Part shown: positions 1-64,000 of the stretch, piece after piece | How the letters are laid out: each line of letters begins with the position of its first letter | Position numbering within the stretch: position 1 is the stretch's first letter | Virus record (IMG/VR): IMGVR_UViG_2706796139_000001 | Span: 114,895 to 178,894 of that record | Source of the DNA: Pseudotevenvirus miller | Lineage: Duplodnaviria; Heunggongvirae; Uroviricota; Caudoviricetes; Straboviridae | Length of the DNA stretch: 64,000 bases | Direction: 5' to 3' (one strand) | The notes under the pieces: generated by a model | Seen by the model: the letters and a program-made list of their open reading frames with translations, nothing else | Database searches by the model: none | Told to the model about the DNA's origin: nothing | Translations under genes and position numbers: made by a program

Positions 1-1977
1 GTGATGGACAGCAAACTTTACGTGCTCGTTACAGGCGAAGTTAAAGTTGCTCTGCAAGATCCAACAAAACCGGAAAACGTAGTTCCTTCTGTTGATTCTG
101 GTGTGTATCAGTGGCAAGAAGACACTAAAACCTTTGTGCGCCTGTATGGGAACACTGAGGAAGAACGTTTCTTCATTGAACATGAATACACCAATATGTC
201 AACAAACGGAAAAGAAATTTATATTTCTGTTGCCAACTACAAATACCCAGGAACTTTGCCAGATCCTGAACTGCTGATAACTAATCCTGAATTGGTTGCT
301 GCTGTTAAGTATGATTTGCGTCCTGGCTATACTGCTAGTCTGTCTATCAACTTTGCTACTATTCGAGCAAATATTGATGATCCGACCGTGTGGAAATTCG
401 GCGCACAGGAATACTACAACGAGGCAAATTATAGCTGGTTCTTCCGTGATTCTGTTCGTACATGGATCACGAATGATAACCGTCCGTTGGTTGTGTATCC
501 GAAAATTGTATATGAAATGGTAACTGATACCGCTGGACCTTCTTCTACGTTGCGCGTCAACAAAGAGGTGTGGGATCGTGGACATGTTACAATTTACATT
601 AACAACATTAAATTTACCGGATTTACCAAATACACTAACGGTGTGTTGTTGTATAAAAGTTCTGGTGAAATTATCGGGTTCTTTGAACTGAGTTACCGCG
701 CTCGTGATAGCCTTACGATTTTCTGGAAACCAGATAACACATTACTGATTGCGGATCTTATTCAGCAGGAAAGGGAACAACCTTATGTACCGGATTTGTC
801 GCCTGGTTTGATTGATCCTGATTTAAGCCATATGATTACTCGCTTTGCACCACAAAGCTATCTGGATCAGGAATATTTCGAGAAGTTTGGTGAATATTAT
901 TTGCAGTTCGTTTCGTTGGGTGAAAACACCTACTATAACAAATTGCTGAACCTTATCAGGAACAAATATCCACGCGAGAAGAACTGTGTTGAATATTTGT
1001 GGTCGGAAGTAAACCGACGCAATATCTACCTGGATAAAACGAAGCGTGATCAAGTTGTGCGATTCTTTGAATCCCGTGCGAGTGATTTTTACTCCACGAA
1101 AGGTATCGAGGCAAGTTATAAATTCCTGTTCAAACTGCTGTACAACGAAGACGTATCCGTAGAAATCGAGAGTTCAAACACTCTGGAATATGATATACTG
1201 GTTTCTTCGACTAACATCAGTCAGGACATTGTAGGGCGCACGATTTATACACCAACAGCAAGAGCAAACGTGACATATATCGAACGTGATTATGAAGACG
1301 GGCAATTGCGATGGTCTATGACTCTGCATAACGTGATCGGTAACTTCCTTGAAGGACAGGTTGTTAAGTCAGAAAAGACTAATTTCACGGGTAGTATTCT
1401 GCGTGGTGTTCGTGGTAAGCAAATGGCGAACAACTCGATCGACTATTTCAACCGTGGGCGTTCATACTACGTGATGAAAATCCGTTCAAACCTTCCGGCT
1501 TCTCGTTATAAAGATGACGTGTTGCGGTTTGTGCATCCGGTAGGTTTTGGCTTTATCGGGATCACTATGCTGACGGTGTTCATTAACTCCGGTTTGTCGA
1601 TGACCCATAGTGAAACAATCATTGATATCCTCCGAAACTATCGCTTTGATAGCGGATATCCTAAGTATTGGCCCGATCGTGTTGCACGTCTTGACGGTAA
1701 CGGAAACCAGACATTTGACCTTGTAACAGGTGAAGCATTATATGAACCACACCCTAAAGCGGGGCAACCGTTCGATGTTCCACCACAATATGACATTGAT
1801 GAACAACCGTTAAACGGTGTTTTGCCGTCTGCGCGTCGATTCGATCAAAGTCCTCTGTTCGATAGTTCAGCGGTTAAATACTCTCAGTTCCGTAACTTAG
1901 TGGAAAAACGATTGAAAGACGATGCGGGTAATCCTCGTGATCCGAATCCACCGACTCAGAGAAAGGTAGGAAAATAA
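1..1977 (+). CDS. 7: Baseplate wedge initiator gp7, 3' part (runs off left edge)
   Basis: Open frame from base 1; motifs FFESRASDFYSTKGIEASYKFLFKLLYNEDV and FVHPVGFGF; directly upstream of gp8. Confidence 0.9.
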   Translation: MMDSKLYVLVTGEVKVALQDPTKPENVVPSVDSGVYQWQEDTKTFVRLYGNTEEERFFIEHEYTNMSTNGKEIYISVANYKYPGTLPDPELLITNPELVAAVKYDLRPGYTASLSINFATIRANIDDPTVWKFGAQEYYNEANYSWFFRDSVRTWITNDNRPLVVYPKIVYEMVTDTAGPSSTLRVNKEVWDRGHVTIYINNIKFTGFTKYTNGVLLYKSSGEIIGFFELSYRARDSLTIFWKPDNTLLIADLIQQEREQPYVPDLSPGLIDPDLSHMITRFAPQSYLDQEYFEKFGEYYLQFVSLGENTYYNKLLNLIRNKYPREKNCVEYLWSEVNRRNIYLDKTKRDQVVRFFESRASDFYSTKGIEASYKFLFKLLYNEDVSVEIESSNTLEYDILVSSTNISQDIVGRTIYTPTARANVTYIERDYEDGQLRWSMTLHNVIGNFLEGQVVKSEKTNFTGSILRGVRGKQMANNSIDYFNRGRSYYVMKIRSNLPASRYKDDVLRFVHPVGFGFIGITMLTVFINSGLSMTHSETIIDILRNYRFDSGYPKYWPDRVARLDGNGNQTFDLVTGEALYEPHPKAGQPFDVPPQYDIDEQPLNGVLPSARRFDQSPLFDSSAVKYSQFRNLVEKRLKDDAGNPRDPNPPTQRKVGK

Positions 1978-2969
1978 TGGCTCAACAAAACATCTACCGT
2001 GCGGTTGTAACAGGAAAATTCCGCACGGAAAACATGATGAACTTTCGTGATATGATCGGGGATGACCCCGATCACAACTCGATTTATATGTCAATCGGGA
2101 GAACTGAACAATGGGCTGATAACGAATCAGATCCTGAATTCGCTCCCCCGTATCCAAACGATGATACAGATGGTATTGTTGATATGTGGACGCATATGAT
2201 CGGGGCTACAAAAGTTCCTGGCGAAATGATTGATGCAATCGTTCCGCGTAAAGATTGGGGCGACACTCGCTATCCAAACCCTAAAATATTCTATGTGAAT
2301 GATATCGTGGTTGTCAACTCCGCACCTTACAACCGTACTGACTACGGGAAAGGATGGATGATTTACCGCGTTGTAGACGTTCCTGATATTGGTTCTTGTT
2401 CTATTTCCAGTATCACAGGTAAAGTCGAATGTGTGCGCATTGGTGGTATCTGGACACCGACCCATGAATCTGTTGAACCTCCACGCGGAGAAGCAAACGG
2501 AATTGATATGGGCGACGGGTACAAGTGGGAATATCTTTATACGATCCCGCCTGATGTCGTTATCAACCGATGCACAAACGAACATATCGTTGTTCCGTTC
2601 CCTGATGAACTGGAAGAAGATCCGGTACGCTGGGGTTATGACAACGTGATCAAATGGTATCCAGATATGTATGATCTGGTGTTCCGTATGAAAGTTCATT
2701 CAATGCGATTCCGTGCGTATATGGATTCTCTATTTTTCCCGCAAGCCTCGCTACCTGGCAACCGTGGATTCCGTCAAATCAGCGTGATTGTTAACCCGCT
2801 GTTGAAAAAGGCGCAACCAACAGACCCAGAAGTGAAAGCAACCGGACAATTCTATACAAAGGATCAATTCGAACTGGATTCTGGACAGATGATCTATATG
2901 GAAAACAGACAACCGATTATTCGATCCCCAGATCAGACCGAAGAAGTCAGTATTATTTTCGAATTCTAA
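1977..2969 (+). CDS. 8: Baseplate wedge subunit gp8
   Basis: 330 aa; W(ADNE)..FAPPYP.D motif, YKWEYLYTIPPD, C-terminal YMENRQPIIRS.DQTEE; synteny. Confidence 0.93.
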   Translation: MAQQNIYRAVVTGKFRTENMMNFRDMIGDDPDHNSIYMSIGRTEQWADNESDPEFAPPYPNDDTDGIVDMWTHMIGATKVPGEMIDAIVPRKDWGDTRYPNPKIFYVNDIVVVNSAPYNRTDYGKGWMIYRVVDVPDIGSCSISSITGKVECVRIGGIWTPTHESVEPPRGEANGIDMGDGYKWEYLYTIPPDVVINRCTNEHIVVPFPDELEEDPVRWGYDNVIKWYPDMYDLVFRMKVHSMRFRAYMDSLFFPQASLPGNRGFRQISVIVNPLLKKAQPTDPEVKATGQFYTKDQFELDSGQMIYMENRQPIIRSPDQTEEVSIIFEF

Positions 2970-2979
2970 GGAAACCATA

Positions 2980-3843
2980 ATGGCATATCAAACAGGTAAA
3001 AAATTAATTGACGTGGGGCAGATCGGCAACCCGTCAACTGGTGACCCGCTGTATGACGGCGGTGTTAAACTTAACGAAATCATCACCAACGTGTATAATG
3101 CGTTCGGTGATGTGCGTTTGCTGACTGCAAATGATGGTGTTGGTACAATGCTGCTTCATGCAACTGGATATTTCCAGAAGTTGCCAAGAACGTATTATTC
3201 AGCAAACCCGATCGAACTGGGTTCATTGCATGATATGGATACAGCAACAGGGCCAATTACGGTTGTTCTTCCGTCTGGTAAGGCTGGCGAAGGGTGCTAT
3301 TTCATAAATAGTAACGGTAGTATTTCTGTTGATCGTCCTGTTGTATTTCGTCCTCAAGTTGGCGATAACATCAAAGGGGTTCAGGATCAGCTTTATATCA
3401 CTTCTCCTTACACCCAGATTAAATTATGGTGTGTGAAGAAAGAAGGTTCAGTAACCACATGGGATTATTCAGTCGAATCTATGTTCGGCTCTAAAACAAT
3501 GCCCGTGGATACTACCAAACTAATTTTGAAAGCATCACCGACCGCAATTCCTTTATTCGGTTACAGTGAATTCAGCGGGGCTAAGTTGCTCGTATATGCT
3601 GAAAATATGACAGGTACAGTCAACAAAATGGCTGAACTTCTCCTGTCTGTGGATCGTATCGCAAGGGGCGTATATTCTACGGAATATGCTGTACTGAAAA
3701 ATAGCGATGATGACATGTATTCACTTACTTTCACTGTCGGTGCTGGTGACATTGTATATGCAAACGTCCAATCGGTACTCGAAGATCGAATTAAGTTCTC
3801 GATTAAAGCGGTTGACACCATTAAATCAGGGATCGCAGCATGA
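2980..3843 (+). CDS. 9: Baseplate wedge tail fibre connector gp9
   Basis: N-terminal KKLIDVGQIGNPSTGDPLYDGGVKLN; 287 aa; synteny. Confidence 0.93.
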   Translation: MAYQTGKKLIDVGQIGNPSTGDPLYDGGVKLNEIITNVYNAFGDVRLLTANDGVGTMLLHATGYFQKLPRTYYSANPIELGSLHDMDTATGPITVVLPSGKAGEGCYFINSNGSISVDRPVVFRPQVGDNIKGVQDQLYITSPYTQIKLWCVKKEGSVTTWDYSVESMFGSKTMPVDTTKLILKASPTAIPLFGYSEFSGAKLLVYAENMTGTVNKMAELLLSVDRIARGVYSTEYAVLKNSDDDMYSLTFTVGAGDIVYANVQSVLEDRIKFSIKAVDTIKSGIAA

Positions 3844-5657
3844 AACAAGAAATTATTATTGGTAACGTGGTTGATGATGGCGCTGGCGATTACTTACGCC
3901 GTGGTGGTCAGAAAACAAACGCGAACTTTACCGAACTATACGAAAAGCTGGGTGATGGGGAGATCCCACACCCAGCGGGTGCATGGAAAACACATTCAGC
4001 ACCGACTCTGAACCCGATTTTCGGTGATTCATGGGCGCTGAATACCAGCAACAACCGTATTACTGTAAACCTCCCTAAAGGCGGCGTAGGCGATTATAAC
4101 AAGGTTATTCGTCTGCGTGACGTATGGAGTAAATGGGCTGTAAACAACGTCCGTATTGTTCCTGCAACTGGTGATACCATCAAAGGATCACCAACTTACA
4201 AAGAACTGTACAAAGATTTCATGGATGTTGAGTTAGTTTATTGTGCGCCTGGTCGTTGGGAATATGTCGAAAACAAACAGGTTGACAAAATCACAACTTC
4301 CGATCTGGCTACTGTAGCAAAAGAAACATATATTGCTACACAAGGACAGACAGATTTCCCGAATGTGTTTGGCCCTGGTAACTCGTACAACGTCCGTGCT
4401 CTGGAAGTTTACTATCGTGGTAACTTGCTGTACATCGACGACAAAAACGGATTTGTTGAAGCAAACAGCGATTATGGTTCACCTGGTACAAACCCTGGAG
4501 AATTGATTGACCTTGATGGTACTAACATACGCCTTAAACGTCCGTGTAACGCTGGAGACACGCTTCAATTCGTAACCTATATGGATGGTATAGCGACATG
4601 GCGATCGACGTATGAGGCGCATACTATGCGCGTATACAACACGGGTGATACTGAACTGGTAAGCGTACCTGGTGAAATCTGGGTTGGCAACCTTGCAACC
4701 AAAAAAGAATTTACCACTGCTGAATTCGGGATCAGTTCTCGTGTATTGATTAATCCGAACTCTTTCGAACTGCTGTTGAACGGTCGCCAACTTGTTAAAG
4801 CAGGTGACGCGGATCTTCCTACATTCGTGTGTGAAGGGGCAGAAGGTTATGATGAAGATAGCTGTTTAGCTAACTCCGGTGCGTGGGTTCCTTCTGGACA
4901 GGACTACAGTTTGATCTTTGTTGATTCCATTGTAACAGGTATCAAATTCAGTCAACCTCTTGAAAGTCGCGATGTTGTTACGATCCGTTGGTTCAATAAC
5001 GATATCGGAACTGTAATGGAATGGGAAGGTGTTGGCGGTATTAAAGAGCATACCGATAAAATCTATCTGAACAACGAAGAAGAGTTAACCCTAGTTGGAC
5101 GGATTGAATATACCGACTATAACAACCCGTCGCAGAAAACGATGCGTAAAATTACGGAACCTTTCAGCGGTCGATTGCTGGATCTGCAAGCGTTTTTTGA
5201 TGTGATTCATCCGATCGGGACGATCTACGAAAACGCGCATAACGACGCAAACCCAGGCGAATACATGGGCTTCGGTATTTGGAAACGGTACGCAGAAGGT
5301 CAATTTATCGCTGGTTGGACAACTGATGCAGCAGATAGCGATTTTGGTTTAAACAACAACGATTTGGATGGTTCTGGACAGCCTACACACACAGCAGGTG
5401 GTTCTGGTGGTGAACGTGGTTATGAAATTCATCCGATCAACGTTCCACAAATTGAATCAACCGATAAAGTTCTGATTAAGGACGACAACGGGATCATTAT
5501 CATTGGTGGCTGTCAGGTTGACCCAGATGCAACAGGGCCAGGATACACTAAATACCGTGAGGATGTATTGAAAGTAAATCAGGGTAACACTACCCCAGAT
5601 AAACTTAAAACGCTCCCTCCGTATATTACTGCACATCGCTGGATAAGGGTAGCATAA
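3840..5657 (+). CDS. 10: Baseplate wedge subunit and tail pin gp10
   Basis: MKQEIIIGNVVDDGAGDYLRRGGQKTNANF; C-terminal HPIGTIYEN and PYIT..RW.RVA; 605 aa. Confidence 0.93.
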   Translation: MKQEIIIGNVVDDGAGDYLRRGGQKTNANFTELYEKLGDGEIPHPAGAWKTHSAPTLNPIFGDSWALNTSNNRITVNLPKGGVGDYNKVIRLRDVWSKWAVNNVRIVPATGDTIKGSPTYKELYKDFMDVELVYCAPGRWEYVENKQVDKITTSDLATVAKETYIATQGQTDFPNVFGPGNSYNVRALEVYYRGNLLYIDDKNGFVEANSDYGSPGTNPGELIDLDGTNIRLKRPCNAGDTLQFVTYMDGIATWRSTYEAHTMRVYNTGDTELVSVPGEIWVGNLATKKEFTTAEFGISSRVLINPNSFELLLNGRQLVKAGDADLPTFVCEGAEGYDEDSCLANSGAWVPSGQDYSLIFVDSIVTGIKFSQPLESRDVVTIRWFNNDIGTVMEWEGVGGIKEHTDKIYLNNEEELTLVGRIEYTDYNNPSQKTMRKITEPFSGRLLDLQAFFDVIHPIGTIYENAHNDANPGEYMGFGIWKRYAEGQFIAGWTTDAADSDFGLNNNDLDGSGQPTHTAGGSGGERGYEIHPINVPQIESTDKVLIKDDNGIIIIGGCQVDPDATGPGYTKYREDVLKVNQGNTTPDKLKTLPPYITAHRWIRVA

Positions 5658-6319
5658 TGACACAATTTATTTCAAAGACAAGGGAGGGGGCGAAAGTCCC
5701 TTCCCGTGAAGCAGACTTTTTGCAATATGAAATGGGTACTAAAGACCCTCTTATCGGTGGTAAACGTACTATCGGTGGTGCAAACGTCGATCAGCTTCGT
5801 AAAGGGGTAGATTATCCCAACGTGCAATCAGCAATCGATGACCTGTATACTCTGTCTCAACAGATCCCGATCAACGGGGTTATCATGATGACAGAAGACA
5901 GTCCTCCGACCGCTGTTCAGCAGGTAGAGACTATAACTTTTGATGGTACTGTACAAAACACAGATCCAGACCAGACAAAAGCAACAATTCATGTTTATGG
6001 ATTCCCGTTCGTGTTCGATAACACAACGAACGCATCAACCGTATGCGAAACAGTCTACAACAAGTTTACTGAATTTGTCAATGACGAAAAATATTTCGAT
6101 CTGGTAACTCGCAAGGGCTTGAACGGTGAAATTCTGGAAGTTCGGTTTATTGATTGTGTTCCGCATCCGGTAACAAATACTACTGAAAACGGAATATCTA
6201 TGGTAGGAACAATCGATGTACAGGCACGATCTGGTTACGGTACGTGGTCGAAACTGGGTGAGGTGGATCTTGCTGTAACTCCGGCAGTTCCAATTTTCTA
6301 CTTTAAACGTATTGCGTAA
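5657..6319 (+). CDS. 11: Baseplate wedge subunit and tail pin gp11
   Basis: 220 aa; SREADFL, TIGGANVDQLRKG, C-terminal YFKRIA; synteny. Confidence 0.88.
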   Translation: MTQFISKTREGAKVPSREADFLQYEMGTKDPLIGGKRTIGGANVDQLRKGVDYPNVQSAIDDLYTLSQQIPINGVIMMTEDSPPTAVQQVETITFDGTVQNTDPDQTKATIHVYGFPFVFDNTTNASTVCETVYNKFTEFVNDEKYFDLVTRKGLNGEILEVRFIDCVPHPVTNTTENGISMVGTIDVQARSGYGTWSKLGEVDLAVTPAVPIFYFKRIA

Positions 6320-6328
6320 GGATAACCA

Positions 6329-7720
6329 ATGAGTAACAACACAATTAACCACGTAAGCGATGCGTCCGTTTACGTGACTTTTGATCCGGCAGGTACGCAA
6401 TGGCCCTCGACTTTCGTCAACGTACAGCAAGCATTAGCCTCTATAGGCCCGTGGGCGCGTACTGATGTTGGTTTGCCTAACGCGGCTCCTGGTATGCGTG
6501 GTATTGCTGCTATTGCTACCGAGGCGATGATTGACGCAGGGACAGACAACGAAACGATCGTTACTCCTGCATTGCTGGCATATCGTTTACAAAATCCTCA
6601 TGCGTCACAAACCGTTTGGGGATATACCAAATACGCAACTGATGCGGAAGCGGTTGATGTCGCAAACGATCTGGTTTCATTAACTCCGCGTTCGATCAAT
6701 GTGGTTTTCAATACCAGACACGCATCAGAAACCGTGTGGGGTTCTTCTAAACTGTCAACGACAGCACAGGCAACAGCGGGTACTGATGATACAACCTCAA
6801 TGACACCATTGAAGGTAAAACAAGCAATCTCTGCTCTGGTTCCGGTACAATCCAACGCAACAGAAAGCGCGTTCGGTTTGGTTCAGTTGGCTACGGTTTC
6901 AGAAGTCCGCGCGGGTACTATTCGCGACGGTTTCGCAATTTCACCGTATACGTTTATTCGTCTGAATGCAACAGAAAGCGATCTGGGTATTGTTCGCCTA
7001 GCAAGTCAGGCAGAAGTAAACGCAGGAACTGATGATACCAAAGCCGTTACCCCGTTAAAACTGGCTAACCTTAAAGGCTCCGGTGGTTCTTTCGGTTTGG
7101 TTAAATTATCAACAGAAGTAAACGCAGGGCTGGCTAACACTGCTCTTTCTGCGGGTGCTAACGTAGTACCGAGCAACCGTGACAGCGCTATCACTGGTGG
7201 TGCATTGTATCAGGGTTCAGTTGCTGCTGCTAATAAATACCAGACACATAGCGATATCGAAGCATCGTTACCGATTGGCTGTATGATGATGGCTGCATTT
7301 AACTCCGATTACGGAAACCTGTGTATTGCCAACGGTCGCGGGATGTATACATACGAATACCCAGAACTGTTTGCACGTATAGGCTATACGTATGGCGGTA
7401 GTGGTAACATCTTTAATCTTCCTGATATGCGCGGCGTAGTTGCTCGCGGATTTGATGCGGGACGTGGTTTAGACCCAGGTCGTGGATTTGGTACATACCA
7501 GCATCACGAAGTACAGTCTCATGAGCATCCATTGCAGATGATCTATCAGTCTGGTGGTAACTTACCAGCATGGCAGTGTGTTTATGAACTGCGTACTGCT
7601 GAGAAGAATGACCAGAAATTATACTGGCCTGATCCATCACTCAGTAAAGCAATGGCTGTAGGCGGTAACGAAACGCGAATGAAGAACCTTGCGGTCAACT
7701 ATGTAATTCGAGTACGATAA
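6329..7720 (+). CDS. 12: Short tail fibre gp12
   Basis: MSNNTINHVSD..YVTFDP; ATxAE repeats; tail-collar domain (YPELFARIGYTYGG..FNLPDMRG); ends NYVIRVR. Confidence 0.92.
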   Translation: MSNNTINHVSDASVYVTFDPAGTQWPSTFVNVQQALASIGPWARTDVGLPNAAPGMRGIAAIATEAMIDAGTDNETIVTPALLAYRLQNPHASQTVWGYTKYATDAEAVDVANDLVSLTPRSINVVFNTRHASETVWGSSKLSTTAQATAGTDDTTSMTPLKVKQAISALVPVQSNATESAFGLVQLATVSEVRAGTIRDGFAISPYTFIRLNATESDLGIVRLASQAEVNAGTDDTKAVTPLKLANLKGSGGSFGLVKLSTEVNAGLANTALSAGANVVPSNRDSAITGGALYQGSVAAANKYQTHSDIEASLPIGCMMMAAFNSDYGNLCIANGRGMYTYEYPELFARIGYTYGGSGNIFNLPDMRGVVARGFDAGRGLDPGRGFGTYQHHEVQSHEHPLQMIYQSGGNLPAWQCVYELRTAEKNDQKLYWPDPSLSKAMAVGGNETRMKNLAVNYVIRVR

Positions 7721-7732
7721 AGGGGTTAATCC

Positions 7733-10021
7733 ATGATTTCAAAACTTAACCCGTTACCAAAGATCCCGTTTGTTGATGGTGTCCCTTCGGACACCACACA
7801 AACCCCGATCAACTGGATAATTAACGGCGAAACTCTCGATGGTGCTAAAACCAAAGTCACTAACGAGGGTTCTTTAAACAGGTGCGGTGTTCTGGTACAA
7901 AAGAACGCGGTGCAATTAGAAACCAACACCATTACACAGACTGCAAAAATCAACGAAGTTATCGATCAGGTTAACCTCATTAGTGAAAACCTCGCGGCTA
8001 TTTCTGATGAAAGCGTGATTGACAAACTGGATCAGGTTGTTGCTGATGTAGAAGTGTTGAAAGTTGATATGACTGCGGTTCAAGGTTCTACTGCAAGCAA
8101 TACCCTGAAAATCCAGGATCTCGATAAAGAGATCGGGACGTGGGACGCTTCAACAGATCCTAAACACCGTACCATTCGAAAAGATATTATTTTCCTGAAA
8201 GGGGAAATGGGTGCGTACCCTGGGTTTAACGAAAACGGCGACGTAGATCCGACATCAACGGGTTCCGGCATGAAATACAAAATCATGACGAACGCGCAAG
8301 CGATTTCGATTCATGAAGGACGTATTACGCGCCTTGAAGATGATTGGGCTAACTCAGACGTAGGTCATTTAACTGATGAAGTAACCGATCTGCGTAACGA
8401 AATGGGGCCAAAACATTTAGCGACATTTGAATCTGTATATGTTCGCCTGAACACTATCGGTACTGAGATCACTGGTATCAATTCCGAACTAACCAGCATC
8501 AACCAATATATCGGTCGTACTGGCACGGGTGGAACTGGTAGTATTTCTGCGCGTATGACTACGGCAGAATCGAATATCGCAACCCTGCAAACGCAGATGA
8601 ATGATTCTGCTACTGGTGTATTACCTCGCGTAATTTCTTTGGAAAATGCTGTCGGTAACTCTCAGATCCCTGGTAGTATTCGTTACGACATCAGCGCAAT
8701 CAAACGTGACATCGGTGATATCAACATGATCGTCGGTGAATCAAGCGATGATGGTCTTCGTGGGGAAATGGCTCAGGTTATGACCGATATCGGTACTGAT
8801 TCACAGCCTACGAGCATCAAAGGCCGTTTGCTGAACGTTGAGAACACCCAACGTGACGATCATCAGAAACTGATTGACGTTGAATCTGTTGTTGGTAATA
8901 CTTCAAGTGGACTCGTTGCGGCTAATATCGCGATGGGTAAAGCTGTTTACGGTGATGCAACGAGTTCTGATCCATTCCTGAAAGACGGTATTCAGAAAAC
9001 AGCGCGTGACAGTAAAGCGGCTATCGGTGTAAACACAACCGGATCTGAAACAGGGATCTATAAACTGATTTCAGATTTGACTGCTCGTGTTGCTGCACTT
9101 GAAAGCGGTACTGGTGGCGAACTTGAACAACGTGTTTCTGATTTGGAAACCAATAAAGCATCGCATCAGGACGTTGCAAACGCATTGGTTCCGTATATTA
9201 CCGAAGCGGAAGCAGATGTTAAGTACGAACCGAAGAAAATTCCGTTATCGTTTACGCAAAACCTTGTTGGGCGTGGCGATTATATCGAAGGTGATGACAT
9301 TTCTTTCATGGTTACGGTAACAGGTGGTAAACTGCCTTATGTCTACCAGTGGAAGAAAGGAACCGCTGATGTAGGTACTAACGCATCGAGCATTCTGATC
9401 CAAAGCATTACCTCTGCCGACGCTGGCGTGTATAAAGTTGTTGTTACCGATGCAGACAACACCGTAATTACTTCTGACGAAGTGACGGTTGCTGTTTATC
9501 CGGTTCCTCAGTTTGATACTAACCTGGCTGACAAATCGGTGGTTGACGGTGATCCTCTGACTCTGGAAGTTGTATACAGCGGTGGTAAACCTCCGTACAC
9601 TTACGAATGGTTCAAAGATAACTCTGTTATCTCTGGGGAAACATCAGCAACATTTACCAAATCTGCTGTTACAAGCGCTGATGCTGGTGAATACTATGTT
9701 TCTGTAACTGACGCAATGAACAACCAAAACGATTCAGTGAAAGCAACCGTGACTGTAACACCTCGTCCGGCTCTTGCATTCACTACGGATCTGAGTGCTA
9801 CTAAATCATACAGCACAGGTGCTAACATGGATCTTGCTGTTGTCGTGACTGGTGGTAAAACACCATATACGTATAAATGGTTTAAAGACACTGCGGAAAT
9901 TTCCGGTCAGACAGGCGCAAGCCTTACCACTGTAGCAGAAGATGGGGTGTATAAAGTCGAAGTGACGGATGCACTAACGACTAAAATCACATCAACTGAA
10001 TGCACGGTAACTGTGGCATAA
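7733..10021 (+). CDS. wac: Fibritin (whiskers) with three C-terminal Ig-like domains
   Basis: N-terminal LPKIPFVDGVP..Q..INWI.NGE; segmented coiled coil; three V(T/Y)(G/S)GK.PY.Y.W.K repeats; between gp12 and gp13. Confidence 0.9.
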   Translation: MISKLNPLPKIPFVDGVPSDTTQTPINWIINGETLDGAKTKVTNEGSLNRCGVLVQKNAVQLETNTITQTAKINEVIDQVNLISENLAAISDESVIDKLDQVVADVEVLKVDMTAVQGSTASNTLKIQDLDKEIGTWDASTDPKHRTIRKDIIFLKGEMGAYPGFNENGDVDPTSTGSGMKYKIMTNAQAISIHEGRITRLEDDWANSDVGHLTDEVTDLRNEMGPKHLATFESVYVRLNTIGTEITGINSELTSINQYIGRTGTGGTGSISARMTTAESNIATLQTQMNDSATGVLPRVISLENAVGNSQIPGSIRYDISAIKRDIGDINMIVGESSDDGLRGEMAQVMTDIGTDSQPTSIKGRLLNVENTQRDDHQKLIDVESVVGNTSSGLVAANIAMGKAVYGDATSSDPFLKDGIQKTARDSKAAIGVNTTGSETGIYKLISDLTARVAALESGTGGELEQRVSDLETNKASHQDVANALVPYITEAEADVKYEPKKIPLSFTQNLVGRGDYIEGDDISFMVTVTGGKLPYVYQWKKGTADVGTNASSILIQSITSADAGVYKVVVTDADNTVITSDEVTVAVYPVPQFDTNLADKSVVDGDPLTLEVVYSGGKPPYTYEWFKDNSVISGETSATFTKSAVTSADAGEYYVSVTDAMNNQNDSVKATVTVTPRPALAFTTDLSATKSYSTGANMDLAVVVTGGKTPYTYKWFKDTAEISGQTGASLTTVAEDGVYKVEVTDALTTKITSTECTVTVA

Positions 10022-10027
10022 TTTAAC

Positions 10028-10047
10028 AAGGGGCGCAAGCCCCTTTT
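10028..10047 (+). terminator. Intrinsic terminator after wac
   Basis: AAGGGGC-GCAA-GCCCCTT followed by T run. Confidence 0.75.
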
Positions 10048-10056
10048 GAGGATCAT

Positions 10057-10980
10057 ATGATTACGAACAATCCTGAACAATTGAAGGATGAAATTCTTCG
10101 TCGTCTGGGCGCACCAATCATCAAAATCGAAATCACACAAGACCAGATTTACGATTGCATTCAACGCGCACTGGATCTGTATGCGGAATATCACTACAAC
10201 GGAACAAACAAAAGTTACATTATCCTTACGTTAGGCGAAGACAACCCGCGAAACGTATTTGATTTGAGTAAAGAACATATTTTCGCGGTTACAAAAGTAT
10301 TGCGTACAAATATCGGTTCATTGGTTTCTATGGACGGTACAGCGGTTTATCCGTGGTTTACTGATTTCCTGATGGGGCTTACTGGTGGTTCTCTGGGCGG
10401 TCGCTGTGCATCAAGCGTGTACGGTATGAATGCATATGGCGCGGATCTGGGGTATTTTACACAGATGATGTCATATCAACGTTCAATGCAAGAGTTGCTG
10501 GCTCCATTACCTGATTACTGGTACAACGATGACACTGGTCAGTTTTGTGTATGGGGTAAAGTCAACAACGGTGATATTATTGTCATTGAAGTGATGGTAA
10601 GATCCTTTGTCGATGTTCCTAGTGCCGTAGGAAGCGTTGCAGGATACGCTACAGCGGGTTCTAACGCAGTAGAAGACCAATCCATAGCCGACATCTACGA
10701 TAACCCGTATAACGCGGTTGTGGGCGGTGTACGAGCGGGACAGGGTACAACTGTTACTGGTGGAACCTCTGCATATAACAACCGTTGGGTAAAAGACTAC
10801 TCAACCGCGCTGGTAAAAGAAATCAACGGGCAAATTCTGGCTAAGTTTCAGGGTATGCAATTGCCTGGTGGTGTTGCTCCAGATGGAACACGACTGATTC
10901 AGGAAGCGGAAACCAAATTACAAGGATTGCGCGACGAACTGATTTCTATGTCTGACGCAGTTCCTATTATTATGGTGTAG
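10057..10980 (+). CDS. 13: Neck protein gp13
   Basis: LKDEILRRLGAPIIKIE, WVKDYSTALVKE, PGGVAPDG; synteny. Confidence 0.93.
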   Translation: MITNNPEQLKDEILRRLGAPIIKIEITQDQIYDCIQRALDLYAEYHYNGTNKSYIILTLGEDNPRNVFDLSKEHIFAVTKVLRTNIGSLVSMDGTAVYPWFTDFLMGLTGGSLGGRCASSVYGMNAYGADLGYFTQMMSYQRSMQELLAPLPDYWYNDDTGQFCVWGKVNNGDIIVIEVMVRSFVDVPSAVGSVAGYATAGSNAVEDQSIADIYDNPYNAVVGGVRAGQGTTVTGGTSAYNNRWVKDYSTALVKEINGQILAKFQGMQLPGGVAPDGTRLIQEAETKLQGLRDELISMSDAVPIIMV

Positions 10981-10988
10981 GGGGAATA

Positions 10989-11735
10989 ATGCAAAACTGG
11001 GATGAAAGTTTATTCGCTCAGTTGTCAACGGGGGAGGGAGTCGATCGCAACTTAAAGGATCAAGTCACTAACCCGTATGTAAACTGGTACAAATATAACC
11101 CAACACAACAGCTACATGATTCACTTACAGCAGAATCAATCCAGATGAAATCACCTGATATGTATTATGTCAGACGTGAATTTGTGAATATAGATAAAAT
11201 TCTGGGTGAAGACCGAGAGTCTAAATTCACGAAATCGTGGAAGATCGCTGCATATATTGAATCATATGCTAACTATGAAGGACAGCGGGACTTCTTTAGC
11301 AAATTCGGGTTGAGTTCTAACGACGAAATGACGCTGGTACTAAATCCGCGTTTATTTGCACATCAAACTGATGGTGGTATTCCGGTGCTGGGGGATTTGG
11401 TTTATTTCCCAATGGATAACAGCTTGTTTGAAATTACATGGGTGGAAGCAGATCCGTTCTATCAGTTCGGTGATCGTCCTCAACGTAAAATCAACCTGGC
11501 TAAATTCATCTACACGGGCGAAGAATTGGCTCCTGAATTGCAGCGAAACGAAGGAATCCATATCGAACCTGATGCAGAACTGGATCTTGAACCTATTCGA
11601 AATCTTGACGGGCTGGCAGATATTAACATTGAACAGTACGAAGAAGACAAAGAATTTGAAAGAGAAGGTGACGAGTTTATCGAATCTTTTGATGTTGTCA
11701 ACGGTCGCGGTTCTCCGTTTGCTACACTGCCCTAA
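10989..11735 (+). CDS. 14: Neck protein gp14
   Basis: NPYVNW, YEGQRDFFSKFG, GDLVYFPMDNSLFEI. Confidence 0.93.
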   Translation: MQNWDESLFAQLSTGEGVDRNLKDQVTNPYVNWYKYNPTQQLHDSLTAESIQMKSPDMYYVRREFVNIDKILGEDRESKFTKSWKIAAYIESYANYEGQRDFFSKFGLSSNDEMTLVLNPRLFAHQTDGGIPVLGDLVYFPMDNSLFEITWVEADPFYQFGDRPQRKINLAKFIYTGEELAPELQRNEGIHIEPDAELDLEPIRNLDGLADINIEQYEEDKEFEREGDEFIESFDVVNGRGSPFATLP

Positions 11736-11814
11736 ATACAAATAGGGGAAACCCTATACATGTAGGGTGTATGATGAAAATCTGCACCCGATTAAACCCA
11801 TACAGGAAAATAAA

Positions 11815-12638
11815 ATGTTTGGATATTGGTATAATAGTTCGCTGCGTAACTATATCGTTCTGATGGGTGCGCTTTTCAATCACGTTCAAGTGAAACGAGT
11901 GCGCGGCGAACAAGAAAAATTTATTAAGGTTCCGATCACCTACGCTTCCAAAGAGAAGTTTCTCGCTTCCATGAATAAACTCAACTACACGTTGAGTCAG
12001 GAAAACGTAGCAAAAACCGAAACTATTTTACCGCGAATGAACCTATCACTGGTCGATCTGCAATATAACGCAATTCGTAAAACCAGCATCGCGGTCAACC
12101 AAAAAATGACGCAGTTACAAACACCGCGTAAAACGATCACACAGTTTAACCCTGTGCCATATCGTCTTATTTTTGAACTGGGTGTTTATACCCGCTACGA
12201 AGATGATATGTTTCAGATCGCAGAACAGATTTTACCGTATTTTCAACCGCATTTCAACTGCAAGATCACCGAACTGCATAAAAACGAAATCAAGGTTGAC
12301 CGAGACATCAAAATAAGTCTCCAATCAGTAGCACCTGATACTACGTTTGAAGGTGACGTTAACCAACGCAGACACGTTGAATGGTCTTTCATGTTTGAAT
12401 TGCAGGGTTATCTGTACCCGCCTGTGACGGATGTCAAAGGTGAAATCAGAACAGTATATACTGATTTCTTTGCCAATATGAACCCATTGGATAAAGATAA
12501 CTTTGAATCAGTAGACAGTCAAGTAGATCCGGTCGATTTACCGCTTCAAGATTATACAGACGAAGAATACATTCAGACTTACTCGCGCAATACGCCGATC
12601 CCGTCTGGTGATGAACCTCCGAAGCCGAGGGGAACATA

Positions 12639-12639
<1 letters not shown>
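11815..12639 (+). CDS. 15: Tail sheath stabiliser/terminator gp15
   Basis: MFGYWYNSSLRNY matches T4 gp15 N-terminus; start moved from track GTG 11767 to ATG 11815 with RBS CAGGA. Confidence 0.92.
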
Positions 12640-14979
<2,340 letters not shown>

Positions 14980-14994
14980 AGAGGAAATTCTATA

Positions 14995-16986
14995 ATGGCT
15001 TTACAATCTCCAGGTATTGAAACCAAAGAAACATCGGTACAATCTACCGTTGTTCGAAATTCAACTGGTCGCGCTGCCATTGTTGGTAAATTTTCATGGG
15101 GGCCAGCTTATCAGATCCGTCAGATTTCTAACGAAGTCGAACTGGTAAACTATTTCGGTTCTCCAGACAACCTAACCGCTGACTATTTCATGAGTGCTGT
15201 TAACTTCTTGCAGTACGGTAATGATCTCCGTGTGGTTCGTGTTGTCGATAAAGATGCCGCAAAAAACGCAAGCGCAATTTTTAACCAGATCAAAACAACT
15301 ATCGCATCGCAAGGTTCTAACTATACCGTTGGCGACGTGATCAAAGTAAAATATAGCAACACCGTAGTAGAAGAAAACGGTAAAGTGTCCAAAGTTGACA
15401 GTAACGGTAAAATCCTTTCGGTAGTCATCCCAAGCGAAAAAATCGTTGCTCGTGCTAAACAGATCGGCACGTATCCAGATATTTCTACTGGCTGGACTAC
15501 TGAAATCGTTTCTCAGTCTTCCGGTGTGTCTGCGTCAATCACGATCGATGGTATCGAAAGCGATTCTGGTATCACTCTGTTGAACCTGGATATTGCTAAA
15601 GAAACCATTCAGGGAACTTCGTTCCAGACGCTGACCCAGAAATATCAGATCCCGTCTGTCGTGGCTCTGTATCCTGGTGAACTGGGTTCTACTGTACAGG
15701 TGGAGATTATCTCCAAAGCTGCTTACGATTCTGGCGCTATGATTTCCGGCTTCCCTTCTGGGATCTCCGTTAAAAACAGCGGTCGTTCTGTGATGACCTA
15801 TGGTCCACAAACCGACAACCAGTACGCTTTTGTTGTTCGTCGTGGTGGTATTGTACAAGAATCTTTCATCGTGTCAACAGAAAAAACGGATAAAGATATC
15901 TACGGCGTGAACATCTACATGGATGACTTTTTCGCTAATGGTGGTTCTCAGTACGTATTCGGTACTTCTATGAACTGGCCTAAAGGTTTCTCCGGTATTC
16001 TGGAATTTGGCGGTGGTCTGTCTTCTAACGACACCGTAGGCGCTGATGAACTGATGAACGGTTGGGATATGTTTGCAGATCGCGAAGCCTTACACGTTCC
16101 GCTGTTGATTGCTGGCGCATGTGCTGGTGAATCTGTAGAGATTTCTTCTACTGTTCAGAAGCACGTTATTTCGATCGGTGACGAACGTCAGGATTGTACT
16201 GTGTTTGTATCGCCTCCGCGCTCTCTTCTGGTGAACATTCCTCTTGCTCAGGCAGTGGATAACATCGTTGAATGGCGTATGGGATACACGATCAGTGGCA
16301 ATACTCCGGTTGATAATAACCTGAACGTAAGTTCAAGCTATGGCTTCCTGGATGGTAACTATAAATATCAGTATGATAAATACAATGACGTGAACCGTTG
16401 GGTTCCGCTGGCAGGTGATATTGCTGGTCTGTGTGTTTACACTGATAGCGTTGCTAACCCGTGGATGTCTCCGGCTGGTTACAACCGTGGTCAGATCCGT
16501 AACTGTATTAAACTGGCTATTGAACCGCGTACAGCACACCGTGACGCGATGTATCAGGTTCAGATTAACCCGGTAACTGGTTTTGCAGGTGGCTCTGGTT
16601 TCGTTCTGTACGGTGATAAAACACTGACTAGCGTTCCAAGTCCGTTTGACCGTATCAACGTTCGTCGCTTGTTCAACATGATCAAGAAAGACATCGGTGA
16701 TAACGCGAAATACAAACTGTTCGAAAACAACGACGATTTCACCCGTGCTTCGTTCCGTATGGATACTGGTCAGTACATGACTAATATTCGTGCGCTGGGT
16801 GGTTGCTATGATTACCGTGTAATCTGCGACACCACAAACAACACATCGGATGTAATCGATCGTAACGAGTTTGTAGCGACTGTTTACGTGAAACCGCCTC
16901 GCTCTATCAACTACATCACTCTGAACTTCGTAGCAACGTCTACAGGCGCAGATTTCGATGAACTGGTAGGCCCACAAGCCGTATAA
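14995..16986 (+). CDS. 18: Tail sheath protein gp18
   Basis: LQSPGIETKE, RWVPLAGDIAG, WMSPAGYNRG, FDRINVRRLF. Confidence 0.97.
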   Translation: MALQSPGIETKETSVQSTVVRNSTGRAAIVGKFSWGPAYQIRQISNEVELVNYFGSPDNLTADYFMSAVNFLQYGNDLRVVRVVDKDAAKNASAIFNQIKTTIASQGSNYTVGDVIKVKYSNTVVEENGKVSKVDSNGKILSVVIPSEKIVARAKQIGTYPDISTGWTTEIVSQSSGVSASITIDGIESDSGITLLNLDIAKETIQGTSFQTLTQKYQIPSVVALYPGELGSTVQVEIISKAAYDSGAMISGFPSGISVKNSGRSVMTYGPQTDNQYAFVVRRGGIVQESFIVSTEKTDKDIYGVNIYMDDFFANGGSQYVFGTSMNWPKGFSGILEFGGGLSSNDTVGADELMNGWDMFADREALHVPLLIAGACAGESVEISSTVQKHVISIGDERQDCTVFVSPPRSLLVNIPLAQAVDNIVEWRMGYTISGNTPVDNNLNVSSSYGFLDGNYKYQYDKYNDVNRWVPLAGDIAGLCVYTDSVANPWMSPAGYNRGQIRNCIKLAIEPRTAHRDAMYQVQINPVTGFAGGSGFVLYGDKTLTSVPSPFDRINVRRLFNMIKKDIGDNAKYKLFENNDDFTRASFRMDTGQYMTNIRALGGCYDYRVICDTTNNTSDVIDRNEFVATVYVKPPRSINYITLNFVATSTGADFDELVGPQAV

Positions 16987-17010
16987 CGTCAAAGGGGGCT
17001 GAAACGCCCC

Positions 17011-17018
17011 CATAAATA
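17011..17018 (+). promoter_or_regulatory. Late promoter for gp19, preceded by GGGGGC/GCCCCC hairpin (16994-17011)
   Basis: CATAAATA. Confidence 0.55.
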
Positions 17019-17032
17019 ATCCGAGGTTAAAA

Positions 17033-17518
17033 ATGCTTACTGACATTTTACGTGCCTTTGAATCCGGCGATTTCGCACGTCCGAACTTGTTCGAAGTAGA
17101 GATCCCGTATCTGGGCAAAAATTTTAGATTCAAATGTAAAGCGGCAACTATGCCAGCGGCTACAGTTGAAAAAGTTCCCGTAGGCTACCAGAACCGCAAA
17201 ATAAACGTTGCTGGTGACCGTACCTATGACGATTGGACAATCACAGTTTATAATGATGACGCACACGTTACGCGTGACGCTCTGGTAGCATGGTCAAACA
17301 TGATGCACGGAATGGGTGATCAGATTAGCGGTGATATTCCAGCGAACTATAAAAAAACCGCTACGGTAAAACAGAAAAACCGTAACGACGAAGTAACCGC
17401 CGAACATACCATTCATGGGCTTTTCCCGACCAACGTTGGTGAAGTAACTCTTGATTGGGACAGCAACAACGAAATTTCAACTTTCGAGTGTACTTTCGCG
17501 CTGGATTGGTGGGAATAA
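17033..17518 (+). CDS. 19: Tail tube protein gp19
   Basis: FESGDFARPNLFEVE, INVAGDRTYDDWTITVYND, ends DWWE. Confidence 0.96.
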   Translation: MLTDILRAFESGDFARPNLFEVEIPYLGKNFRFKCKAATMPAATVEKVPVGYQNRKINVAGDRTYDDWTITVYNDDAHVTRDALVAWSNMMHGMGDQISGDIPANYKKTATVKQKNRNDEVTAEHTIHGLFPTNVGEVTLDWDSNNEISTFECTFALDWWE

Positions 17519-17523
17519 AGAGT

Positions 17524-17550
17524 TATAAATACAGGGGTAGCAATACCCCT
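17524..17550 (+). promoter_or_regulatory. Late promoter plus 5' GNRA hairpin for gp20
   Basis: TATAAATA 17524-17531 then AGGGGTA-GCAA-TACCCCT. Confidence 0.75.
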
Positions 17551-17572
17551 ATCATTATTTTTCGGAGTTACT

Positions 17573-19147
17573 ATGAACTTTATGGGCTTAGGCAATGTAC
17601 TTAGCTTTTTCAAGAATTTCGCCCGTGAGGATGAAATTGAACTTGAACAGCAATTAAAAAATGATACAGGTTCGGTCGCGCCTCCTAAAAATAATGATGG
17701 TGCATACGAAATCGAAACCGATCTGAATAATCAGAAATATGCTGGTGTATTCCAACAGTTTTACTCTGGACAAGATCCTGCGATTCAAAACAAAGAACAA
17801 TTAATTAATACGTATCGCGGTATTATGTCATATCCAGAAGTAGAAAACGCTGTTTCAGAAATCATTGACGACGCGATCGTTAATGAACAGGGTAAAGATA
17901 TTATCACAATGGATCTGGCTAAAACTGGGTTCAGCAAAGCGATCCAAGATAAGATCGTTGAAGAGTTTGATAACGTCCTAAATATCTATGACTTTGATAA
18001 CATGGGCGCTCGTTTGTTCCGTGATTGGTATGTGGATTCTCGAATCTATTTCCATAAAATCATGCACAAAGACGAGACAAAAGGTATCCGTGAATTGCGC
18101 CAACTTGATCCGCGCTGCATGGAACTTATACGAGAATCTATCACTGAAACCCTTGATGGTGGTGTGAAAGTATTCCGTGGTTATCGCGAATTTTTCGTGT
18201 ATAGCGCTCCTAAAGCTGGCTATACGTACAACGGGCAGATCTACCAGGCAAACCAGAAAATTAAAATCCCGCGTTCCGCTATCGTTTACGCTCATTCTGG
18301 TCTGGAAGATTGCAGCAACAATATTATCGGATATCTTCACCGCGCTGTCAAGCCAGCAAACCAATTACGTTTGCTTGAAGATGCGATGGTAATTTACCGT
18401 ATCACCCGCGCACCTGAACGCCGTGTGTTCTATATCGACGTAGGTCAGATGGGTGGCAACAAAGCTACACAGTATGTAAATAACATTGCACAGGGGCTTA
18501 AAAACCGCGTTGTGTATGATGCCAGAACAGGTACTGTGAAAAACCAGCAAAACAACCTGTCTATGACAGAAGATTACTGGTTGATGCGTCGTGACGGTAA
18601 AGCAATCACAGAGGTTTCTACGCTTCCAGGCGGTCAGAACTTCTCTGATATGGATGATATCAAATGGTTTAACCGTAAGCTCTATGAAGCCCTGCGTGTA
18701 CCATTAAGCCGTATGCCTCGTGATGATGGAGGTATGCAAATTGGTGGTGGTGGTGAAATCACCCGTGATGAACTGAAATTTAGTAAGTTTATCCGTACAC
18801 TGCAAATTCAGTTCAGCCCTGTGCTCGCAGATCCGTTAAAAACGAACCTGATCGCGAAGAAAATTATCACAGAGGAAGAATGGGAAGAAAACGTAAGTAA
18901 AATTTCGTTTGTATTCCAGCAAGATTCATATTATGCCGAAGTTAAAGACATCGAAATACTTGAGCGTCGTCTGAATTTAATGTCTCAGGTTGAAGGTGTG
19001 GTCGGGAAATATGTCTCCCATAAATACATTATGAAAGAGATTCTTCGAATGTCCGACGAGGATATCGACGAACAGACGAAACTGATCGAAGAAGAATCTA
19101 AAGAAGAACGTTTTAAAAATCCAGAAGCGGAAGAGGAAAACTTTTGA
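17573..19147 (+). CDS. 20: Portal vertex protein gp20
   Basis: NQLRLLEDAMVIYRITRAPERRVFYIDVG, MTEDYWL.RRDGK. Confidence 0.97.
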   Translation: MNFMGLGNVLSFFKNFAREDEIELEQQLKNDTGSVAPPKNNDGAYEIETDLNNQKYAGVFQQFYSGQDPAIQNKEQLINTYRGIMSYPEVENAVSEIIDDAIVNEQGKDIITMDLAKTGFSKAIQDKIVEEFDNVLNIYDFDNMGARLFRDWYVDSRIYFHKIMHKDETKGIRELRQLDPRCMELIRESITETLDGGVKVFRGYREFFVYSAPKAGYTYNGQIYQANQKIKIPRSAIVYAHSGLEDCSNNIIGYLHRAVKPANQLRLLEDAMVIYRITRAPERRVFYIDVGQMGGNKATQYVNNIAQGLKNRVVYDARTGTVKNQQNNLSMTEDYWLMRRDGKAITEVSTLPGGQNFSDMDDIKWFNRKLYEALRVPLSRMPRDDGGMQIGGGGEITRDELKFSKFIRTLQIQFSPVLADPLKTNLIAKKIITEEEWEENVSKISFVFQQDSYYAEVKDIEILERRLNLMSQVEGVVGKYVSHKYIMKEILRMSDEDIDEQTKLIEEESKEERFKNPEAEEENF

Positions 19148-19398
19148 TGAAAGAATTTATCGAAGCAATCAAAAGCGGTGATCTGGTGGAGGCTAAAAAG
19201 CAATTTTACTCCATCATGGAAGACCGTACCGAAGCCCTTCGCCAAGAAATGCGCGTTGAAATTGCAGAAGCAGTACGAATCGAAGGTGAAACCGACGAAG
19301 ATGACGGCGACGACGACAAAGACGACAAAGATAATGGCGACGGCGACGAAAAAGATAAAGACAAAAAGCCGTCTGATAAAGACGACAAAGACGAATAA
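19147..19398 (+). CDS. 67: Prohead core protein gp67
   Basis: AIKSGDLVEAKK.F; acidic tail; ATG overlaps gp20 stop. Confidence 0.88.
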   Translation: MKEFIEAIKSGDLVEAKKQFYSIMEDRTEALRQEMRVEIAEAVRIEGETDEDDGDDDKDDKDNGDGDEKDKDKKPSDKDDKDE

Positions 19399-19410
19399 GA
19401 GGTGTAAATA

Positions 19411-19818
19411 ATGCAACTCGAACTCGAAGAAATTAGTGTTGAAGAACTTGAACCCCATTTAAGCGAAGCGAAAGCTCGCGTTGATATTTTGGGGATCGAT
19501 GAAGCCACTATTAAAATCATCGAAAATTTGGCGGTCGATGAACCTCATTTAGCACTTGCTATGATGTCCATTGTCGAGGGTTTGAGTTTAGATGAAGTCA
19601 TTGTTAAACACGTTGATTCTCGTGGTAATGTGGAACGTAAAAAAGACCGCAAAACTCGTGAACGTAACGCGTATCAAACAACTGGCCTTACTAAGTCTCA
19701 ACGTCGCCAGATCGCGCGTCGTGCGATGAAAACAAAACGTGCAAACCCTTCTATTACAACCCGCGCACAACGCAAGCGTAAAAAAGCGCTCCGTAAACGC
19801 GCCGCATTAGGGCTATAA
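19411..19818 (+). CDS. 68: Prohead core protein gp68
   Basis: VKHVDSRG...KDRKTRERNAYQTTGL; basic C-terminus. Confidence 0.9.
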   Translation: MQLELEEISVEELEPHLSEAKARVDILGIDEATIKIIENLAVDEPHLALAMMSIVEGLSLDEVIVKHVDSRGNVERKKDRKTRERNAYQTTGLTKSQRRQIARRAMKTKRANPSITTRAQRKRKKALRKRAALGL

Positions 19819-19820
19819 AT

Positions 19821-20468
19821 ATGAATGAATCCCAACTCAATGAAAACGGCGATATGCTGCTAATCGAGGAATGGGGTTTACCTTGTGCGGATATTTCCGA
19901 TTCTATTTTGGAATCGGTCGGAACGTCGAAAGACGGTAAACTGAGGATTGAAGGTATTTTCCTGCAAGCCGAAAAAGTTAACCGAAATAAACGACTGTAT
20001 CCGAAAAAAGTATTAGAAGAAGCAGTAAATGATTATATCAGAACTCAAGTCAATACCCGTCAAGCATTGGGTGAAATGAATCACCCGCCGCGTCCTAACG
20101 TAGACCCGCGTAATGCTTGTATCCTCATTGAAAAAATGTGGTGGAAAGGTAATGACGTTTGGGGCCGTGCTGTTGTTGTTGAAGGTGACAATGGCGATGG
20201 TGATAAACTTGCAGCGTTAATTCGTGCTGGTTGGGTTCCTGGTGTTTCTTCTCGCGGATTGGGTAAACTTGCCGATTCTGGTAAAGGTTACGGTATCGTA
20301 CAAGAAGGTTTTAAATTGGCTGTAGGTGTTGATGTTGTTTGGGGACCAAGTGCTCCAGATGCTTACGTTAAGCCGATTGCCGAATCTCAGCAGACACAAC
20401 CGCTTGTTGAGAATATTAGTGCTGATGACGCTTTCAGAAAACTTTCTGAACGTTTGAAAGGTCTATAA
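19821..20468 (+). CDS. 21: Prohead protease gp21
   Basis: IEGIFLQAEKVNRNKRLYP, ALGEMNHP, GVSSRGLG, DVVWGPSAPDA. Confidence 0.96.
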   Translation: MNESQLNENGDMLLIEEWGLPCADISDSILESVGTSKDGKLRIEGIFLQAEKVNRNKRLYPKKVLEEAVNDYIRTQVNTRQALGEMNHPPRPNVDPRNACILIEKMWWKGNDVWGRAVVVEGDNGDGDKLAALIRAGWVPGVSSRGLGKLADSGKGYGIVQEGFKLAVGVDVVWGPSAPDAYVKPIAESQQTQPLVENISADDAFRKLSERLKGL

Positions 20469-20471
20469 ATA
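20464..20471 (+). promoter_or_regulatory. Late promoter for gp22
   Basis: Perfect TATAAATA. Confidence 0.75.
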
Positions 20472-20498
20472 ATATCATATCAAACAGGAAACTTAGAA

Positions 20499-21290
20499 AT
20501 GCTAAAAGAACAACTGTTGGCAGAAGCCCAGAACCTGGATACTCCAGTTGAGTTAGACAGCATTTTCGAATCAGTTGAACTTTCTGATGAAGTGAAAGCG
20601 AATTTCACCACTGTATTCGAACAAGCTGTAAAAGCAAACGCTGTTAAGCTCGCTGAATCCCATATCACCCAGATCGCGGAACGTTCCGATGAACTGGTTG
20701 AAGCCCAGGTTGCCGAAAAAGCTGGCGAAATCGAAACACGACTGTACGAAGATGCAAATAAATACTTCGACCACATCGCGCAAGAATGGCTCTCTGAAAA
20801 TAAAGAAGCCGTATCCCGCGATATTAAGGCCGACCTATTCGAATCTCTGGTTACTGGCATGAAAGAATTGTTCGTTGATCACAACGTAATTATTCCAGAA
20901 GCCCAGGTTGATGTTGTTGCAGAACTCGAAGATGAACTGACTGAAAATCAGCAGGAAGTTAAACGCCTGTTCGAAGCAAATCAGGCTCAGGCTAAAGAGA
21001 TCGCCAACATGAAACGCGATACCATCGTTTCAGAAAAAACCAAAGATTTAACTGAATCTCAGGTTGAGAAAGTTCAGAACCTGATCGAAGGTTTGGAATA
21101 TTCCGACAAGTTCGAATCCAAACTGACCGCAATTGTCGAAATGGTAGCGACTAAAGCGGAAAAACAGGTTGACGAGAGTACCACTACTCAGACAACCACT
21201 AAAGACGACTTTGTTCCGGTGAACGAAAACGCTCCGGCAGAGAAATCGAAGATCAATAAATATGTTGAAGCGGCTAAACGCCTTTCCTAA
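20499..21290 (+). CDS. 22: Prohead core scaffold gp22
   Basis: MLKEQLLAEA, IKADLFESL..GMKELF..HNV. Confidence 0.94.
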   Translation: MLKEQLLAEAQNLDTPVELDSIFESVELSDEVKANFTTVFEQAVKANAVKLAESHITQIAERSDELVEAQVAEKAGEIETRLYEDANKYFDHIAQEWLSENKEAVSRDIKADLFESLVTGMKELFVDHNVIIPEAQVDVVAELEDELTENQQEVKRLFEANQAQAKEIANMKRDTIVSEKTKDLTESQVEKVQNLIEGLEYSDKFESKLTAIVEMVATKAEKQVDESTTTQTTTKDDFVPVNENAPAEKSKINKYVEAAKRLS

Positions 21291-21311
21291 TCTTTTATAA
21301 GGTAAGAAACA

Positions 21312-22886
21312 ATGTCTAAGAAAAACGAATTGATGGAAAAATGGAACGATCTTCTGGAATCTCAGGAAGGTTTACCGGATATCGCTACCAAATCCAAAAA
21401 ACAACTGGTTGCTGCCATTCTGGAAGCACAGGAAAAAGACGCTGAAACCGATCCGGTTTACCGCGACGAAAAAATTGTGGAATCCTTCGGTGGTTTCCTG
21501 GCAGAAGCAGAAATTGCTGGCGATCATAACTATGATCCGACCAACATCGCTTCCGGTAAATCCAGCGGTGCTATCACCAACATTGGCCCTGCTGTAATCG
21601 GTATGGTTCGCCGTGCGATTCCTAACCTGATCGCATTCGACATTTGCGGTGTTCAGCCTATGACTGGCCCTACTGGTCAGGTGTTCGCTCTCCGTGCTGT
21701 CTACGGTAAAGATCCTCTGGCTGGCGGTACTCCGGCAGATGTTCGTGAAGCATTCCATCCGATGTTTGCCCCGGATACCATGTATTCTGGTGAAGGTGCT
21801 CACACTGCATTCGCGAAAATCACCACTGGTACAGCGATCGCTACTGGCGCTATCGTATACCACATTTTCCAGGAAACGGGTATTGCATACTTCCAGAACG
21901 TTACCTCTGGCAACGTAACTGTAACTGGTGCTGATCCGGCTGCTCTGGATGCTGCTGTAATCGCAGAGAACGAAAAAGGTACTCTGGCTGAAATCTCTGT
22001 TGGTATGGCTACCAGTGTAGCAGAACTGCAAGAGAACTTCAACGGTTCCAGCTCTAACCCGTGGAACGAAATGGCTTTCCGTATCGACAAACAGGTTATC
22101 GAAGCCCGTAGCCGTCAACTGAAAGCACAGTATTCTGTTGAACTGGCACAGGATCTTCGCGCTGTTCACGGTATGGACGCTGACGCAGAACTGTCTGCAA
22201 TTCTGGCAACTGAAATCATGCTGGAAATCAACCGCGAAATCGTTGATCTGATCAACTATACCGCTCAGGTTGGTAAATCTGGTTTCACCCAGACCGTAGG
22301 CTCTAAAGCTGGCTCCTTCGACTTCCAAGATCCGGTAGATATTCGCGGCGCTCGTTGGGCTGGTGAAAGCTACAAGGCTCTGCTGATTCAGATCGACAAA
22401 GAAGCGAACGAAATCGCACGTCAAACAGGCCGTGGTGCTGGTAACTTCATCATCGCTTCCCGTAACGTGGTTTCCGCTCTGGCTCGTATCGACAGCGGCA
22501 TCACTCCGGCAAGTCAAGGTCTCCAGAAGACTCTGAACGTTGATACCACGAAAGCAGTATTCGCTGGTGTTCTGGGTGGCACTTACAAAGTGTACATCGA
22601 CCAGTACGCTCGCCAGGATTACTTCACCGTTGGCTTCAAGGGCGACAACGAAATGGATGCTGGTATCTACTACGCGCCATACGTTGCACTGACCCCGCTG
22701 CGTGGTTCTGATCCGAAGAACTTCCAGCCAGTAATGGGCTTCAAAACTCGTTACGGTATCGGTATCAACCCGTTTGCGAACTCTCGCTCTCAGGCTCCGG
22801 CAGATCGTATCACTTCTGGTATGATCAGCAAAGAAATGTGCGGTAAAAACGCATACTTCCGTAAGGTCTGGGTTAAAGGTCTGTAA
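21312..22886 (+). CDS. 23: Major capsid protein gp23
   Basis: VRRAIPNLIAFDICGVQPM, SRQLKAQYSVELAQDLRAVHGMDAD, QPVMGFKTRYG. Confidence 0.98.
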   Translation: MSKKNELMEKWNDLLESQEGLPDIATKSKKQLVAAILEAQEKDAETDPVYRDEKIVESFGGFLAEAEIAGDHNYDPTNIASGKSSGAITNIGPAVIGMVRRAIPNLIAFDICGVQPMTGPTGQVFALRAVYGKDPLAGGTPADVREAFHPMFAPDTMYSGEGAHTAFAKITTGTAIATGAIVYHIFQETGIAYFQNVTSGNVTVTGADPAALDAAVIAENEKGTLAEISVGMATSVAELQENFNGSSSNPWNEMAFRIDKQVIEARSRQLKAQYSVELAQDLRAVHGMDADAELSAILATEIMLEINREIVDLINYTAQVGKSGFTQTVGSKAGSFDFQDPVDIRGARWAGESYKALLIQIDKEANEIARQTGRGAGNFIIASRNVVSALARIDSGITPASQGLQKTLNVDTTKAVFAGVLGGTYKVYIDQYARQDYFTVGFKGDNEMDAGIYYAPYVALTPLRGSDPKNFQPVMGFKTRYGIGINPFANSRSQAPADRITSGMISKEMCGKNAYFRKVWVKGL

Positions 22887-22899
22887 TCGACTTTACACT

Positions 22900-22927
22900 A
22901 AAAGGCAACCTACGGGTTGCCTTTTTT
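22900..22927 (+). terminator. Intrinsic terminator after gp23
   Basis: AAAAGGCAACC-TACG-GGTTGCCTTTTTT. Confidence 0.9.
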
Positions 22928-22979
22928 ATTTGTGTAAATAGATACAGGTAAAACACCATATAATTCAGGAACCATAGAA

Positions 22980-24278
22980 ATGAGTGATAAACACTACACA
23001 ATTCACAAGTTGATGCGTCAGTCTACGCTTCCGTCTGGTAAACGCGAAAAGGTTATCAACGAAGCAACAGGCACGACAGATATCAACGTACAGAACACGC
23101 GCCCAGAACTGGTTTCTTTGACTCGCGCTGTGAACAACCTGATCTATCATGAACTGGTTGCTGTACAAGAAACGGATTTACCAGTAGCTACCCTTTTCGG
23201 TGTTCGTTATCGCAACCCTAATGGGGATATGACTTTCTCCAGCGCTGCAACCTATTCAGGCCGAATCTCTGGACGTACAGGCATTGATGATATCGATCTG
23301 GCTAAAGCATACGTTAAAGGCGACTTATTCAAGCACGATGTCACTGACGTTGTTTATGAGGTTATCGCACCGATTACCCTGAACACACTGGATACTGATA
23401 AAGACACTGCGATCATGAAAGCAGTTTTCCAAAGCAAAATTCGTTTAGTTAGCGAGGCTGCGGATACTTCGAAGTATGAAACCAGTGAAGATATCGCATC
23501 AACTTCTTTCCAGATGGATCGCTGGAATATTCCGGTACGCTCGCGCAAGTTTAAAACCGAAATGACGGTTGAACTGATGCAGGATCTGGAAGCGAACCAG
23601 TTTGAAGCCGATGGGGTTATTGAAGATATCCTGGGAACCGTGGCAAGTGAAGAAGTAAACAAAGACATCATCCAGACTCTGATCACCGTATCTAAGCGTT
23701 ATAACGTTAACGGCGTTGTCACTGATGGTATTTTTGACGCTACCACTTCATACACTGCTGCTGATGCTCCGGCATTAGGTCGTATGCTGTATCAATTAGC
23801 GTGTGAAATGGGGCAGGAAATGAATAAAACCACTTCATTTGATGCTACCTACGTCCTTTGCTCCGCTCGCGTCACAGGCATTCTGGCTGCGTCTGGTTGG
23901 ATGACAGAAACTGATGAACAACACCCGCTGGCAACTGGCAAGCTACAGAACGGTTATTACGTCTATACCGACACCAATACACCGTTTGATTATCTGCTGA
24001 CAGGTTGTAAGTATGATCTGGGTGATATGGATCACGTTGGTTCTCTGTTCTTCACCCCGTACACCGAAGCCGACGAAGCAGGTTCAATCAAAGTATCCGT
24101 TGATCCGGCATCATTACAACCGAAAGTCGCTATTCTGATGCGTTACGGTCTGTCTGTGAACCCATATACAACTGATTCCGATTCTGAACGCCTGATCAAA
24201 GGTGATGATTGGTCTAACCTTGCAGGTAAATCTAAACTGAGTCAGATCGTAGGTGTTAAGTTACCTACACTGGGTTAA
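22980..24278 (+). CDS. 24: Capsid vertex protein gp24
   Basis: RPELVSLTRAVN.LIY, gp23-like fold motifs, VDP.SLQP...L.RYGLSVNPY; late promoter TGTAAATA 22933-22940. Confidence 0.92.
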   Translation: MSDKHYTIHKLMRQSTLPSGKREKVINEATGTTDINVQNTRPELVSLTRAVNNLIYHELVAVQETDLPVATLFGVRYRNPNGDMTFSSAATYSGRISGRTGIDDIDLAKAYVKGDLFKHDVTDVVYEVIAPITLNTLDTDKDTAIMKAVFQSKIRLVSEAADTSKYETSEDIASTSFQMDRWNIPVRSRKFKTEMTVELMQDLEANQFEADGVIEDILGTVASEEVNKDIIQTLITVSKRYNVNGVVTDGIFDATTSYTAADAPALGRMLYQLACEMGQEMNKTTSFDATYVLCSARVTGILAASGWMTETDEQHPLATGKLQNGYYVYTDTNTPFDYLLTGCKYDLGDMDHVGSLFFTPYTEADEAGSIKVSVDPASLQPKVAILMRYGLSVNPYTTDSDSERLIKGDDWSNLAGKSKLSQIVGVKLPTLG

Positions 24279-24299
24279 TCTTTATGTTTTGAGAAGACC

Positions 24300-24328
24300 A
24301 TTATAGTAATTAAGATCAGAAAGGTCAA
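24300..24328 (-). promoter_or_regulatory. Leftward sigma70-type promoter on left palindrome arm, firing antisense into gene 24
   Basis: Minus strand TTGACC (24328-24323) - 17 nt - TATAAT (24305-24300); no minus-strand gene downstream. Confidence 0.65.
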
Positions 24329-24513
24329 ATGAGCGAAGCGAATTTTCACGAACGAAGTGAGTGATAGGGTAAGAACTACATAATTATATTTTTATATTTA
24401 TATATAGAGAAAAATGTAGTTTTTGGTATGGTTTTTAACCAGATGTAAACCAACATTCACTCACTACGTTCGTTCATGTACTCGCTTCGCTCGTGGATTT
24501 GACTTCTTGATCT
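24313..24513. repeat. Long imperfect inverted repeat with AT-rich core (candidate replication origin)
   Basis: Six complementary blocks: AGATCA/TGATCT, GTCAAAT/ATTTGAC, GAGCGAAGCGA/TCGCTTCGCTC, GAACGAA/TTCGTTC, AGTGAGTGA/TCACTCACT, AACTACAT/ATGTAGTT around an almost all-A/T 24382-24413 core. Confidence 0.9.
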
Positions 24514-24526
24514 AACTGGTTATAAT
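24499..24526 (+). promoter_or_regulatory. Sigma70-type promoter of uvsY
   Basis: TTGACT - 16 nt - TATAAT upstream of RBS GAGGTG. Confidence 0.75.
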
Positions 24527-24549
24527 GTTACTTTGTTTTGAGGTGATTC

Positions 24550-24972
24550 ATGGCTGAACTAAAACTTGAAGATTTACAGGCTGAACTCGAAAAGGATATG
24601 TTGATTGATCCTCTGAAACTACAGAGTGAATCAGCAGATATTCCTAAGATTTGGTCAAAATGGCTTCGATATCATTCGAATGCTAAGAAAAAACTGATCC
24701 AGCTACAGGCCAGGAAAGAAGCAGACGTGAAAGAGCGTTTGTTGTACTACACTGGACGGCATGAAACTGAAATGACGGATGTCATTTACACAGGTTCAGG
24801 TGAAATTAAGATCGCGATCAACGGTGACCCGAAAATTGTTGAGGTTAACAAACTGATTCAGTATTTCGAACTGATTGCAGAATTCACCAGTAAGGCGCTG
24901 GACATTGTTAAGAACAAAGGATATTCTATCAAAAATATGTTGGAAATCCGAAAACTTGAGAGTGGTGCATAA
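24550..24972 (+). CDS. uvsY: Recombination mediator UvsY
   Basis: LEDLQ.EL.KD..ID..KLQ.E, SKWL, YY.GR, K..G..IK.M.E.R..E.G. Confidence 0.92.
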   Translation: MAELKLEDLQAELEKDMLIDPLKLQSESADIPKIWSKWLRYHSNAKKKLIQLQARKEADVKERLLYYTGRHETEMTDVIYTGSGEIKIAINGDPKIVEVNKLIQYFELIAEFTSKALDIVKNKGYSIKNMLEIRKLESGA

Positions 24973-24973
24973 A

Positions 24974-25153
24974 ATGTCAGAACAAGAAGACTGCAAATGT
25001 GTGGTTTGTAAAAATCCGATTCCTACTGCAACTGGGTTTGTAACTGAATCTGGTCGTGTGTGTGGTGTGATTTGTGCTCAGTATTTGATTGAGCGTAACA
25101 AAACCGGATTGAATGAAGCCGACGATCTGAACGAAGTTCAAATGTTGCTGTAG
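24974..25153 (+). CDS. uvsY.-2: UvsY.-2-like small Cys-rich protein
   Basis: CVVCK.PI, ends LNEVQMLL as in T4 uvsY.-2; start set at ATG 24974. Confidence 0.8.
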   Translation: MSEQEDCKCVVCKNPIPTATGFVTESGRVCGVICAQYLIERNKTGLNEADDLNEVQMLL

Positions 25154-25160
25154 GTGGAAT

Positions 25161-25208
25161 ATGAACGCAGAAGATGTTGACGTATTCGACGAACACCCAG
25201 ATTTTTAG
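25161..25208 (+). CDS. Possible 15-aa acidic micro-ORF MNAEDVDVFDEHPDF
   Basis: ATG with RBS-like AGGTGG just after uvsY.-2 stop; too short to confirm. Confidence 0.3.
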   Translation: MNAEDVDVFDEHPDF

Positions 25209-25424
25209 GGTAGGTAAAAAGTTGCCATAGGCAAGACAAATCAAATTATAGGACAAACTTACGGATAGCCTAACGCCGAGGTGAGAACGTTAACTTTTGT
25301 CTGAGGCGGGTTTGAGTTCGAAACGCAAGGATCGGACGCTCTAAATACTGGTGTACCCCTTGTGGGGCTTGTTAGAATAGCGGTGGAAGACACCGCGTTA
25401 TCAAATCAAACTAGTTTCAAAATT
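25209..25424 (+). ncRNA. Candidate structured non-coding RNA
   Basis: About 215 nt without a credible ORF; several hairpins; TCTAAATA late-promoter-like box at 25340-25347; ends at a terminator. Confidence 0.3.
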
Positions 25425-25460
25425 AAAAAGCCCCTTCCTTTCGGTTGGGGCTTCTTTTTT
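25425..25460. terminator. Bidirectional terminator between uvsY operon and uvsW.1
   Basis: AAAAAGCCCC...GGGGCTTCTTTTTT with A and T runs on both sides. Confidence 0.8.
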
Positions 25461-25689
25461 AGAACTTCTCTTCTTCTCCGCTTTCAAGTTCAGCTTTGAG
25501 TTCTTCACGCCGTCCTTTGATCGCGTCACGCATTGAAATGTCATCGGATGCAGCAACTTCAACTTCCTTGACCCGCGTATTGTAATACTTTTCTAATTCT
25601 TTCAAACCGTCCAATGTACGGCACGAAGCAACTTTATTCATGAAATCATCAATCGCGGCTTCGTTAACGAATTTAGCAAAACTTTTCAT
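25459..25689 (-). CDS. uvsW.1: UvsW.1
   Basis: IDDFM.KVASC.TLDGL.ELE.YY..RVKE, DDIS.RDA match T4 UvsW.1; directly after uvsW. Confidence 0.88.
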   Translation of the reverse strand: MKSFAKFVNEAAIDDFMNKVASCRTLDGLKELEKYYNTRVKEVEVAASDDISMRDAIKGRREELKAELESGEEEKF

Positions 25690-25698
25690 CTTAACCTC

Positions 25699-27198
25699 TT
25701 AAATGTCTACCTGTTTGATCACGTAGTCGAATCGTTCTTCATTGTAGATCCGTACACGTTCCATAGCATGTTTCATGCCGTAGTTGGTTGCACTATATTT
25801 ATTTTTGGCTGTCTTGGACTTCGACAGCGTAGCCAGGTTATCAACGATATCCCATACAGTAGCCAGCAATTTAGAACCATGCTTACGTAAAACACGTCCG
25901 ATTGACTGTTTAACCACAACAGCAGATTTGCAAGGATGCGCAAAAATGATGTGGTGTAGGTTCTTGATTGAGATACCTGTACTCAGTACGCCGATTGAAC
26001 CGATTACAATCAATCCTTTTGTGGATTCCGCAATCTTTTTCATTTCGTTGCGATCGTCAATCCCTGTATCACCGTTAATCAGTACAACGTTATCGTAAAC
26101 CTTGCTCAACTGCTCATACAACCATTTTCCGTGTTCTTTGTACCGGAACATAACGAATGTGTTTTCGTTCTTCTCGCGGGACAGTTTAAGCGCTAGTTTA
26201 AGCACCCACGCATTACGCCTCTTATGGCTGGTAACGTACTTGATTTCAGTCTGATAATCAGCACCTTTCAATTTCTTGATCTCTTCTTCTTTGTATCGAA
26301 GGAAGATAGTATTGATTCTCAGGTTGGTTACTTGTCCATCATCCATCAAACGACGCGTGTCAACTGGTTTAAAGACTTTACCGAACGCACCAATGTATTG
26401 CATCATGTTCGTTTTCCCTTCTTTCAGGGAACCGGATAAGCCCAGTTTGAAGATACATTGATCCATCGTGTCGATGATTTTTTTGATACTCAACCCTGTT
26501 GAGAGGTGGCATTCATCAACCATCAAGCACATGAACTGCTGGAACCACTCAGCAGGCATTTTAACCGCTGATTGCCAGGTGGAAACGTAAATCAACGCGT
26601 TACTGTTTTTCGCAGTACCTGAACGAATGCCTAACATTGCTGATTTCGGAAACAGTCGATAGTTCGCGATATCGTCGATCATTTGGTCAACAAGTGCGGT
26701 AGTCGGTACGATAATCAACACTTTACCGCTGTAATGTTCCAGACACCAACGGGAGATAAGACCCTGAATCAAAGATTTCCCCGCTGATGTAGGAAGGTTC
26801 AGCACACCGCGACGATTTTTGATACCGTGGAACACTGATTCTCTTTGATACCAGTACGGATCGATTTGTTTGTCACCGTCATAAACTGGATGTTCTGTAA
26901 TCCACTTGTCAAAATCTTCCTGTGTGATATCTTCTGTTTCATGGATCTTTGGATCAACCCAGATTGAATACCCGCGAGATTCTGCAAATTTTGATACCAG
27001 ATAGGCTAACCCATACGGAAGTTTACCGTTATAGTCCATCAGGTAAATGTACCCGTTCCATCCACCATATTTGTATTTGGCTTGATACTGATAGCCTGGG
27101 GGCTGGAATGAAAAATAGTCACGCAGTTCATAGACTATGTTAGCGTCTGCCTGAATCTGTACGTGGCTTGTATTTAAATATTTGACTTCAATATCCAC
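25699..27198 (-). CDS. uvsW: RNA-DNA/DNA-DNA helicase UvsW
   Basis: LPTSAGKS, VDECH, LSTGISIKNLHH, QSIGRVLRKH. Confidence 0.96.
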   Translation of the reverse strand: MDIEVKYLNTSHVQIQADANIVYELRDYFSFQPPGYQYQAKYKYGGWNGYIYLMDYNGKLPYGLAYLVSKFAESRGYSIWVDPKIHETEDITQEDFDKWITEHPVYDGDKQIDPYWYQRESVFHGIKNRRGVLNLPTSAGKSLIQGLISRWCLEHYSGKVLIIVPTTALVDQMIDDIANYRLFPKSAMLGIRSGTAKNSNALIYVSTWQSAVKMPAEWFQQFMCLMVDECHLSTGLSIKKIIDTMDQCIFKLGLSGSLKEGKTNMMQYIGAFGKVFKPVDTRRLMDDGQVTNLRINTIFLRYKEEEIKKLKGADYQTEIKYVTSHKRRNAWVLKLALKLSREKNENTFVMFRYKEHGKWLYEQLSKVYDNVVLINGDTGIDDRNEMKKIAESTKGLIVIGSIGVLSTGISIKNLHHIIFAHPCKSAVVVKQSIGRVLRKHGSKLLATVWDIVDNLATLSKSKTAKNKYSATNYGMKHAMERVRIYNEERFDYVIKQVDI

Positions 27199-27228
27199 TA
27201 TGATTACCCTATGTACAAAGTATATAGG

Positions 27229-27245
27229 TATTTATTGCCTAAATA
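27229..27245. promoter_or_regulatory. Divergent late promoters for uvsW and inh
   Basis: AATAAATA on minus strand (27236-27229) and CCTAAATA on plus strand (27238-27245). Confidence 0.55.
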
Positions 27246-27268
27246 TTGGATAAACACTGGAGATACAT

Positions 27269-27922
27269 ATGAAAATTGATTACGAAAAGGTTGATGGGTT
27301 CCGTACCCTCGACACAAAAGAACAGAAAGGCGCGTTAGCTGATTATGCTATGAACGTGTTTGCTGTTAAGCTGAACAAACAGAAATCCTTTGATAACATG
27401 CTGGCTGATCTGGTTGCGGCTTTGCCTGATGACGAAGAAAAGCAGGAACTGCTGATCGATTCACCAGAACCGGAAGTTCTGATTAAAGTTGGTGATATAA
27501 CAGTCACTTCTGACTCGATGCAAGTTGAGAAAGATACTCATGTTGATTTGTCTGCTGATTTCATGCAATACGTTAAAGACGTTGCTCCTTATGTCGCTGA
27601 CCAGATCACGCTAGTTACAGACGATGTAGAACCTCCTGTAAGCGATTCTAACGAGTCCAGACCCGATATGGCATGGCTGGATGGTTTTAGTCCTACAATC
27701 GTTCTGATGGGGCGTAGCGCTCGTTCTAATGGGTATTACACATGCCCCTGGTGGATTTACGATTGGATCAAGAAAAATCCTGATTGGTACAAAGATCCTG
27801 ACCAGTGTCCACACTACAGCGCAAGGGATACCCTCAAATCGCTGGTGTACTACATCAAGCGTGACGGACAAGTTACGGTGCGTGAAACTCGCAACAGTAG
27901 TTTCGACACCTTCAAATTTTAG
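27269..27922 (+). CDS. inh: Inhibitor of prohead protease / minor head protein Inh
   Basis: K.AL.DYA....KL.KQKSFDNM; Hoc-like C-terminal domain with PWWIYDWI and ETRNS. Confidence 0.88.
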   Translation: MKIDYEKVDGFRTLDTKEQKGALADYAMNVFAVKLNKQKSFDNMLADLVAALPDDEEKQELLIDSPEPEVLIKVGDITVTSDSMQVEKDTHVDLSADFMQYVKDVAPYVADQITLVTDDVEPPVSDSNESRPDMAWLDGFSPTIVLMGRSARSNGYYTCPWWIYDWIKKNPDWYKDPDQCPHYSARDTLKSLVYYIKRDGQVTVRETRNSSFDTFKF

Positions 27923-27944
27923 CACTTTTTGCTAATAAAACTTG

Positions 27945-27973
27945 TTGACCCTTACCCTGCTTTCGCGTATATT
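27945..27973 (+). promoter_or_regulatory. Sigma70-type early promoter
   Basis: TTGACC - 17 nt - TATATT. Confidence 0.75.
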
Positions 27974-28022
27974 TGTATTCGAAGGCGGGGGAAAGGCTCT
28001 CGCAGTGAAGAAGGAAAGCAAA

Positions 28023-28340
28023 ATGAAAAACGAAATGATGAAAAATGCTTATTACCCAGTTCTGTTTGTTTGGTCTGATGGTAAAGTGAAGAAAGTCGTC
28101 AATTCAAAAGCTCCTTATTACACTGTTGGTGAAGCTCTCCGTCATGCTGCTGAGGCTGATTATCCGGTATCTTTCGAACCTGGTTATGCTCGTTGGAATG
28201 GTTCAAAATGGGTTGCTGATACTTGGGATAATTACGAAGAAGAAAGAATGGAATGTGATCCTGATTACGTTTCTCGTCAGATGGAAGCACATATGATTGC
28301 AGATCGCCGTCTTGATAACGAAGCTCGCGGGTTCTGGTAA
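28023..28340 (+). CDS. Hypothetical early protein
   Basis: ATG 28023 after RBS AAGGA and promoter; upstream extension in the track overlaps the promoter. Confidence 0.75.
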   Translation: MKNEMMKNAYYPVLFVWSDGKVKKVVNSKAPYYTVGEALRHAAEADYPVSFEPGYARWNGSKWVADTWDNYEEERMECDPDYVSRQMEAHMIADRRLDNEARGFW

Positions 28341-28346
28341 AATTTG

Positions 28347-28367
28347 AAGGGGCGAAAGCCCCTTTTT
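28347..28367 (+). terminator. Intrinsic terminator
   Basis: AAGGGGC-GAAA-GCCCCTTTTT. Confidence 0.85.
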
Positions 28368-28379
28368 CATAGGTGAATT

Positions 28380-28943
28380 ATGTTGAATCATGAATTGTTG
28401 AAAGATTTAAGCGACGGTAAAGAGATCGGGAACGTTATATTCCTTGATATTGATGGAGTTCTAAATAATATGCGGTCTATGAAATTCGGTGAACATATGG
28501 ACATCGAATGTGCGCGACACTTGCGCCGGATCGTGAACCATGCAGATTGTGATATCGTTGTTTCTTCAACATGGCGTATAGGCAACACGACACACAACCT
28601 ACGTGAAATTCTGTACCCCTGGGGGCTTTATCGTGTCATCGGTCGAACCTGTAGTAATATGCAGGGTGCTTACCAGCGTGGGGATGAAATCAAGGCATGG
28701 ATCGATGCTTTCGGATGTAAGAACTATCTTATTCTGGATGATGACCGCGACATGTTACAGGAACAGAATGAACACTTCATTCGAACCGATCCTTACATTG
28801 GGTTGACAGAAGAACAATCGACCTTTGCGATCCGTAATATATTTGGAATAACAACCCCGTTTTGTCCTGAATGCAATGGCTACGGGCGCGTGAATGAATA
28901 TGATAAATGCGGTAGCTGCAACGGTAAAATTTTGCGTCTATAA
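28380..28943 (+). CDS. HAD-family phosphatase (Swiss-army-knife RNA repair-like HAD) with C-terminal Zn ribbon
   Basis: IFLDIDGVLN, IVVSSTWR, RGDEI, YLILDDD; CPECNG...CGSCNG. Confidence 0.8.
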   Translation: MLNHELLKDLSDGKEIGNVIFLDIDGVLNNMRSMKFGEHMDIECARHLRRIVNHADCDIVVSSTWRIGNTTHNLREILYPWGLYRVIGRTCSNMQGAYQRGDEIKAWIDAFGCKNYLILDDDRDMLQEQNEHFIRTDPYIGLTEEQSTFAIRNIFGITTPFCPECNGYGRVNEYDKCGSCNGKILRL

Positions 28944-28946
28944 ATA
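28939..28946 (+). promoter_or_regulatory. Late promoter for hoc
   Basis: Perfect TATAAATA. Confidence 0.75.
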
Positions 28947-28970
28947 TAGAAAAATTAAGAGGTTTCAATA

Positions 28971-29711
28971 ATGGCTACTGAAAAATGGACTACGGTTCAC
29001 CCTATCCCGTGGCGTAATACCAGTTTTACCTATCTCCCGTGGTGGATCTTCGATATCATCGTTGCTGCTAACACGGCTGGTGATGACTGGCGCGATTACG
29101 CAGAAGAAAAATATGCGAAAGAATTCGACACTCTGAAACAGGCATACATCGATTATACCGATGTTGATTTCATCGAATCTCGCAACGGTTATCTGTATAA
29201 ACTGAGTGATTTTACTCCGTCTGCTCCGGCTGTAACCATCACTCCTAAAACTGCTCCTGCTGATTTTAAAGTAGGTGATGCTGACCTGGCTGCAACAGAT
29301 CTGTTTACTATCGATCCTAGCGGTACTGCGATGACTCTGAGTGTTGATAGTTCCGGTCATGCTTCGATCGTTGGTGGCAAACTTCATGCAGTAAGTGAAG
29401 GTGACGTTGTTGTTACTGCAACCTCTGGTTCGGTTACTGCAACCCTGACTGTAAACGTTAAGGCACAACCAGTAACGATCGTCGCTAAATCTCCGGCTCC
29501 GACTCTGGCTGTAGGTGGTGCTGACCTGGAAGTTTCTGATATGTTTGATGTAACTCCGTCTGGTGCTTCTGTTACTCTGAGTGTTTCCAGCGGTGGATCT
29601 TTTGGTAGTATCGTAAGTAATAAACTCCACGCTCTTGCTGCTGGTGACGTAGTTGTTACTGCAACCTCTGGCTCTGTCGTAGAGACTATTACTATCACTA
29701 TAACTGCATAA
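28971..29711 (+). CDS. hoc: Hoc-like head decoration protein (capsid-binding domain N-terminal, two Ig-like repeats C-terminal)
   Basis: PWW and ESRNG capsid-binding motif; two Big-2-like repeats sharing GDVVVTATSGSV; late promoter. Confidence 0.8.
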   Translation: MATEKWTTVHPIPWRNTSFTYLPWWIFDIIVAANTAGDDWRDYAEEKYAKEFDTLKQAYIDYTDVDFIESRNGYLYKLSDFTPSAPAVTITPKTAPADFKVGDADLAATDLFTIDPSGTAMTLSVDSSGHASIVGGKLHAVSEGDVVVTATSGSVTATLTVNVKAQPVTIVAKSPAPTLAVGGADLEVSDMFDVTPSGASVTLSVSSGGSFGSIVSNKLHALAAGDVVVTATSGSVVETITITITA

Positions 29712-29722
29712 GAAGGTAAAAC

Positions 29723-30223
29723 ATGCTTCTATTCGAATTCAATGATGTATTCGCGAAGTTTAGTGACGCAATTCAAGCAAAGTTCGGAAAACGCCCCGAA
29801 AACATGACAGAAACAGAATATAATGATGCTGTTTCGTCCCTGGTTCGTACAGATTTTTATGAAAAACTGGCGATCGAGGTGTTAGGCTGGGACATGATGA
29901 AATGGGGTATGACTTATCGCGATCGCGAAGTCGGTTTCATTCTCGTCAACGAGGTTAAAAGCCCGTTATGGGTGAACAACCAAAAAGTTGCATACATGGA
30001 TAAAGTGTGCGCGGAAATGGGTATTGTACGTCTGGATTTTTGGACGTGTAAGGATCTGAATGAACTGAAAGGTCATGCTTATCGTTGCCCTCTGATTTCT
30101 CGCAATGAGAAACATCGTCAAGCATGGGATAGCGCTGGCAAGTATCGCAGTGTCTACCTGAACGATGATATTAACATCACTATCCAGGATGTGAACCGCG
30201 CCTTTGCGGATTACACACCGTAA
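29723..30223 (+). CDS. Degenerate HAD 5'-nucleotidase-like protein (catalytic Asp motifs lost)
   Basis: LLFEFNDVF in place of FFFDMDGVL; shares DFYEKL and QK with the 30258-30722 protein; LISRN in place of LIDD. Confidence 0.55.
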   Translation: MLLFEFNDVFAKFSDAIQAKFGKRPENMTETEYNDAVSSLVRTDFYEKLAIEVLGWDMMKWGMTYRDREVGFILVNEVKSPLWVNNQKVAYMDKVCAEMGIVRLDFWTCKDLNELKGHAYRCPLISRNEKHRQAWDSAGKYRSVYLNDDINITIQDVNRAFADYTP

Positions 30224-30225
30224 AC

Positions 30226-30259
30226 AAAAAAGGGAACCGCAATGGTTCCCTTTCTTTTT
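30226..30259. terminator. Bidirectional terminator
   Basis: AAAAAAGGGAACC-GCAAT-GGTTCCCTTTCTTTTT between convergent genes. Confidence 0.85.
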
Positions 30260-30722
30260 ATAACTTTCTTATTTCTTTTAACGCTTCTTCTTTGCTACCA
30301 ACGAAGAGGATCGCTTGTCCTCCGGCTTTTCTGAAAGGTAACACCGCTTTTGCTCTGTCGTCTATCAGTATGCCCTGACTCGCATAGGCTGCTTTGTCTT
30401 TGCTGCTTTTGGTGTAATGGAATTCAGGCAAGTATCCTAATTCTCTCAACAACGCTTTTTTCTTCTGCTCTGCTACTTCTTCTGAATCGTACTTCCCAAC
30501 ACTGGTCAAGATCGCAACCTGTCCCAATGTTTTCAGGTGGTGGAACAATTCGAACCCTTCTTTTAAAGGTTTCAATTTTTCGTAGAAGTCAATTTTTGCG
30601 ATTGTTTTTTTAGCCCTTTTCAGTTCTTCTTCTGGCATTCTCGCCGGATCACCATACATCGGTATGAAAGAACCTTCCCAATCAAACAGTACACCATCCA
30701 TATCAAAGAAAAACTTTTTCAT
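30258..30722 (-). CDS. HAD-family 5'(3')-deoxyribonucleotidase-like phosphatase
   Basis: FFFDMDGVLFDW, ILTS, LIDDR; true start ATG 30722 with RBS GAGG. Confidence 0.82.
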   Translation of the reverse strand: MKKFFFDMDGVLFDWEGSFIPMYGDPARMPEEELKRAKKTIAKIDFYEKLKPLKEGFELFHHLKTLGQVAILTSVGKYDSEEVAEQKKKALLRELGYLPEFHYTKSSKDKAAYASQGILIDDRAKAVLPFRKAGGQAILFVGSKEEALKEIRKL

Positions 30723-30771
30723 ATCAATTCCTCGCCTTGTGTGTGCATAATATTCATATATGTTCCCACTG

Positions 30772-31605
30772 TCAACCCCATGTATCAGTTTTAGGTGCGT
30801 ATGCTGCAACTTTCGCCACTAATTCTTTATCAAGCTGATCAATGGATTTTTGCGGTTTACCTTTTGCCTTAACTTTGATGTAGTTAGACTTGACAACAAA
30901 CATACCGCCTTTCTCGGATTTTTTGATTTCGCTGTCGATACCAACTTTGTTAAAGCTGATCCAGATATCACCATCCATATACTGTTTCAGTGAATCGCCC
31001 ATGTTCAGGATCTTCGCCATAGTAAGCGCTGCTCCTTCGTGGGTATCCATGAGGATTTCTTTAGGAACGACACGGTCACGTTTCAGGTTCTGCTGCATAG
31101 CAATATGAACATCGTTCATTACCCAAACAATATGAATGTTTTCTTTCTGGTATCCCAGCGCTTCAACATCACGGGCAATGCTTGCCAGCTTGCTCATGCT
31201 TTTTAGGGTAACGTCGAAAATCAGGTTTGGTTTACGGTCTTCCGGTGCTGCTGCGATACCAGCATAAACACGCGCCTGGTTTTTGTTTGATACGTTGAAT
31301 ACGTCTGCGATCACATGGTGAAGCGTTGCAACGTTATCAGGATTTTTCAGGTTCATCGTTTTAACGTCATGACCTGTTTTTGCTTTAATTTCTGCTGCTA
31401 ATTTGGTGCTACCCATTACCAGCTTTTTCAGTGCGTCAACGTCCAGTGTGATCCCTTCGATACCTAACAGCTTTTCGAGGGTGAAGCCTTTACCGGAACC
31501 CGCACCGCCAGCCAGGATCACGACCTGACCGAATTTTGGATAAGCCTTACCGCCAAACGTAATCAACGCTTCGTCGAGGCTCACAAAGTCTTTGAATGAT
31601 TTCAT
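30772..31605 (-). CDS. Zeta-toxin-like P-loop kinase with capsid-targeting-like N-terminus
   Basis: Walker A LAGGAGSGKG, DVDALK, LIFDVT, GY..HIVWV, KRDRVVP...H; N-terminus MKSFKDFVSLDEA. Confidence 0.72.
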   Translation of the reverse strand: MKSFKDFVSLDEALITFGGKAYPKFGQVVILAGGAGSGKGFTLEKLLGIEGITLDVDALKKLVMGSTKLAAEIKAKTGHDVKTMNLKNPDNVATLHHVIADVFNVSNKNQARVYAGIAAAPEDRKPNLIFDVTLKSMSKLASIARDVEALGYQKENIHIVWVMNDVHIAMQQNLKRDRVVPKEILMDTHEGAALTMAKILNMGDSLKQYMDGDIWISFNKVGIDSEIKKSEKGGMFVVKSNYIKVKAKGKPQKSIDQLDKELVAKVAAYAPKTDTWG

Positions 31606-31632
31606 CTTAGAACTCCAAGGTTTATTTTAATA

Positions 31633-31640
31633 TATTTATT
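31633..31640 (-). promoter_or_regulatory. Late-type promoter for the kinase gene
   Basis: AATAAATA on minus strand about 28 nt upstream of ATG. Confidence 0.55.
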
Positions 31641-31668
31641 GACATCATTTTGCTGATGGGTTTATAGT
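31639..31668 (+). promoter_or_regulatory. Sigma70-type early promoter
   Basis: TTGACA - 18 nt - TATAGT. Confidence 0.7.
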
Positions 31669-31718
31669 GAAGTTGTTCGACGGGTAGGCCGGAAGAACTT
31701 TAACCATAAGGTAACATC

Positions 31719-32615
31719 ATGAAACTTGAACTTAACCGCTTCATTAAAGATGCCGCTGCTGGCGACCAATCAAAATACACATCGCGCCGCAATCACACAC
31801 TAGTCAATGATTTTTATACCCTGCTTGGATTCAAACGCTGGCATACTCCGGTTATGCGTCCCGACTGCGATCCTAAGTGGGATTATTTTCGCTGGAGTAT
31901 TAGAAAACATGCCGTTGTGAAAAAGATCCGTGTGATGTCTTTCCGTTTTCTGTACCCTAACTGCATTATTGAAATCGCAAAAGAAAGAGATATCACCCTT
32001 CCTAACGGATGGAAACTGGCGGATCTGATGGAAACGTTGATCCAGATGCGTAGAGAATACAAAGCTGGGTACATCCGTTCTTTTGAAAAGATGGGTGATT
32101 ATTCCAATAGCGAAAATTACAAAGAATGGCAGTTGATCGCAAAGTACCTGTTAAACTGTGTATGGCATATTATTTGTAATAAAGGTTCCGCGATCAACCT
32201 GGGAGGTCATGAAATCATCGCTCGTGCTCGTGAAAAAGTTTGTGTAGCGGTAAACGAGATCATTTCTTCCGGTGGCATTGTGTTACATGTAAACGTTGAC
32301 GAAATTGTGTATTACGGCGAACAGGTGGAATTTGATAACGTTCACCATGAAAAACACTGGTATGGTATTTTTACTGGTTCCGGTGGCGCTGCTTGGGGTG
32401 ATAACATGGTAATAAGTGGACACATCCCAACGATTAAATTTGACCTTGATGAATGGGAACCGTTTATAGGTGATCGCCGTTCTGCTGGGGAACAACGCGC
32501 ATTGGCTGAACGTATGATTGCAACGCGAATTAAACAATTCACACGCGAAATCATGGATTACATGAACCGTACAAAAGAAGATGTGTTGAAAGAAGTTGAC
32601 TTGTCCGGTGAATAA
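31719..32615 (+). CDS. Truncated, catalytically degenerate family-B DNA polymerase-like protein
   Basis: Motif A-like VMSFRFLYPNCII; fingers LIQMRREYK; motif B-like QLIAKYLLN; motif C-like GGIVLHVNVDEI, in correct order and spacing. Confidence 0.7.
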   Translation: MKLELNRFIKDAAAGDQSKYTSRRNHTLVNDFYTLLGFKRWHTPVMRPDCDPKWDYFRWSIRKHAVVKKIRVMSFRFLYPNCIIEIAKERDITLPNGWKLADLMETLIQMRREYKAGYIRSFEKMGDYSNSENYKEWQLIAKYLLNCVWHIICNKGSAINLGGHEIIARAREKVCVAVNEIISSGGIVLHVNVDEIVYYGEQVEFDNVHHEKHWYGIFTGSGGAAWGDNMVISGHIPTIKFDLDEWEPFIGDRRSAGEQRALAERMIATRIKQFTREIMDYMNRTKEDVLKEVDLSGE

Positions 32616-32651
32616 CTGTAAGCTGTAAAGACTGAAAACAAGGAGATAACA

Positions 32652-32969
32652 ATGAAAACGATTCACTGCCGCGAAGAACACGTTGTTTATTACCACGGAT
32701 CTTGTACTGCTGCTGGGATTGAAAGCATGTTGTTGCCTCCTTGTGCTTCGGATACTCTGTCTGAAAAAGGCAGAAAGAAAAATCTGGATCGTGTTTTCTT
32801 CACTGCTGACATCGGACTTGCTCGGATCTACGCTGGAAGGGCTGCACGTTCTATAGGTGGTGATCCGGTGCTGTATCGGGTTGTGTGTCCGGTTGACGCA
32901 GTGTGCATGAACGACGACAAAGGCGCGAGTGTTTATCATGCTGCATGGGCTTTTTGTGAGGAAGTATGA
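32652..32969 (+). CDS. Minimal ADP-ribosyltransferase-fold protein (Arr/Tpt1-C-like)
   Basis: YYHGS, VFFT.D...A..YA, G.PVLYRV. Confidence 0.6.
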   Translation: MKTIHCREEHVVYYHGSCTAAGIESMLLPPCASDTLSEKGRKKNLDRVFFTADIGLARIYAGRAARSIGGDPVLYRVVCPVDAVCMNDDKGASVYHAAWAFCEEV

Positions 32970-33133
32970 ATGACCGTGTTTTAGCAGTTCTCGTTTTCCT
33001 TCTGGGTTATCGAGTTGAGGTAATGGGTGGTGTCATGGCTATGAAAAACGATCTGACCGCAATTTGGGTTGTTGCTTTAGGTGTGATGTTCACGTTTCTT
33101 TCTTTCGCGATTGTTAACGAGGCAAACGAATGA
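32966..33133 (+). CDS. Small predicted membrane protein (55 aa, not in track)
   Basis: ATGA overlaps at both ends; two hydrophobic segments (VLAVLVFLLG; IWVVALGVMFTFLSFAIV). Confidence 0.65.
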   Translation: MNDRVLAVLVFLLGYRVEVMGGVMAMKNDLTAIWVVALGVMFTFLSFAIVNEANE

Positions 33134-33456
33134 AACTATTTCATGTAGTGTATGGCGGTATCAGAAATATCGATGTACCATTGCTTGCATCAGGAACAAT
33201 TGATACACTTGAAGGTAAGATCGGGAAACGTTTTAAAACTACTGTATCTGAAATCAAAACGGTGTTTGTTGACCATCCGTCAGATATGGAAAATTTAATC
33301 AATACTCTGGATGATTTACTGATTCCATTTGCGGAAGAGTTTCATTATCAATCAGGACTGTATTTGATTGTGACATTTGTTCTAAAAAATGTTGACAACA
33401 GAAATCCAGAAGTGTTAGATTTTATTAGCAAAATTGATTCAATTAAAGGAAAGTGA
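33130..33456 (+). CDS. Hypothetical protein
   Basis: 108 aa ORF coupled to neighbours; AT-rich. Confidence 0.65.
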   Translation: MKLFHVVYGGIRNIDVPLLASGTIDTLEGKIGKRFKTTVSEIKTVFVDHPSDMENLINTLDDLLIPFAEEFHYQSGLYLIVTFVLKNVDNRNPEVLDFISKIDSIKGK

Positions 33457-33797
33457 TTATGAAAATCGTTCAGCGTAATATCAGCGAAGTTAGCCAGGAA
33501 GAAAAAGTTCAGATTCATTTCAAATTTAATGATCTGAAACGTGGTTATGCAGAAATTGCCCGTGTTCATAAGCTGGATAACAGCGACATTTATATGATTG
33601 TCCAGGAAATTGAACGAATCCGCGCTTTCCGTGCCGAAAACCCGAAAGTAAAACGTGTCCTTCGTCGCGTATATGTAAACAAGCATCGTAAGGCTGCGAA
33701 ACCAGTTAAAACCAAACGCGAACCGCGTCCAGATAACAAACGCAAAGCAATCAACGGCGCTATGGCGCTGGCGTTTCAGGAAGCAGGTTTAGTGTAA
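33453..33797 (+). CDS. Hypothetical basic protein
   Basis: Operon-coupled ORF; basic C-terminal half. Confidence 0.7.
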   Translation: MIMKIVQRNISEVSQEEKVQIHFKFNDLKRGYAEIARVHKLDNSDIYMIVQEIERIRAFRAENPKVKRVLRRVYVNKHRKAAKPVKTKREPRPDNKRKAINGAMALAFQEAGLV

Positions 33798-33806
33798 GAG
33801 GTTAAC

Positions 33807-34337
33807 ATGAGTCGTAGACAAAATATGGAACGTTGGTCTGGTGTTGTAACCAGTAGTATTAAACCCGTTGCCACTGTAGTGAAAGAAGTTGTTGAAGAAA
33901 CTCCGGTTAAAACTCAAACGATTGTTTCTTTGAGTGATGAAGAGTTAGAGCACCGTCGCCGTGCGAATCAAATTGAATTCGATCTGCGTATTGCTCGTTC
34001 ATACAACAGCAAAAATGATGATGCTCGTAGCCGAAATTTACAATTCGCTCTTACGCTGAGTGATTGGACTTCGTTAATGAGTCAACCGACCTGTTTGTAT
34101 TCTGGGAAGGTGTTTAGTTCTCGTGGGGATAGTCCGAATTCCCGAACGATGGAACGAATTAACCCGATGTTGGGTTATACCCCAGAAAACACGATCGCAG
34201 TGACAAAAGCCGCTAACAGTGAAAAATCATCACTTGATGCGTTCATGAAGGGTTCCGTAATCCTTCCAGAAGTAAAACTTAAACTGTTACGCAAAGCCGC
34301 GTACCAAATTGAAAAACAATTGAAAATCAAAGGTTAA
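33807..34337 (+). CDS. srd: Srd-like protein (degenerate HNH-like fold)
   Basis: CLYSGKVF...TMERINPMLGYTPENTIAV parallels T4 Srd CAYSGEPF...LERF...GY..GNVIAV. Confidence 0.7.
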   Translation: MSRRQNMERWSGVVTSSIKPVATVVKEVVEETPVKTQTIVSLSDEELEHRRRANQIEFDLRIARSYNSKNDDARSRNLQFALTLSDWTSLMSQPTCLYSGKVFSSRGDSPNSRTMERINPMLGYTPENTIAVTKAANSEKSSLDAFMKGSVILPEVKLKLLRKAAYQIEKQLKIKG

Positions 34338-34341
34338 TATT

Positions 34342-35385
34342 ATGTTTGTGAAATATTCTTCTCTTACGAACCATTACGAAGGTAAGTTCATCAATGGCGT
34401 GATCATGAATGGCCTTACTGGTGGCGTGTGGTGTGCTCGTGAAAAGATCCACGGTGCGAATTTTAGTCTGATGACTTCTGACGGTAAAAACGTTATTCCG
34501 GCAAAGCGTAGCGGTGAAATCCTCCCTACTGAACAGTTTTACGGTTGCGAACCTGTCGTTGCTCGTTATGCTCCGGCGATCCGTAGGCTGTGGGGAATGA
34601 TTCACGGTGCAAGACAATCAAGCGGTATAGATGAACCACTGGAAATTCAGGTATATGGTGAATTTGCGGGGCGTGGTGTTCAGAAAGATGTTGATTACGG
34701 AGAAAAAGATTTCTATGTGTTTGACATTCTTATGAATGGTAAATTCATTGCTGACCATAGTGTTGCTACGCTTGCGGCTGCTGTTAGCTTGAAAATGGCT
34801 CCACTTCTGGCATACGGTACGTTTGACGAGATCCGCGCACTGCCTATCACCTTTGATTCGGTGGTTAACCTGGCTAACAGTCGCGCTATCCCTGCACAGA
34901 ATAACGGCGTTGAGCCTGAGTTTAAAAACTTCATGACTCTGAAAGATGGTGAAGGTGAGAACATCGCAGAAGGTTTCGTGATGAAGCCCGTCGAACCTGC
35001 TTTCATGCCAAACGGTGAACGCGTTGCGATCAAATGCAAAACAACAAAGTTCACAGAGAAGAAGAACAAGCAAGCGAACCGCTTCAATGCTCCGGTTGAA
35101 CTGTCTGAAAACGATAAAGTTAAACTGGATGTGTTTACCTGTTACCTGAACGAAAACCGTGTGAAAAGCGTCCTGTCCAAAATTGACAGCGCGAATCTCA
35201 CCGCAAAAGATTTCGGGCGTGTGATGGGGCTAACGGTACAAGATGCGCTGGAAGAAATCGAACGCAACTATGGCCCGTTTATTGAACAGTTCGAAAATCC
35301 TACGCTGGCGAAGAAAACTTTCACCAACGAAGCATCAAGCATTGTACGCGCAAACTGGGGCGCGATCCTGAACAATGAATTTTAA
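34342..35385 (+). CDS. rnlB: RNA ligase 2
   Basis: REKIHGANFS, YGEFAG, FYVFDI, EGFVMKP, IKCK. Confidence 0.95.
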   Translation: MFVKYSSLTNHYEGKFINGVIMNGLTGGVWCAREKIHGANFSLMTSDGKNVIPAKRSGEILPTEQFYGCEPVVARYAPAIRRLWGMIHGARQSSGIDEPLEIQVYGEFAGRGVQKDVDYGEKDFYVFDILMNGKFIADHSVATLAAAVSLKMAPLLAYGTFDEIRALPITFDSVVNLANSRAIPAQNNGVEPEFKNFMTLKDGEGENIAEGFVMKPVEPAFMPNGERVAIKCKTTKFTEKKNKQANRFNAPVELSENDKVKLDVFTCYLNENRVKSVLSKIDSANLTAKDFGRVMGLTVQDALEEIERNYGPFIEQFENPTLAKKTFTNEASSIVRANWGAILNNEF

Positions 35386-35959
35386 AACTGTTCTCGAAAA
35401 TGCTAAAACGGCTACCCTGATCGGTAGCCGTGAACCCCCCGAACGTATAGCAAACATCGCTATTAAGATTGGACGTGCATTAAGCGATCGAGATATCGTA
35501 GCGTATTCTGGTGGTGCTCCTGGTATGGATAGTCATTTCTTGTTTGACTATGCACCAGAAAAACGACGCATAATTCTTCCTGAGAACGGTTTTAACGGTC
35601 TTTATTCAAATGGTATGGATATCATCGACTATAACGAATTGGATACGTACAAAGCCGCTGACGAAGCGAGAAAGGTAGCTGGACACTTCGACAACCAAAC
35701 GGAATGGGTTCAAAGGCGTTATGCGAGAAATGCAGTTCAAATACTACGCGAAACTTTAGACAACCCAACTGACTTTGTGTTATTCTGGGCTGTTGAAAAA
35801 GAGTTTTGTGTGAAAGGCGGTACAGCTATTGCATCACGTCTTGCCCGATTATATGGAGTTCCCAGTTTTAATCTGTGGAAAGAAAACGTGCTGAACGATG
35901 TTTGTGATACTTTGGGGATTAACATCAAACCTCCAACTTTGGATTTTCTCTGGTGCTAA
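35375..35959 (+). CDS. SLOG/DprA-like Rossmann-fold protein
   Basis: IGSR, SGGAPGMD, YARN.VQIL, GGTA.A.RLA...GVP.FNL. Confidence 0.75.
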   Translation: MNFKTVLENAKTATLIGSREPPERIANIAIKIGRALSDRDIVAYSGGAPGMDSHFLFDYAPEKRRIILPENGFNGLYSNGMDIIDYNELDTYKAADEARKVAGHFDNQTEWVQRRYARNAVQILRETLDNPTDFVLFWAVEKEFCVKGGTAIASRLARLYGVPSFNLWKENVLNDVCDTLGINIKPPTLDFLWC

Positions 35960-36025
35960 CTCCTGAACAATCACGTAATTACGAACGCCTCGCAGTTGAA
36001 GAGGCATTAAAAAAGGCGAAACATA

Positions 36026-36454
36026 ATGGTAGAAATCAACGGGATCGGGGTAGTCGGTGTGACCCCCGCAAAATGCAGTCAAAAGGATGATCCTCGCTGT
36101 GGGCGTAGTCCAACACTGGCAGAACGTGCGCGTAAGCTGGTAGATGATATGAACGCGAAAATGGTTGAAGAGTCGCGTAACGACATCACCGCATACGTTC
36201 TAAAATACGCAACAAAACAATCGTATATTTTTGATATGAAACGTTTTGTTGGCTCCAATATGGGGCAAGAATGTACACAGAAAGCATTCGATGATCTGGG
36301 TGAATGGTTGAAATCCGAAGGGTTTACGTTTGATACGCAAACAAACCGTATTAACTCACTGCTTGCCTATCCGACTCGATACCCTTCACGTCGCATCCAG
36401 GGAAATAACGAACGCGAAGTGTACAGCGAATTCACGTATTACATCACCTGGTAA
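36026..36454 (+). CDS. Hypothetical protein
   Basis: 142 aa ORF with RBS, co-oriented. Confidence 0.65.
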   Translation: MVEINGIGVVGVTPAKCSQKDDPRCGRSPTLAERARKLVDDMNAKMVEESRNDITAYVLKYATKQSYIFDMKRFVGSNMGQECTQKAFDDLGEWLKSEGFTFDTQTNRINSLLAYPTRYPSRRIQGNNEREVYSEFTYYITW

Positions 36455-36471
36455 AAAGTCGAAAATAATTG

Positions 36472-36499
36472 TTGACGGGAGTTCTCACTGTGTTAATAT
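36472..36499 (+). promoter_or_regulatory. Sigma70-type early promoter
   Basis: TTGACG - 16 nt - TAATAT with TG extension. Confidence 0.6.
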
Positions 36500-36540
36500 G
36501 TCTCCCGTAGACAAGACAACTAACCCAGAAGGAAAACATC

Positions 36541-36810
36541 ATGGAAATCAAATTAATCCCTACTTGCGCTGGTTACTGCCTGGCACTGAATGGTGTTGCA
36601 AATAACGGTAAAGGCTTACGGGCTAACGTTGAAGCAATGCTGAATGAACTGGCATTGCGGAGTGAACCAGGGATGCAGTACGAGTATGATGACGTTGCAA
36701 CCAGCGTTAAAATCTCTAATCTGGTTTTGGATGGTGTTGACTGTGCGGGTTGGTGGGATTGTTACATCGACTACAACGACAACCGGGTTTTCTTATTGAC
36801 CAGCAATTAA
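36541..36810 (+). CDS. Hypothetical early protein
   Basis: RBS AAGGA; first gene after promoter. Confidence 0.7.
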   Translation: MEIKLIPTCAGYCLALNGVANNGKGLRANVEAMLNELALRSEPGMQYEYDDVATSVKISNLVLDGVDCAGWWDCYIDYNDNRVFLLTSN

Positions 36811-36818
36811 GGAATATC

Positions 36819-37223
36819 ATGAAAGATTATATTTCCGAAGCGGAAGCTCTCGAAGATAGCGGATTTCAAGTCACCGTTGAAGACGATGACGGTTACGATG
36901 GTGGTGTTATGTGGGGGCTTAAACGTCCTCAACGCAAAACCCCCGTTCAGTATTCCGATGGTTCAGTAAGATACGAAACGGTTGTTAAAGAAGTAAACGG
37001 GCGCGTCATTACGTCCGAGCGACAAAAGGACATCAAACAGTTGTATGATGTTGCGAAAGCCGCTAAAGTAGGAACCATGATCACTTGTCCTACGTGCAAA
37101 CAGTTGCACAAGAAGACGACATATCATAAGGTGTTCTGCTCTAATGGCAAAAAATCCAGGAAAGACTGTAAGAGTAAATACTGGAACACGATTCATCCTG
37201 AACGTTTGGATCGTATCTTTTAA
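36819..37223 (+). CDS. Hypothetical protein with Zn-binding motif
   Basis: CPTC...FCS...CK..YWN; start moved to ATG 36819 (RBS AAGGA). Confidence 0.75.
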   Translation: MKDYISEAEALEDSGFQVTVEDDDGYDGGVMWGLKRPQRKTPVQYSDGSVRYETVVKEVNGRVITSERQKDIKQLYDVAKAAKVGTMITCPTCKQLHKKTTYHKVFCSNGKKSRKDCKSKYWNTIHPERLDRIF

Positions 37224-37245
37224 TCAAAACGTGGAGTACGTTTAA

Positions 37246-38679
37246 ATGCAAAAATTTAATGAACTGAATAGCCTGATCACCTCAACTGATTCCTACAAAG
37301 TGTCTCACTGGATGCAGTATCCGAAAGGTACTGATGCAACGATGTTCTATATTGAATCTCGTGGTGGCAAATTCGATGAAGTAGTAACCGCTGGCGTAAA
37401 CTATGTTTCGCGGGTGCTTGCTGAACCGATTACCATGAAACAAGTTGAGTTGGCGCGGGTGCTTTACCGTAAGCACTTCGGGAAAGAAATTTTCAACTAT
37501 GAAGGATGGAAAGAGATTGCTGGTTTGGGTTATACCCCTGTTATTTTCCGTGCAATCCCAGAAGGTACTGTTGTTCCGGTTAAAAATGCCGTCGCGACCG
37601 TTTTCTCTGAAAATCAATTCTCCTGGTTGGCTGGATGGTTAGAAACAATGACGATTCGCGGTATCTGGTATCCGTCATCTGTTGCAACCTTATCTCGTGA
37701 GTGTAAAAAGGTTCTGGCTCAGTACCTTGATATGACTTCTGACCTTACTGGCGAAGCGTATAATGTTACACTGGGTACACGTCTGCATGACTTTGGGGCG
37801 CGGGGCGCGACCTCTGCTGAGTCTGCGGGTATTGGTGGGCTGGCGCATCTTTATAACTTCATCGGGACTGATACCGTTGAAGGAATGATTATGGCGATTA
37901 GTCTGTTTGCGGATCACCAGACTCTGTTTGATGAACTGGAAACGGTGGAAGCTGCTGGTATTTCGATTCCGGCTCGCGAACACTCAACGACTATTTCCTA
38001 CGGTAAAGAGAACGAAGAACAGGCATACAAAAACAGCATTGAAATGTTCGGTGATGGTTTCTACGCTTGCGTATACGATTCATGGGACTATAAAGCCGCT
38101 GTTGACCGCATTGCAGAATATAAAGAGAAAATCCTTGCTGCGGGTGGTACTCTGGTAGTTCGTCCAGATTCAGGGGATATGATCGATAACATCATGTATA
38201 CCCTTCGTAAACTGGGGCAAATTTTCGGATACACCGTAAACAGCAAAGGTTATAAAGTTCTGCATAACTCAGTTCGTATCATCCAGGGTGACGAGATCCA
38301 CGGACCTGAAACAATCAACCGTGTATTAAGCTGGATGGAAGCGAACAAGTGGTCTAGCGAGAATATCGCGTTTGGTATGGGTGGCGGTTTGCTGCAAGAA
38401 GTTACCCGCGATACTCAAAAGTATGCCGAAAAACTGTGCGCTATCCGTGTGAATGGTAAGTGGACAGGGGTTTATAAATGTCCGAAAGGTTCTGAGTGGA
38501 AAAAGAGTAAAAAAGGTTTGCTGATGACCATCACTAACGGTATGGAATTCAAGACCATTGATATTCTGGAAGACTCAATTCCTGACGGTTGGTTCGATGC
38601 GATGGTGACTTATTACGACAATGGTTACTTGAACACCGACGACACTTTAGGGGAAATTCGTGAGCGTAGCCGGATTTAA
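37246..38679 (+). CDS. nadV: Nicotinamide phosphoribosyltransferase (NAMPT/NadV family)
   Basis: TDSYKVSH, LHDFGARG, SIPAREHST, VVRPDSGD, IIQGD, FGMGGGLLQ, K.SKKG. Confidence 0.9.
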   Translation: MQKFNELNSLITSTDSYKVSHWMQYPKGTDATMFYIESRGGKFDEVVTAGVNYVSRVLAEPITMKQVELARVLYRKHFGKEIFNYEGWKEIAGLGYTPVIFRAIPEGTVVPVKNAVATVFSENQFSWLAGWLETMTIRGIWYPSSVATLSRECKKVLAQYLDMTSDLTGEAYNVTLGTRLHDFGARGATSAESAGIGGLAHLYNFIGTDTVEGMIMAISLFADHQTLFDELETVEAAGISIPAREHSTTISYGKENEEQAYKNSIEMFGDGFYACVYDSWDYKAAVDRIAEYKEKILAAGGTLVVRPDSGDMIDNIMYTLRKLGQIFGYTVNSKGYKVLHNSVRIIQGDEIHGPETINRVLSWMEANKWSSENIAFGMGGGLLQEVTRDTQKYAEKLCAIRVNGKWTGVYKCPKGSEWKKSKKGLLMTITNGMEFKTIDILEDSIPDGWFDAMVTYYDNGYLNTDDTLGEIRERSRI

Positions 38680-38968
38680 TATCCGCGCCAACGATAACGG
38701 ATCTGTAATCTTCTATAACAATCAGCCCCTTGTTGCTCGCAAGGGGCTTTTTTGTAAGCTGGTTGGTTACGGGTTCAAGTTGGAGGAAGTGGATAATGCA
38801 ACTCTGAAAGAGATCGTGCGTATAGCCTATCTCCTGAAAGACAAAAAAGATGAACATAAAGCTGTTGCAATGTTGGAGAAATTAGGCGAAACTCATTGCT
38901 TCATTATCAATCGTGGGTATAAGTACGACACGATCGCTTTATTCGAAAAGGGGCTTTGTGAATTATGA
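38660..38968 (+). CDS. Hypothetical protein
   Basis: 102 aa ORF overlapping neighbours. Confidence 0.65.
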   Translation: MSVAGFNIRANDNGSVIFYNNQPLVARKGLFCKLVGYGFKLEEVDNATLKEIVRIAYLLKDKKDEHKAVAMLEKLGETHCFIINRGYKYDTIALFEKGLCEL

Positions 38969-39816
38969 ATTATCTGGGTGTGATTCCCTATACTGGCAAC
39001 AAGCAGGATTTATTGCCTAAGCTGTTTGAACTCTTTCCTGATCGCAGACATTATCACCGATTCGTCGATTGTTTTTGTGGTGGATTGAGTGTGTCGTTAA
39101 ACGTTCCCAAACCCGTTCTAAGCAACGACTATGATAAGACGCTGATTGGTGTGTATCAAATGCTTAAACGCGCTCCTGATCTCTCTGAGGTGCGAGAATT
39201 GATTGCTAAGAAGGGACTGAACAAAGAAAACAAGGAAGCGTATCTGGCTTTTCGTGAAGAATACAACCAGCACCGCGATCCATTGTGGCTATACGTTCTG
39301 ATCCTTCACTCGTTCAGCAATGTCAACCGCACCAACGAGAAAGGGGAGTTTAACGCGCATTTCGGATACCGGACAATAAACGCATCAACCGTGAAACGGT
39401 TCGAACACTTCAAAAAGAATGTGGCTGGAATTGAATTTCGTTCTGGTTCATACTCTGATATTGAAATCAACGATAACGATTTTGTTTATTGCGATCCTCC
39501 GTATCTGATCACCGATGCGGTGTATAATAAATTCTGGAACGCAGACCGCGAACGCGAGTTATATGCTTTCCTCGACTACCTGCATGAGCGGGGTATTTGG
39601 TTTGGGTTGTCTAATGTGACGCACCACGCCGGAAAACAAAACGATATCCTGATTGAATGGATGCAGAAGTATACCGTTCATAATCTGGATAAAAAGTATC
39701 TGTTAGGGCAACACACAGAATCCTATGAACAAAACAAAACACAGGAGGTCTATGTGTGCAACTACCAGAAACGCGAAGTAAATACATTCCCACAAACACT
39801 AGATGATTTAATGTAG
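38965..39816 (+). CDS. dam: DNA adenine methyltransferase
   Basis: YTGNKQ.LL, FVD.FCGGLSV, VYCDPPY, FGLSNV. Confidence 0.93.
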   Translation: MNYLGVIPYTGNKQDLLPKLFELFPDRRHYHRFVDCFCGGLSVSLNVPKPVLSNDYDKTLIGVYQMLKRAPDLSEVRELIAKKGLNKENKEAYLAFREEYNQHRDPLWLYVLILHSFSNVNRTNEKGEFNAHFGYRTINASTVKRFEHFKKNVAGIEFRSGSYSDIEINDNDFVYCDPPYLITDAVYNKFWNADRERELYAFLDYLHERGIWFGLSNVTHHAGKQNDILIEWMQKYTVHNLDKKYLLGQHTESYEQNKTQEVYVCNYQKREVNTFPQTLDDLM

Positions 39817-39822
39817 GTTAAC

Positions 39823-40095
39823 ATGTTTACAATTTATGGTTATATCCCTTCTGTATACAATTGCGCTCCATGCCTGAACTCTAAACGACTGCTGGACGCA
39901 AAGAAACATGAATATAATTTCGTGTCTGTTGCCGATTCGAAAGACGAAGACGGTAAGCCGATCCTGAATGAAAAAGTGATTGACGAACTCGAAGGACTCC
40001 TGGGTACTCGCAAAATGACCATGCCTCAAATTTTCCATGATGGGAAACATGTTGGCGGGTTCGACCAACTTCGTGAGTATGTCCGTACCCTGTGA
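39823..40095 (+). CDS. nrdC: Thioredoxin/glutaredoxin NrdC
   Basis: CAPC, TMPQIF, GGFDQLREY. Confidence 0.9.
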   Translation: MFTIYGYIPSVYNCAPCLNSKRLLDAKKHEYNFVSVADSKDEDGKPILNEKVIDELEGLLGTRKMTMPQIFHDGKHVGGFDQLREYVRTL

Positions 40096-40130
40096 TAAAT
40101 AATGACACCTTACTGAATGGTGTTATTATG
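40094..40130 (+). promoter_or_regulatory. Late promoter plus RBS-occluding hairpin of endonuclease VII
   Basis: GATAAATA 40094-40101; AATGACACC (40101-40109) pairs with GGTGTTATT (40119-40127) covering the RBS. Confidence 0.7.
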
Positions 40131-40610
40131 CTGACGAAACGAATTACCAAAAAAGATTACCCAACTATCAAGCAAGCTCTCTTTGACAAACAAGGGGGCT
40201 GCTGTGCTCTCTGTAAACGTCCTCTTGAGGGTGATATAGAGAAACATCACCTTGACCATGACCATGCTTTAGACGGCGATAATGCCGGACGTGTGCGCGG
40301 GCTTCTGTGTAACCTATGCAACGGTACAGAAGGTATTGTAAAGCACAAATTCAACCGATCCGGTCTTGTGTCTCGTGATGTTGATTACATCACCTGGTTA
40401 GAGAACTTGCTTGCATATCTGAAACAAGATTATTCCGAAAACCGTATTCATGACAAATTCATACCAGATAAGGTAAAATGGTTTTCAAGACTTACCAAAC
40501 CTGATATGATTGCCGAAATGGTTTCTATGGGCTTTGAATACGCCGACAAAGACGAACGCAAAGCCTTAACCGCAAAATATAGAAAGCAATTAATGAAGGC
40601 AACGAAATGA
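40128..40610 (+). CDS. 49: Recombination endonuclease VII
   Basis: C..C, HLDHDH, VRGLLC.LCN..EG; between nrdC and nrdD; start ATG 40128. Confidence 0.94.
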   Translation: MLTKRITKKDYPTIKQALFDKQGGCCALCKRPLEGDIEKHHLDHDHALDGDNAGRVRGLLCNLCNGTEGIVKHKFNRSGLVSRDVDYITWLENLLAYLKQDYSENRIHDKFIPDKVKWFSRLTKPDMIAEMVSMGFEYADKDERKALTAKYRKQLMKATK

Positions 40611-42724
40611 AAGTAGAAAAACGCGACGGCAAAACCGTTGATTTTGATAAAGAAAAAATCCGTATTGCTGTAGAAAAAGCTGGCGGGACTATGACGGATG
40701 CTGATGCCGCAATCATGCTGGTTCAGTACAATCAGATCCGCGATGGTAGCGCAATGAAGATCGCCCGTATCCAGGAACTCGTTGAAGAATCCCTGATGAA
40801 AACGAACCCAGCGGTCGCCCGTGCATACATTGAGTATCGCCACGATCGCGATATTGCCCGTGAACAGAAAAGCAAACTGTTTACGGATATCTCCAGTATG
40901 GTGAATCTGTCCAATAAAGAGATCACCAACGAGAACGCGAACAAAGACGCAAGGGTTTTCCCGACACAGCGCGATCTGTTGGCGGGTATCGTAGCGAAAC
41001 ACTTCGCACGTAACCACATTCTACCAAAACACATCGTAGAAGCGCATGATTCTGGTGATATCCATTATCATGATCTGGATTACAGCCCGTTCACGCCATA
41101 CACAAACTGCTGTCTGGTGGATTTGAAAGGTATGCTGGCTAATGGCTTCAAGATGGGTAACGCAGACATCGAACCCCCGAAATCAATCGGTGTTGCGACT
41201 GCTCTTATGGCACAGATCACCGCACAGATTGCTTCTCACCAGTACGGCGGGACAACCTTTGCAAACGTGGATAAAGTGCTGGCTCCGTATGCAGAAATGA
41301 CATATGAAAAGCATGTTAAGGATGCTAAAAAGTATAAAATTTCGTTAGATCGTACATATGCGATGGAAAAGACTGAAAAAGATGTGTTTGATGCTTTCCA
41401 ATCGTATGAATACGAAGTTAACACGCTGCATACTGCCAACGGACAAACACCTTTCGTTACTATTACTTTCGGTACTGGTACGGGAATGTTTGAACGAATG
41501 ATCCAGAAAGCGATTCTGAAAAACCGTATTCGTGGTCTGGGTAAACAAGGTATTACCCCTGTGTTCCCTAAACTGGTCATGTTTATGGAAAAAGGTGTAA
41601 ACATGAATCCTGGGGATCGTAACTATGACATCAAACAATTGGCTCTGGAATGCGCTTCGAAACGTATGTACCCAGATATCATTAGTTCGGCTAATAACCG
41701 CCTTATCACTGGTTCTAGCGTTCCTGTATCTCCTATGGGTTGTCGCAGTTTCCTTAGTGTGTGGCATGATGATAACGGTAATGAAATTCTGGATGGACGT
41801 AATAACTTGGGTGTGGTGACAATTAACCTCCCGCGTATTGCTCTTGAAGCACAGGAAGCAGACGACGCACACGAGGCTTTTTGGCGTATCCTTGATGACC
41901 GTCTGGGTTTGTGCTTTGAAGCCCTGATGACTCGAATTGATAGCCTACGTGGTGTTAAAGCCAGCGTTGCGCCTATCCTGTACACAGAAGGTGCATTTGG
42001 TGTCCGTCTGAATCCTGATGATGAAATTCTGGAACTGTTCAAAAATGGGCGTAGCTCTATCAGTCTGGGATACATCGGACTGCATGAAACACTGTTGATG
42101 TTTGGATCTGGACAACACCCATTCGATCGTGTTGGTTCTCAGAATGTAGGTAAACTGATCATTGAATATCTACGCGAGGCGACCGAATCATGGAAACGTG
42201 CAACAGGATATGGATTTAGTCTGTATTCAACCCCTGCTGAATCTCTATGTCATCGCTTCTGCAAGCTGGATTATCAGAAGTTCGGAAGCGTCAAAGGGAT
42301 TACGGATAAAGGCTGGTACACAAACAGTTTCCATCTGGACGTTGATCGCAAAGTAACACCATTCGAGAAAATCGACTATGAAGCCGATTATCATTACATC
42401 GCTACTGCTGGACATATCAGCTATGTAGAATTTCCTGATATGAAAAACAACCTGGAAGCACTTGAAAAAGTCTGGGATTACGCGATGGAAAAACTGGACT
42501 ACTTCGGGACTAACCTTCCGGTCGATAAGTGCTTTGAATGTGGTGCTGATGATGAATTCACGCCTACAGAAGACGGTTTTCATTGCAAGCACTGCGGTAA
42601 TCACGATCCGGCTAAAATGAGTGTTACGCGCCGTACATGCGGTTATCTGGGTGCTCCTGCTGTTCGTGGTTTCAACGAAGGTAAGAACAAAGAAATGATG
42701 CACCGTACTAAGCATCAAAATTAA
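40607..42724 (+). CDS. nrdD: Anaerobic ribonucleotide reductase, large subunit (with ATP cone)
   Basis: N-terminal VEKRDG ATP cone; NCCL, MGCRS, YTNSFH, RRTCGYLG glycyl radical loop; no intron. Confidence 0.97.
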   Translation: MKVEKRDGKTVDFDKEKIRIAVEKAGGTMTDADAAIMLVQYNQIRDGSAMKIARIQELVEESLMKTNPAVARAYIEYRHDRDIAREQKSKLFTDISSMVNLSNKEITNENANKDARVFPTQRDLLAGIVAKHFARNHILPKHIVEAHDSGDIHYHDLDYSPFTPYTNCCLVDLKGMLANGFKMGNADIEPPKSIGVATALMAQITAQIASHQYGGTTFANVDKVLAPYAEMTYEKHVKDAKKYKISLDRTYAMEKTEKDVFDAFQSYEYEVNTLHTANGQTPFVTITFGTGTGMFERMIQKAILKNRIRGLGKQGITPVFPKLVMFMEKGVNMNPGDRNYDIKQLALECASKRMYPDIISSANNRLITGSSVPVSPMGCRSFLSVWHDDNGNEILDGRNNLGVVTINLPRIALEAQEADDAHEAFWRILDDRLGLCFEALMTRIDSLRGVKASVAPILYTEGAFGVRLNPDDEILELFKNGRSSISLGYIGLHETLLMFGSGQHPFDRVGSQNVGKLIIEYLREATESWKRATGYGFSLYSTPAESLCHRFCKLDYQKFGSVKGITDKGWYTNSFHLDVDRKVTPFEKIDYEADYHYIATAGHISYVEFPDMKNNLEALEKVWDYAMEKLDYFGTNLPVDKCFECGADDEFTPTEDGFHCKHCGNHDPAKMSVTRRTCGYLGAPAVRGFNEGKNKEMMHRTKHQN

Positions 42725-42726
42725 TC

Positions 42727-42765
42727 AAAAAGCCCCTTGCGAAAGTGAGGGGCTTTTGTTATATT
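42727..42765 (+). terminator. Terminator overlapping an early promoter
   Basis: AAAAGCCCCT..AGGGGCTTTT hairpin contains TTGCGA - 17 nt - TATATT. Confidence 0.7.
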
Positions 42766-42793
42766 GCACATACTGAAATAAATTGAGGGTTAT

Positions 42794-43288
42794 ATGATGT
42801 TATGGACAAAAGATAAATTTGTATTTCGTGATGATGAAAGTTTTGGTACGTTATACAGAAACTTAGCTTTGCGTGGTGGTCCTCTGTCTCCTAGCCAGCT
42901 ATCGTCTGTTGTGTTTCCAATCACGGTTACGCATTGCGACCGATTTGGTGTTAACGGATTCGTTGATTTCAATGGCACTACATGGTATTCGGATAATTCG
43001 TTTCTGTTCAAAAACGAGGATCGCAACCTCTTCAAAAAACATATAGAGATTCCCAAACCGATAGTTGACAAGCCGATTAATGAAGATGTTCAACAACTTC
43101 TGGATTGTGCGCACTTGCTGGGTAAAATCTATGTGGAAGGTAAACTGGTAACGAAACCTGGCGACCTTGAGCGTATGTTGCGCAAACAACGTGACATTAA
43201 GTTGAAGGAAACCGAAAGACATGTTGATACGCTTACAAAATCGTTAGAAGAATCACAACGTGATCTGAAATTCTTACGGGGTGAATGA
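42794..43288 (+). CDS. Hypothetical protein
   Basis: 164 aa, RBS GAGG; coiled-coil C-terminus. Confidence 0.75.
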   Translation: MMLWTKDKFVFRDDESFGTLYRNLALRGGPLSPSQLSSVVFPITVTHCDRFGVNGFVDFNGTTWYSDNSFLFKNEDRNLFKKHIEIPKPIVDKPINEDVQQLLDCAHLLGKIYVEGKLVTKPGDLERMLRKQRDIKLKETERHVDTLTKSLEESQRDLKFLRGE

Positions 43289-43527
43289 TGTTTCCATTAA
43301 AGGCTCGTGTGCGTAATAAAACTGGAACACAGGAATGGATGGAGTGTATACGCGAAACGAAACGCTATTACATTTCACAGGCTGTTGATAATAATGGAAA
43401 TAATATTCGTTATAACAAGGTTGGGGGTAAGCGCGTAGGTATGGATCAATATCTTCAAGTTTCTACCGTTCGTCCTGTTAATGTTCCGTTTGATTTAAGA
43501 ATTCCGAACGGAAAGCCAGTGATATGA
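43285..43527 (+). CDS. Hypothetical protein
   Basis: 80 aa, overlapping start/stop. Confidence 0.7.
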   Translation: MMFPLKARVRNKTGTQEWMECIRETKRYYISQAVDNNGNNIRYNKVGGKRVGMDQYLQVSTVRPVNVPFDLRIPNGKPVI

Positions 43528-44033
43528 TCGATAAACTTCTCGATTCTTTGTTTCCTTCCCGTGTACATAAACGGGAAGCCAAAAAGCGGTTGGATGATTT
43601 GCGTGAAGAAATATTGTTCAATTCTTTTATGGAATGGAAGAAGAAACGCGAAGATGAGAAACACCCAAAAGCTCAAATGGCTGAGGGTGTTTCAAAATGC
43701 GCTGTTGGTCGATACTGGGTAGAAAAAGACTATCTGGATCTGATAGGCGCTATCGCTCCTGGGGTGACTCTGGAGGACTTTTCACGCGCAACCGGACGTT
43801 CGTATACAGGATGTATAAATCGCCTCCGTATGCTGTGTATAGTGTCTCGTGGGTCTATGTATGGATATCGTGATGTTATCCGTCCGGTTATTCCTGTTAG
43901 TCGTTTAAAAATTTGCACAGCAACCGGAAAAAGACTTGACCTAACCGATGAAATGTGTAAAATGGGCTATATCAGAGAGGGGAAAGTGTTAAAAGCCCCT
44001 GAATGGTTCCTAAAACAATTTGAAATAAGGTAA
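43524..44033 (+). CDS. Hypothetical protein with Myb/HTH-like motif
   Basis: YWVEKDYLDL....G.TLEDFSRATGRSYTGCINRLRML. Confidence 0.6.
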   Translation: MIDKLLDSLFPSRVHKREAKKRLDDLREEILFNSFMEWKKKREDEKHPKAQMAEGVSKCAVGRYWVEKDYLDLIGAIAPGVTLEDFSRATGRSYTGCINRLRMLCIVSRGSMYGYRDVIRPVIPVSRLKICTATGKRLDLTDEMCKMGYIREGKVLKAPEWFLKQFEIR

Positions 44034-44037
44034 CAAT

Positions 44038-44631
44038 ATGTTTAAGAAAATGTTTTCTTTCCTCAACAACAAAGTCGAAACCGTCATCGAGAAGAACACT
44101 TCCCCCGAAGACGCATGGCGTAGCGCCGCACGTATGCTGATCAAAGAGATCGACCGTCTGCAACATACCCGCATCACGGCGACTCAGGAAATCGCAAAAC
44201 TGAGTAAAAAAGTTGTTGAGCATAAAGCTCTACACGAAAACAAAGAAGCAGAGATCAAAAAACTGCTGGCTGCTTCTCAGGAAGTTTCGAACAGTCATTA
44301 CATTCTGGCACTTCAACACCGCAATATCTGGCAGGGTTTGAAGGAAAAGATCAACGAACTGGAAGAAATGAACAAACAGATCGATCTGTCTGTTGTTGAA
44401 CTCGATAAGAAACTGGGTGATGTTAAAATGAACCTGGAGATCATCGAACTGAACAAACAGACCGAAAGTCTGGGTCTGACTGTGCCGGAAGATGTGATTG
44501 CAAGCGTCGGACATACCACTGTGAATGTTGATACTATCGTAACGAAGATTGATGTTCTGCTGGGTGGTAAAAATGCCGCTTCTGTAACCTCCGCTGATGT
44601 TAGTGCATACATCGAAGCCCTGAAAGCATAA
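44038..44631 (+). CDS. PspA/IM30 (ESCRT-III-like) family protein
   Basis: N-terminal F..F...N..+...EK...P...R; long heptad helices; ELDKKLGDVK parallels PspA ELENKLSETR. Confidence 0.6.
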   Translation: MFKKMFSFLNNKVETVIEKNTSPEDAWRSAARMLIKEIDRLQHTRITATQEIAKLSKKVVEHKALHENKEAEIKKLLAASQEVSNSHYILALQHRNIWQGLKEKINELEEMNKQIDLSVVELDKKLGDVKMNLEIIELNKQTESLGLTVPEDVIASVGHTTVNVDTIVTKIDVLLGGKNAASVTSADVSAYIEALKA

Positions 44632-44636
44632 TGAGG

Positions 44637-44659
44637 AAAGGGGCGAAAGCCCCTTTTTT
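44637..44659 (+). terminator. Intrinsic terminator
   Basis: AAAGGGGC-GAAA-GCCCCTTTTTT. Confidence 0.85.
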
Positions 44660-44663
44660 GCCT

Positions 44664-45611
44664 ATGTCATATAGTATTGAACGCGATAGTTATGATAATT
44701 ACTTTCTTGTTGATCATTGTTATATGATTAGAGAACCGTTGCCTTTGAGTTGGGAAATATTACCCGAAAACACAAAGAGAAGAATTGCAGACGAGTTGCA
44801 TAGAAACGCTATTTTTGAAACAGTAGATATCGATATCAAAACTAAAAATATGTCGATACAAACAAAACTTGATGCTATCAAAGCAATGCGCGAGATCAGT
44901 GTTAGTCATTTATTGATTGAAGGTAGCCAGCCTTTAGGTTATTCTGGTATATCAAATACAAAAGAAACACCGAAAAGAGAGGATGAAAAAATGATGTGGG
45001 AACCCGGATTGTCTGATCCGAAGAAGAAAATAACTTCGTATTCGTGGAAAGAAAAATACAAAGAACCACTGCGACATCTTCCATACAAAGAGAAGATGAT
45101 CGCATTGCTCGATAGTAAAGCCGCTATATTTTCAACATGGGCTAGTGAAGGTCCGATCCTTATTGCTGGATTTTTGGGTCATGTGGTTGACGTGTATAAA
45201 CCTGGCGATGCCCTTGATGCAATTATGGATTCTACGTATGTCGAAGATGTTCAGATCCCGTGCATCGCAACATCAAGGTATAGCGCACCTGGTAACATAG
45301 CTACCGATCGTTTATGTGTTGTTGCTGAATGTGGCAATAAATGGCATTTCAACCCATTACCGAAAGATGCACAAACGGTGCTTGTCGCTCTTGACATAAC
45401 GACTACTGACGGCGAAAGGGTGAAAGTCATCATTTCAAGCGATAACCTGTCTGATGTTGTTGAGTATTTCAGGGATGATTTTGTTAAAAAGCTGAAAGCG
45501 AAACAGATCGAAAAATTTATTCATAGTTGTAAAAAGAACGTGATGGAAAAATATGATCCGTCGCTATCATACACGAAGATTGATAATGACCTGGTAGGTG
45601 AATTATGTTGA
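44664..45611 (+). CDS. Hypothetical protein
   Basis: Long ORF; start uncertain (track start lies within the terminator). Confidence 0.65.
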   Translation: MSYSIERDSYDNYFLVDHCYMIREPLPLSWEILPENTKRRIADELHRNAIFETVDIDIKTKNMSIQTKLDAIKAMREISVSHLLIEGSQPLGYSGISNTKETPKREDEKMMWEPGLSDPKKKITSYSWKEKYKEPLRHLPYKEKMIALLDSKAAIFSTWASEGPILIAGFLGHVVDVYKPGDALDAIMDSTYVEDVQIPCIATSRYSAPGNIATDRLCVVAECGNKWHFNPLPKDAQTVLVALDITTTDGERVKVIISSDNLSDVVEYFRDDFVKKLKAKQIEKFIHSCKKNVMEKYDPSLSYTKIDNDLVGELC

Positions 45612-45895
45612 TGAATAGTGCTCAATGCAAAGCCTTGAACTTTCTGATCCATGAACTGATTGAACTTGATATCCCGTTTGAGTTCGTCGATCCTATTAAC
45701 TCAGAACACCGTAACACTTTTTCCTGGGTTTCTGGTGATGATAGTATCGATTCGGTGAATAAAATCGTTCGATGTGCTCTACGCAATCGCAGCATGGTGA
45801 TGATAGGAAGTGTGAACGCCAACACATGGAACGATGCTGATGCGTATTTCGTGGGTTATCGGACTATGTTTGATAAGGTCGTAGAAATATGTTGA
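45605..45895 (+). CDS. Hypothetical protein
   Basis: 96 aa, coupled. Confidence 0.65.
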   Translation: MLMNSAQCKALNFLIHELIELDIPFEFVDPINSEHRNTFSWVSGDDSIDSVNKIVRCALRNRSMVMIGSVNANTWNDADAYFVGYRTMFDKVVEIC

Positions 45896-45920
45896 CAGCG
45901 AATTCATGATCGCTTAGTAT
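45892..45920 (+). promoter_or_regulatory. Sigma70-type early promoter
   Basis: TTGACA - 17 nt - TAGTAT. Confidence 0.75.
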
Positions 45921-45953
45921 GCCCCTGTAGACAAACACTATAGGGGCTAAATC

Positions 45954-46148
45954 ATGAAACTGAAAAATACTGCTACTGAAAATCTTTGTGAAGAAATCGC
46001 GGCGACCTACTGGAAAGAAGGACACGCAAAGGCAATGAAGGATTTTCAAAAGTGGTGTGATACCCAGAAGTTAGCAAAATGGGAATACATCGTAATCGTG
46101 GAAAGGATTAAAGAACTGATCCTTGTGAAGAAAGGTACTATGAAATGA
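45954..46148 (+). CDS. Hypothetical protein
   Basis: 64 aa after promoter, RBS AGGGG. Confidence 0.65.
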   Translation: MKLKNTATENLCEEIAATYWKEGHAKAMKDFQKWCDTQKLAKWEYIVIVERIKELILVKKGTMK

Positions 46149-46675
46149 TTCAATTAAAATTGGATACCCAGGCGCTGAACAATCTGTTCCCAGAAGGAAC
46201 CCAGGCGCGTTTAGATCTGCAAGCAAGTGTTATCAAAAACATCGTTAGTAGTGTGGTTGGTAAACGCGTGTCAGAAGAAGTTGAAAACATGGTTATCAGT
46301 CATGTTAACGCAATGATGCCAGCAAATCACGAAATCGAAAAGATCGTGCAAAAAGAATTCGCCAACTATATTCAGAAGCGCTACGCGTATAGTAACGTGT
46401 TTGAATCGAATTCAGGTGGTATCCGGCAGATCAAAGAAGTGATCGAGAACGGTGTTAAAAGTCAATGCGCTGGCCTGATTGATTCTATCAAGCTGGACGC
46501 AATCAATAGCGCAACCGAAAATCTGAAAGCAGATGAAGAAGCGTTTATTGCTCGCGTTACCAAAAACCTCGAAGTAACAGTTCGTAAAGAAATCGTTGCT
46601 CGCGTGAACGCAGAATTCCCGCAACTTATCGACGAAGCGATTAAAGCCCGTCTGTTCCCAGAGGCGAAAGGCTGA
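46145..46675 (+). CDS. Hypothetical helical protein
   Basis: 176 aa, coupled to nrdG. Confidence 0.75.
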   Translation: MIQLKLDTQALNNLFPEGTQARLDLQASVIKNIVSSVVGKRVSEEVENMVISHVNAMMPANHEIEKIVQKEFANYIQKRYAYSNVFESNSGGIRQIKEVIENGVKSQCAGLIDSIKLDAINSATENLKADEEAFIARVTKNLEVTVRKEIVARVNAEFPQLIDEAIKARLFPEAKG

Positions 46676-47166
46676 TGAACTTTGACCGCATCTATAACAT
46701 GGATGTGGTCAACGGTAAAGGAATCCGTGTTGTGTTGTTTGTTACTGGCTGCAATCATAAATGCGAAGGTTGCTACAACAAAAGCACATGGAATCCCCGC
46801 AACGGTACACCATACACCGAAGAGACTGAGAACGAGTTGATTAAACTCCTTTCAAATCCTTATGTGGACGGATTGACGCTTACAGGTGGCGATCCGTTTT
46901 ACCGCACCAATCATCCAACGCTGTTAAAACTGCTCCAGCGCGTTCGTGCTGTGTTGCCGGATAAGAATGTATGGGTTTGGACAGGCTACACACTGGAAGC
47001 CTTACAAAGCGATACAGAACGTTCTAAGCTACTTCCGTTTATCGATGTTCTGATCGATGGGAAGTATGAAAAAGATTTACCGACTAAGAAACCGTTTCGC
47101 GGTTCCGACAATCAGAGATTGATTGAGTTTCAAAAAGATTCAATCGAGATTAAAAATATCGCTTGA
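46675..47166 (+). CDS. nrdG: Anaerobic RNR activating enzyme
   Basis: VNGKGIRVVLFVTGC.H.C.GC radical-SAM motif; FRGS.NQR. Confidence 0.96.
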   Translation: MNFDRIYNMDVVNGKGIRVVLFVTGCNHKCEGCYNKSTWNPRNGTPYTEETENELIKLLSNPYVDGLTLTGGDPFYRTNHPTLLKLLQRVRAVLPDKNVWVWTGYTLEALQSDTERSKLLPFIDVLIDGKYEKDLPTKKPFRGSDNQRLIEFQKDSIEIKNIA

Positions 47167-47191
47167 CCTGGTTTGGTGATTTTGATAAGAT
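47163..47191 (+). promoter_or_regulatory. Sigma70-type early promoter
   Basis: TTGACC - 17 nt - TAAGAT. Confidence 0.7.
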
Positions 47192-47233
47192 GTACCACGT
47201 AACGAAACATAAACTTTAATTGAGAGAAACATT

Positions 47234-48160
47234 ATGATCCTGAATTTCAAAACCCGTAATGAAGCCCGTAAGTATTGCTGGAAGTGGAACATTCCGCTGA
47301 AAAACATCAAAAAGCATAACGATGGTTCAAACCATCCGTGGCGTGTAACAACCGAAGAAACCATGTTCAAAGTAGGACGTGATTATAAACTGGTTGATGT
47401 TGAAGGTTTTACCGAAGGTGGTAAAAATCGCGCAAATAAAGTACAGGCAGAACAAATCAACGCTCATTTGAATGGCGTGATCTCCCTGGTAAGCAAAGAC
47501 GGCGACAAGTTCCGCTTTAAATCTCCGGCTAACGTAGCAATGGACGTTGTTCGTCCGTGGGAAGCGCGTTTCTTCAAAGAAGTTGCACCAGTTGTCAACG
47601 CAAAGCCGAAGAAAGCCAAACAAGCCCCAGCAATAAAACCTGCTGTAACTCCTGCTCCTGTTGAAGATCTGGACGCGGTGCTTGATGGTGGTGTTAATCT
47701 CGCTCCGGTTGAAGAAAAAACGTTTAGCGAAGCATGGCCTGGTATTTTTGTAACCAATATCCCTTACGTTCTGGTTGATGAACATGGGTTTATTTCTGGA
47801 CACAACAGCAACGCAAACCAGATTATCGTAGACCATATGAAGCAAAACAACAATGTCGTGATTTTCGATTTTGTTGACCATGAAGGTGATGCGAATATCA
47901 AAGCAGAGGCACGTTTACCATATGTGCTGAAACGTGAGCGTAAATTCTTCCGTGAACTGGGTACTGGTAAAGTTCCAGAAACTCCAGCAGTACAGGCGGT
48001 TGATATTGAATCCCAGAAACGTGATCAAGAAATTATCGCTGCTGCTCAGAAAGTAGAAGACGCGCTGGCAGAACACCAGAAAGCAATCGAAATCGTACAA
48101 AAAGCCGCTCGCGCTGTTCGCGAAGCTGCACAAGAACTTGCGCTCCTGACACGTAAGTAA
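47234..48160 (+). CDS. Hypothetical protein with two copies of a ~70-aa domain
   Basis: Y.LVD..GF...N ... E.+FF+E repeated; Pro/Ala linker; C-terminal coiled coil. Confidence 0.78.
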   Translation: MILNFKTRNEARKYCWKWNIPLKNIKKHNDGSNHPWRVTTEETMFKVGRDYKLVDVEGFTEGGKNRANKVQAEQINAHLNGVISLVSKDGDKFRFKSPANVAMDVVRPWEARFFKEVAPVVNAKPKKAKQAPAIKPAVTPAPVEDLDAVLDGGVNLAPVEEKTFSEAWPGIFVTNIPYVLVDEHGFISGHNSNANQIIVDHMKQNNNVVIFDFVDHEGDANIKAEARLPYVLKRERKFFRELGTGKVPETPAVQAVDIESQKRDQEIIAAAQKVEDALAEHQKAIEIVQKAARAVREAAQELALLTRK

Positions 48161-48168
48161 TACAATTT

Positions 48169-48194
48169 GGGGTGCTGAAAAGCATCCCCTTTTT
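48169..48194 (+). terminator. Intrinsic terminator
   Basis: GGGGTGCT-GAAA-AGCATCCCC followed by T run. Confidence 0.8.
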
Positions 48195-48208
48195 ATTTGA
48201 GGTATATT

Positions 48209-48943
48209 ATGGAATTGTTCGCCGGAAAAACTTACACGTTAACCGTACCCCCAGCAGTGTTTGCTGAAAAGACCTGGAAAACTGCACTTGCTGCACTGAT
48301 TGAAGAGAAAGGAAGTATCAAGATCGACCGTACTTCAATTGGTGAGTTCGAAGACCGCGCATTTGTAATTGATGGTGAATACGAATACGAAATTCCTTCA
48401 TCGCACTGGAAATACTTCAAGGAAGTTTCCGAAGATGAAACGGTCGAAGAAGTAGAACCTTTACCGGAAGTTCAATCCGATACGCGAGAAATGGACGGTC
48501 GTATTGCTCGTGGTATTATTGCTCAGAACATAGAAAAACTGGACATTCCTACTTTTACGTTTCAAGATTCGGACGGTGTTAAAACGATGCCACTCGCACC
48601 GTATAGCCCGATTAAAAATCTGGACATCCAAACCAGTTTCGGAAAAGAACTGGAAGAGATCCGCATAGTTCCCGATCCTTGCAACAAATCCGGTTTACAT
48701 TTGCGTTTCGCGTTGCAACATCTTTTCAACGGTGGTAGCATTTATCAAATCGACATGGAAAGCTCGCTAAAAACTCAGGAAGAAGAGATCGAAAAACTTT
48801 TCAATCTTCATACCCGATTAGACGCAGTTAACCACATCGAAAAACTGATAGGCAAAGAGAAAGCGCGAATCGTGCAAGAACTCGCACCATACGGAAAGAA
48901 CGATGAAAGTAGAAATTTACGGAATTCCCGAAAACGTTCATAA
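48209..48943 (+). CDS. Hypothetical protein
   Basis: ATG 48209 with RBS GAGG; N-terminal domain ends YFKEV like its neighbour. Confidence 0.72.
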   Translation: MELFAGKTYTLTVPPAVFAEKTWKTALAALIEEKGSIKIDRTSIGEFEDRAFVIDGEYEYEIPSSHWKYFKEVSEDETVEEVEPLPEVQSDTREMDGRIARGIIAQNIEKLDIPTFTFQDSDGVKTMPLAPYSPIKNLDIQTSFGKELEEIRIVPDPCNKSGLHLRFALQHLFNGGSIYQIDMESSLKTQEEEIEKLFNLHTRLDAVNHIEKLIGKEKARIVQELAPYGKNDESRNLRNSRKRS

Positions 48944-49181
48944 GTGTTATGGATGTATCGAGGCACAAAAGCTACTTAACGAAAAAGGGATAGAATATCA
49001 TTTTTATCCCGTTCTGAAAGAAGCAAAAAATGATTTAGGCTTTGAATACGATCGACCACGTATCGAAGAGTTAGCAAAACGGGCACGACAACGCAGTTTG
49101 GCGTTCCAGTATCCGAGAATTTTTGTCGATAATGTTCTTATCGGCGGTTATATGCAACTGAAACAACTTATTGGTGACTAA
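48903..49181 (+). CDS. nrdH: Glutaredoxin NrdH-like
   Basis: MKVEIYGIPE...CYGC, EYDRP.I..LAKRA, YP.IF. Confidence 0.88.
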   Translation: MKVEIYGIPENVHKCYGCIEAQKLLNEKGIEYHFYPVLKEAKNDLGFEYDRPRIEELAKRARQRSLAFQYPRIFVDNVLIGGYMQLKQLIGD

Positions 49182-49493
49182 ATGAGCCGTGAAATTTTAC
49201 TCCCTGCTGCAAACGCTATCCACGCTGAAACAATGGAATACATGGAAAAGTTCGTCGAGAATGACAACACGGACATTATCACGCCAATCCATTTGGACGC
49301 ACTGGAAAACAAACTGCATAAGAAAATTAAAGATCAGTTCCCAGAAAAAGTTAGTCGCAATTTTGTTCGTCAGGAAATTGTAGCAATGATCCTCAAACAC
49401 TACGGGATCGAAATGTTCGGTGTTAAACCGATTGCATCAAAAAGCAATGAAATTTCTGAAAAGACGATTAAGAAATACGCTAAGAAGAAATGA
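49182..49493 (+). CDS. 55.2: gp55.2-like protein (T4 homologue inhibits host topoisomerase I)
   Basis: DIITP..LD..E..LH, SRN.VR, FGV, EISEKTI match T4 gp55.2 pattern. Confidence 0.78.
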   Translation: MSREILLPAANAIHAETMEYMEKFVENDNTDIITPIHLDALENKLHKKIKDQFPEKVSRNFVRQEIVAMILKHYGIEMFGVKPIASKSNEISEKTIKKYAKKK

Positions 49494-50917
49494 TTTTTAA
49501 AACGATTGAATGTGTTCCGTCAAGTGGTAAGACAAAGGCGATTCTGAACCATATCAATCAAACGGGCGAAAAAGCAATCATAGCGTCGATTTCCATGATG
49601 TTATCAAAACAGTCTTATGACTATTACATCAATGAAGTTAAAGGGAAACGCGCTGTGATTGTGGACACGGATCACCGAACAAAACGAACCAACAACGATG
49701 CGCTGAAAGAAGTCATAAAAGATTTTGATGTGATTTTTATCACCCATGCAGCGCTAAAAAACATCGATGACTTTGATTTGTATAAGGATTATTCCTTGTA
49801 TATTGATGAAGTTCCCGATCTGGTATCGTTCGAAAGTCTGCGATTTAATAGCAATATCAAGCACATACGCGAGATTTGCTTGCCGTTTAGTTGCAATGCC
49901 GATGATATCGTTGATTTAAAACTTGACGAAGAAAAACGAGAACTGGTTACACGATTGGCCTACGATGGATTACGCAAACGTGATGATATAGCCGTTAAGA
50001 TGTTTCCACTATACCGCGCTCTGTTGGGCGAAATTCCGGTAAAGATGCAATGCAGCGATTCGGGCTATGTTTGCTACTTCGTAGAAGACCATGATGTTAG
50101 TCAGTGGAAGTTTAAAAATGTGACCATTGCTTCATCCAATATCAGAGATACGATTACAGGCAAGATCCTGAACAAGTTTCATGATGTGGAATTCGAAGAA
50201 TCACCATTACAAAAGCTGGTTGACTTCAAGCAATACAAAAACACAGGGCGCATACATATACATGTGCTCGCAGAGGGGGATTATTCGCGTTATACGGGCG
50301 ATCTTTCTCAATCTGGGACGACAGTATACACTCAGATTAAAAAACGCGTAGAGGCGCTTCTGGGAGGCGAACAGTTCATATACTGTACCAATACGTACCG
50401 ATCGAAATTTAGCGACGGGCAGGAAATCCCGTATAACTCGCATGGTTTGAACTTCTATTCAAGCTATACAAACGTAGTTGCTTTGTTCAGTTACAACCCG
50501 TTACCCTGGCTGCGTCAAATGCTCCGAGCGGTTGCGGTTTCCTCCGGTTTAGAAGAGGAAGAATTAGTTGATGCGTATGTTGTCAGTAAATATTATGAAC
50601 CAGCTTTCCAGTTATGCGCACGTTCTGATATTCGACACAATAACAGCAAACGTAAAATTAATTTGTTTGTTCCTGATATGCGGTTAGCGAAATACATGAA
50701 GGAGAATTATTTTCCTGATGCTGTAATCGAAACCTCAGAAGCAGTACAAACGAAAAGGCAGCGCAAATCATTTCAGTCTCTTTTCCAGATGACAGCACAA
50801 GAAATTAATGCTTTCAACTGGTATAAAAAGAAACACAAATTAGATTTCGCTAATCCTCTTCACCACGCGATTGTAAAAGACTGGCTTAACAATTACCGTG
50901 AGAAAAAGGCGACTTGA
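49490..50917 (+). CDS. SF2 (DEAD-like) helicase-domain protein
   Basis: Walker A PSSGKT, Walker B LYIDEVP, motif VI-like FQLCARSDIR. Confidence 0.7.
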   Translation: MIFKTIECVPSSGKTKAILNHINQTGEKAIIASISMMLSKQSYDYYINEVKGKRAVIVDTDHRTKRTNNDALKEVIKDFDVIFITHAALKNIDDFDLYKDYSLYIDEVPDLVSFESLRFNSNIKHIREICLPFSCNADDIVDLKLDEEKRELVTRLAYDGLRKRDDIAVKMFPLYRALLGEIPVKMQCSDSGYVCYFVEDHDVSQWKFKNVTIASSNIRDTITGKILNKFHDVEFEESPLQKLVDFKQYKNTGRIHIHVLAEGDYSRYTGDLSQSGTTVYTQIKKRVEALLGGEQFIYCTNTYRSKFSDGQEIPYNSHGLNFYSSYTNVVALFSYNPLPWLRQMLRAVAVSSGLEEEELVDAYVVSKYYEPAFQLCARSDIRHNNSKRKINLFVPDMRLAKYMKENYFPDAVIETSEAVQTKRQRKSFQSLFQMTAQEINAFNWYKKKHKLDFANPLHHAIVKDWLNNYREKKAT

Positions 50918-50942
50918 TGGTCGCCTTTTTTGTTTATAAATA
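50903..50942 (+). terminator. Terminator followed by late promoter for gp34
   Basis: AAAAAGGCGAC..GTCGCCTTTTTT then TATAAATA 50935-50942. Confidence 0.85.
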
Positions 50943-50972
50943 TCAGTATTGAATAGATAAAGGAAAACGATA

Positions 50973-53900
50973 ATGGTAGCTAAATCATTCCGCGCCACAA
51001 GTGGCCTTGATGCTGCTGGCGAAAAGGTTATCAACGTTGGTAAAGCATCCCGCTCTGTGTTGAGCGACGGCGTGAACGTTGACTTTTTTAACGAATTTAA
51101 CACCGTACAACAGTACGATCCTGCTCGCGGTTATTCTGCGTTTATGGCTATCATATATGCGCGTCGTATTTGGTATGCTCGTGCGGATATTGCATCACCA
51201 GCAGGGGCTTTTGATGAAACAAAATGGATTTCAACCCGTAACGATCCGAAATGGGTTTATAACAACGTAACAAGCGTTGATGGTCTTCCCGTTGAATCCG
51301 GTACATACTTAATGGCTGATGGTCGTTTCTCTGAACTGACTTATATTCTGCCAGATGCACCAGTAGAAGGGGATATTATCACGATTAAAGATGGTGGCGG
51401 GATGGTTGGTATCAACAGTATGTTGGTACGTTCTAACACTCGTCAGATCCGTCTGCGTGATGTTCAATCCAGTTCTTACCGACTGACTCACCCATATATG
51501 ACCGTTGCGTTTATTTTTAACGGTAACTTATGGCGCGTTGCTGAAATGCGAGACAATCGAGATTCACAGTTTGTGAACGCAACTGGTGCGGGATCTTTCC
51601 AGATGCAATCCGGTATGACTACATTCCGTAATAGCGGTACTGGTAAAATCACTCTTCAATTGCCGAAGTATGCAAACGATGGTGACTCCATCACAACTTA
51701 CGACCTTGATAAACTGAGTTCGGTAAACGTTGCAACATTACAGGTATATCCTGGTAGCGGTCATACGATCACTTATGATAGCATTAACGGCGTAACCTCT
51801 GTTGCTTCACAGCGTTCCGGTTATGGTGTATTCATCTTTGACCAGACTAACAACCGCTGGGTTGTTTATGATGGTGATAACCGCGTTCGTCTGCGTCGTA
51901 TCAGTGATGACCTGAACATGCTCCCGAACGATTATGTTTTCGTTACTCCGATTGCTGGGAACCCTCCAACTATCCGTAACGTAACATTAACCCTCCCGCA
52001 AGATGTTGCAGAAGGGGATCGCGTGTACATCAGTATGTACATGATGGGTAAAACACAGAACTGTACGATCAAAGTTAAAGATGGTTCCGGTGAAACAATC
52101 CGCACCAACAAAAACATGATGCAGTTCCCACAGCGTAAAGACTATCCACCTGATGATTGGTTTAGCGTGACTACGCTTTCGTTTAACGCAGATACTGACT
52201 ATCTTCCGTATATGGAGTTGTCTTACCTGAAAGCAACGAAAGAATGGGTTGTTGCACAGTATCGACCACTGGTTGAACGTGTTGATCCAACTAACCGTTC
52301 TCGTTTGGGTGTTATTGCGCTCGCTACTCAGGCAGAAGTAAACAAAAACCTGGAAGATTTGCCGTCTGATGAACTGGCAGTAACCCCGCGTACACTGGCG
52401 AATAAAACCGCTACTGAAACGCGCCGTGGTATCGCTCGCCTGGCGACGACAGCAGAAGTAAACCAGAACACTACGGCTACTTTTTTGGATGATATAATCG
52501 TAACGCCTAAAAAGCTGAACGAACGTACAGCAACAGAAGATCGTCGCGGTATACTGGAAATTGCTACTCAGGCAGAAACTAACGCTGGCACGGATGACAC
52601 TACCGCAATCACGCCTAAAAAGCTCGATACGCGTCGTGCAACCGAAACCCTAGCAGGTATCGGAAAACTCGTCACCACTGGTGCTACGACTGCTGAGGGG
52701 GCTTTACGTGGGGATGCTGGTACTAACGTCTACAACTTCAATAACGGTGTTGATCTGATCACTCCGAAATCGTTGAACGAGAAGACAGCAACCGAGAAAT
52801 CGAAAGGTTTGGTTGTGCTGGCGACGGAAAACGAAGTTATTACGGGCGCTGCTGCTGGATCTGCTTCAATGCCGATCGTAGTTACTCCTGAAATGTTACA
52901 TCGTAAAACGTCTACTGAGGCGCGGATCGGTTTGATTGAGATCGCAACTCAGACAGAAACCAACACAGGAACCGATGATACTCGTGCGGTAACTCCTAAA
53001 AAGCTGAACGATCGTAAAGCGACAGAAACGCTTGATGGTATTATTGCACTGGCAACCACTGCGGAAGTTGCAGCGGGTACGGTAACGAATAAAGCGGTTG
53101 TTCCGGTTAAGTTGAAAGAGTTTTTCGACGTTGCTGGTCATATTGCTGTTGCAACTGCTGATGGTTTGACTCAATCCGGTACTATCTGGACTACGGTTAA
53201 CCTGGGGATCGCGGCTGCTACTGAAACTCAACGTGGTACTTTGCGCGTTGCTACTCAGGCAGAAACAAACGCGGGTACTCTTGATACTGTTATCATCACT
53301 GCGAAGAAATTGCAAGCTAAAAAAGCTACCGACACAGCAGAAGGTATTATTCGCTGTGCAACGAATAGCGAAGCGGCTGCGGGTACTTCTACAAACCTGG
53401 CAATTACTCCGGCAACAATGCAGTATCTGAACGGTAACGATCCGGCGTGGGGTGCAACAACTACTCGTCGCGGTGCTGTATTCATTACCACTAAATCGAA
53501 TACGTTCATTGGTGATAATCTGGTTGGTTCTACTCAACCTGTAGACAGTTACCTTGAAGATTTCTATGCTGTATCGCCTCGCGGTCTTAACTTTGCCCTG
53601 CAAAACTTCTTACCGAAAATGGCAACAGCACAGAACAGCTTGAGTTTGGGTGGTGTGGTTGCTGCAAGCTGGATGCGTCGTGATGCTGATCAAACCGTAA
53701 CGGGGAACAACACGTATAACGGCACAAGCACTTTCGTGGGTAACGTAGTTACTAACGGGACGCTGACGGCAAATGCTGCTGTAACCGTTAACGCAACAGT
53801 GACAACGAACAACAACATTAACCAATCTGCGAAAGCAAATACGGTTTATGCGAATACTGTTCTGGGTACTGCTGCGGCTGGAACCAAAAACCTGCTTCGT

Positions 53901-54632
53901 ACTTTCCGTGGTGGTACAACGGATACTACATGGCATGAAACGGTTCAGGGTTCAGTGTATCGCATGGCAACGGGTGCAACTGATTTGGTTGATGTTCTGA
54001 CGGTCGGTGATGTTGGTAATGGTGTGCTGGCTTATTACGGTAATACATTGCGCCTGAACAGCAAAGCCCTGGCAAACATTAACGCAAACGGTGATGTTAC
54101 TATTGCGAGTGATGCAAGCCCTACGGTACAATTACGGACTGCTGCAACTAATGGCTGGAACGGTGTTACCATCAGTAACGACAACGGGACAACCACAGCA
54201 ACGGTGATCAACACCAGAAACTTTACCCAGCACCTTGACAGTACGTATGTCAACGTAACGGGTGATACCATGACGGGGGCGCTGTCTGTCAACGTTAGTG
54301 GTACTGGTGGACGCTTTACCAGTGTAAGCGGTACAGCACATATTCAGGCGGGTGATTTCTCTGGCCCGATCCAGAAAATGCGCTTAACGGGTATTAATGA
54401 TCAGGTATTGACTGAGTTTAACATCAATATCACCGATTACACCAAAGCGATGATCAACGGGAACCTGATTTACCATGCAGGTCGCAAACCTACTCCGGCA
54501 GAAATCGGGGCTGTTGCGGTTGCTGGTTCGACAGTAGACACGCTGGTAGTTCGCAACTACATCAAGATCGGAAACGTAAAAATCTACGCAAACCCAGTCA
54601 CTAAGACTTGTGAGTTTGAGTGGGAGGAATAA
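50973..54632 (+). CDS. 34: Long tail fibre proximal subunit gp34
   Basis: SFRATSGLDAAGEKVINV; multiple ATQAE/KAVTP repeats; C-terminal YIKIGNVKI.A.P. Confidence 0.95.
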   Translation: MVAKSFRATSGLDAAGEKVINVGKASRSVLSDGVNVDFFNEFNTVQQYDPARGYSAFMAIIYARRIWYARADIASPAGAFDETKWISTRNDPKWVYNNVTSVDGLPVESGTYLMADGRFSELTYILPDAPVEGDIITIKDGGGMVGINSMLVRSNTRQIRLRDVQSSSYRLTHPYMTVAFIFNGNLWRVAEMRDNRDSQFVNATGAGSFQMQSGMTTFRNSGTGKITLQLPKYANDGDSITTYDLDKLSSVNVATLQVYPGSGHTITYDSINGVTSVASQRSGYGVFIFDQTNNRWVVYDGDNRVRLRRISDDLNMLPNDYVFVTPIAGNPPTIRNVTLTLPQDVAEGDRVYISMYMMGKTQNCTIKVKDGSGETIRTNKNMMQFPQRKDYPPDDWFSVTTLSFNADTDYLPYMELSYLKATKEWVVAQYRPLVERVDPTNRSRLGVIALATQAEVNKNLEDLPSDELAVTPRTLANKTATETRRGIARLATTAEVNQNTTATFLDDIIVTPKKLNERTATEDRRGILEIATQAETNAGTDDTTAITPKKLDTRRATETLAGIGKLVTTGATTAEGALRGDAGTNVYNFNNGVDLITPKSLNEKTATEKSKGLVVLATENEVITGAAAGSASMPIVVTPEMLHRKTSTEARIGLIEIATQTETNTGTDDTRAVTPKKLNDRKATETLDGIIALATTAEVAAGTVTNKAVVPVKLKEFFDVAGHIAVATADGLTQSGTIWTTVNLGIAAATETQRGTLRVATQAETNAGTLDTVIITAKKLQAKKATDTAEGIIRCATNSEAAAGTSTNLAITPATMQYLNGNDPAWGATTTRRGAVFITTKSNTFIGDNLVGSTQPVDSYLEDFYAVSPRGLNFALQNFLPKMATAQNSLSLGGVVAASWMRRDADQTVTGNNTYNGTSTFVGNVVTNGTLTANAAVTVNATVTTNNNINQSAKANTVYANTVLGTAAAGTKNLLRTFRGGTTDTTWHETVQGSVYRMATGATDLVDVLTVGDVGNGVLAYYGNTLRLNSKALANINANGDVTIASDASPTVQLRTAATNGWNGVTISNDNGTTTATVINTRNFTQHLDSTYVNVTGDTMTGALSVNVSGTGGRFTSVSGTAHIQAGDFSGPIQKMRLTGINDQVLTEFNINITDYTKAMINGNLIYHAGRKPTPAEIGAVAVAGSTVDTLVVRNYIKIGNVKIYANPVTKTCEFEWEE

Positions 54633-54638
54633 TATAAA

Positions 54639-56225
54639 ATGGCGAATAACGAATTCATGGCGTTATTCGGCCCTGATAGCTTTACGGCGAATGTGTTTTC
54701 AGAAGCAAACGCCGTAAAATATCGATTGGTTGTGCGTGGGGCTAATTTAAGCTCCACACTCAACGCAATTGAGGTTTCTATCAATGGGGCTGATATTATA
54801 AACAGAAACACACAACGAGATCGCGGAATTAACCTGGCGATTATTGATGGAACAACGTTAGCATTACTGGATTATAAGACATTTGATATGTATGGTGATC
54901 CTACTACGAACGGGAACGCGCTTAGGGACTATTTGGGTTCTCTTCCAGCGAATCGCATTGTGTGTTTTTATAGTTACGACGCAATAGGAAGTAACGCCAA
55001 CTTTACCGCAATTATGCGTAAAATTGGTTCTGTTGCATGGCCGGAAGAACGTTTTTTCTCAAACGATGATCGTCGTCGTTCGTCGTATTCTGCCATATAT
55101 TCATCAACCATGAAGAAAATCTGTATGGAAAACTTCGTGGGTGGATCTGGCAGTATATCACAGGATGATACGAGAAGTTTTGTTGAAGTTGTGTTTGACG
55201 AATTCAGCGACATCGGCGTTACTGGTATTCCTGAACGTATGGTCGATGATGTACAAACGTATCAGAACAGCGGTTCATTATATGGATATCATGGGTATGG
55301 TTCATGGAATATAGGAACCGATGTTTTTCGTGGGGATATATTCAAAGTAACAGGCGATCTGTATTGTTCACAGGAACTTCGTGACGCTGGCGGGGATACG
55401 TATCTGTATATCTGGACAGAAACTGCTGGTGCGCAATGGGTAGCGTCTTCTCTGTTGCGTACAACAAACTTAACTCCTGATACGTGGCATTCTTTGTCTA
55501 TATATTTCACGATCCCGCAAGGCACAGAAAATGTCAAGATGGGTTGTCAAGTATATCATTATCCGTCAACCGTAAACGTAGGTCTTTCTCAATGTCGAAA
55601 TGTACAAATCAGTAAAGTACCGCGTGAAGAAGTAAACAGAAACGGTGCTGCAATTGGTGTGAACGGTGTACGTATGCAGACGCTTTCCGAAGTTGACACA
55701 ACCGGAACTGAAAACCCGATTGAACAGTTACTTTCATTGCCTGTATCACCTGCTGGAACTCCGAGCAATAAAACGATTGTTTCGCATAACTTCGCAGAAC
55801 TTGATTATCTTGTTGCAGATCCAACGGAATATACATCAACCGATACAACCCAATATCTTGTTAAAGAATGGGCTAATAAACAATACGATTTATCGAAAGT
55901 GTCATTGAGTAGTGTTGGGGCTAAAACTGGTGATGTTATCCGTGTTGCTGGACAGCTTAAACGTGACGCAACCGCGATCGCGAACAATAAACGAGCATTC
56001 ATAATCATGCAGTTCCTTGATGCGAATAATCAGTATATTGGCGCACCACAACCAGTTATTATCCAGGATGTAAGCACAGTACCAAACGTGTATACATTCT
56101 ACAAAAGCGAAGGTGTCGTTCCTGATGGTGCTGTAAACTTTGATTTCGGTTTTTATCGTTATCCCAGCAACACAAACACAGGTTCGGTTTCAGTTAAAGA
56201 CGTTAAATTGTCTATCGTTCGTTAA
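54639..56225 (+). CDS. 35: Long tail fibre hinge gp35 (extended, two carbohydrate-binding-like repeats)
   Basis: FMALFG...F.ANVFSE.NAV.Y; between gp34 and the gp36-like gene; 528 aa. Confidence 0.85.
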   Translation: MANNEFMALFGPDSFTANVFSEANAVKYRLVVRGANLSSTLNAIEVSINGADIINRNTQRDRGINLAIIDGTTLALLDYKTFDMYGDPTTNGNALRDYLGSLPANRIVCFYSYDAIGSNANFTAIMRKIGSVAWPEERFFSNDDRRRSSYSAIYSSTMKKICMENFVGGSGSISQDDTRSFVEVVFDEFSDIGVTGIPERMVDDVQTYQNSGSLYGYHGYGSWNIGTDVFRGDIFKVTGDLYCSQELRDAGGDTYLYIWTETAGAQWVASSLLRTTNLTPDTWHSLSIYFTIPQGTENVKMGCQVYHYPSTVNVGLSQCRNVQISKVPREEVNRNGAAIGVNGVRMQTLSEVDTTGTENPIEQLLSLPVSPAGTPSNKTIVSHNFAELDYLVADPTEYTSTDTTQYLVKEWANKQYDLSKVSLSSVGAKTGDVIRVAGQLKRDATAIANNKRAFIIMQFLDANNQYIGAPQPVIIQDVSTVPNVYTFYKSEGVVPDGAVNFDFGFYRYPSNTNTGSVSVKDVKLSIVR

Positions 56226-56253
56226 AGGGGCTTATGCCCCTTTTTCATAAATA
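56224..56253 (+). terminator. Terminator plus late promoter cassette
   Basis: AAAGGGGC-TTAT-GCCCCTTTTT then CATAAATA. Confidence 0.8.
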
Positions 56254-56274
56254 CAGTCATTATAGGAGAATTTT

Positions 56275-58545
56275 ATGGCTGATTTGAAATTAGGTACAAC
56301 GCTTGGTGGTGCTGCTATCTGGAGTGCGTCAAACCTTCCGTTATTGCCGCTAGGTGGACAAATAACGTATAAAGGCTGGCGTATCTATACAGAAAATGAT
56401 CGCCCCACAGCAGAGGATATAGGGGCATTATCACTGGCTAACGGTGGTACGGTTAATAATGACGCGACATTCGCAAAAAATATAACCGTTGGTATTAACG
56501 CTGTTGCTGGTGCGTTGTTTTCCAGATCGTATATTGATATTACTCGCGCCGGAAACGATCCGAATATTGTTTTTCGTCGCTCAGATGTTACTAATACACC
56601 AACAACAGAACAAGCCCTTTTAGTAATTAATGCTATGAATGGGGTTAATGTTACTGCTGGTACATTTAACGTTCATGCTCGACCTGATGGTGGTAATAAG
56701 GTTTATATTACTGCATACAAATCGGGTTCGCAAAATACCGCATTGACTCTTGATTCACAGGCACAACAAGTTACTGTTGAACAGGGAACTTTCCGAGTTC
56801 TGGGAAATACTGTTCTTGCTGGTACTACCGCAACAACATTAAACGTCACAGGGGCATTAACTGCACAGACGGTAACTCCTGCAAACTGGACAAATCATGA
56901 TGTTCGTTATATGACGGGTATCCCGACCAATATGCAGGGGAACACGCTAAGTGCTGCGGTTGTCACTGAAAAGAATGATGTTCTGTCAGTAAACGGAAAC
57001 ATTGTTGATGGGCCTTACGGGAATAATACGTATAATGGTCAGGTTGTCAACTTCCGGCGCACGTTGAATACGGGTAATGCTCTTACTCAGATTTATCTGG
57101 ATAATGGTGTATTCCATATTCGTAGCGGTTCTGGATCTCCCGGTGCGTGGTCGTGGGTTGGTGGTAATGCTAACGGCTGGCGTAAGATTTATGACGAAAA
57201 CAACAAACCGACTCCGGTAGAGATCGGTGCATTGAAAAACACAACCGATACTCTGAACGGTGAACTGGGATTAATTGGTGATTTATCTTTAAAATCACCA
57301 ACAAACCGTCATATTAAATTTGTATATACTAAAAATGACGGAAGTCAAACAGTTGATGGTTATATCTATAAAGATGGGCCTGATGCAGCTAACCGAAGAT
57401 CTGGTATCCGTATTAACTGTTACACGCCAAATAAAGCTACGGGAAATGGTGAATTTTCAGGGGAGTTTATTTTCAATGAAAATGGTTCGTTTATTCTTCC
57501 TTCTGGTGGTACGATATATCAGGAAGGGATGACTCCAGGACTTTATGCAAATAGTATTTTAAGTTCTGCTACAAGTGGTGCTAAACAGTATCTACGTAAA
57601 TTCCGTGGCGGTGGACCTGATACCATTTGGCATGAAACTGTTCATACCAACATATATAGGTTAGCGACAGGTGTCAATGATGATGTAGAAGTCATGGTTC
57701 TTGATGATAGCGGGAATATGTCCATAAAAGGACATGCTGGAGAATCGACTAACTTATATCTCGATAGTAACATCAACTCTGTTGTTTGGTTCCGTAATTC
57801 TAATGGCACGGAAAAAGGTGCTGTCTGGGCAGAAAGTGACGGCAAACTGAAAATTCGTACTAACCATACGTTCTCGAATACATGGGAATACTACGCTGGG
57901 ATGATACACTCGACAGGCGCTGTATCAGGGACTGACCGAGGTATTATTCGTGGTACTCCTGATGGCGGTGGTTGGGATCAATGGCGTGACCGTTCTGCTG
58001 CGGTATCTGTTGATGTTCCTGGAGTAAACAACTCCGCTTATAGCATATGGAAAGCAACTTCATGGAACAATACCTATGTTGCTGCTATGGATGTTCATAT
58101 GCCTAACTTCACACCAAGCGCAACTCGTGTTCGTCTTGTTCTGCAAAGTTCGGTTGCTTTCTACTTTGATGGTGATGGTAGTTTTACAACATCAACTGGT
58201 AACATCACAGCGGGTGCAAACGGATTCTTTAACGATGTGTATATTCGTTCGGATGAAAAACTGAAAAGTAATTTCAGCAAAATTGAAAACGCATTGGATA
58301 AAGTCGAACTGCTTGATGGTTTGGTTTATGATAAATCAAATCATATTGGTGGTGAACCTGTTACCCGTGAAGCTGGTTTGATTGCACAGCAACTGCAAAA
58401 TGTATTACCGGAAGCGGTATCTGTTGGTAAAGATACCAAAGAAAACGAAATATTGACGATTTCCCCGACTGCAACGATCGCACTACTGGTCAATGCAATC
58501 AAAGAACTTCGTGAAGAAGTAAGGGAACTCAAAGCCCGAAAATAA
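56275..58545 (+). CDS. Distal long tail fibre A: gp36-like N-terminus fused to gp37-like tip with S74 intramolecular chaperone
   Basis: MADLK.GTT.GG..IW...NLPL; FNDVYIRSDEKLKSN cleavage motif; REAGLIAQ. Confidence 0.88.
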   Translation: MADLKLGTTLGGAAIWSASNLPLLPLGGQITYKGWRIYTENDRPTAEDIGALSLANGGTVNNDATFAKNITVGINAVAGALFSRSYIDITRAGNDPNIVFRRSDVTNTPTTEQALLVINAMNGVNVTAGTFNVHARPDGGNKVYITAYKSGSQNTALTLDSQAQQVTVEQGTFRVLGNTVLAGTTATTLNVTGALTAQTVTPANWTNHDVRYMTGIPTNMQGNTLSAAVVTEKNDVLSVNGNIVDGPYGNNTYNGQVVNFRRTLNTGNALTQIYLDNGVFHIRSGSGSPGAWSWVGGNANGWRKIYDENNKPTPVEIGALKNTTDTLNGELGLIGDLSLKSPTNRHIKFVYTKNDGSQTVDGYIYKDGPDAANRRSGIRINCYTPNKATGNGEFSGEFIFNENGSFILPSGGTIYQEGMTPGLYANSILSSATSGAKQYLRKFRGGGPDTIWHETVHTNIYRLATGVNDDVEVMVLDDSGNMSIKGHAGESTNLYLDSNINSVVWFRNSNGTEKGAVWAESDGKLKIRTNHTFSNTWEYYAGMIHSTGAVSGTDRGIIRGTPDGGGWDQWRDRSAAVSVDVPGVNNSAYSIWKATSWNNTYVAAMDVHMPNFTPSATRVRLVLQSSVAFYFDGDGSFTTSTGNITAGANGFFNDVYIRSDEKLKSNFSKIENALDKVELLDGLVYDKSNHIGGEPVTREAGLIAQQLQNVLPEAVSVGKDTKENEILTISPTATIALLVNAIKELREEVRELKARK

Positions 58546-58546
58546 G

Positions 58547-58580
58547 AAAAGCCCTTCGGGGCTTTTTCTTTTTATAAATA
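58547..58580 (+). terminator. Terminator plus late promoter cassette
   Basis: AAAAGCCC-TTCG-GGGCTTTT then TATAAATA 58573-58580. Confidence 0.88.
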
Positions 58581-58606
58581 TCATAAAAGCATTTGAGGAT
58601 CTAATA

Positions 58607-61048
58607 ATGGCAGATTTAAAATCGGGTACTACCATCGGCGGTAATACTATATGGAGTCAGGCGAATTTGCCTTTACTCCCAACTGGAAACACATTAACGT
58701 ATAAAGGCTTTAAAGTATATACCGAAAACGACAAACCGACAAAAGCCGAAATCGGATTAGGCAACGTAACCAACGATGCACAGGTTAAGAAATCTGGCGA
58801 CGAAATGACGGGTGATCTGACATTAAAGAACAACACCCAGTTAACGGTTCCTCGTCGTATTAACCTGGTTGCTGATACTGCGGGGAATGCTCCTTATCTG
58901 TTAACTACTCGTTCAGATAACAACGCGGTTACAGATCCTTTCCCGTCACAGCATACGCGCACGTTTACTTTGTTTGTCAACACAAAATCGAATACTTCCG
59001 ATCCTGCTGGCGGTGCTAACCTTGCTGCTCTATTATCGCATCAGTCAACTACTGGGGCAGGTTCTATCGAACTGCAAGCATATGATGCACCAAACAAGAC
59101 AACAGGCGCTACGGGCATTCTACGCGCTCAGATTGGGCTTAATGGCTGGGATGGTTCAATTAACCTTTCCGGTGCTTCGTTAAACGTTGGTATGAGTACA
59201 ACGGTCAGTGGTAACTTAACAGGAACCCAACTGATCACAAAAGGCGACGGAAACCGTAACGTCGAATTCCGTGATGCTGGCGGTAACGAATTAGCGATGA
59301 TATTTGCTGATACTGGTAAAAACTTATATGTTCGTTCAGGTGGTTCTTATGTAACACGTTTCGCTGCTGATGGTACTCTTATTCTGGCAAACGGTTTGAC
59401 CGCACCACGTCAAATTTTTGTTAATGGTGCTGGATTGCCAGCAAACAACAGCTTGATCCGACTTGATACAAGTTCGGATGGTAATGCTTCTGGTGACGGC
59501 GCAACGCATCTTGGCGTGAAAGCTGATGACGGAAAATTTTATCACTATTTCCGTGGTGCTGGTACGATGTTCATCGATGTGAAAGGTGGAATATCTTCTT
59601 CAACTCCGCTGTATATGAATGGTGTTGATCCGGCATTGCCCAAAATTGAAATGCTGTCAACTGGTGCGGCTGGCGGTAAAAACTTACTACGTCGATTCCG
59701 TGGTGGTCTCCCTGATATGATATGGCATGAAACTATACAGGGAACTCAATACCGACTGATGTCAGGTGCTACCGATAGTTCTATGGAATTTTTTATTGAT
59801 GGTAATGGCTTAGGTCGAGGTGGTGCAATTTACGGTGGTACATTCACTGCTGATGCTGGTAATGATGGATTCAAGATCCGTTATAAACCTGCAACAGAAT
59901 CAGCAATGTTCCAGATATGGAACAGAGATACGAGTGTATTGAACTCTTATTTCGGATATGGGTCAAGTAATCAGGCAACCGTTAACCTGTATAACCGATT
60001 AGGTGATATTGCTGTTTCTACACCAAACGCGGCGTTTCGGCTAGATAATACTACGTTAACTCTTGGTAACTCTGCATCAACTGCTGTTAGTCAACGTGCA
60101 TTTACTATTAGAAACTGGGGTGATGGTGGATTTCGTGCTGCTGTTTTTGAAGTCAATGATGGCACTGGTTATCATTTCTATAGTCAACGCAGATCTGATA
60201 ACTTGGTGGAGGTAGCATTCTCCGGTGACCTTTATACCAACGGAATATTACGCGCACAGAACAACATAATTGTTCGTGGTAGTGATGGTGTGTCTATTCA
60301 AGCGGACACAAACTGTCATGTGTGGTTTAGAAACTCTGCGGGTGCTGAAAAAGCTGTACTATACGCAGAAAATAACGGCAGCGTAAAACTACGTACATCA
60401 AACCAACAGTATTCTCTTACGATTGCTGATGGTATGATCCTGGCAACCGGACAGCCAACAACTGCGGATTCACGAGGTCTTATTCGTGGTGCAATTACTG
60501 GTGGTGCTTGGGTTGATTGGCGCAATCGTCCTGCTGGTTTGTTGGTTGATTGTCAGGATTCGTATAATCAGGCTTACAACATATGGAAAGCTACTCACTG
60601 GGGTGTTGCTCATCTTGCCGCAATGGGTGTTCATAACGGTTCTGGTGCTCCTACTGTTGGGCTACATGTTGGTGGTGCTGATTACTGGTGGGATTCTGCT
60701 GGTACTTTCAACGCTGCTGGTAATGGTAGTTTTAACGATGTGTATATTCGTTCTGATATCCGGTTGAAATCTAATCTGGTTGAACTGAAAGATGCACTGA
60801 GTAAAGTTGAACAGCTTAAAGGCTATATCTACGATAAGAAACAGAAAATCGAAGATGACGAACCACAGTATCGCGAAGCTGGTATTATTGCTCAGGATCT
60901 GCAAAAGGTTCTACCAGAAGCAGTTAGTGAACATAAAGATACTGGCATACTGACGATTTCCCCGTCAAGTGTTAACGCGCTTCTGGTCACTGCAATCAAT
61001 GAATTGCGCGAACGTCTGGAAGCAATCGAACGGAAAATAGGGGCGTAA
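58607..61048 (+). CDS. Distal long tail fibre B: gp36-like N-terminus fused to gp37-like tip with S74 intramolecular chaperone
   Basis: Same N-terminal motif as fibre A; FNDVYIRSDIRLKSN; REAGIIAQDLQ.VLPEAV. Confidence 0.88.
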   Translation: MADLKSGTTIGGNTIWSQANLPLLPTGNTLTYKGFKVYTENDKPTKAEIGLGNVTNDAQVKKSGDEMTGDLTLKNNTQLTVPRRINLVADTAGNAPYLLTTRSDNNAVTDPFPSQHTRTFTLFVNTKSNTSDPAGGANLAALLSHQSTTGAGSIELQAYDAPNKTTGATGILRAQIGLNGWDGSINLSGASLNVGMSTTVSGNLTGTQLITKGDGNRNVEFRDAGGNELAMIFADTGKNLYVRSGGSYVTRFAADGTLILANGLTAPRQIFVNGAGLPANNSLIRLDTSSDGNASGDGATHLGVKADDGKFYHYFRGAGTMFIDVKGGISSSTPLYMNGVDPALPKIEMLSTGAAGGKNLLRRFRGGLPDMIWHETIQGTQYRLMSGATDSSMEFFIDGNGLGRGGAIYGGTFTADAGNDGFKIRYKPATESAMFQIWNRDTSVLNSYFGYGSSNQATVNLYNRLGDIAVSTPNAAFRLDNTTLTLGNSASTAVSQRAFTIRNWGDGGFRAAVFEVNDGTGYHFYSQRRSDNLVEVAFSGDLYTNGILRAQNNIIVRGSDGVSIQADTNCHVWFRNSAGAEKAVLYAENNGSVKLRTSNQQYSLTIADGMILATGQPTTADSRGLIRGAITGGAWVDWRNRPAGLLVDCQDSYNQAYNIWKATHWGVAHLAAMGVHNGSGAPTVGLHVGGADYWWDSAGTFNAAGNGSFNDVYIRSDIRLKSNLVELKDALSKVEQLKGYIYDKKQKIEDDEPQYREAGIIAQDLQKVLPEAVSEHKDTGILTISPSSVNALLVTAINELRERLEAIERKIGA

Positions 61049-61073
61049 TGCCCCTCTTTAAAGAGGTAAAATT

Positions 61074-61598
61074 ATGGCAATTGTTGGAGTACCCGGATGG
61101 ATCGGGTCGTCTGCGGTAGCAGAAACCGGACAGCGTTGGATGTCTGCGGCGGGTAGCGCTGTTCGAATTGGTGCGCCTTTCTGGATGTCCCAAATGGCAA
61201 ACCAATCAGTATATAATATTTCAATACCAATATTCGAACGATATTATAATGGTATTCGTTATCGTGGTTGTTGGAATACTGGATGGAGTCTACCTTTCTC
61301 TAAACCTGGTTGGAACGCTACTCCTGGTGGTAGTTTTAACGGGCTGGCTTACGGGACTTGTGTTGCAATGCAAAACTATCTCGATGGTGAATATAGCGTA
61401 TTAACTATTCAAAGTGGTCCTGCTGCAAACTTTCGACTCACTACTGATGACGGTGCGGTGTTTAACTTTATTGATACCGGACGATATGACGCAGGATATC
61501 GAAACTACAAAATCGATCCTAGTCAACATGTGGCATGGTTCGACTACCTTAATGCTCGTATAGGACAAACAAGACAAGGACTAGTTGCTATAAGATAA
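61074..61598 (+). CDS. 38: Tail fibre adhesin gp38 (T2-type attachment domain, non-glycine-rich C-terminus)
   Basis: MAIVGVPGWIG.SAV.ETGQRWM..A N-terminus. Confidence 0.85.
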   Translation: MAIVGVPGWIGSSAVAETGQRWMSAAGSAVRIGAPFWMSQMANQSVYNISIPIFERYYNGIRYRGCWNTGWSLPFSKPGWNATPGGSFNGLAYGTCVAMQNYLDGEYSVLTIQSGPAANFRLTTDDGAVFNFIDTGRYDAGYRNYKIDPSQHVAWFDYLNARIGQTRQGLVAIR

Positions 61599-61601
61599 AT
61601 A
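61594..61601 (+). promoter_or_regulatory. Late promoter for holin
   Basis: GATAAATA followed by TCGGGG/CCCCGA hairpin. Confidence 0.55.
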
Positions 61602-61638
61602 TGTTCGGGGGTTGGGAATCCCCGACCGAGGGTATAAA

Positions 61639-62283
61639 ATGGCGCTATTACAAGATAAATTGGCTGTGCTTGAACGGGTAATGTCGTTCATCATGGCGGT
61701 CAAAACGTGGAAACAGCTTTTCATCAAATTGATTCTTATCGTAACAATTTTCATTATGTTTATTACATGGTACAAATGGGATGACCTGTTTGCAGTATGG
61801 AAATCATCTTCGAGCGTGATCGATGTTCCCACAATGGAGATCGAAAAGGCAAAAAAGTTTGAATCCGCATCCATTGAACAGTTAAACATAGTGCATTTAA
61901 CTACGGGTGCGGATTTTTCGGCAGTCTTTGGGTTCAGACCTAAGAATGTCAATTATTTTGTTGATATAATTGCGTATGAAGGGAAGTTACCGCAACAGAT
62001 TGATCCGAAAAATCTGGGTGGCTATCCTATAGATAAGACATCGGAAGAATACAACAGACATATAAACGGGCTACCGTATATCTCAGATATCGCAAGCCCG
62101 TACCTTCCGACAAAAAATCTTGTTCCGGTAGTCTACACCTTTAGTTGTCCTTACTTCAATCTCGAAAACTACTATTCAGGATCAATCTTAATGGAATGGT
62201 ATAAACAGAAGCCCGAAGTCACCGACATGAAGTTAATGATCGTGTGCAATCAGGCCGCTAGAATTTTAGGCAGGATTCGATGA
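61639..62283 (+). CDS. t: Holin T
   Basis: Single TM helix, FRPKN.NYFVD...YEGKLP, KNLGG.P.DKTSEEY..H, CNQAAR.LGR; start ATG 61639. Confidence 0.93.
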   Translation: MALLQDKLAVLERVMSFIMAVKTWKQLFIKLILIVTIFIMFITWYKWDDLFAVWKSSSSVIDVPTMEIEKAKKFESASIEQLNIVHLTTGADFSAVFGFRPKNVNYFVDIIAYEGKLPQQIDPKNLGGYPIDKTSEEYNRHINGLPYISDIASPYLPTKNLVPVVYTFSCPYFNLENYYSGSILMEWYKQKPEVTDMKLMIVCNQAARILGRIR

Positions 62284-62544
62284 TAATTTCAGTTTCGTTT
62301 TTTCCAAAGCCCGATTGATGAAGTTTTTAACTTTCGTCATCGGGCTTTTATCGTATATATCCCACGTTCGCATAAGTTCATACGGTGTAGGAATATATTC
62401 ATCGTTCCAGTAACCCACATTCCCTATCGTAATGCGCCGGAAACCAGCCTCTGCGGTGTAATATACAAAGAACCCAGCCTTACCCACAGGCGCTACCTTA
62501 AAACCTCGTGTAGCGGCTTTCATTGCTTCTTCGTGTGTCATCAT
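62266..62544 (-). CDS. Divergent Tad2/DUF2829-like protein B
   Basis: MTHEEAMKA...G.KV ... YIPTPYEL...WDI; start ATG 62544 (RBS GGAG). Confidence 0.55.
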   Translation of the reverse strand: MMTHEEAMKAATRGFKVAPVGKAGFFVYYTAEAGFRRITIGNVGYWNDEYIPTPYELMRTWDIYDKSPMTKVKNFINRALEKTKLKLSSNPA

Positions 62545-62828
62545 GCACCACTCCAATAATTTATAAAGCGACGAACACCGTATGCTTCCATTTCGATAAA
62601 ATGGAGTGTCCCGTGTAGCATATCATGATTCTCGTCTTCATCGACAATATCCCAATCGGTAGCTTTCTGTTCTTCGACACTGGCAATGAATACCTGGTTG
62701 ATTTCGATTTTGCGGTGAGACCGTCTAATGATCGTATCCCCTTCACGGAACACGATCACATCTGGAACAGTCGGACGGTACGCGGTTTTACCCGCGCACA
62801 CTTCGTTTAGCATTTCTTCATATGTCAT
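62541..62828 (-). CDS. Divergent Tad2/DUF2829-like protein A
   Basis: MTYEEML..V..GK.AYR ... FIASVEE..ATDWDIV. Confidence 0.62.
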   Translation of the reverse strand: MTYEEMLNEVCAGKTAYRPTVPDVIVFREGDTIIRRSHRKIEINQVFIASVEEQKATDWDIVDEDENHDMLHGTLHFIEMEAYGVRRFINYWSGA

Positions 62829-63613
62829 TCTAATACCTTTACGCGTTGAACGATGGTCTGTTTCACGTCTTTGTATTCCCCGTGTTCTTTAACAGTGGCC
62901 TTGAAAGTGATTACGTCACCTTCGTTTGCAATGTTATTACCGAAGTAAACAACAACATTACCATCAACATTAATTTTGGTCATGAATCTTTCTACTTCTG
63001 TGTAGTAAGAAACTTGAGTGTATCCCAGTGAAATCACTTTCTCAACAGTACCCGTCATTTGCAGACGCTGTTTGATTTCTCCGATGTGTTTTGCTGCGGC
63101 AATCTTCGCCTGGCGTTCTGCTTCCCATTCTGCACGGATTTCTTCACGTTTAGCGATGTAATCCTTATCCAGCGCAACACCCATGCAGTAAGCGCAAATG
63201 GCGCTGAATACTGGGTCGTTGTTCTTTTCGCTGGACTGATCAGCCCACCACAGAACAGTAAACATCGGCATATCTGCAATCACTTCGCCTTTACGCTTAC
63301 CGATTGGCATTATGCCCTGTTCCAGCAGTTCCAGTTTTTCAGTATCGTATACTGACAGTTTGCCGCGACGTTCGAACAGATCGAAGTCTGCGAAGCCCTG
63401 GAAAACCATTTCGAAACTTTCTGATTGAGTCAAACGACTCACCATGCGATCGTAATATTCACGCGCTTTCTCTTCTGCTTTGTCTGGATCGGTAGACAGG
63501 TTGCAGATATAGTTATCAGAAGTATATCCACCTCCCCGACGCTCTACACGAAGAGTGTACATAGCATTTTTACGACCAGAAGAAATGAAGTAAGTAGCGG
63601 TAACTTTAGTCAT
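62825..63613 (-). CDS. Early protein with C-terminal OB-fold-like domain
   Basis: MPIGKRKG motif; FKATVKEHGEY...KQT...RVK; start ATG 63613 with RBS AGGAG. Confidence 0.7.
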   Translation of the reverse strand: MTKVTATYFISSGRKNAMYTLRVERRGGGYTSDNYICNLSTDPDKAEEKAREYYDRMVSRLTQSESFEMVFQGFADFDLFERRGKLSVYDTEKLELLEQGIMPIGKRKGEVIADMPMFTVLWWADQSSEKNNDPVFSAICAYCMGVALDKDYIAKREEIRAEWEAERQAKIAAAKHIGEIKQRLQMTGTVEKVISLGYTQVSYYTEVERFMTKINVDGNVVVYFGNNIANEGDVITFKATVKEHGEYKDVKQTIVQRVKVLE

Positions 63614-63650
63614 GGTGAATCTCCTTTGAACGTTTCGTTTCGACAAGGCC

Positions 63651-63690
63651 AATATAGCAAAAGCCCCCGACCGAAGTCAAGGGCTTTTTT
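63651..63690 (-). promoter_or_regulatory. Early promoter embedded in terminator hairpin
   Basis: Minus strand TTGACT - 18 nt - TATATT (TG-extended) within AAAAGCCC...GGGCTTTT. Confidence 0.7.
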
Positions 63691-63693
63691 AAA

Positions 63694-63999
63694 TTACAGG
63701 AAGAAACCTGTTCGAATTACCAAATCGATTTTGTTCGTCGGTTCAACCGGATACTTTTCGACCAGATTGCTGTTAACGTACATCCCGACATACTCATGAG
63801 GAATGTTTGATTCATTCGCCCATGCCAGATTGTCATCTGTACGCGGCCCCAGCATCAGGTTAACAATATCTACAGCGTGATCCTGTTCTGGAGTGTTGTC
63901 GCATCCATTCACATATCGCCCGTGTGCGGTTTTGAGGATTTCAACTGTTTTTTCGTCTGCTTCGACGAGATACAGATTAATGTTTTCTGGGATTTCCTC
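63694..63999 (-). CDS. Hypothetical protein, 3' part (runs off right edge)
   Basis: Frame open from the window end (EEIPENINLYLVEA...GFFL). Confidence 0.7.
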   Translation of the reverse strand, partial: EEIPENINLYLVEADEKTVEILKTAHGRYVNGCDNTPEQDHAVDIVNLMLGPRTDDNLAWANESNIPHEYVGMYVNSNLVEKYPVEPTNKIDLVIRTGFFL

Positions 64000-64000
64000 A

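Follow-up and report, generated by a model that had tools for sequence, protein, structure and literature searches.

A three-copy AT-cored element of RB43-type (Pseudotevenvirus) phages as a candidate family of replication-initiation sites

Introduction

The gap between the capsid vertex gene 24 and uvsY in the phage genome analysed here holds one of three copies of a repeated non-coding element, and on balance we lean towards reading the three as a family of replication-initiation sites in RB43-type (Pseudotevenvirus) phages, of which this gap holds one. As part of this reading, and with about the same confidence, the three copies are regarded as positional counterparts of the T4 origins oriF, oriG and oriE. 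A sequence-only reading of this DNA had proposed that the gap carries a symmetric, transcription-activated and possibly cruciform bidirectional origin. The origin-like part of that proposal has gained circumstantial support, which consists of three syntenic copies, extreme duplex melting, a covarying hairpin, the neighbourhoods of T4 origins, the lack of MotA, and the copies in mobile islands. A cruciform of the whole element was not sustained as a conserved feature: the long symmetry occurs only at the uvsY copy, and compensation is found only in the inner stem.

To our knowledge, the only experimentally known origins among the T4-type phages are those of T4 itself, and MotA is missing from most T4 relatives. 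A literature search on origins or repeats of RB43 or Pseudotevenvirus phages returned nothing relevant. The 165-bp module described here, which 57 sequenced phages carry in three copies each, is a concrete and easily cloned origin candidate, and its natural stem types A, B and C provide built-in variants for the comparison of specificity. Its copies in islands with candidate defence-type genes and serine recombinases suggest a new way to sense or exploit infection by T4-like phages. The element is also relevant to phage therapy, since many phages of this kind (from Enterobacter, Klebsiella, Cronobacter and Citrobacter) were isolated for that purpose.

The gp24-uvsY Gap

The window, that is, the whole 64,000-nucleotide stretch of DNA that was analysed, comes from a phage genome of 180,219 bp (positions 114895-178894) that belongs to the RB43 group, Pseudotevenvirus; coordinates below are those of the window unless genome positions are named. 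The gp24-uvsY region is 99.5% identical to that of Citrobacter phage Miller. The gene-free gap of about 270 bp that had been described between the two genes was borne out, with a length of 271 bp (24279-24549) and no plausible ORF. The imperfect inverted repeat of about 200 bp reported within it was recovered by block matching and by folding (z about -10). The segment 24295-24530 gave a z of -9.7 when folded as DNA and of -9.6 and -10.7 when the two strands were folded as RNA, and none of 200 shuffles reached the native fold energy.

The outer end of each arm had been said to be a near-consensus promoter pointing away from the centre, and this is correct for both, which match the sigma-70 consensus at 11 of 12 positions. 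The leftward promoter, described as lacking a gene and running antisense into gene 24, indeed has no plausible ORF downstream. The GATC noted at each end of the palindrome is present and falls within the two promoter spacers, and the Dam that the phage was said to encode corresponds to a D12-class Dam-like methyltransferase gene at genome positions 153883-154593. The features of the region are as follows.

22900-22925: hairpin AAAAGGCAACC-TACG-GGTTGCCTTTT with an 11-bp stem, between genes 23 and 24; A-run before, T-run after
22980-24278, + strand: gp24 capsid vertex gene (late gene; phrog_138), to which the leftward promoter is antisense
24299-24323/24503-24527: inverted-repeat block 1, 72% match
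24300-24328, - strand: leftward sigma-70-type promoter TTGACC-17-TATAAT, 11/12 consensus, with a spacer GATC at 24314-24317
24330-24494, + strand: repeated element of about 165 bp, one of three genome copies
24331-24341, + strand: left outer box GAGCGAAGCGA, with the GCGAAGC minihairpin motif on the top strand
24331-24341/24482-24492: inverted-repeat block 2, 11/11 match
24348-24364/24457-24473: inverted-repeat block 3, 94% match
24349-24361, + strand: left inner box CGAACGAAGTGAG
24371-24396/24399-24424: core block of the inverted repeat, 73% match, with an A/T centre
24374-24381, + strand: left arm AACTACAT of the covarying 8-bp inverted repeat, type A
24382-24413, no strand: nearly invariant A/T core, with its flanks one of the three stretches where the genome duplex is least stable
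24414-24421, + strand: right arm ATGTAGTT of the covarying 8-bp inverted repeat
24422-24459, + strand: variable segment specific to the phage type, its 3' end being the conserved TTTTTAACCA
24460-24472, - strand: right inner box, CGAACGTAGTGAG on the bottom strand
24482-24492, - strand: right outer box, GAGCGAAGCGA on the bottom strand
24499-24526, + strand: rightward sigma-70-type promoter of uvsY, TTGACT-16-TATAAT, 11/12 consensus, with a spacer GATC at 24509-24512
24550-24972, + strand: uvsY recombination mediator gene (phrog_231)

Three Copies at Syntenic Sites

Exactly three copies of the element exist in the genome, near 34.2, 105.0 and 139.3 kb, and all point the same way. The first copy lies between rnh (-) and gene 55 (+), the second between gene 3 (-) and a 263-aa ORF (+) that is followed by gene 2, and the third between gp24 (+) and uvsY (+). 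The genome is organized in large strand blocks (- to 34 kb, + to 68 kb, - to 105 kb and + to 177 kb), and the copies at rnh|55 and gene 3|ORF lie at its two major transcription divergence points. Three copies in the same orientation were likewise present in the six relatives that were fetched in full, and the three syntenic sites were filled in all eight relatives examined. In total, the element was detected at 161 places in 57 of 57 Pseudotevenvirus records, or about three in each, and is annotated in none of them; it was not found in other phage genera.

Two records deserve separate mention. That of Enterobacter phage HK6 was opened inside the element of the uvsY copy, and about 55 nt are repeated at both of its ends, which look like an assembly break at a repeat and not like biological ends. 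NZ_JBHSCL010000010.1, a contig of 178,077 bp labelled Flagellimonas marina, also has three full-length copies; its length is that of a Pseudotevenvirus genome, and it most likely represents phage DNA that entered a bacterial assembly.

Duplex Stability and the Sister Genus

At window sizes of 40, 60 and 100 bp, no duplex in the 180-kb genome is less stable than the cores of the three copies, which take the first three places, about 4.5-5 sd away from the mean. Over 40 bp, their dG is -36 to -39 vs. a genome mean of -53.7 (sd 3.4), and in seven of seven Pseudotevenvirus genomes the cores rank in the top 3-4 for low stability. The 60-mer dG is -72 to -78 in the first 100 nt of each outward transcript region, against -60 in the core and a genome mean of -80.5. 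This melting rank is striking but not diagnostic of an origin, because the proven T4 origins oriF and oriG are not extreme in this respect (melting z of 2.0 and 1.6) and T4 has comparably extreme AT stretches that are not known origins. The least stable 60-mers of T4 (e.g., near 24165, 71865, and 107244) do not coincide with its annotated oriF and oriG.

In the sister genus Slopekvirus, Enterobacter phage phiEap-3 carries in the same three gaps an element of about 85% AT; its copies are similar to each other and unrelated to the element described here, and the three gaps are again the three least stable sites of the genome. Two of them are also its densest GATC windows, with 9 sites per 250 bp vs. 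a mean of 1.65. Each gap was observed to contain 5-11 GATC, often as TAGATCA or GATCTATAAT, together with promoter-like sites.

Boxes, Stem Types and Core

Each copy is organized as four boxes with the consensus GA(G/A)CG(A/T)AG(C/T)GA, two direct copies to the left and two inverted copies to the right, at a spacing of 17-21 bp, around an asymmetric and nearly invariant A/T core (TATATTTTATATATAGAGAAAA). Across 26 copies the boxes are invariant, and they are conserved in sequence with no compensatory change; in RB16 and Lw1 two box variants exchange places, and the arms of the rnh|55 copy do not pair strictly. Because the boxes are uncompensated, their variants can be swapped and the rnh|55 arms are only loosely matched, it is the box motif and not the long palindrome that constitutes the conserved feature. 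The symmetry looked for in RB43-like relatives was thus found only in part: the element is kept and its inner 8-bp stem is compensated, but the 200-bp symmetry is missing at the other two copies, where box motifs are repeated and not strictly paired. The GCGAAGC mini-hairpin motif highlighted in the sequence-only reading is not enriched genome-wide (26 sites vs. about 22 expected), but 8 of the 26 genome sites lie within the three elements.

In the inner 8-bp stem, six of the eight pairs change on both sides, and 94% of the cells are paired. Three stem types can be distinguished, type A (AACTACAT/ATGTAGTT), type B (ATGTACTG/CAGTACAT) and type C (ATGTCTAC/GTAGACAT), which amount to only three or four independent events. 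The core type is uniform over the three loci of a phage and the outer parts are specific to the locus; EC-W2 is mixed (C, B, C). Further copies that were detected in a scan of IMG/VR were all of type B. The phages KPN-12i (type A') and GAP161 (type B), with a median protein identity of 98.4%, have different core types on identical flanks, and therefore the cores are swapped by very local recombination or gene conversion.

Several other candidate features of the element were rejected. A second hairpin in the variable segment, TGGTT-TTT-AACCA, is on inspection not conserved between the types, and neither is a mini-ORF (MVFNQM) in the core. A search of the core turned up no convincing inward promoter, MotA box, DnaA box, IHF site or conserved late promoter. 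The sequence TATAAATA occurs on the minus strand of two copies, at differing positions.

Single Copies in Bacterial Islands

Full-length single copies of the element were also detected in bacterial DNA, with stem types A, B and C all represented. Their locations are as follows.

Enterobacter quasiroggenkampii chromosome: type B, with ABC-3C components, a resolvase and an HNH protein next to it
MAG contig: type C, with an ABC-3C module 95% identical to the Enterobacter one, the homology stopping at the edge of the element
E. coli CX12 and CX08, island in malX: type B
pTR_1_35, circular, 10.8 kb: type A
Citrobacter freundii plasmid: full-length element copy

In CX12 and pTR_1_35, the element is situated 190 bp downstream of a YagK/YfjJ gene (G2P-related, Rep-like), with serine recombinases nearby. 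The islands encode ABC-3C components (MC5, CTD9), serine recombinases, an HNH protein and an SMC-like ATPase of 898 aa, among which the ABC-3C components and the SMC-like ATPase are candidate defence-type genes; PADLOC named none of the island genes. One island copy has a box extended to a perfect 5-bp stem, CTCGC-GAA-GCGAG. A scan of bacterial genomes with a 17-mer box gave about as many matches as expected by chance and no full-length copies.

Outward Promoters and GATC Sites

The hexamers of both promoters at the uvsY copy and both of their GATCs are invariant in 14 related phages, and the adjoining spacer bases are variable. A GATC falls in the spacer of only three of the 23 sigma-70-like sites of the genome, each of them next to a copy of the element. 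The promoters lie outside the repeated unit, at distances that differ among the copies. Judged from the sequence, promoters and GATCs are features of the uvsY copy, and partly of the rnh|55 copy, but not of the repeated unit itself. GATC is over-represented in the genome as a whole (1060 sites vs. about 678 expected from base composition). Inside the element it was observed in 1 of 26 copies, about one per copy being expected; a site within 50 bp is present on the left of all 26 copies and on the right of 17.

No terminator-like site was found within the gp24-uvsY gap. The hairpin at 22900-22925, where the annotation of Miller places a terminator on the "-" strand, looks like a bidirectional terminator and is a possible end point for the predicted leftward antisense RNA.

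The same promoters could instead belong to an infection-responsive operator, which we consider rather unlikely. The boxes would then bind a phage or host protein controlling the flanking promoters, Dam methylation of the spacer GATC would couple promoter activity to the replication state, and the islands would have acquired a copy by which the arrival of the phage is sensed and their cargo turned on. It fits this reading that all three copies are located between outward promoters, that the box sequences are invariant and not merely complementary, that the spacer GATC is restricted to the promoters flanking the element, and that a conserved ABC-3C module borders on the element in two islands and is transcribed away from it. 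However, the distance from box to -35 varies from 2 to about 45 bp among the copies, the gene 3 flank has a late-type promoter instead, and no candidate regulator was found. An operator also leaves unexplained why the most meltable core should recur in two genera with unrelated sequences, and why an 8-bp stem should covary over a separation of 32 bp.

Comparison With T4 Origins and Proposed Mode of Initiation

In the T4 record, oriF is positioned at the start of uvsY and its primer is the uvsY transcript. The other two have primers antisense to the genes that contain them: oriG is found within the late gene 34, at a distance of 2.2 kb from rnh, and oriE within gene 5, 3.4 kb away from gene 3. 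[quoted passage not shown] The element resembles oriF, oriG and oriE in its location at the uvsY start, next to rnh and near gene 3, in its association with transcription divergence points, and in that there would be several origins per genome, the positional match being inexact, within 0-3.5 kb of the shared neighbour genes. An A+T-rich unwinding element is essential in the T4 origins, and the element likewise has an AT core; however, the T4 unwinding element is downstream of the origin promoter, whereas the AT core here is upstream of and between the outward promoters. The T4 origins have no motif in common and use MotA-dependent middle promoters, whereas three copies of one element and sigma-70 promoters of the host type are found here, and the boxes and the compensated stem are a further difference from T4.

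The claim that the site is unlike the MotA-dependent origins of T4 has stood up well. MotA (MotA_activ) and AsiA were detected in T4 and were absent from this genome, RB43 and phiEap-3, and therefore T4-type middle-promoter origins would be unavailable to these phages.

Under the favoured reading of the copies as origins, the AT core would act as the unwinding element. Transcription from the outward promoters on both sides would generate negative supercoiling and help to melt the core, which the 8-bp inverted repeat on its flanks and the minihairpin boxes of CGAAG type might hold open. The boxes, located on the top strand at the left and on the bottom strand at the right, would mark a bidirectional start for the replisome, the primase or a box-binding protein. 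At the uvsY copy, the rightward RNA would be the uvsY transcript and the predicted leftward RNA would be antisense to late gene 24. The outward transcripts themselves may prime the leading strands, a step suggested because the same two kinds of primer RNA are recorded for T4 oriF and for oriG/oriE. Islands with one copy would be amplified, and possibly transduced, upon phage infection, which would be a natural version of the T4 origin-plasmid assay. Only tentatively do we extend this to the proposal that bacterial defence islands and small circular elements captured a phage origin module of interchangeable specificity types, so that the machinery of an infecting phage amplifies and perhaps transduces the island (origin mimicry by satellites and defence cassettes of T4-like phages), and that RB43-type phages, lacking MotA, start replication at a symmetric, sequence-defined module.

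The layout has likenesses outside the T4-type phages as well. Several short repeat boxes beside an AT-rich region are shared with iteron-type origins such as lambda ori and plasmid oriV. In the oriV of IncQ plasmids (RSF1010), with its ssiA and ssiB sites, and in G4-type signals, an AT-rich opening region lies beside inverted hairpin signals on opposite strands, from which priming proceeds outward in both directions, and small GC hairpins such as d(GCGAAGC) occur at single-strand initiation sites. The CGAAG/GCGAAGC motifs of the element, on the top strand at the left and the bottom strand at the right, would give a similar layout if they fold as hairpins; there is no sequence similarity to IncQ or G4, and neither a dedicated primase nor an iteron-binding Rep was identified in the phage. 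The oriS and oriL of herpes simplex virus are AT-centred palindromes with inverted binding boxes, located between divergent genes and numbering three per genome. This likeness is an analogy only, as virus and sequence are unrelated and no UL9-like origin-binding helicase is tied to the element.

Other Readings of the Element

A programmed hairpin or cruciform break site was also considered, at which the palindrome would be extruded, or folded on the lagging strand, and cutting by endonuclease VII or gp46/47 (SbcCD-like) would seed recombination-dependent replication, with uvsY adjoining; we regard it as improbable. A strong, far from random palindrome and a conserved inner stem with compensatory changes speak for it, as does the fact that T4 replication is mostly recombination-dependent, its origins coinciding with recombination hotspots (see also PMC3016281). 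The long-range symmetry, however, is restricted to the uvsY copy, and an 8-bp stem with a 32-nt AT loop would make a poor cruciform. Moreover, this reading overlaps that of an origin instead of excluding it.

Satellites that carry cos and pac sites mimic the packaging sites of their helper phages, and the single copies in small recombinase-bearing islands and in the 10.8-kb circle, which share the sequence types of the phages, could be viewed in the same way, as terminase-recognised sites imitated for encapsidation. Such a packaging or hitch-hiking signal seems very improbable, given that three dispersed copies and extreme meltability are atypical of pac sites, that the headful packaging of T4-type phages requires no site, and that the HK6 record, although broken inside a copy, shows a 55-nt overlap of the kind expected where an assembly breaks at a repeat.

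We give equally little credence to a structured RNA, whether as a terminator or stabiliser of the late gene 23-24 transcripts or as an "anti-late" antisense system directed against gene 24 from the leftward promoter. The RNA fold z of -9.6 and the lack of another terminator after gene 24 would suit the former, and the latter could draw on a conserved leftward promoter that has no downstream ORF and faces a hairpin 1.37 kb away. The other two copies are nevertheless located in divergent gaps with no upstream gene reading in, and no match at E <= 1 was obtained when the three loci were scanned with Rfam 15 (two unrelated sub-threshold hits fell elsewhere). In addition, mismatches in the arms show no strand bias (13 G.T and 20 A.C), which argues against RNA structure. 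An antisense role of the leftward RNA would in any case be compatible with the origin reading.

Two classes of repeat were rejected. The PeSL cassettes of RB49/phi1-type phages (Arbiol et al., 2010, PMC2839356) consist of a terminator hairpin fused to an early promoter and are located in variable regions, where they precede small genes; the element is, like them, a repeated non-coding cassette associated with early promoters in T4-type genomes, but the homology among its copies stops inside the boxes with the promoters outside, it has no GC hairpin with a T-run, and it is fixed at three syntenic sites. A MITE-like mobile element would account for the 11-bp terminal inverted repeats, but there is no flanking duplication and the three sites are filled in every genome examined.

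Search for an Initiator Protein

A box-binding initiator was sought among the phage proteins and none was identified; no homologue of YagK/YfjJ was found in the phage, and the YagK/YfjJ gene adjoins the element only in two of the bacterial elements. A screen for proteins that track the stem type, based on the comparison of KPN-12i with GAP161, yielded many mosaic candidates, the best of which (phrog_7424) fails across the 57 phages.

Upstream of gene 34, a helicase-like ORF of 475 aa (phrog_2467) is encoded on the + strand at window positions 49490-50917. It has no Pfam match of its own, some of its homologues match PF00270 (DEAD helicase), and its PDB matches are weak and SAP-domain-like (E 0.03-0.14). 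As an origin binder it was rejected, its homologues being widespread in T4-like phages of Aeromonas, Proteus, Providencia and Vibrio that lack the element.

The 263-aa ORF (phrog_7322; genome about 105170-105961) was likewise rejected as the initiator: its model (pLDDT 70) consists of small beta-barrel domains and C-terminal helices, a fold with no informative match in PDB or AFDB. This ORF lies between genes 3 and 2 in the opposite orientation, directly downstream of a copy of the element, and is conserved in Slopekvirus, Yersinia phage JC221 and Pantoea phage Phynn.

Follow-up and report, generated by a model that had tools for sequence, protein, structure and literature searches.

The window, a stretch of 64,000 nucleotides from Pseudotevenvirus miller, contains at positions 31719..32615 (+ strand) a gene that is complete with its stop codon and encodes a protein of 298 amino acids (P0001), as the initial annotation had reported. 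The gene is preceded by a sigma-70-type (T4 early-type) promoter-like site, TTGACA-18 nt-TATAGT (31639..31668, + strand), which matched the consensus at 11/12 positions in our scan, has an A/T-rich stretch just 5' of it, and bears out the earlier mention of a TTGACA promoter. An equivalent promoter is annotated 5' of the gene in the KP27 orthologue. We also read from the sequence an RBS (AAGGT, 31708..31712, + strand) located 7 nt 5' of the ATG, and an RBS is annotated at the corresponding place in Citrobacter phage Miller. Judging from the promoter consensus alone, the gene would be expressed early. The phrog_7439 HMM matched the protein over its full length (E 7.7e-155, residues 1–298 versus profile positions 1–292 of 292), the Citrobacter phage Miller protein CPTMiller_00234 is 99% identical to it, and the gene is present as a single copy in the genome with dN/dS values of 0.14–0.20. 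These results confirm that the open reading frame is a real, conserved gene under purifying selection. Downstream, on the same strand, lies the gene of a 105-aa protein with an ADP-ribosyltransferase (ART) fold (phrog_2110; 32652..32969). No + strand terminator was found between the two genes, which, from their sequence arrangement, are probably co-transcribed.

The initial annotation had described the 298-aa product as a stand-alone family B polymerase (PolB) core with a degenerate catalytic centre, a proposal that depended on a palm and fingers topology. This topology was present in the AF2 model (pLDDT 90.5), and family B polymerases came first in each of four independent fold searches (Foldseek-PDB, VIA-align, BFVD and ESM-Atlas). 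In Foldseek-PDB, all 50 of the 50 listed matches were PolBs, and 122 matches had E ≤ 0.001 (best E 8e-7). The top seven matches of VIA-align among 48,161 chains were likewise all PolBs (Z 8.8–10.3, 185–209 residues aligned), as were the clusters in 10/10 listed rows of ESM-Atlas (TM 0.58–0.64).

We then compared profiles. When the 38-member family was aligned by hhalign with 22 gp43-type PolBs, a probability of 94.9% and an E-value of 4.6e-8 were obtained, and residues 71–199 were aligned with residues 398–622 of the phage's own gp43, a separate full-length polymerase (901 aa) encoded in the same genome. The paired elements were LYP with LYP, PNGW with PNGW, R111 with R474, K115 with K478, Q138 with Q550, K142 with K554, N146 with N558, N192 with D615 and D194 with D617, that is, in the register originally proposed, with an identity of ~20% in the aligned core. 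Searches of other kinds returned nothing: no significant match was found among PDB sequences by phmmer or a 16-sequence profile, none in Pfam (E ≤ 0.1), NCBIfam or PADLOC, and a PF00136 search of the genome found only the true gp43. The family HMM, run against 1.8 billion proteins, reached a true 900-aa PolB (P0039) at E 6.8e-4, and hhalign against P0039 alone gave E 1.3e-8. We considered the P0039 lineage, a non-T4 phage with 7-deazaguanine genes, as a possible donor; this closeness, however, probably reflects equally short fingers, and we therefore leave the origin as a gp43-related phage PolB. The palm-fingers protein derives, in miniaturised form, from a family B DNA polymerase of a phage.

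The protein begins with a helical segment (residues 1–63; 31719..31907, + strand), which was delimited by secondary structure and the family alignment and whose conservation is limited to close relatives (D16, Y20, R40, W41, R47, P48, D51, P52 and W59). VIA-align fold alignments begin at model residues 6–29 and map this part to the PolB stretch before the palm, and the sequence alignment over residues 1–63 is of low confidence. The first palm segment (residues 64–99; 31908..32015, + strand), assigned by hhalign, column counts and secondary structure, consists of the motif A strand and a helix, and contains LYP78-80 with the steric-gate Tyr79 as well as PNGW95-98, while the catalytic Asp is absent. 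It is followed by short two-helix fingers (residues 100–158; 32016..32192, + strand; hhalign and conservation), with R111 and K115 on the N-helix and Q138, K142, N146 and the aromatic residue at position 149 forming motif B. The second palm segment (residues 159–232; 32193..32414, + strand; hhalign, conservation and secondary structure) comprises, in order, a helix carrying the family-specific R171, the motif C hairpin (N192, invariant D194 and E195) and a strand starting with H209-x-E/D211. In the AF2 model, the remainder (residues 233–298; 32415..32612, + strand) forms a loop, a long helix (256–282) and a low-confidence acidic tail ending in ...VDLSGE, and may represent either what is left of the thumb or a tail for binding a partner. 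Some ESM-Atlas PolB alignments reach residues 281–297, and the acidic C-terminal tail motif is found again in distant family members.

The protein thus shares with T4/RB69-type gp43 the palm-plus-fingers fold, motifs A, B and C in the same order and register, the steric-gate Tyr, the fingers Arg/Lys (which we take to be the counterparts of RB69 R482/K486), the motif B Lys/Asn/aromatic residues, the second motif C Asp and the PNGW turn. In contrast to gp43, it has one third of the length, lacks the exonuclease and N-terminal domains, has almost no thumb and fingers cut to ~60 residues, has no motif A Asp, carries Asn in place of the first motif C Asp, and goes undetected by Pfam PF00136. All of the strings quoted previously are present: SFRFLYPNCII (74–84), RREYK (111–115), Q138...K142...N146 and HVNVDE (190–195). 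The steric-gate Tyr, the Arg and Lys of RREYK (R111 and K115) and the motif B Q/K/N were aligned by hhalign with their gp43 equivalents, so these elements are kept, as had been stated. For motif A, the annotation had read a replacement of the catalytic Asp by Ser. The Asp is indeed missing, but a clean substitution was not recovered: hhalign paired S74-F75 with the gp43 Ser-Phe that precedes the catalytic Asp and placed a 2-residue gap over Asp-Leu, which indicates that the Asp either was deleted or gave way to a variable residue. No acidic residue was conserved at positions 74–77 in the 38 sequences. At the first motif C Asp position, which is Asn here, the family is variable (N in 17, Y in 6 and D in 6 of 38), whereas the second Asp, said earlier to be kept, is the invariant D194 aligned with gp43 D617. 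The absence of an exonuclease domain was also borne out, since the palm begins after only 63 residues and no PF03104 match was found. The thumb likewise appears reduced, as the region after the palm comprises only ~66 residues compared with ~175 in gp43. An Exo III-like alignment of the N-terminus was of low confidence and lacked the catalytic residues, and no KKRY-like primer-contact string was visible, in a region past motif C where the alignment is unreliable.

These features bear on whether the protein could still copy a template as a working DNA polymerase with atypical catalytic residues. Motif B is intact, and so is the second Asp of motif C. The piPolBs, which keep the motif A Asp and an exonuclease domain, are full-size, active enzymes, unlike the protein studied here. 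The first motif C Asp is missing from them as well, and the loss of that residue alone does not inactivate a PolB (PMC7544198). However, the motif A Asp, whose loss abolishes the activity of RB69 polymerase (PMC3792054), is missing throughout the family, the 66-residue thumb remnant is accompanied by neither an exonuclease domain nor a recognisable KKRY, the Pfam PolB model misses the protein, and the genome already contains a full gp43. We consider template-directed synthesis by this protein extremely improbable.

We next asked which residues have been retained, using 38 family sequences with identities down to 17%. K142 and D194 are invariant (38/38), R111 is found in 36/38, K115 in 34/38 (with R in two more), N146 in 34/38, an aromatic residue at position 149 in 36/38 and Y/F79 in 33/38. 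The conserved polar residues are mostly those aligned with the dNTP pocket, to which R171, H209 and E/D211 are to be added. This family-wide conservation of triphosphate-binding and base-pocket residues fits dNTP binding, and the idea also fits the observation that the RB69 D411A substitution completely abolishes polymerisation while barely affecting dNTP binding (PMC3792054). Because the catalytic Asp, the proofreading domain and almost all of the thumb have been lost and the pocket has been kept, the protein is most likely a nucleotide binder that does not copy DNA.

On balance, we favour the reading that the protein is a non-polymerising, (d)NTP-binding polymerase remnant that serves as a dispensable early accessory protein, a view that we hold as slightly more probable than not. 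The fold, the homology with its residue correspondences, the conservation pattern, the purifying selection and the patchy distribution are observed, whereas nucleotide binding, the lack of polymerase activity, early expression and the biological role are inferred. The palm and short fingers are flanked by a small helical segment at the N-terminus and a single helix at the C-terminus. The motif A metal-binding Asp, the 3'-5' exonuclease domain, almost all of the thumb and any recognisable KKRY motif have been lost, while the residues for the incoming nucleotide (Tyr79, Arg111, Lys115, Lys142, Asn146, the aromatic residue at 149 and Asp194) have been kept under selection. The ancestral pocket would then bind a (deoxy)nucleoside triphosphate, with one metal ion probably held by Asp194 and the triphosphate, and no primer would be extended. 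The protein would be made early from the sigma-70-type promoter, its gene being the first in an accessory operon, and would act as an accessory or regulatory nucleotide-binding protein and not as a replicase. Net charge and pI (median ~7.9) fail to separate DNA binding from nucleotide binding. Primer binding, which had been suggested as an alternative to dNTP binding, is less likely, given that the thumb is almost entirely gone and a KKRY-type motif could not be recognised. Set against the cellular dNTP pools, a stoichiometric dNTP 'sponge' seems implausible on quantitative grounds.

The residues outside the ancestral pocket raise a further possibility. H209 (36/38), E/D211 (32/38) and a basic residue at position 171 (31/38) are as conserved as the pocket and have no aligned counterpart in gp43 by hhalign, and could form a new catalytic site instead of serving passive binding. 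In this case, the protein would be a neo-functionalised enzyme, in which the old pocket binds the nucleotide and a rebuilt centre (Asp194, His209, Glu/Asp211 and Arg171) carries out another reaction on dNTPs or nucleic-acid ends; candidates are dNTP hydrolysis and nucleotidyl transfer to water, protein or a small acceptor. Palm topology would place the strand from residue 208 next to the motif A strand, and in RB69 the carboxylate of E686, which comes from a neighbouring palm strand and lies close to D411, matters for catalysis (PMC3792054). However, hhalign on sub-alignments gave no support for equating H209-x-E211 with the RB69 D-R-E686 strand, so the correspondence remains a topological one, and E195 is not conserved beyond the close subfamily.

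Such an enzyme might possibly act together with the neighbouring ART-fold protein. For the latter (AF2 pLDDT 82), VIA-align matched the NAD lobe of KptA/Tpt1 (Z 9.1) and Arr (Z 8.5), and Arr and KptA were also at the top in Foldseek. The protein has no substrate-binding lobe, and its homologues elsewhere are fused to a Toprim primase, which indicates that this fold recurs with replication-type nucleotide-binding modules. The PolB-derived enzyme might accordingly be the substrate-holding partner of a lobe-less Tpt1/Arr-like ADP-ribosyltransferase. The two genes adjoin in 11/30 viral ART loci. However, most genomes with the ART gene lack the PolB-like gene (604 phage records for the former versus 180 for the latter), and the two are unlinked in Aeromonas phage 65. 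We therefore rejected an obligatory pairing: the ART gene is a frequent, non-obligatory neighbour. Taken together, a PolB-derived enzyme with a rebuilt centre appears unlikely, although we retain it as a tentative explanation. An identity of the ART-fold protein with the anti-DarT factor AdfA (gp61.2) was also considered and rejected, since AdfA has roughly double the length and, according to its description, lacks known homology (PMC11257639). An RB69-type phage carries the ART gene as RB69ORF040c, separately from 61.2.

At least 180 sequenced phages of the T4-like group carry the PolB-like gene, and so does at least one unrelated phage. All 25 family representatives have lengths of 223–318 aa, and no fused or long form was found in a search without length limits. 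A distant match to the protein is phrog_7204, from Aeromonas-phage relatives. Neither phrog_7439 nor phrog_7204 carries a functional label, and the PolB link is unrecorded there; in a few GenBank records, orthologues have been labelled 'DNA polymerase' automatically. One complete genome of a close relative lacks the gene and has an HNH homing endonuclease in its slot, and RB69-type phages lack it too. Its rate of evolution is several times that of its neighbour. In T4-like phages, it sits not with the replication genes but in an accessory region, a patchwork of genes rich in nucleotide- and NAD-related functions. The gene of one distant family member, in contrast, lies in a replication module and overlaps the 5' end of a helicase gene.

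Eukaryotes, archaea, herpesviruses and poxviruses are all known to have inactivated family B polymerases. Examples are herpesvirus UL8, poxvirus F12, the Pol epsilon C-terminal module and the helicase-fused inactivated pPolB of polinton-like viruses (PMC4304020, PMC7544198, PMC5499653), and inactivated PolBs that still serve replication are an established class (PMC4304020, PMC7544198). Our protein resembles all four in being PolB-derived with a disrupted catalytic centre and in being encoded beside a working replicase. The known proteins, however, retain the complete architecture of exonuclease plus polymerase, and F12 has most of its catalytic palm residues replaced (PMC4304020), whereas the phage protein is a bare palm-fingers core that has selectively kept its nucleotide-binding residues, and is dispensable and fast-evolving. 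By analogy with UL8 or the Pol epsilon C-terminal half, it could be a non-catalytic accessory or scaffold of the replisome that keeps polymerase-type contacts with helicase, primase, clamp or gp43, nucleotide binding being irrelevant. The distant member beside the helicase gene would fit this role, a herpes simplex virus (HSV) helicase-primase chain whose length fits UL8 is among the VIA-align matches (Z 7.7), and the conserved acidic C-terminal tail is a possible docking motif. However, a scaffold offers no reason for invariant K142 and D194 and near-invariant R111, K115 and N146 at 17% identity, and the absence of the gene from a complete close-relative genome and from RB69-type phages, its rapid evolution and its location away from the replication genes of T4-like phages also argue against this role. 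We regard the scaffold role as distinctly unlikely. The dispensability and fast evolution of the gene point to an accessory or regulatory protein rather than a replicase.

An accessory protein of this kind might also be a decoy, whose palm and fingers resemblance soaks up a host defence sensor or inhibitor directed at the phage replicase. The early-type promoter, the location in the accessory patchwork with its nucleotide/NAD-related functions, and the patchy distribution with homing-endonuclease replacement and fast evolution would all be compatible with protein mimicry. However, the ~20% identity to the core of the phage's own gp43 and the much shorter fingers make surface mimicry doubtful, the conservation is concentrated in a buried pocket and not on surfaces, and no defence-library model matches. 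Mimicry is thus very improbable. The protein may thus serve in counter-defence, as a partner of the downstream ART-fold protein or as a replisome accessory.

In the literature searched, we found no description of a second PolB, small or degenerate, in T4-like phages, in line with the initial remark that none had been described. Three aspects set the protein apart from the known inactivated PolBs: the reduction to a bare palm-fingers core, the occurrence in at least 180 T4-like phages and at least one unrelated phage, and the preservation by selection of the nucleotide-binding half of the active site, the metal-A/primer half having been discarded. This amounts to a natural experiment in which dNTP binding is separated from catalysis in a very well-studied polymerase family. 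The protein is small, folds confidently and is amenable to direct study. If the rebuilt centre is real, the phage might alter nucleotide pools or mark DNA or RNA ends early in infection, with a possible use in host takeover or counter-defence. The family may represent a new class of accessory proteins in phages, whose members would be nucleotide sensors, regulators or re-tooled enzymes.

The source phage, a T4-like member of the genus Pseudotevenvirus, has a genome of 180 kb. A 3.4-kb segment spanning the PolB-like gene (positions 31000–34400) matched Citrobacter phage Miller at 99.2% identity and Escherichia phage Lw1 at 91%. The ORF reported in the initial annotation was present exactly at 31719–32615 on the plus strand and encodes 298 aa; its Miller orthologue, CPTMiller_00234, is labelled 'hypothetical protein'. 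The protein belongs over its full length to phrog_7439, for which no function is assigned (E = 7.7e-155), and had no match in Pfam, NCBIfam or PADLOC. The gene is preceded by a promoter-like site, TTGACA-18-TATAGT (31639–31668; 11/12 positions), with an A/T-rich stretch upstream, and by a ribosome-binding site, AAGGT, 7 nt 5' of the ATG; an equivalent promoter is annotated before the orthologue in the KP27 record. The protein is single-copy in the phage genome, and the phage's own replicative polymerase, gp43, is complete (901 aa) and encoded by a separate gene approximately 120 kb away. That the small protein serves as a decoy mimicking the surface of gp43 is highly improbable.

Five independent lines of evidence concurred that the likeness to family B polymerases (PolBs) is real. 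A template-free AlphaFold2 model, computed with 16 homologues as input, had a mean pLDDT of 90.5 and a pTM of 0.85. Foldseek compared this model with the PDB and returned 122 matches at E ≤ 0.001, of which the best 50 were all family B polymerases (top E = 8.4e-7). With VIA-align, which is independent of Foldseek and covered 48,161 representative chains, the top seven matches were all PolBs (Z 8.8–10.3; 185–209 residues aligned, model residues about 6–232), and the leading PolBs included HSV-1 polymerase, Pyrobaculum PolB, human Pol alpha, RB69 gp43 and phi29 polymerase. The model matched only PolB clusters in the ESM-Atlas (TM 0.58–0.64 by query), and in BFVD it matched the family's own uncharacterised relatives first and then mostly polymerases. 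Searched against 1.8 billion proteins, the family profile retrieved 25 small relatives together with a single true PolB of 900 aa (E = 6.8e-4), which by itself aligned with the family at E = 1.3e-8 (hhalign). In a profile–profile alignment, the 38 family members were set against 22 gp43-type polymerases; residues 71–199 matched residues 398–622 of the phage's own gp43 with a probability of 94.9% (E = 4.6e-8). Because the sequence alignment to gp43 is unreliable outside residues 71–199, the N-terminal segment and the strands after motif C are covered by the fold comparisons only. The protein has no exonuclease domain, and in the model the palm is followed by only 66 residues, largely a single long helix plus an acidic tail modelled with low confidence. 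This helix is reached by some of the ESM-Atlas alignments, consistent with a thumb remnant. The true PolB closest to the family by profile, P0039, has equally short fingers and is encoded by a non-T4 phage (L044, a 13-kb contig) among 7-deazaguanine DNA-modification genes (QueC/D/E/F, GTP cyclohydrolase I).

The motif register proposed in the initial annotation was borne out by the profile–profile alignment with gp43. LYP78–80, containing the steric-gate Tyr of motif A, corresponds to LYP of the own gp43; PNGW95–98 to PNGW in the turn preceding the fingers; R111 and K115 to R474 and K478, the fingers residues that bind the triphosphate; Q138, K142 and N146 to Q550, K554 and N558 (motif B); and N192 and D194 to D615 and D617 (motif C). 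We take the steric-gate Tyr to be Y416, and R111 and K115 to be R482 and K486, in RB69 numbering. The replacement of the motif A Asp by Ser, also proposed there, held only in that the Asp is absent: hhalign matched S74–F75 to the conserved Ser-Phe before the gp43 catalytic Asp and placed a two-residue gap over Asp-Leu, so that the Asp has either been deleted or given way to a variable residue, and has not undergone a plain substitution by Ser. Whichever register was used, no part of the family had a conserved acidic residue at motif A. In RB69 gp43, D411 directly coordinates metal ions, and the D411A substitution wholly abolishes polymerisation, dNTP binding being affected only minutely (PMC3792054). 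Active PolBs can do without the first Asp of motif C (PMC7544198). Since the motif A Asp and the exonuclease domain have been lost, as apparently have nearly all of the thumb and any recognisable KKRY motif, the protein would not be expected to extend primers, and that it is a true polymerase is scarcely credible.

Among the 38 sequences, with identities down to 17%, only K142 and D194 were invariant; the other polar positions conserved in at least 80% were R111, K115, N146, the aromatic residue at 149, Y79, Y198, R171, H209 and E/D211. Apart from R171, Y198, H209 and E/D211, these positions align with ancestral nucleotide- and metal-binding active-site residues. Purifying selection acts on the gene (dN/dS of 0.14 against the Lw1-type and 0.20 against the RB16-type orthologue), which evolves several-fold faster than the next gene (0.025–0.05). 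Because selection has preserved the steric-gate Tyr, motif B, the second Asp of motif C and both basic fingers residues across deep divergence, the protein would be expected to have retained (d)NTP binding, probably together with one metal; conservation of Tyr/Phe at the steric gate suggests that the ligand would be a deoxynucleotide. A different and rather doubtful reading is that D194 and the family-specific H209, E/D211 and R171 form a rebuilt catalytic centre. By palm topology, the strand starting at 208 should adjoin the motif A strand, where the catalytically important E686 of RB69 lies near D411; no sequence support for the equivalence of the two strands was found. The acidic C-terminal tail, ...VDLSGE (within residues 233–298, positions 32415–32612), is at times lengthened to ...CxxEL and has counterparts in distant members of the family alignment that read NDLTSGD or NQLRGG; the tail may serve as a short docking motif.

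A family search without length limits yielded 25 representative clusters at 50% identity, all of 223–318 aa, and no fused or long forms. By tblastn, the gene was found in 180 deposited genomes of phages infecting Klebsiella, Enterobacter, Cronobacter, Citrobacter, Aeromonas, Escherichia and Yersinia, and BFVD added relatives in Vibrio phage VAP7 and Aeromonas phages phiAS4 and 65.2. The distant member P0030 (273 aa) lies in the replication module of a non-T4 phage (L043, a 12.5-kb metagenomic contig), directly upstream of an intein-bearing DEAD/ResIII helicase; the module comprises ligase, Sak4-like annealase, SSB, Cas4-like exonuclease, the PolB-like protein, the helicase, a processivity factor, a YAcAr protein and a 697-aa PolB. 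The latter is very divergent, and its motif C reads NTDG. This location, together with an existing precedent (PMC4304020), favours a replisome scaffold resembling UL8 or the Pol epsilon C-terminal module, a reading that is nonetheless unlikely, weakened as it is by the conserved pocket, the fast evolution and the dispensability of the gene. In two close relatives, an HNH homing endonuclease with an AP2-like domain (phrog_99, E = 1.8e-50; L012:2407-2961, L013:2407-2961) occupies exactly the PolB-like slot between the zeta-like kinase and ADP-ribosyltransferase (ART) genes, and the complete 144-kb genome behind L012 nowhere contains the PolB-like gene.

The gene's location, close behind hoc, is shared by Pseudotevenvirus, Slopekvirus (KP27), Yersinia phage JC221 and Aeromonas phage UP87. 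In the first three, a convergent HAD-type nucleotidase pair and a kinase gene intervene, and the PolB-like gene is divergent from the zeta-toxin-like P-loop kinase gene (30772–31605, minus strand), beyond which lies the HAD-type 5'-nucleotidase gene (30258–30809, minus strand); the kinase/nucleotidase pair is kept in Slopekvirus and JC221, and not in UP87. The operon opened by the PolB-like gene runs into a DUF2774 gene and srd, with rnlB next in every case other than UP87. A hydrophobic 55-aa ORF (32966–33133, plus strand), which overlaps the ART gene stop, probably encodes a small membrane protein; Miller, KP27 and JC221 each have an annotated gene of about that size in this place. Downstream of rnlB, a DprA-like/SLOG-type protein (35375–35959, plus strand) had weak PADLOC matches to the defence-system proteins ShosA (E = 1.4e-5) and PsyrA over its N-terminal 50 residues.

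The next gene (32652–32969, plus strand; phrog_2110) encodes a 105-aa protein with a predicted ADP-ribosyltransferase fold (pLDDT 82). Its model most resembles the KptA/Tpt1 NAD lobe (Z 9.1, rmsd 2.1 Å, 77 residues), followed by rifampin ADP-ribosyltransferase Arr (Z 8.5); unlike KptA/Tpt1, it has no counterpart of the substrate-binding lobe. The ART protein is highly conserved: its identity between enterobacterial and Aeromonas T4-like phages (the target phage and UP87) is 70%, whereas that of the PolB-like protein is just 30%, and its dN/dS is 0.025–0.05. Both genes also occur together in a third lineage, which is very divergent. Obligatory pairing was ruled out, since the PolB-like gene lies upstream at only 11 of 30 viral ART loci. 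The ART gene was found in 604 phage records and the PolB-like gene in 180; the two are 42 kb apart in Aeromonas phage 65, and RB69-type phages lack the PolB-like gene but carry the ART gene as RB69ORF040c, located between gene 41 and dmd. In a 461-kb jumbo-phage contig, a Toprim DNA primase carries the same Arr/Tpt1-like ART domain as a C-terminal fusion (L033:1489-3294, 602 aa; Pfam Arr-ms 25.6 bits, cut-off 25; phrog DNA primase E = 4.8e-31). ART domains also occur inside 288-aa and 850-aa phage proteins of unassigned function (L029:2437-3300 and L032:2449-4998).

Literature searches found no paper describing the PolB-like protein. A few GenBank orthologue records are automatically labelled 'DNA polymerase' or 'DNA polymerase delta catalytic subunit', so annotation pipelines have already picked up the likeness; no study of it behind these labels was found in the literature. 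The nearest known relatives are gp43 and the class of inactivated PolBs, which includes UL8, poxvirus F12, the Pol epsilon C-terminal module and helicase-fused inactivated pPolBs (PMC4304020, PMC7544198 and PMC5499653). The protein fits the definition of a PolB-derived pseudo-polymerase; in contrast to the described inactivated PolBs, it alone is a bare palm–fingers core and it alone selectively keeps the nucleotide-binding residues. We lean, with some reserve, towards a non-polymerising, nucleotide-binding PolB remnant that would act as a dispensable early accessory protein.

Follow-up and report, generated by a model that had tools for sequence, protein, structure and literature searches.

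Results

A conserved, translationally coupled gene cassette next to the holin gene

The window analyzed here, a stretch of 64,000 nucleotides from a Pseudotevenvirus genome of the RB43-type T4-like group, is 99.7% identical to Citrobacter phage Miller. Three adjoining genes, here called U, A and B, lie on its minus strand. U (62825-63613, minus strand; 262 aa), which adjoins A upstream, was recognized from its open reading frame, start codon and ribosome-binding site as well as from the Miller annotation, and is assigned to phrog_3628, a family without a functional label, at 6.3e-124. A (62541-62828, minus strand) encodes a protein of 95 aa that starts with MTYEEML, and B (62266-62544, minus strand) one of 92 aa that starts with MMTHEEAM. 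Both reading frames, which the initial annotation had placed at 62266-62828, were recovered there and are the same two annotated in Miller; their families, phrog_7434 and phrog_7751, carry the label 'unknown function'. B is convergent with the holin gene t (61639-62283, plus strand; Pfam Phage_holin_T, 7e-56; Miller annotation), and the 3' ends of the two genes overlap by 18 nt (62266-62283). Searches with U against the PDB, PADLOC and NCBIfam, and with A and B against PADLOC and NCBIfam, gave no matches.

The stop codon of U overlaps the start codon of A in an ATGA at 62825-62828, and that of A overlaps the start codon of B in a second ATGA at 62541-62544. Identical overlaps are found in environmental relatives, in agreement with the translational coupling proposed from the sequence earlier, and the gene order U-A-B is kept in the environmental contig L017 and in L018. 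U, A and B are a conserved, translationally coupled cassette of three genes, with U in first position.

A consensus scan placed a sigma-70-type, early-type promoter-like site (TTGACT-18-TATATT, with TG before the -10 box) at 63651-63680 on the minus strand, matching 10 of 12 positions. Promoter-like sites are not enriched across the region (4 observed compared with 4.1 expected in shuffled sequence), so the argument for a promoter rests on conservation: the hexamers and the 18-nt spacing are preserved in phage Lw1 (L008) and in L017, which is divergent. The TTGACT promoter named in the initial annotation can thus be retained as a conserved consensus match. The site is interleaved with the terminator hairpin of the upstream gene (63663-63684, minus strand), read from the sequence as GCCCTTGAC-TTCG-GTCGGGGGC followed by TTTT and coinciding with the terminator annotated in Miller; its 5' arm includes the -35 box of the cassette promoter. 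In L017 both arms have changed in such a way that the stem persists, and the loop reads GAAA.

A and B always travel together in a group of T4-like phages

By tblastn, A and B are present in one and the same set of ~172 phage records, and the two genes give equal counts in each of the six host genera represented most often. The carrier phages infect Klebsiella, Enterobacter, Cronobacter, Citrobacter and Escherichia. Matches of both genes are limited to RB43-type and Klebsiella-phage clades, with T4 absent, and the pair is fixed across the RB43/Miller-type and related Klebsiella, Enterobacter and Cronobacter T4-like phages. A wider A family was sought by tblastn on phages, in IMG/VR and in metagenome scans, which returned close relatives only; matches to A in Aeromonas (E 0.4-0.8) were spurious.

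The literature searched contains no description of the A/B pair and nowhere links Tad2 to RB43-type phages. The A and B peptides do not appear in the supplementary-table text of a 2025 Tad2 survey, which may itself be partial. The phage genome holds no Sequestin or Acb4 gene and no PF21825 match.

B is related to Tad2 through its N-terminal half

The initial annotation had described both proteins as Tad2-like. Tad2 (Thoeris anti-defense 2; PF11195, DUF2829) has as its founder the 89-aa protein of phage SPO1 (PDB 8SMG). Neither A nor B reaches the Pfam gathering score of 25 bits, and when scored with a profile of canonical SPO1-type Tad2, 3-9% of shuffled copies do as well as the A and B of the window. 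Since these scores fall in the upper tail of the shuffles, the relationship of A and B to Tad2 is visible only to profile-profile comparison. Single-sequence phmmer searches of the PDB with A and B gave nothing relevant, and the matches of B to IcmE/DotG were noise from an 'AGF' repeat.

For B, the profile-profile result is clear. Its family matched canonical Tad2 in hhalign with 91.4% probability (E 9.2e-7) against 110 sequences and with 92.6% probability (E 4.5e-7) against a wider alignment of 187. The observed score of 38.6 was matched by none of 150 column shuffles, the maximum of which was 22.8. The similarity sits in residues 2-32: the N-terminal half by itself scored 34.5 (93% probability; 0/60 column shuffles equal), and the C-terminal PTxxE...WDI motif scored 9.7, the null level, and so shows no profile similarity to Tad2. 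By-eye alignment of 'YIPTPYELMRTWDIY' in B to 'WVPSQTDVLAEDWDIV' in Tad2 is likewise unsupported by profile scoring and is kept as a possibility only; W61 of B is placed differently by MAFFT and hhalign. The window's own B has no match to PF11195 (cut-off 25 bits), which is matched by 4 of 20 members of its family. The best of these is P0040 (E 3e-4, 21.7 bits), which belongs with P0037-P0041, the B homologues that have diverged furthest. The top ESM Atlas cluster for B is Tad2-like (0.90; 206 of 256 features shared), and the top PDB entries for the B profile are Tad2 8v3e and MoTad2 9eib, tied at an E of only 0.16. B is thus very probably a far-diverged representative of the DUF2829/Tad2-like superfamily, and here the Tad2-like label holds well. 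Such a protein would retain the N-terminal helix of Tad2 along with strands one and two and would add a basic C-terminal helix, an element that a low-confidence model places in B, that is specific to its family and that Tad2 does not have.

A resembles Tad2 most clearly at the end of its core

A has two parts, a conserved core of 62 residues and, after it, an acidic C-terminal tail that is hypervariable (residues 63-95, encoded at 62541-62642). At the nucleotide level the core is ~88% identical to that of relatives, compared with 56-69% for the tail. Against PF11195 (cut-off 25 bits) the whole protein scored 14.6 bits, the core 16.3 and the best A relative 17.5. The match is collinear across model positions 1-73, and PF11195 is the top Pfam match in 14 of the 18 A members and in two environmental homologues. 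Against canonical Tad2 sequences, hhalign gave 4.8% for the first alignment (A1) and 18.9% for the core. The core rose to 47.7% (E 1.9e-4) against 187 sequences, and the C-terminal motif alone reached 73.5% (E 2.9e-5) against that set. None of 150 column shuffles matched the observed score. Within the core, the FIASxxE..A.DWDIV motif carries the signal (score 21.8-26.0; 42-74% probability; 0/60 shuffles equal), and the N-terminal helix is marginal, with 1/60 shuffles as good. The Tad2 motif frame that had been read into both proteins is present in both, and only the N-terminal half of B and the C-terminal half of A clearly beat chance.

The family of A is narrow (Neff ~1.8) and its profile correspondingly weak. 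The strongest PDB match of this profile is not Tad2 but residues 52-98 of the YhaM OB fold (E 0.0034 and 0.0082), a match that weakened once more divergent A sequences were added; the third ESM Atlas cluster for A is Tad2-like. On balance, A is somewhat more probably than otherwise a stripped-down, minimal Tad2-like core (residues 1-62), and the earlier label is tentative for this protein, with hhalign at 19-48% for the core. Such a core would contain helix alpha1 and four or five strands along with the 'AS..E..A.DWDIV' motif of alpha3-beta5, would have no beta2-beta3 insertion, and would be followed by the acidic tail.

The two proteins had also been called paralogues, a claim that the comparison of A with B does not sustain: hhalign probabilities were 1-4%, confined to the N-terminal helix, and BLASTP found nothing, which is chance level. 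A direct paralogy of A and B is therefore not demonstrable.

AlphaFold2 monomer models were built from family alignments of 18 (A) and 13 (B) close sequences and reached a pLDDT of 49.7 for A and 47.9 for B. Tad2 was not recovered by Foldseek with the B model against the PDB or by a wide VIA-align search with the A model, both of which listed weak, unrelated rows. With pLDDT below 50, this failed comparison is uninformative and does not count as evidence against a Tad2 fold. The order of elements in these low-confidence models (helix, strands, short helix, strand) fits that of Tad2 (10.1101/2023.05.01.538930), a fold in which the N-terminal helix packs against an antiparallel sheet of five strands and a short helix precedes the last of them.

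The canonical ligand pockets are lost

Tad2 sponges are homotetramers whose ligand pockets lie between protomers. In these proteins, a Trp and an Asn of the GWNG loop, which connects beta1 and beta2 (W25 and N26 in SPO1; W21 and N22 in HgmTad2), stack on and hydrogen-bond gcADPR. Both residues are invariant in our 110 canonical Tad2 sequences, and the HgmTad2 W21A/N22A variant shows markedly reduced gcADPR binding (PMC10680739). At the position of this loop A has '..YRPT--VPD..' and B '..APVG--KAG..'. The Trp and Asn occur in neither family, and alignment to Tad2 confirms for both the loss of GWNG reported in the initial annotation. Across the Tad2 family, the gcADPR site is predicted to be non-working in only ~1% of proteins (PMC10680739).

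The second half of the pocket (SPO1 W73, S76, T78 and D79) corresponds in A, in a moderately supported alignment, to F47, S50, E52 and E53, such that A retains the aromatic, the Ser and the acid. In B the corresponding residues would be Y50, T53, Y55 and E56, solely on the by-eye alignment, which has no backing from profile scores. The long insertion between beta2 and the next core strand, from which HgmTad2-type sponges build their dinucleotide pocket, comprises residues 36-59 in SPO1 Tad2 and 32-72 in HgmTad2. It is absent from A, where the strand 'VIVFRE' passes through a two-residue GD turn into 'TIIRR', and ~5 residues occupy its place in B. Both families have invariant basic clusters (R35, R36, R39 and K40 in A; R13, K16 and R36 in B), and the overall charge of A and B is strongly opposite (pI 4.8 vs 9.6).

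Discussion

Judged by sequence comparison, the A/B pair appears to be a new, pocket-degenerate variant of the Tad2 family, with B well supported as a member and A tentative. Like Tad2, both are small phage proteins of ~90 aa behind an early promoter, with a predicted order of secondary-structure elements that corresponds to it. B shares the N-terminal helix with the pattern 'M-x-F/Y/H-x-E-A/M...G-x-K-V' and the hydrophobic strands after it, and A the C-terminal 'A-S-x-x-D/E...A-x-D-W-D-I-V' motif. Unlike Tad2, they fall below the Pfam cut-off and are missing the GWNG loop (W25, N26) and Q77, and W73 has given way to Phe in A and, if an uncertain alignment is followed, to Tyr in B. In Tad2 the dimer interface is formed by the beta2-beta3 insertion with helix alpha2, of which A has nothing and B a short version. 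Each protein also has a terminal addition of its own, the acidic variable tail of A and the basic extra helix of B. Finally, Tad2 is encoded by a single gene, in contrast to the two divergent copies in tandem found here.

The initial annotation proposed that A and B are signal sponges of altered specificity and possibly form a hetero-oligomer, and on this the evidence points in two directions: both known pockets are degenerate in A and B, yet the Tad2 family is functionally versatile (10.1101/2025.08.24.671296), with 3'cADPR, His-ADPR, N7-cADPR, cGAMP/cGG and cUMP/cCMP as ligands at two different interfaces. MoTad2 (ModTad2; 9EIB) and HgmTad2 (AcrIIA7; 8KBI-8KBM) have an additional pocket that accepts cUMP/cCMP or cyclic dinucleotides, illustrating that the scaffold can acquire ligand specificities at other protomer interfaces. 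Both, unlike A and B, retain the canonical W/N pocket, and the second pocket of HgmTad2 is formed by a long beta2-beta5 insertion of a kind that A and B do not possess. Within the Straboviridae, T4 TadIV-1 (Vs.3, 92 aa) and T4 Y16O (Sequestin) are small early sponges that counter TIR signalling, and they are unrelated in sequence to A and B.

On homology and genomic setting, counter-defence by signal sequestration appears the likeliest role for A and B, although we advance it only tentatively. The proteins may be small oligomers, made early in infection, that capture an immune signal of the host and keep it sequestered. The canonical sponge mode is impossible for them, since the GWNG Trp/Asn and the dinucleotide-binding insertion are both missing, and with these pockets lost any ligand must occupy a remodelled one. 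Candidate residues for such a pocket would be the basic clusters together with F47 and E53 of A and, if the C-terminal alignment of B holds, Y50 and E56. Taken as a whole, our reading of the locus as an early, coupled U-A-B cassette with diverged Tad2-like A and B and a possible counter-defence function is a working model, held with reserve.

Loss of both canonical pockets is also what would be seen if A and B had a degenerate Tad2 fold that no longer binds nucleotides and acts on a macromolecule of host or phage origin, for instance through direct inhibition of a defence protein or through contact of the basic clusters and the basic tail of B with nucleic acid. The opposite charges of the two proteins and the C-terminal helix that B has and Tad2 does not are in keeping with this idea, as is the fast evolution of the A tail beside a core that is held, the pattern expected of a surface tracking a variable protein partner. 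We nevertheless consider it rather unlikely, as all DUF2829 proteins characterized to date are small-molecule sponges, the sole anti-CRISPR claim (AcrIIA7) was not reproduced (PMC10680739), and the family has repeatedly gained new ligand specificities and not new modes of action. Less probable again is that A and B are clade-specific early accessory genes with no part in immunity, such as modulators of host metabolism or transcription, for which a distant Tad2 relationship would be functionally uninformative. T4-type early regions are rich in small genes of varied or unassigned function, the PHROG families of A and B have no functional label, and the pocket residues are gone. However, the pair has been retained in all ~172 related phages together with its coupling and promoter, and every tested member of the homologous family is anti-defence, which raises the prior for counter-defence.

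A different question is whether A belongs with B at all. A could be an unrelated small beta-rich protein, its middle perhaps an OB-like beta-hairpin, with a MxYEEM start and a DWDIV end that resemble Tad2 by chance or convergence. The 4.8% of the first hhalign comparison, the YhaM OB fold as best PDB match, the marginal N-terminal segment, the chance-level comparison with B and the weak profile of so narrow a family would all be accounted for. Yet A matches Tad2 in two distinct segments and in the correct order, the match spans the whole Pfam model, and the C-terminal motif stands out when compared with the larger Tad2 alignment. OB folds do not open with a helix and then four strands, OB families are absent from the Pfam matches of A up to an E of 1, and the YhaM match declines as divergent A sequences are added. 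We therefore regard an unrelated A as doubtful and keep the Tad2-like reading for both proteins, tentatively so for A.

Tad2 is among the most widespread phage counter-defence families, and its gcADPR pocket is reported to be conserved in ~99% of members. That the pocket is lost and the pair is retained in ~172 phages implies either that the Tad2 scaffold has an undescribed function or ligand, or that these phages counter a host signalling system still lacking a matched sponge. Whichever applies, the result would extend the map of phage-host immune signalling and help explain the host range of phages isolated against clinical Klebsiella. If A and B bind nothing, they would set a limit on inferring a 'sponge' from DUF2829-like sequence.

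A more specific proposal, which we regard as a long shot, is that A and B form a hetero-oligomer whose mixed interfaces create a new pocket, sequestering an immune signal that no Tad2-type protein in enterobacteria is yet known to sponge. A hetero-oligomer would fit the fixed 1:1 synthesis expected from ATGA coupling, the strict co-occurrence of the genes, and the pairing of an acidic A tail with a basic B helix. The sponges known at the time of a 2025 survey were all homo-oligomers (10.1101/2025.07.12.664507), and an A/B complex, if real, would give phage sponges their first heteromeric example. The nearest parallels are the fused two-sponge proteins Acb4-Tad2 and Tad2-Sequestin (10.1101/2025.07.12.664507), which combine two sponge-type modules at fixed stoichiometry. 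In A and B, a fixed stoichiometry would come about through translational coupling and not through fusion, and no fused A-B protein was encountered. The modules of the fused proteins belong to different, individually functional families, whereas A and B would both be degenerate and Tad2-like.

Organization and conservation of the locus

Between positions 61600 and 64000, the window matches Citrobacter phage Miller at 99.7% identity and RB43 (Pseudotevenvirus, Straboviridae) at 99.2%. The plus strand here carries gp37, gp38 and the holin gene t, which ends at 62283. Three minus-strand genes, all labelled 'hypothetical' in the deposited records, converge on t: gene U (62825-63613, 262 aa, phrog_3628), the first of the three, gene A (62541-62828, 95 aa, phrog_7434) and gene B (62266-62544, 92 aa, phrog_7751). 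The initial annotation had described A and B as translationally coupled behind a TTGACT promoter, and both features were recovered. A and B share an ATGA stop-start overlap (62541-62544), which is read directly from the sequence, as do U and A (62825-62828), and a Shine-Dalgarno-like GGAG or AAGG lies ahead of each overlap. A scan placed a promoter-like site upstream of U (TTGACT-18-TATATT with TG before the -10, 63680-63651, minus strand), matching at 10 of 12 positions. The hairpin at 63663-63684 (minus strand; GCCCTTGAC-TTCG-GTCGGGGGC, then TTTT) is the terminator of the gene preceding U and is marked as such in the Miller annotation. Promoter and terminator are thus nested within 63651-63684 (minus strand): the 5' arm of the 9-bp hairpin, which has a UUCG loop, includes the -35 box, TTGAC(T), and the T-run extends into the -10. 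In L017, a divergent environmental contig, both hexamers are kept at the 18-nt spacing, as is the hairpin, whose stem is changed on both arms yet maintained and whose loop is GAAA. Since promoter and coupling are kept in relatives, they are conserved features and not chance matches.

The order U-A-B with convergent t is retained in RB16, Lw1, KP15-type phages and two environmental contigs. By tblastn, A was found in 173 phage records (leaving out seven spurious Aeromonas matches) and B in 172. Host counts for A and B are identical across the six commonest genera: Klebsiella (116), Enterobacter (20), Cronobacter (14), Citrobacter (8), Escherichia (7) and Raoultella (2). Gene U gave no above-threshold Pfam match and none in PDB, PADLOC or NCBIfam. 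Two deposited Klebsiella phage records annotate its homologue as 'Erf-like' or 'RecT-like ssDNA annealing protein', labels that are record annotation only, and the C-terminal 100 residues of U match several further PHROGs, all of them function-unknown. At the other end of the locus, early B and late holin t share 18 nt at their 3' ends (62266-62283), so that the ...LSSNPA end of B and the ...LGRIR of the holin are opposite strands of the same bases. The end of B is near-invariant because of this overlap, even in homologues just 33% identical to the window's B.

Relationship of B and A to Tad2

The motif frames that had suggested membership of Tad2 (DUF2829, PF11195), a phage family that sequesters immune signals, are present in both proteins, as MTYEEM...ASVEEQKATDWDI (A) and MTHEEAM...PTPYELMRTWDI (B). 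For comparison, canonical alignments of 110 and later 187 sequences were built from SPO1 Tad2, the founding member (L005:1489-1758, 89 aa); in the former, R22, W25, N26, K28, M30, S76, Q77, D79, D84 and W85 are invariant. The close B family had no match in Pfam. Once the family had been widened by an exhaustive profile search, which brought in eight divergent homologues (P0034-P0041), B aligned to the 110-sequence Tad2 set by hhalign at 91.4% (E 9.2e-7) and to the 187-sequence set at 92.6%; column shuffles of the B alignment reached a maximum score of 22.8, against 38.6 observed. PF11195 was matched by 4 of 20 B family members (best E 3e-4), the nearest ESM Atlas clusters were Tad2-like or DUF2829 (0.90), and the top PDB matches of the B profile, weak at E 0.16, were Tad2 (8v3e) and MoTad2 (9eib). 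The signal is confined to residues 2-32 (alpha1, beta1, beta2), and the C-terminal half of B scored at null level against Tad2 in profile comparison. B is very probably a true, very distant DUF2829 relative.

For A the corresponding case is more graded. Its family is narrow (Neff about 1.8), and PF11195 is the top Pfam match for 14 of 18 members plus two environmental homologues, always collinear across the full model, at 14.6-17.5 bits, under the cut-off of 25. The hhalign probability climbs with better alignments: the whole family against 110 Tad2 sequences gave 4.8% (E 0.0083), the core (residues 1-66) 18.9% (E 0.0012), the core against 187 sequences 47.7% (E 1.9e-4) and the C-terminal motif alone against the same 187 sequences 73.5% (E 2.9e-5). 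None of 150 column shuffles attained the observed score; the N-terminal helix was marginal against Tad2 alpha1 (1 of 60 shuffles). Alternatively, A could be unrelated to Tad2, as the top PDB match of its profile covers 45 residues of the YhaM OB fold (E 0.0034), but this match weakens to E 0.0082 once divergent A sequences are added. Residues 12-58 of A (62655-62795, minus strand) match OB-fold residues 52-98 of YhaM/CBF1 (PDB 9o7t), IVFREGDTIIRRSHRKVEINQVFIA versus IVHVKGDIINYRGNKQMKVNQIRLA; the resemblance could be a chance beta-hairpin likeness or a real local relationship. We consider A, too, probably a distant DUF2829 relative. The label 'Tad2-like' stands for B and is plausible for A, below the Pfam cut-off. 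The proposal that A and B are paralogues did not fare as well: direct comparison detected no similarity between them, and paralogy is unproven.

Ligand pockets and possible roles

AlphaFold2 on shallow alignments gave pLDDT values of 49.7 for A (H3-10, E16-20, E24-29, E32-37, E45-48, H51-55) and 47.9 for B (H4-12, E16-20, E24-28, E35-39, H54-58, E61-62 and an extra H68-81). In these low-pLDDT models the element order agrees with the published Tad2 topology; fold searches with them were uninformative (pLDDT < 50).

Tad2 ligand binding employs two interfaces. SPO1 Tad2 holds gcADPR by W25 and N26 of the GWNG loop, W73 and D79, helped by T78, I63, T65, D67, H71 and S76 (10.1101/2023.05.01.538930). 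In HgmTad2, the W21A/N22A double mutation markedly reduces gcADPR binding, and the cyclic-dinucleotide pocket is made of a beta2-beta5 insertion; a non-functional gcADPR site is predicted for only about 1% of Tad2 proteins (PMC10680739). In alignments to Tad2, the Trp and Asn of the GWNG loop are missing from A and B alike, as had been noted initially, and their beta1-beta2 loop is shorter by two residues. As aligned, A retains F47, S50 and E53 opposite W73, S76 and D79; the B equivalents are uncertain. A has no beta2-beta5 insertion, and B one of about five residues. Judged from these alignments, the canonical Tad2 pockets are gone in both proteins. The family-defining pocket features were found in neither, and A and B would thus be Tad2-like in ancestry rather than in pocket.

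Tad2 proteins are homotetrameric sponges (10.1101/2023.05.01.538930) whose members variously sequester 3'cADPR, His-ADPR, N7-cADPR, cGAMP/cGG or cUMP/cCMP (10.1101/2025.08.24.671296, PMC10680739). According to a 2025 survey, every sponge then known was homo-oligomeric, and fusions of Tad2 to Acb4 or Sequestin are common (10.1101/2025.07.12.664507). The T4 anti-Thoeris proteins Vs.3/TadIV-1 and Y16O belong to unrelated families. Tad2 was not mentioned alongside RB43, Pseudotevenvirus or Slopekvirus in the literature searched. A Pfam scan of the whole phage genome found no PF11195 besides gene A, no Sequestin (PF21825) and no Acb4 (PF13876); should A and B prove not to be sponges, Tad2, Sequestin and Acb4 would all be undetectable by Pfam in this genome.

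The initial observation of two tandem Tad2-like genes largely holds, and its interpretation holds in part; a hetero-oligomer of A and B and a sponge function are hypothetical. The likeliest role of A and B, which we put forward tentatively, would be early counter-defense via a putative remodelled binding site. It is also feasible that a Tad2-like scaffold has been put to a non-sponge use.

The tail of A (residues 63-95; 62541-62642, minus strand) is hypervariable, with 56-69% nucleotide identity to relatives and indels, against about 88% for the core. A frameshift artefact was ruled out, and a loose pattern is kept, in which an acidic run precedes HD.L, followed by a hydrophobic strand and G(V/I)R. 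Basic residues in A include R35, R39 and K40, which are invariant, and R36, which is nearly so; invariant ones in B are R13, K16 and R36. A is acidic (pI 4.8, about -8 at pH 7) and B basic (pI 9.6, about +5), its charge lying mostly in the C-terminal 25 residues and C-terminal helix. Such opposite net charges of coupled products are compatible with an A-B complex, though not evidence for one.
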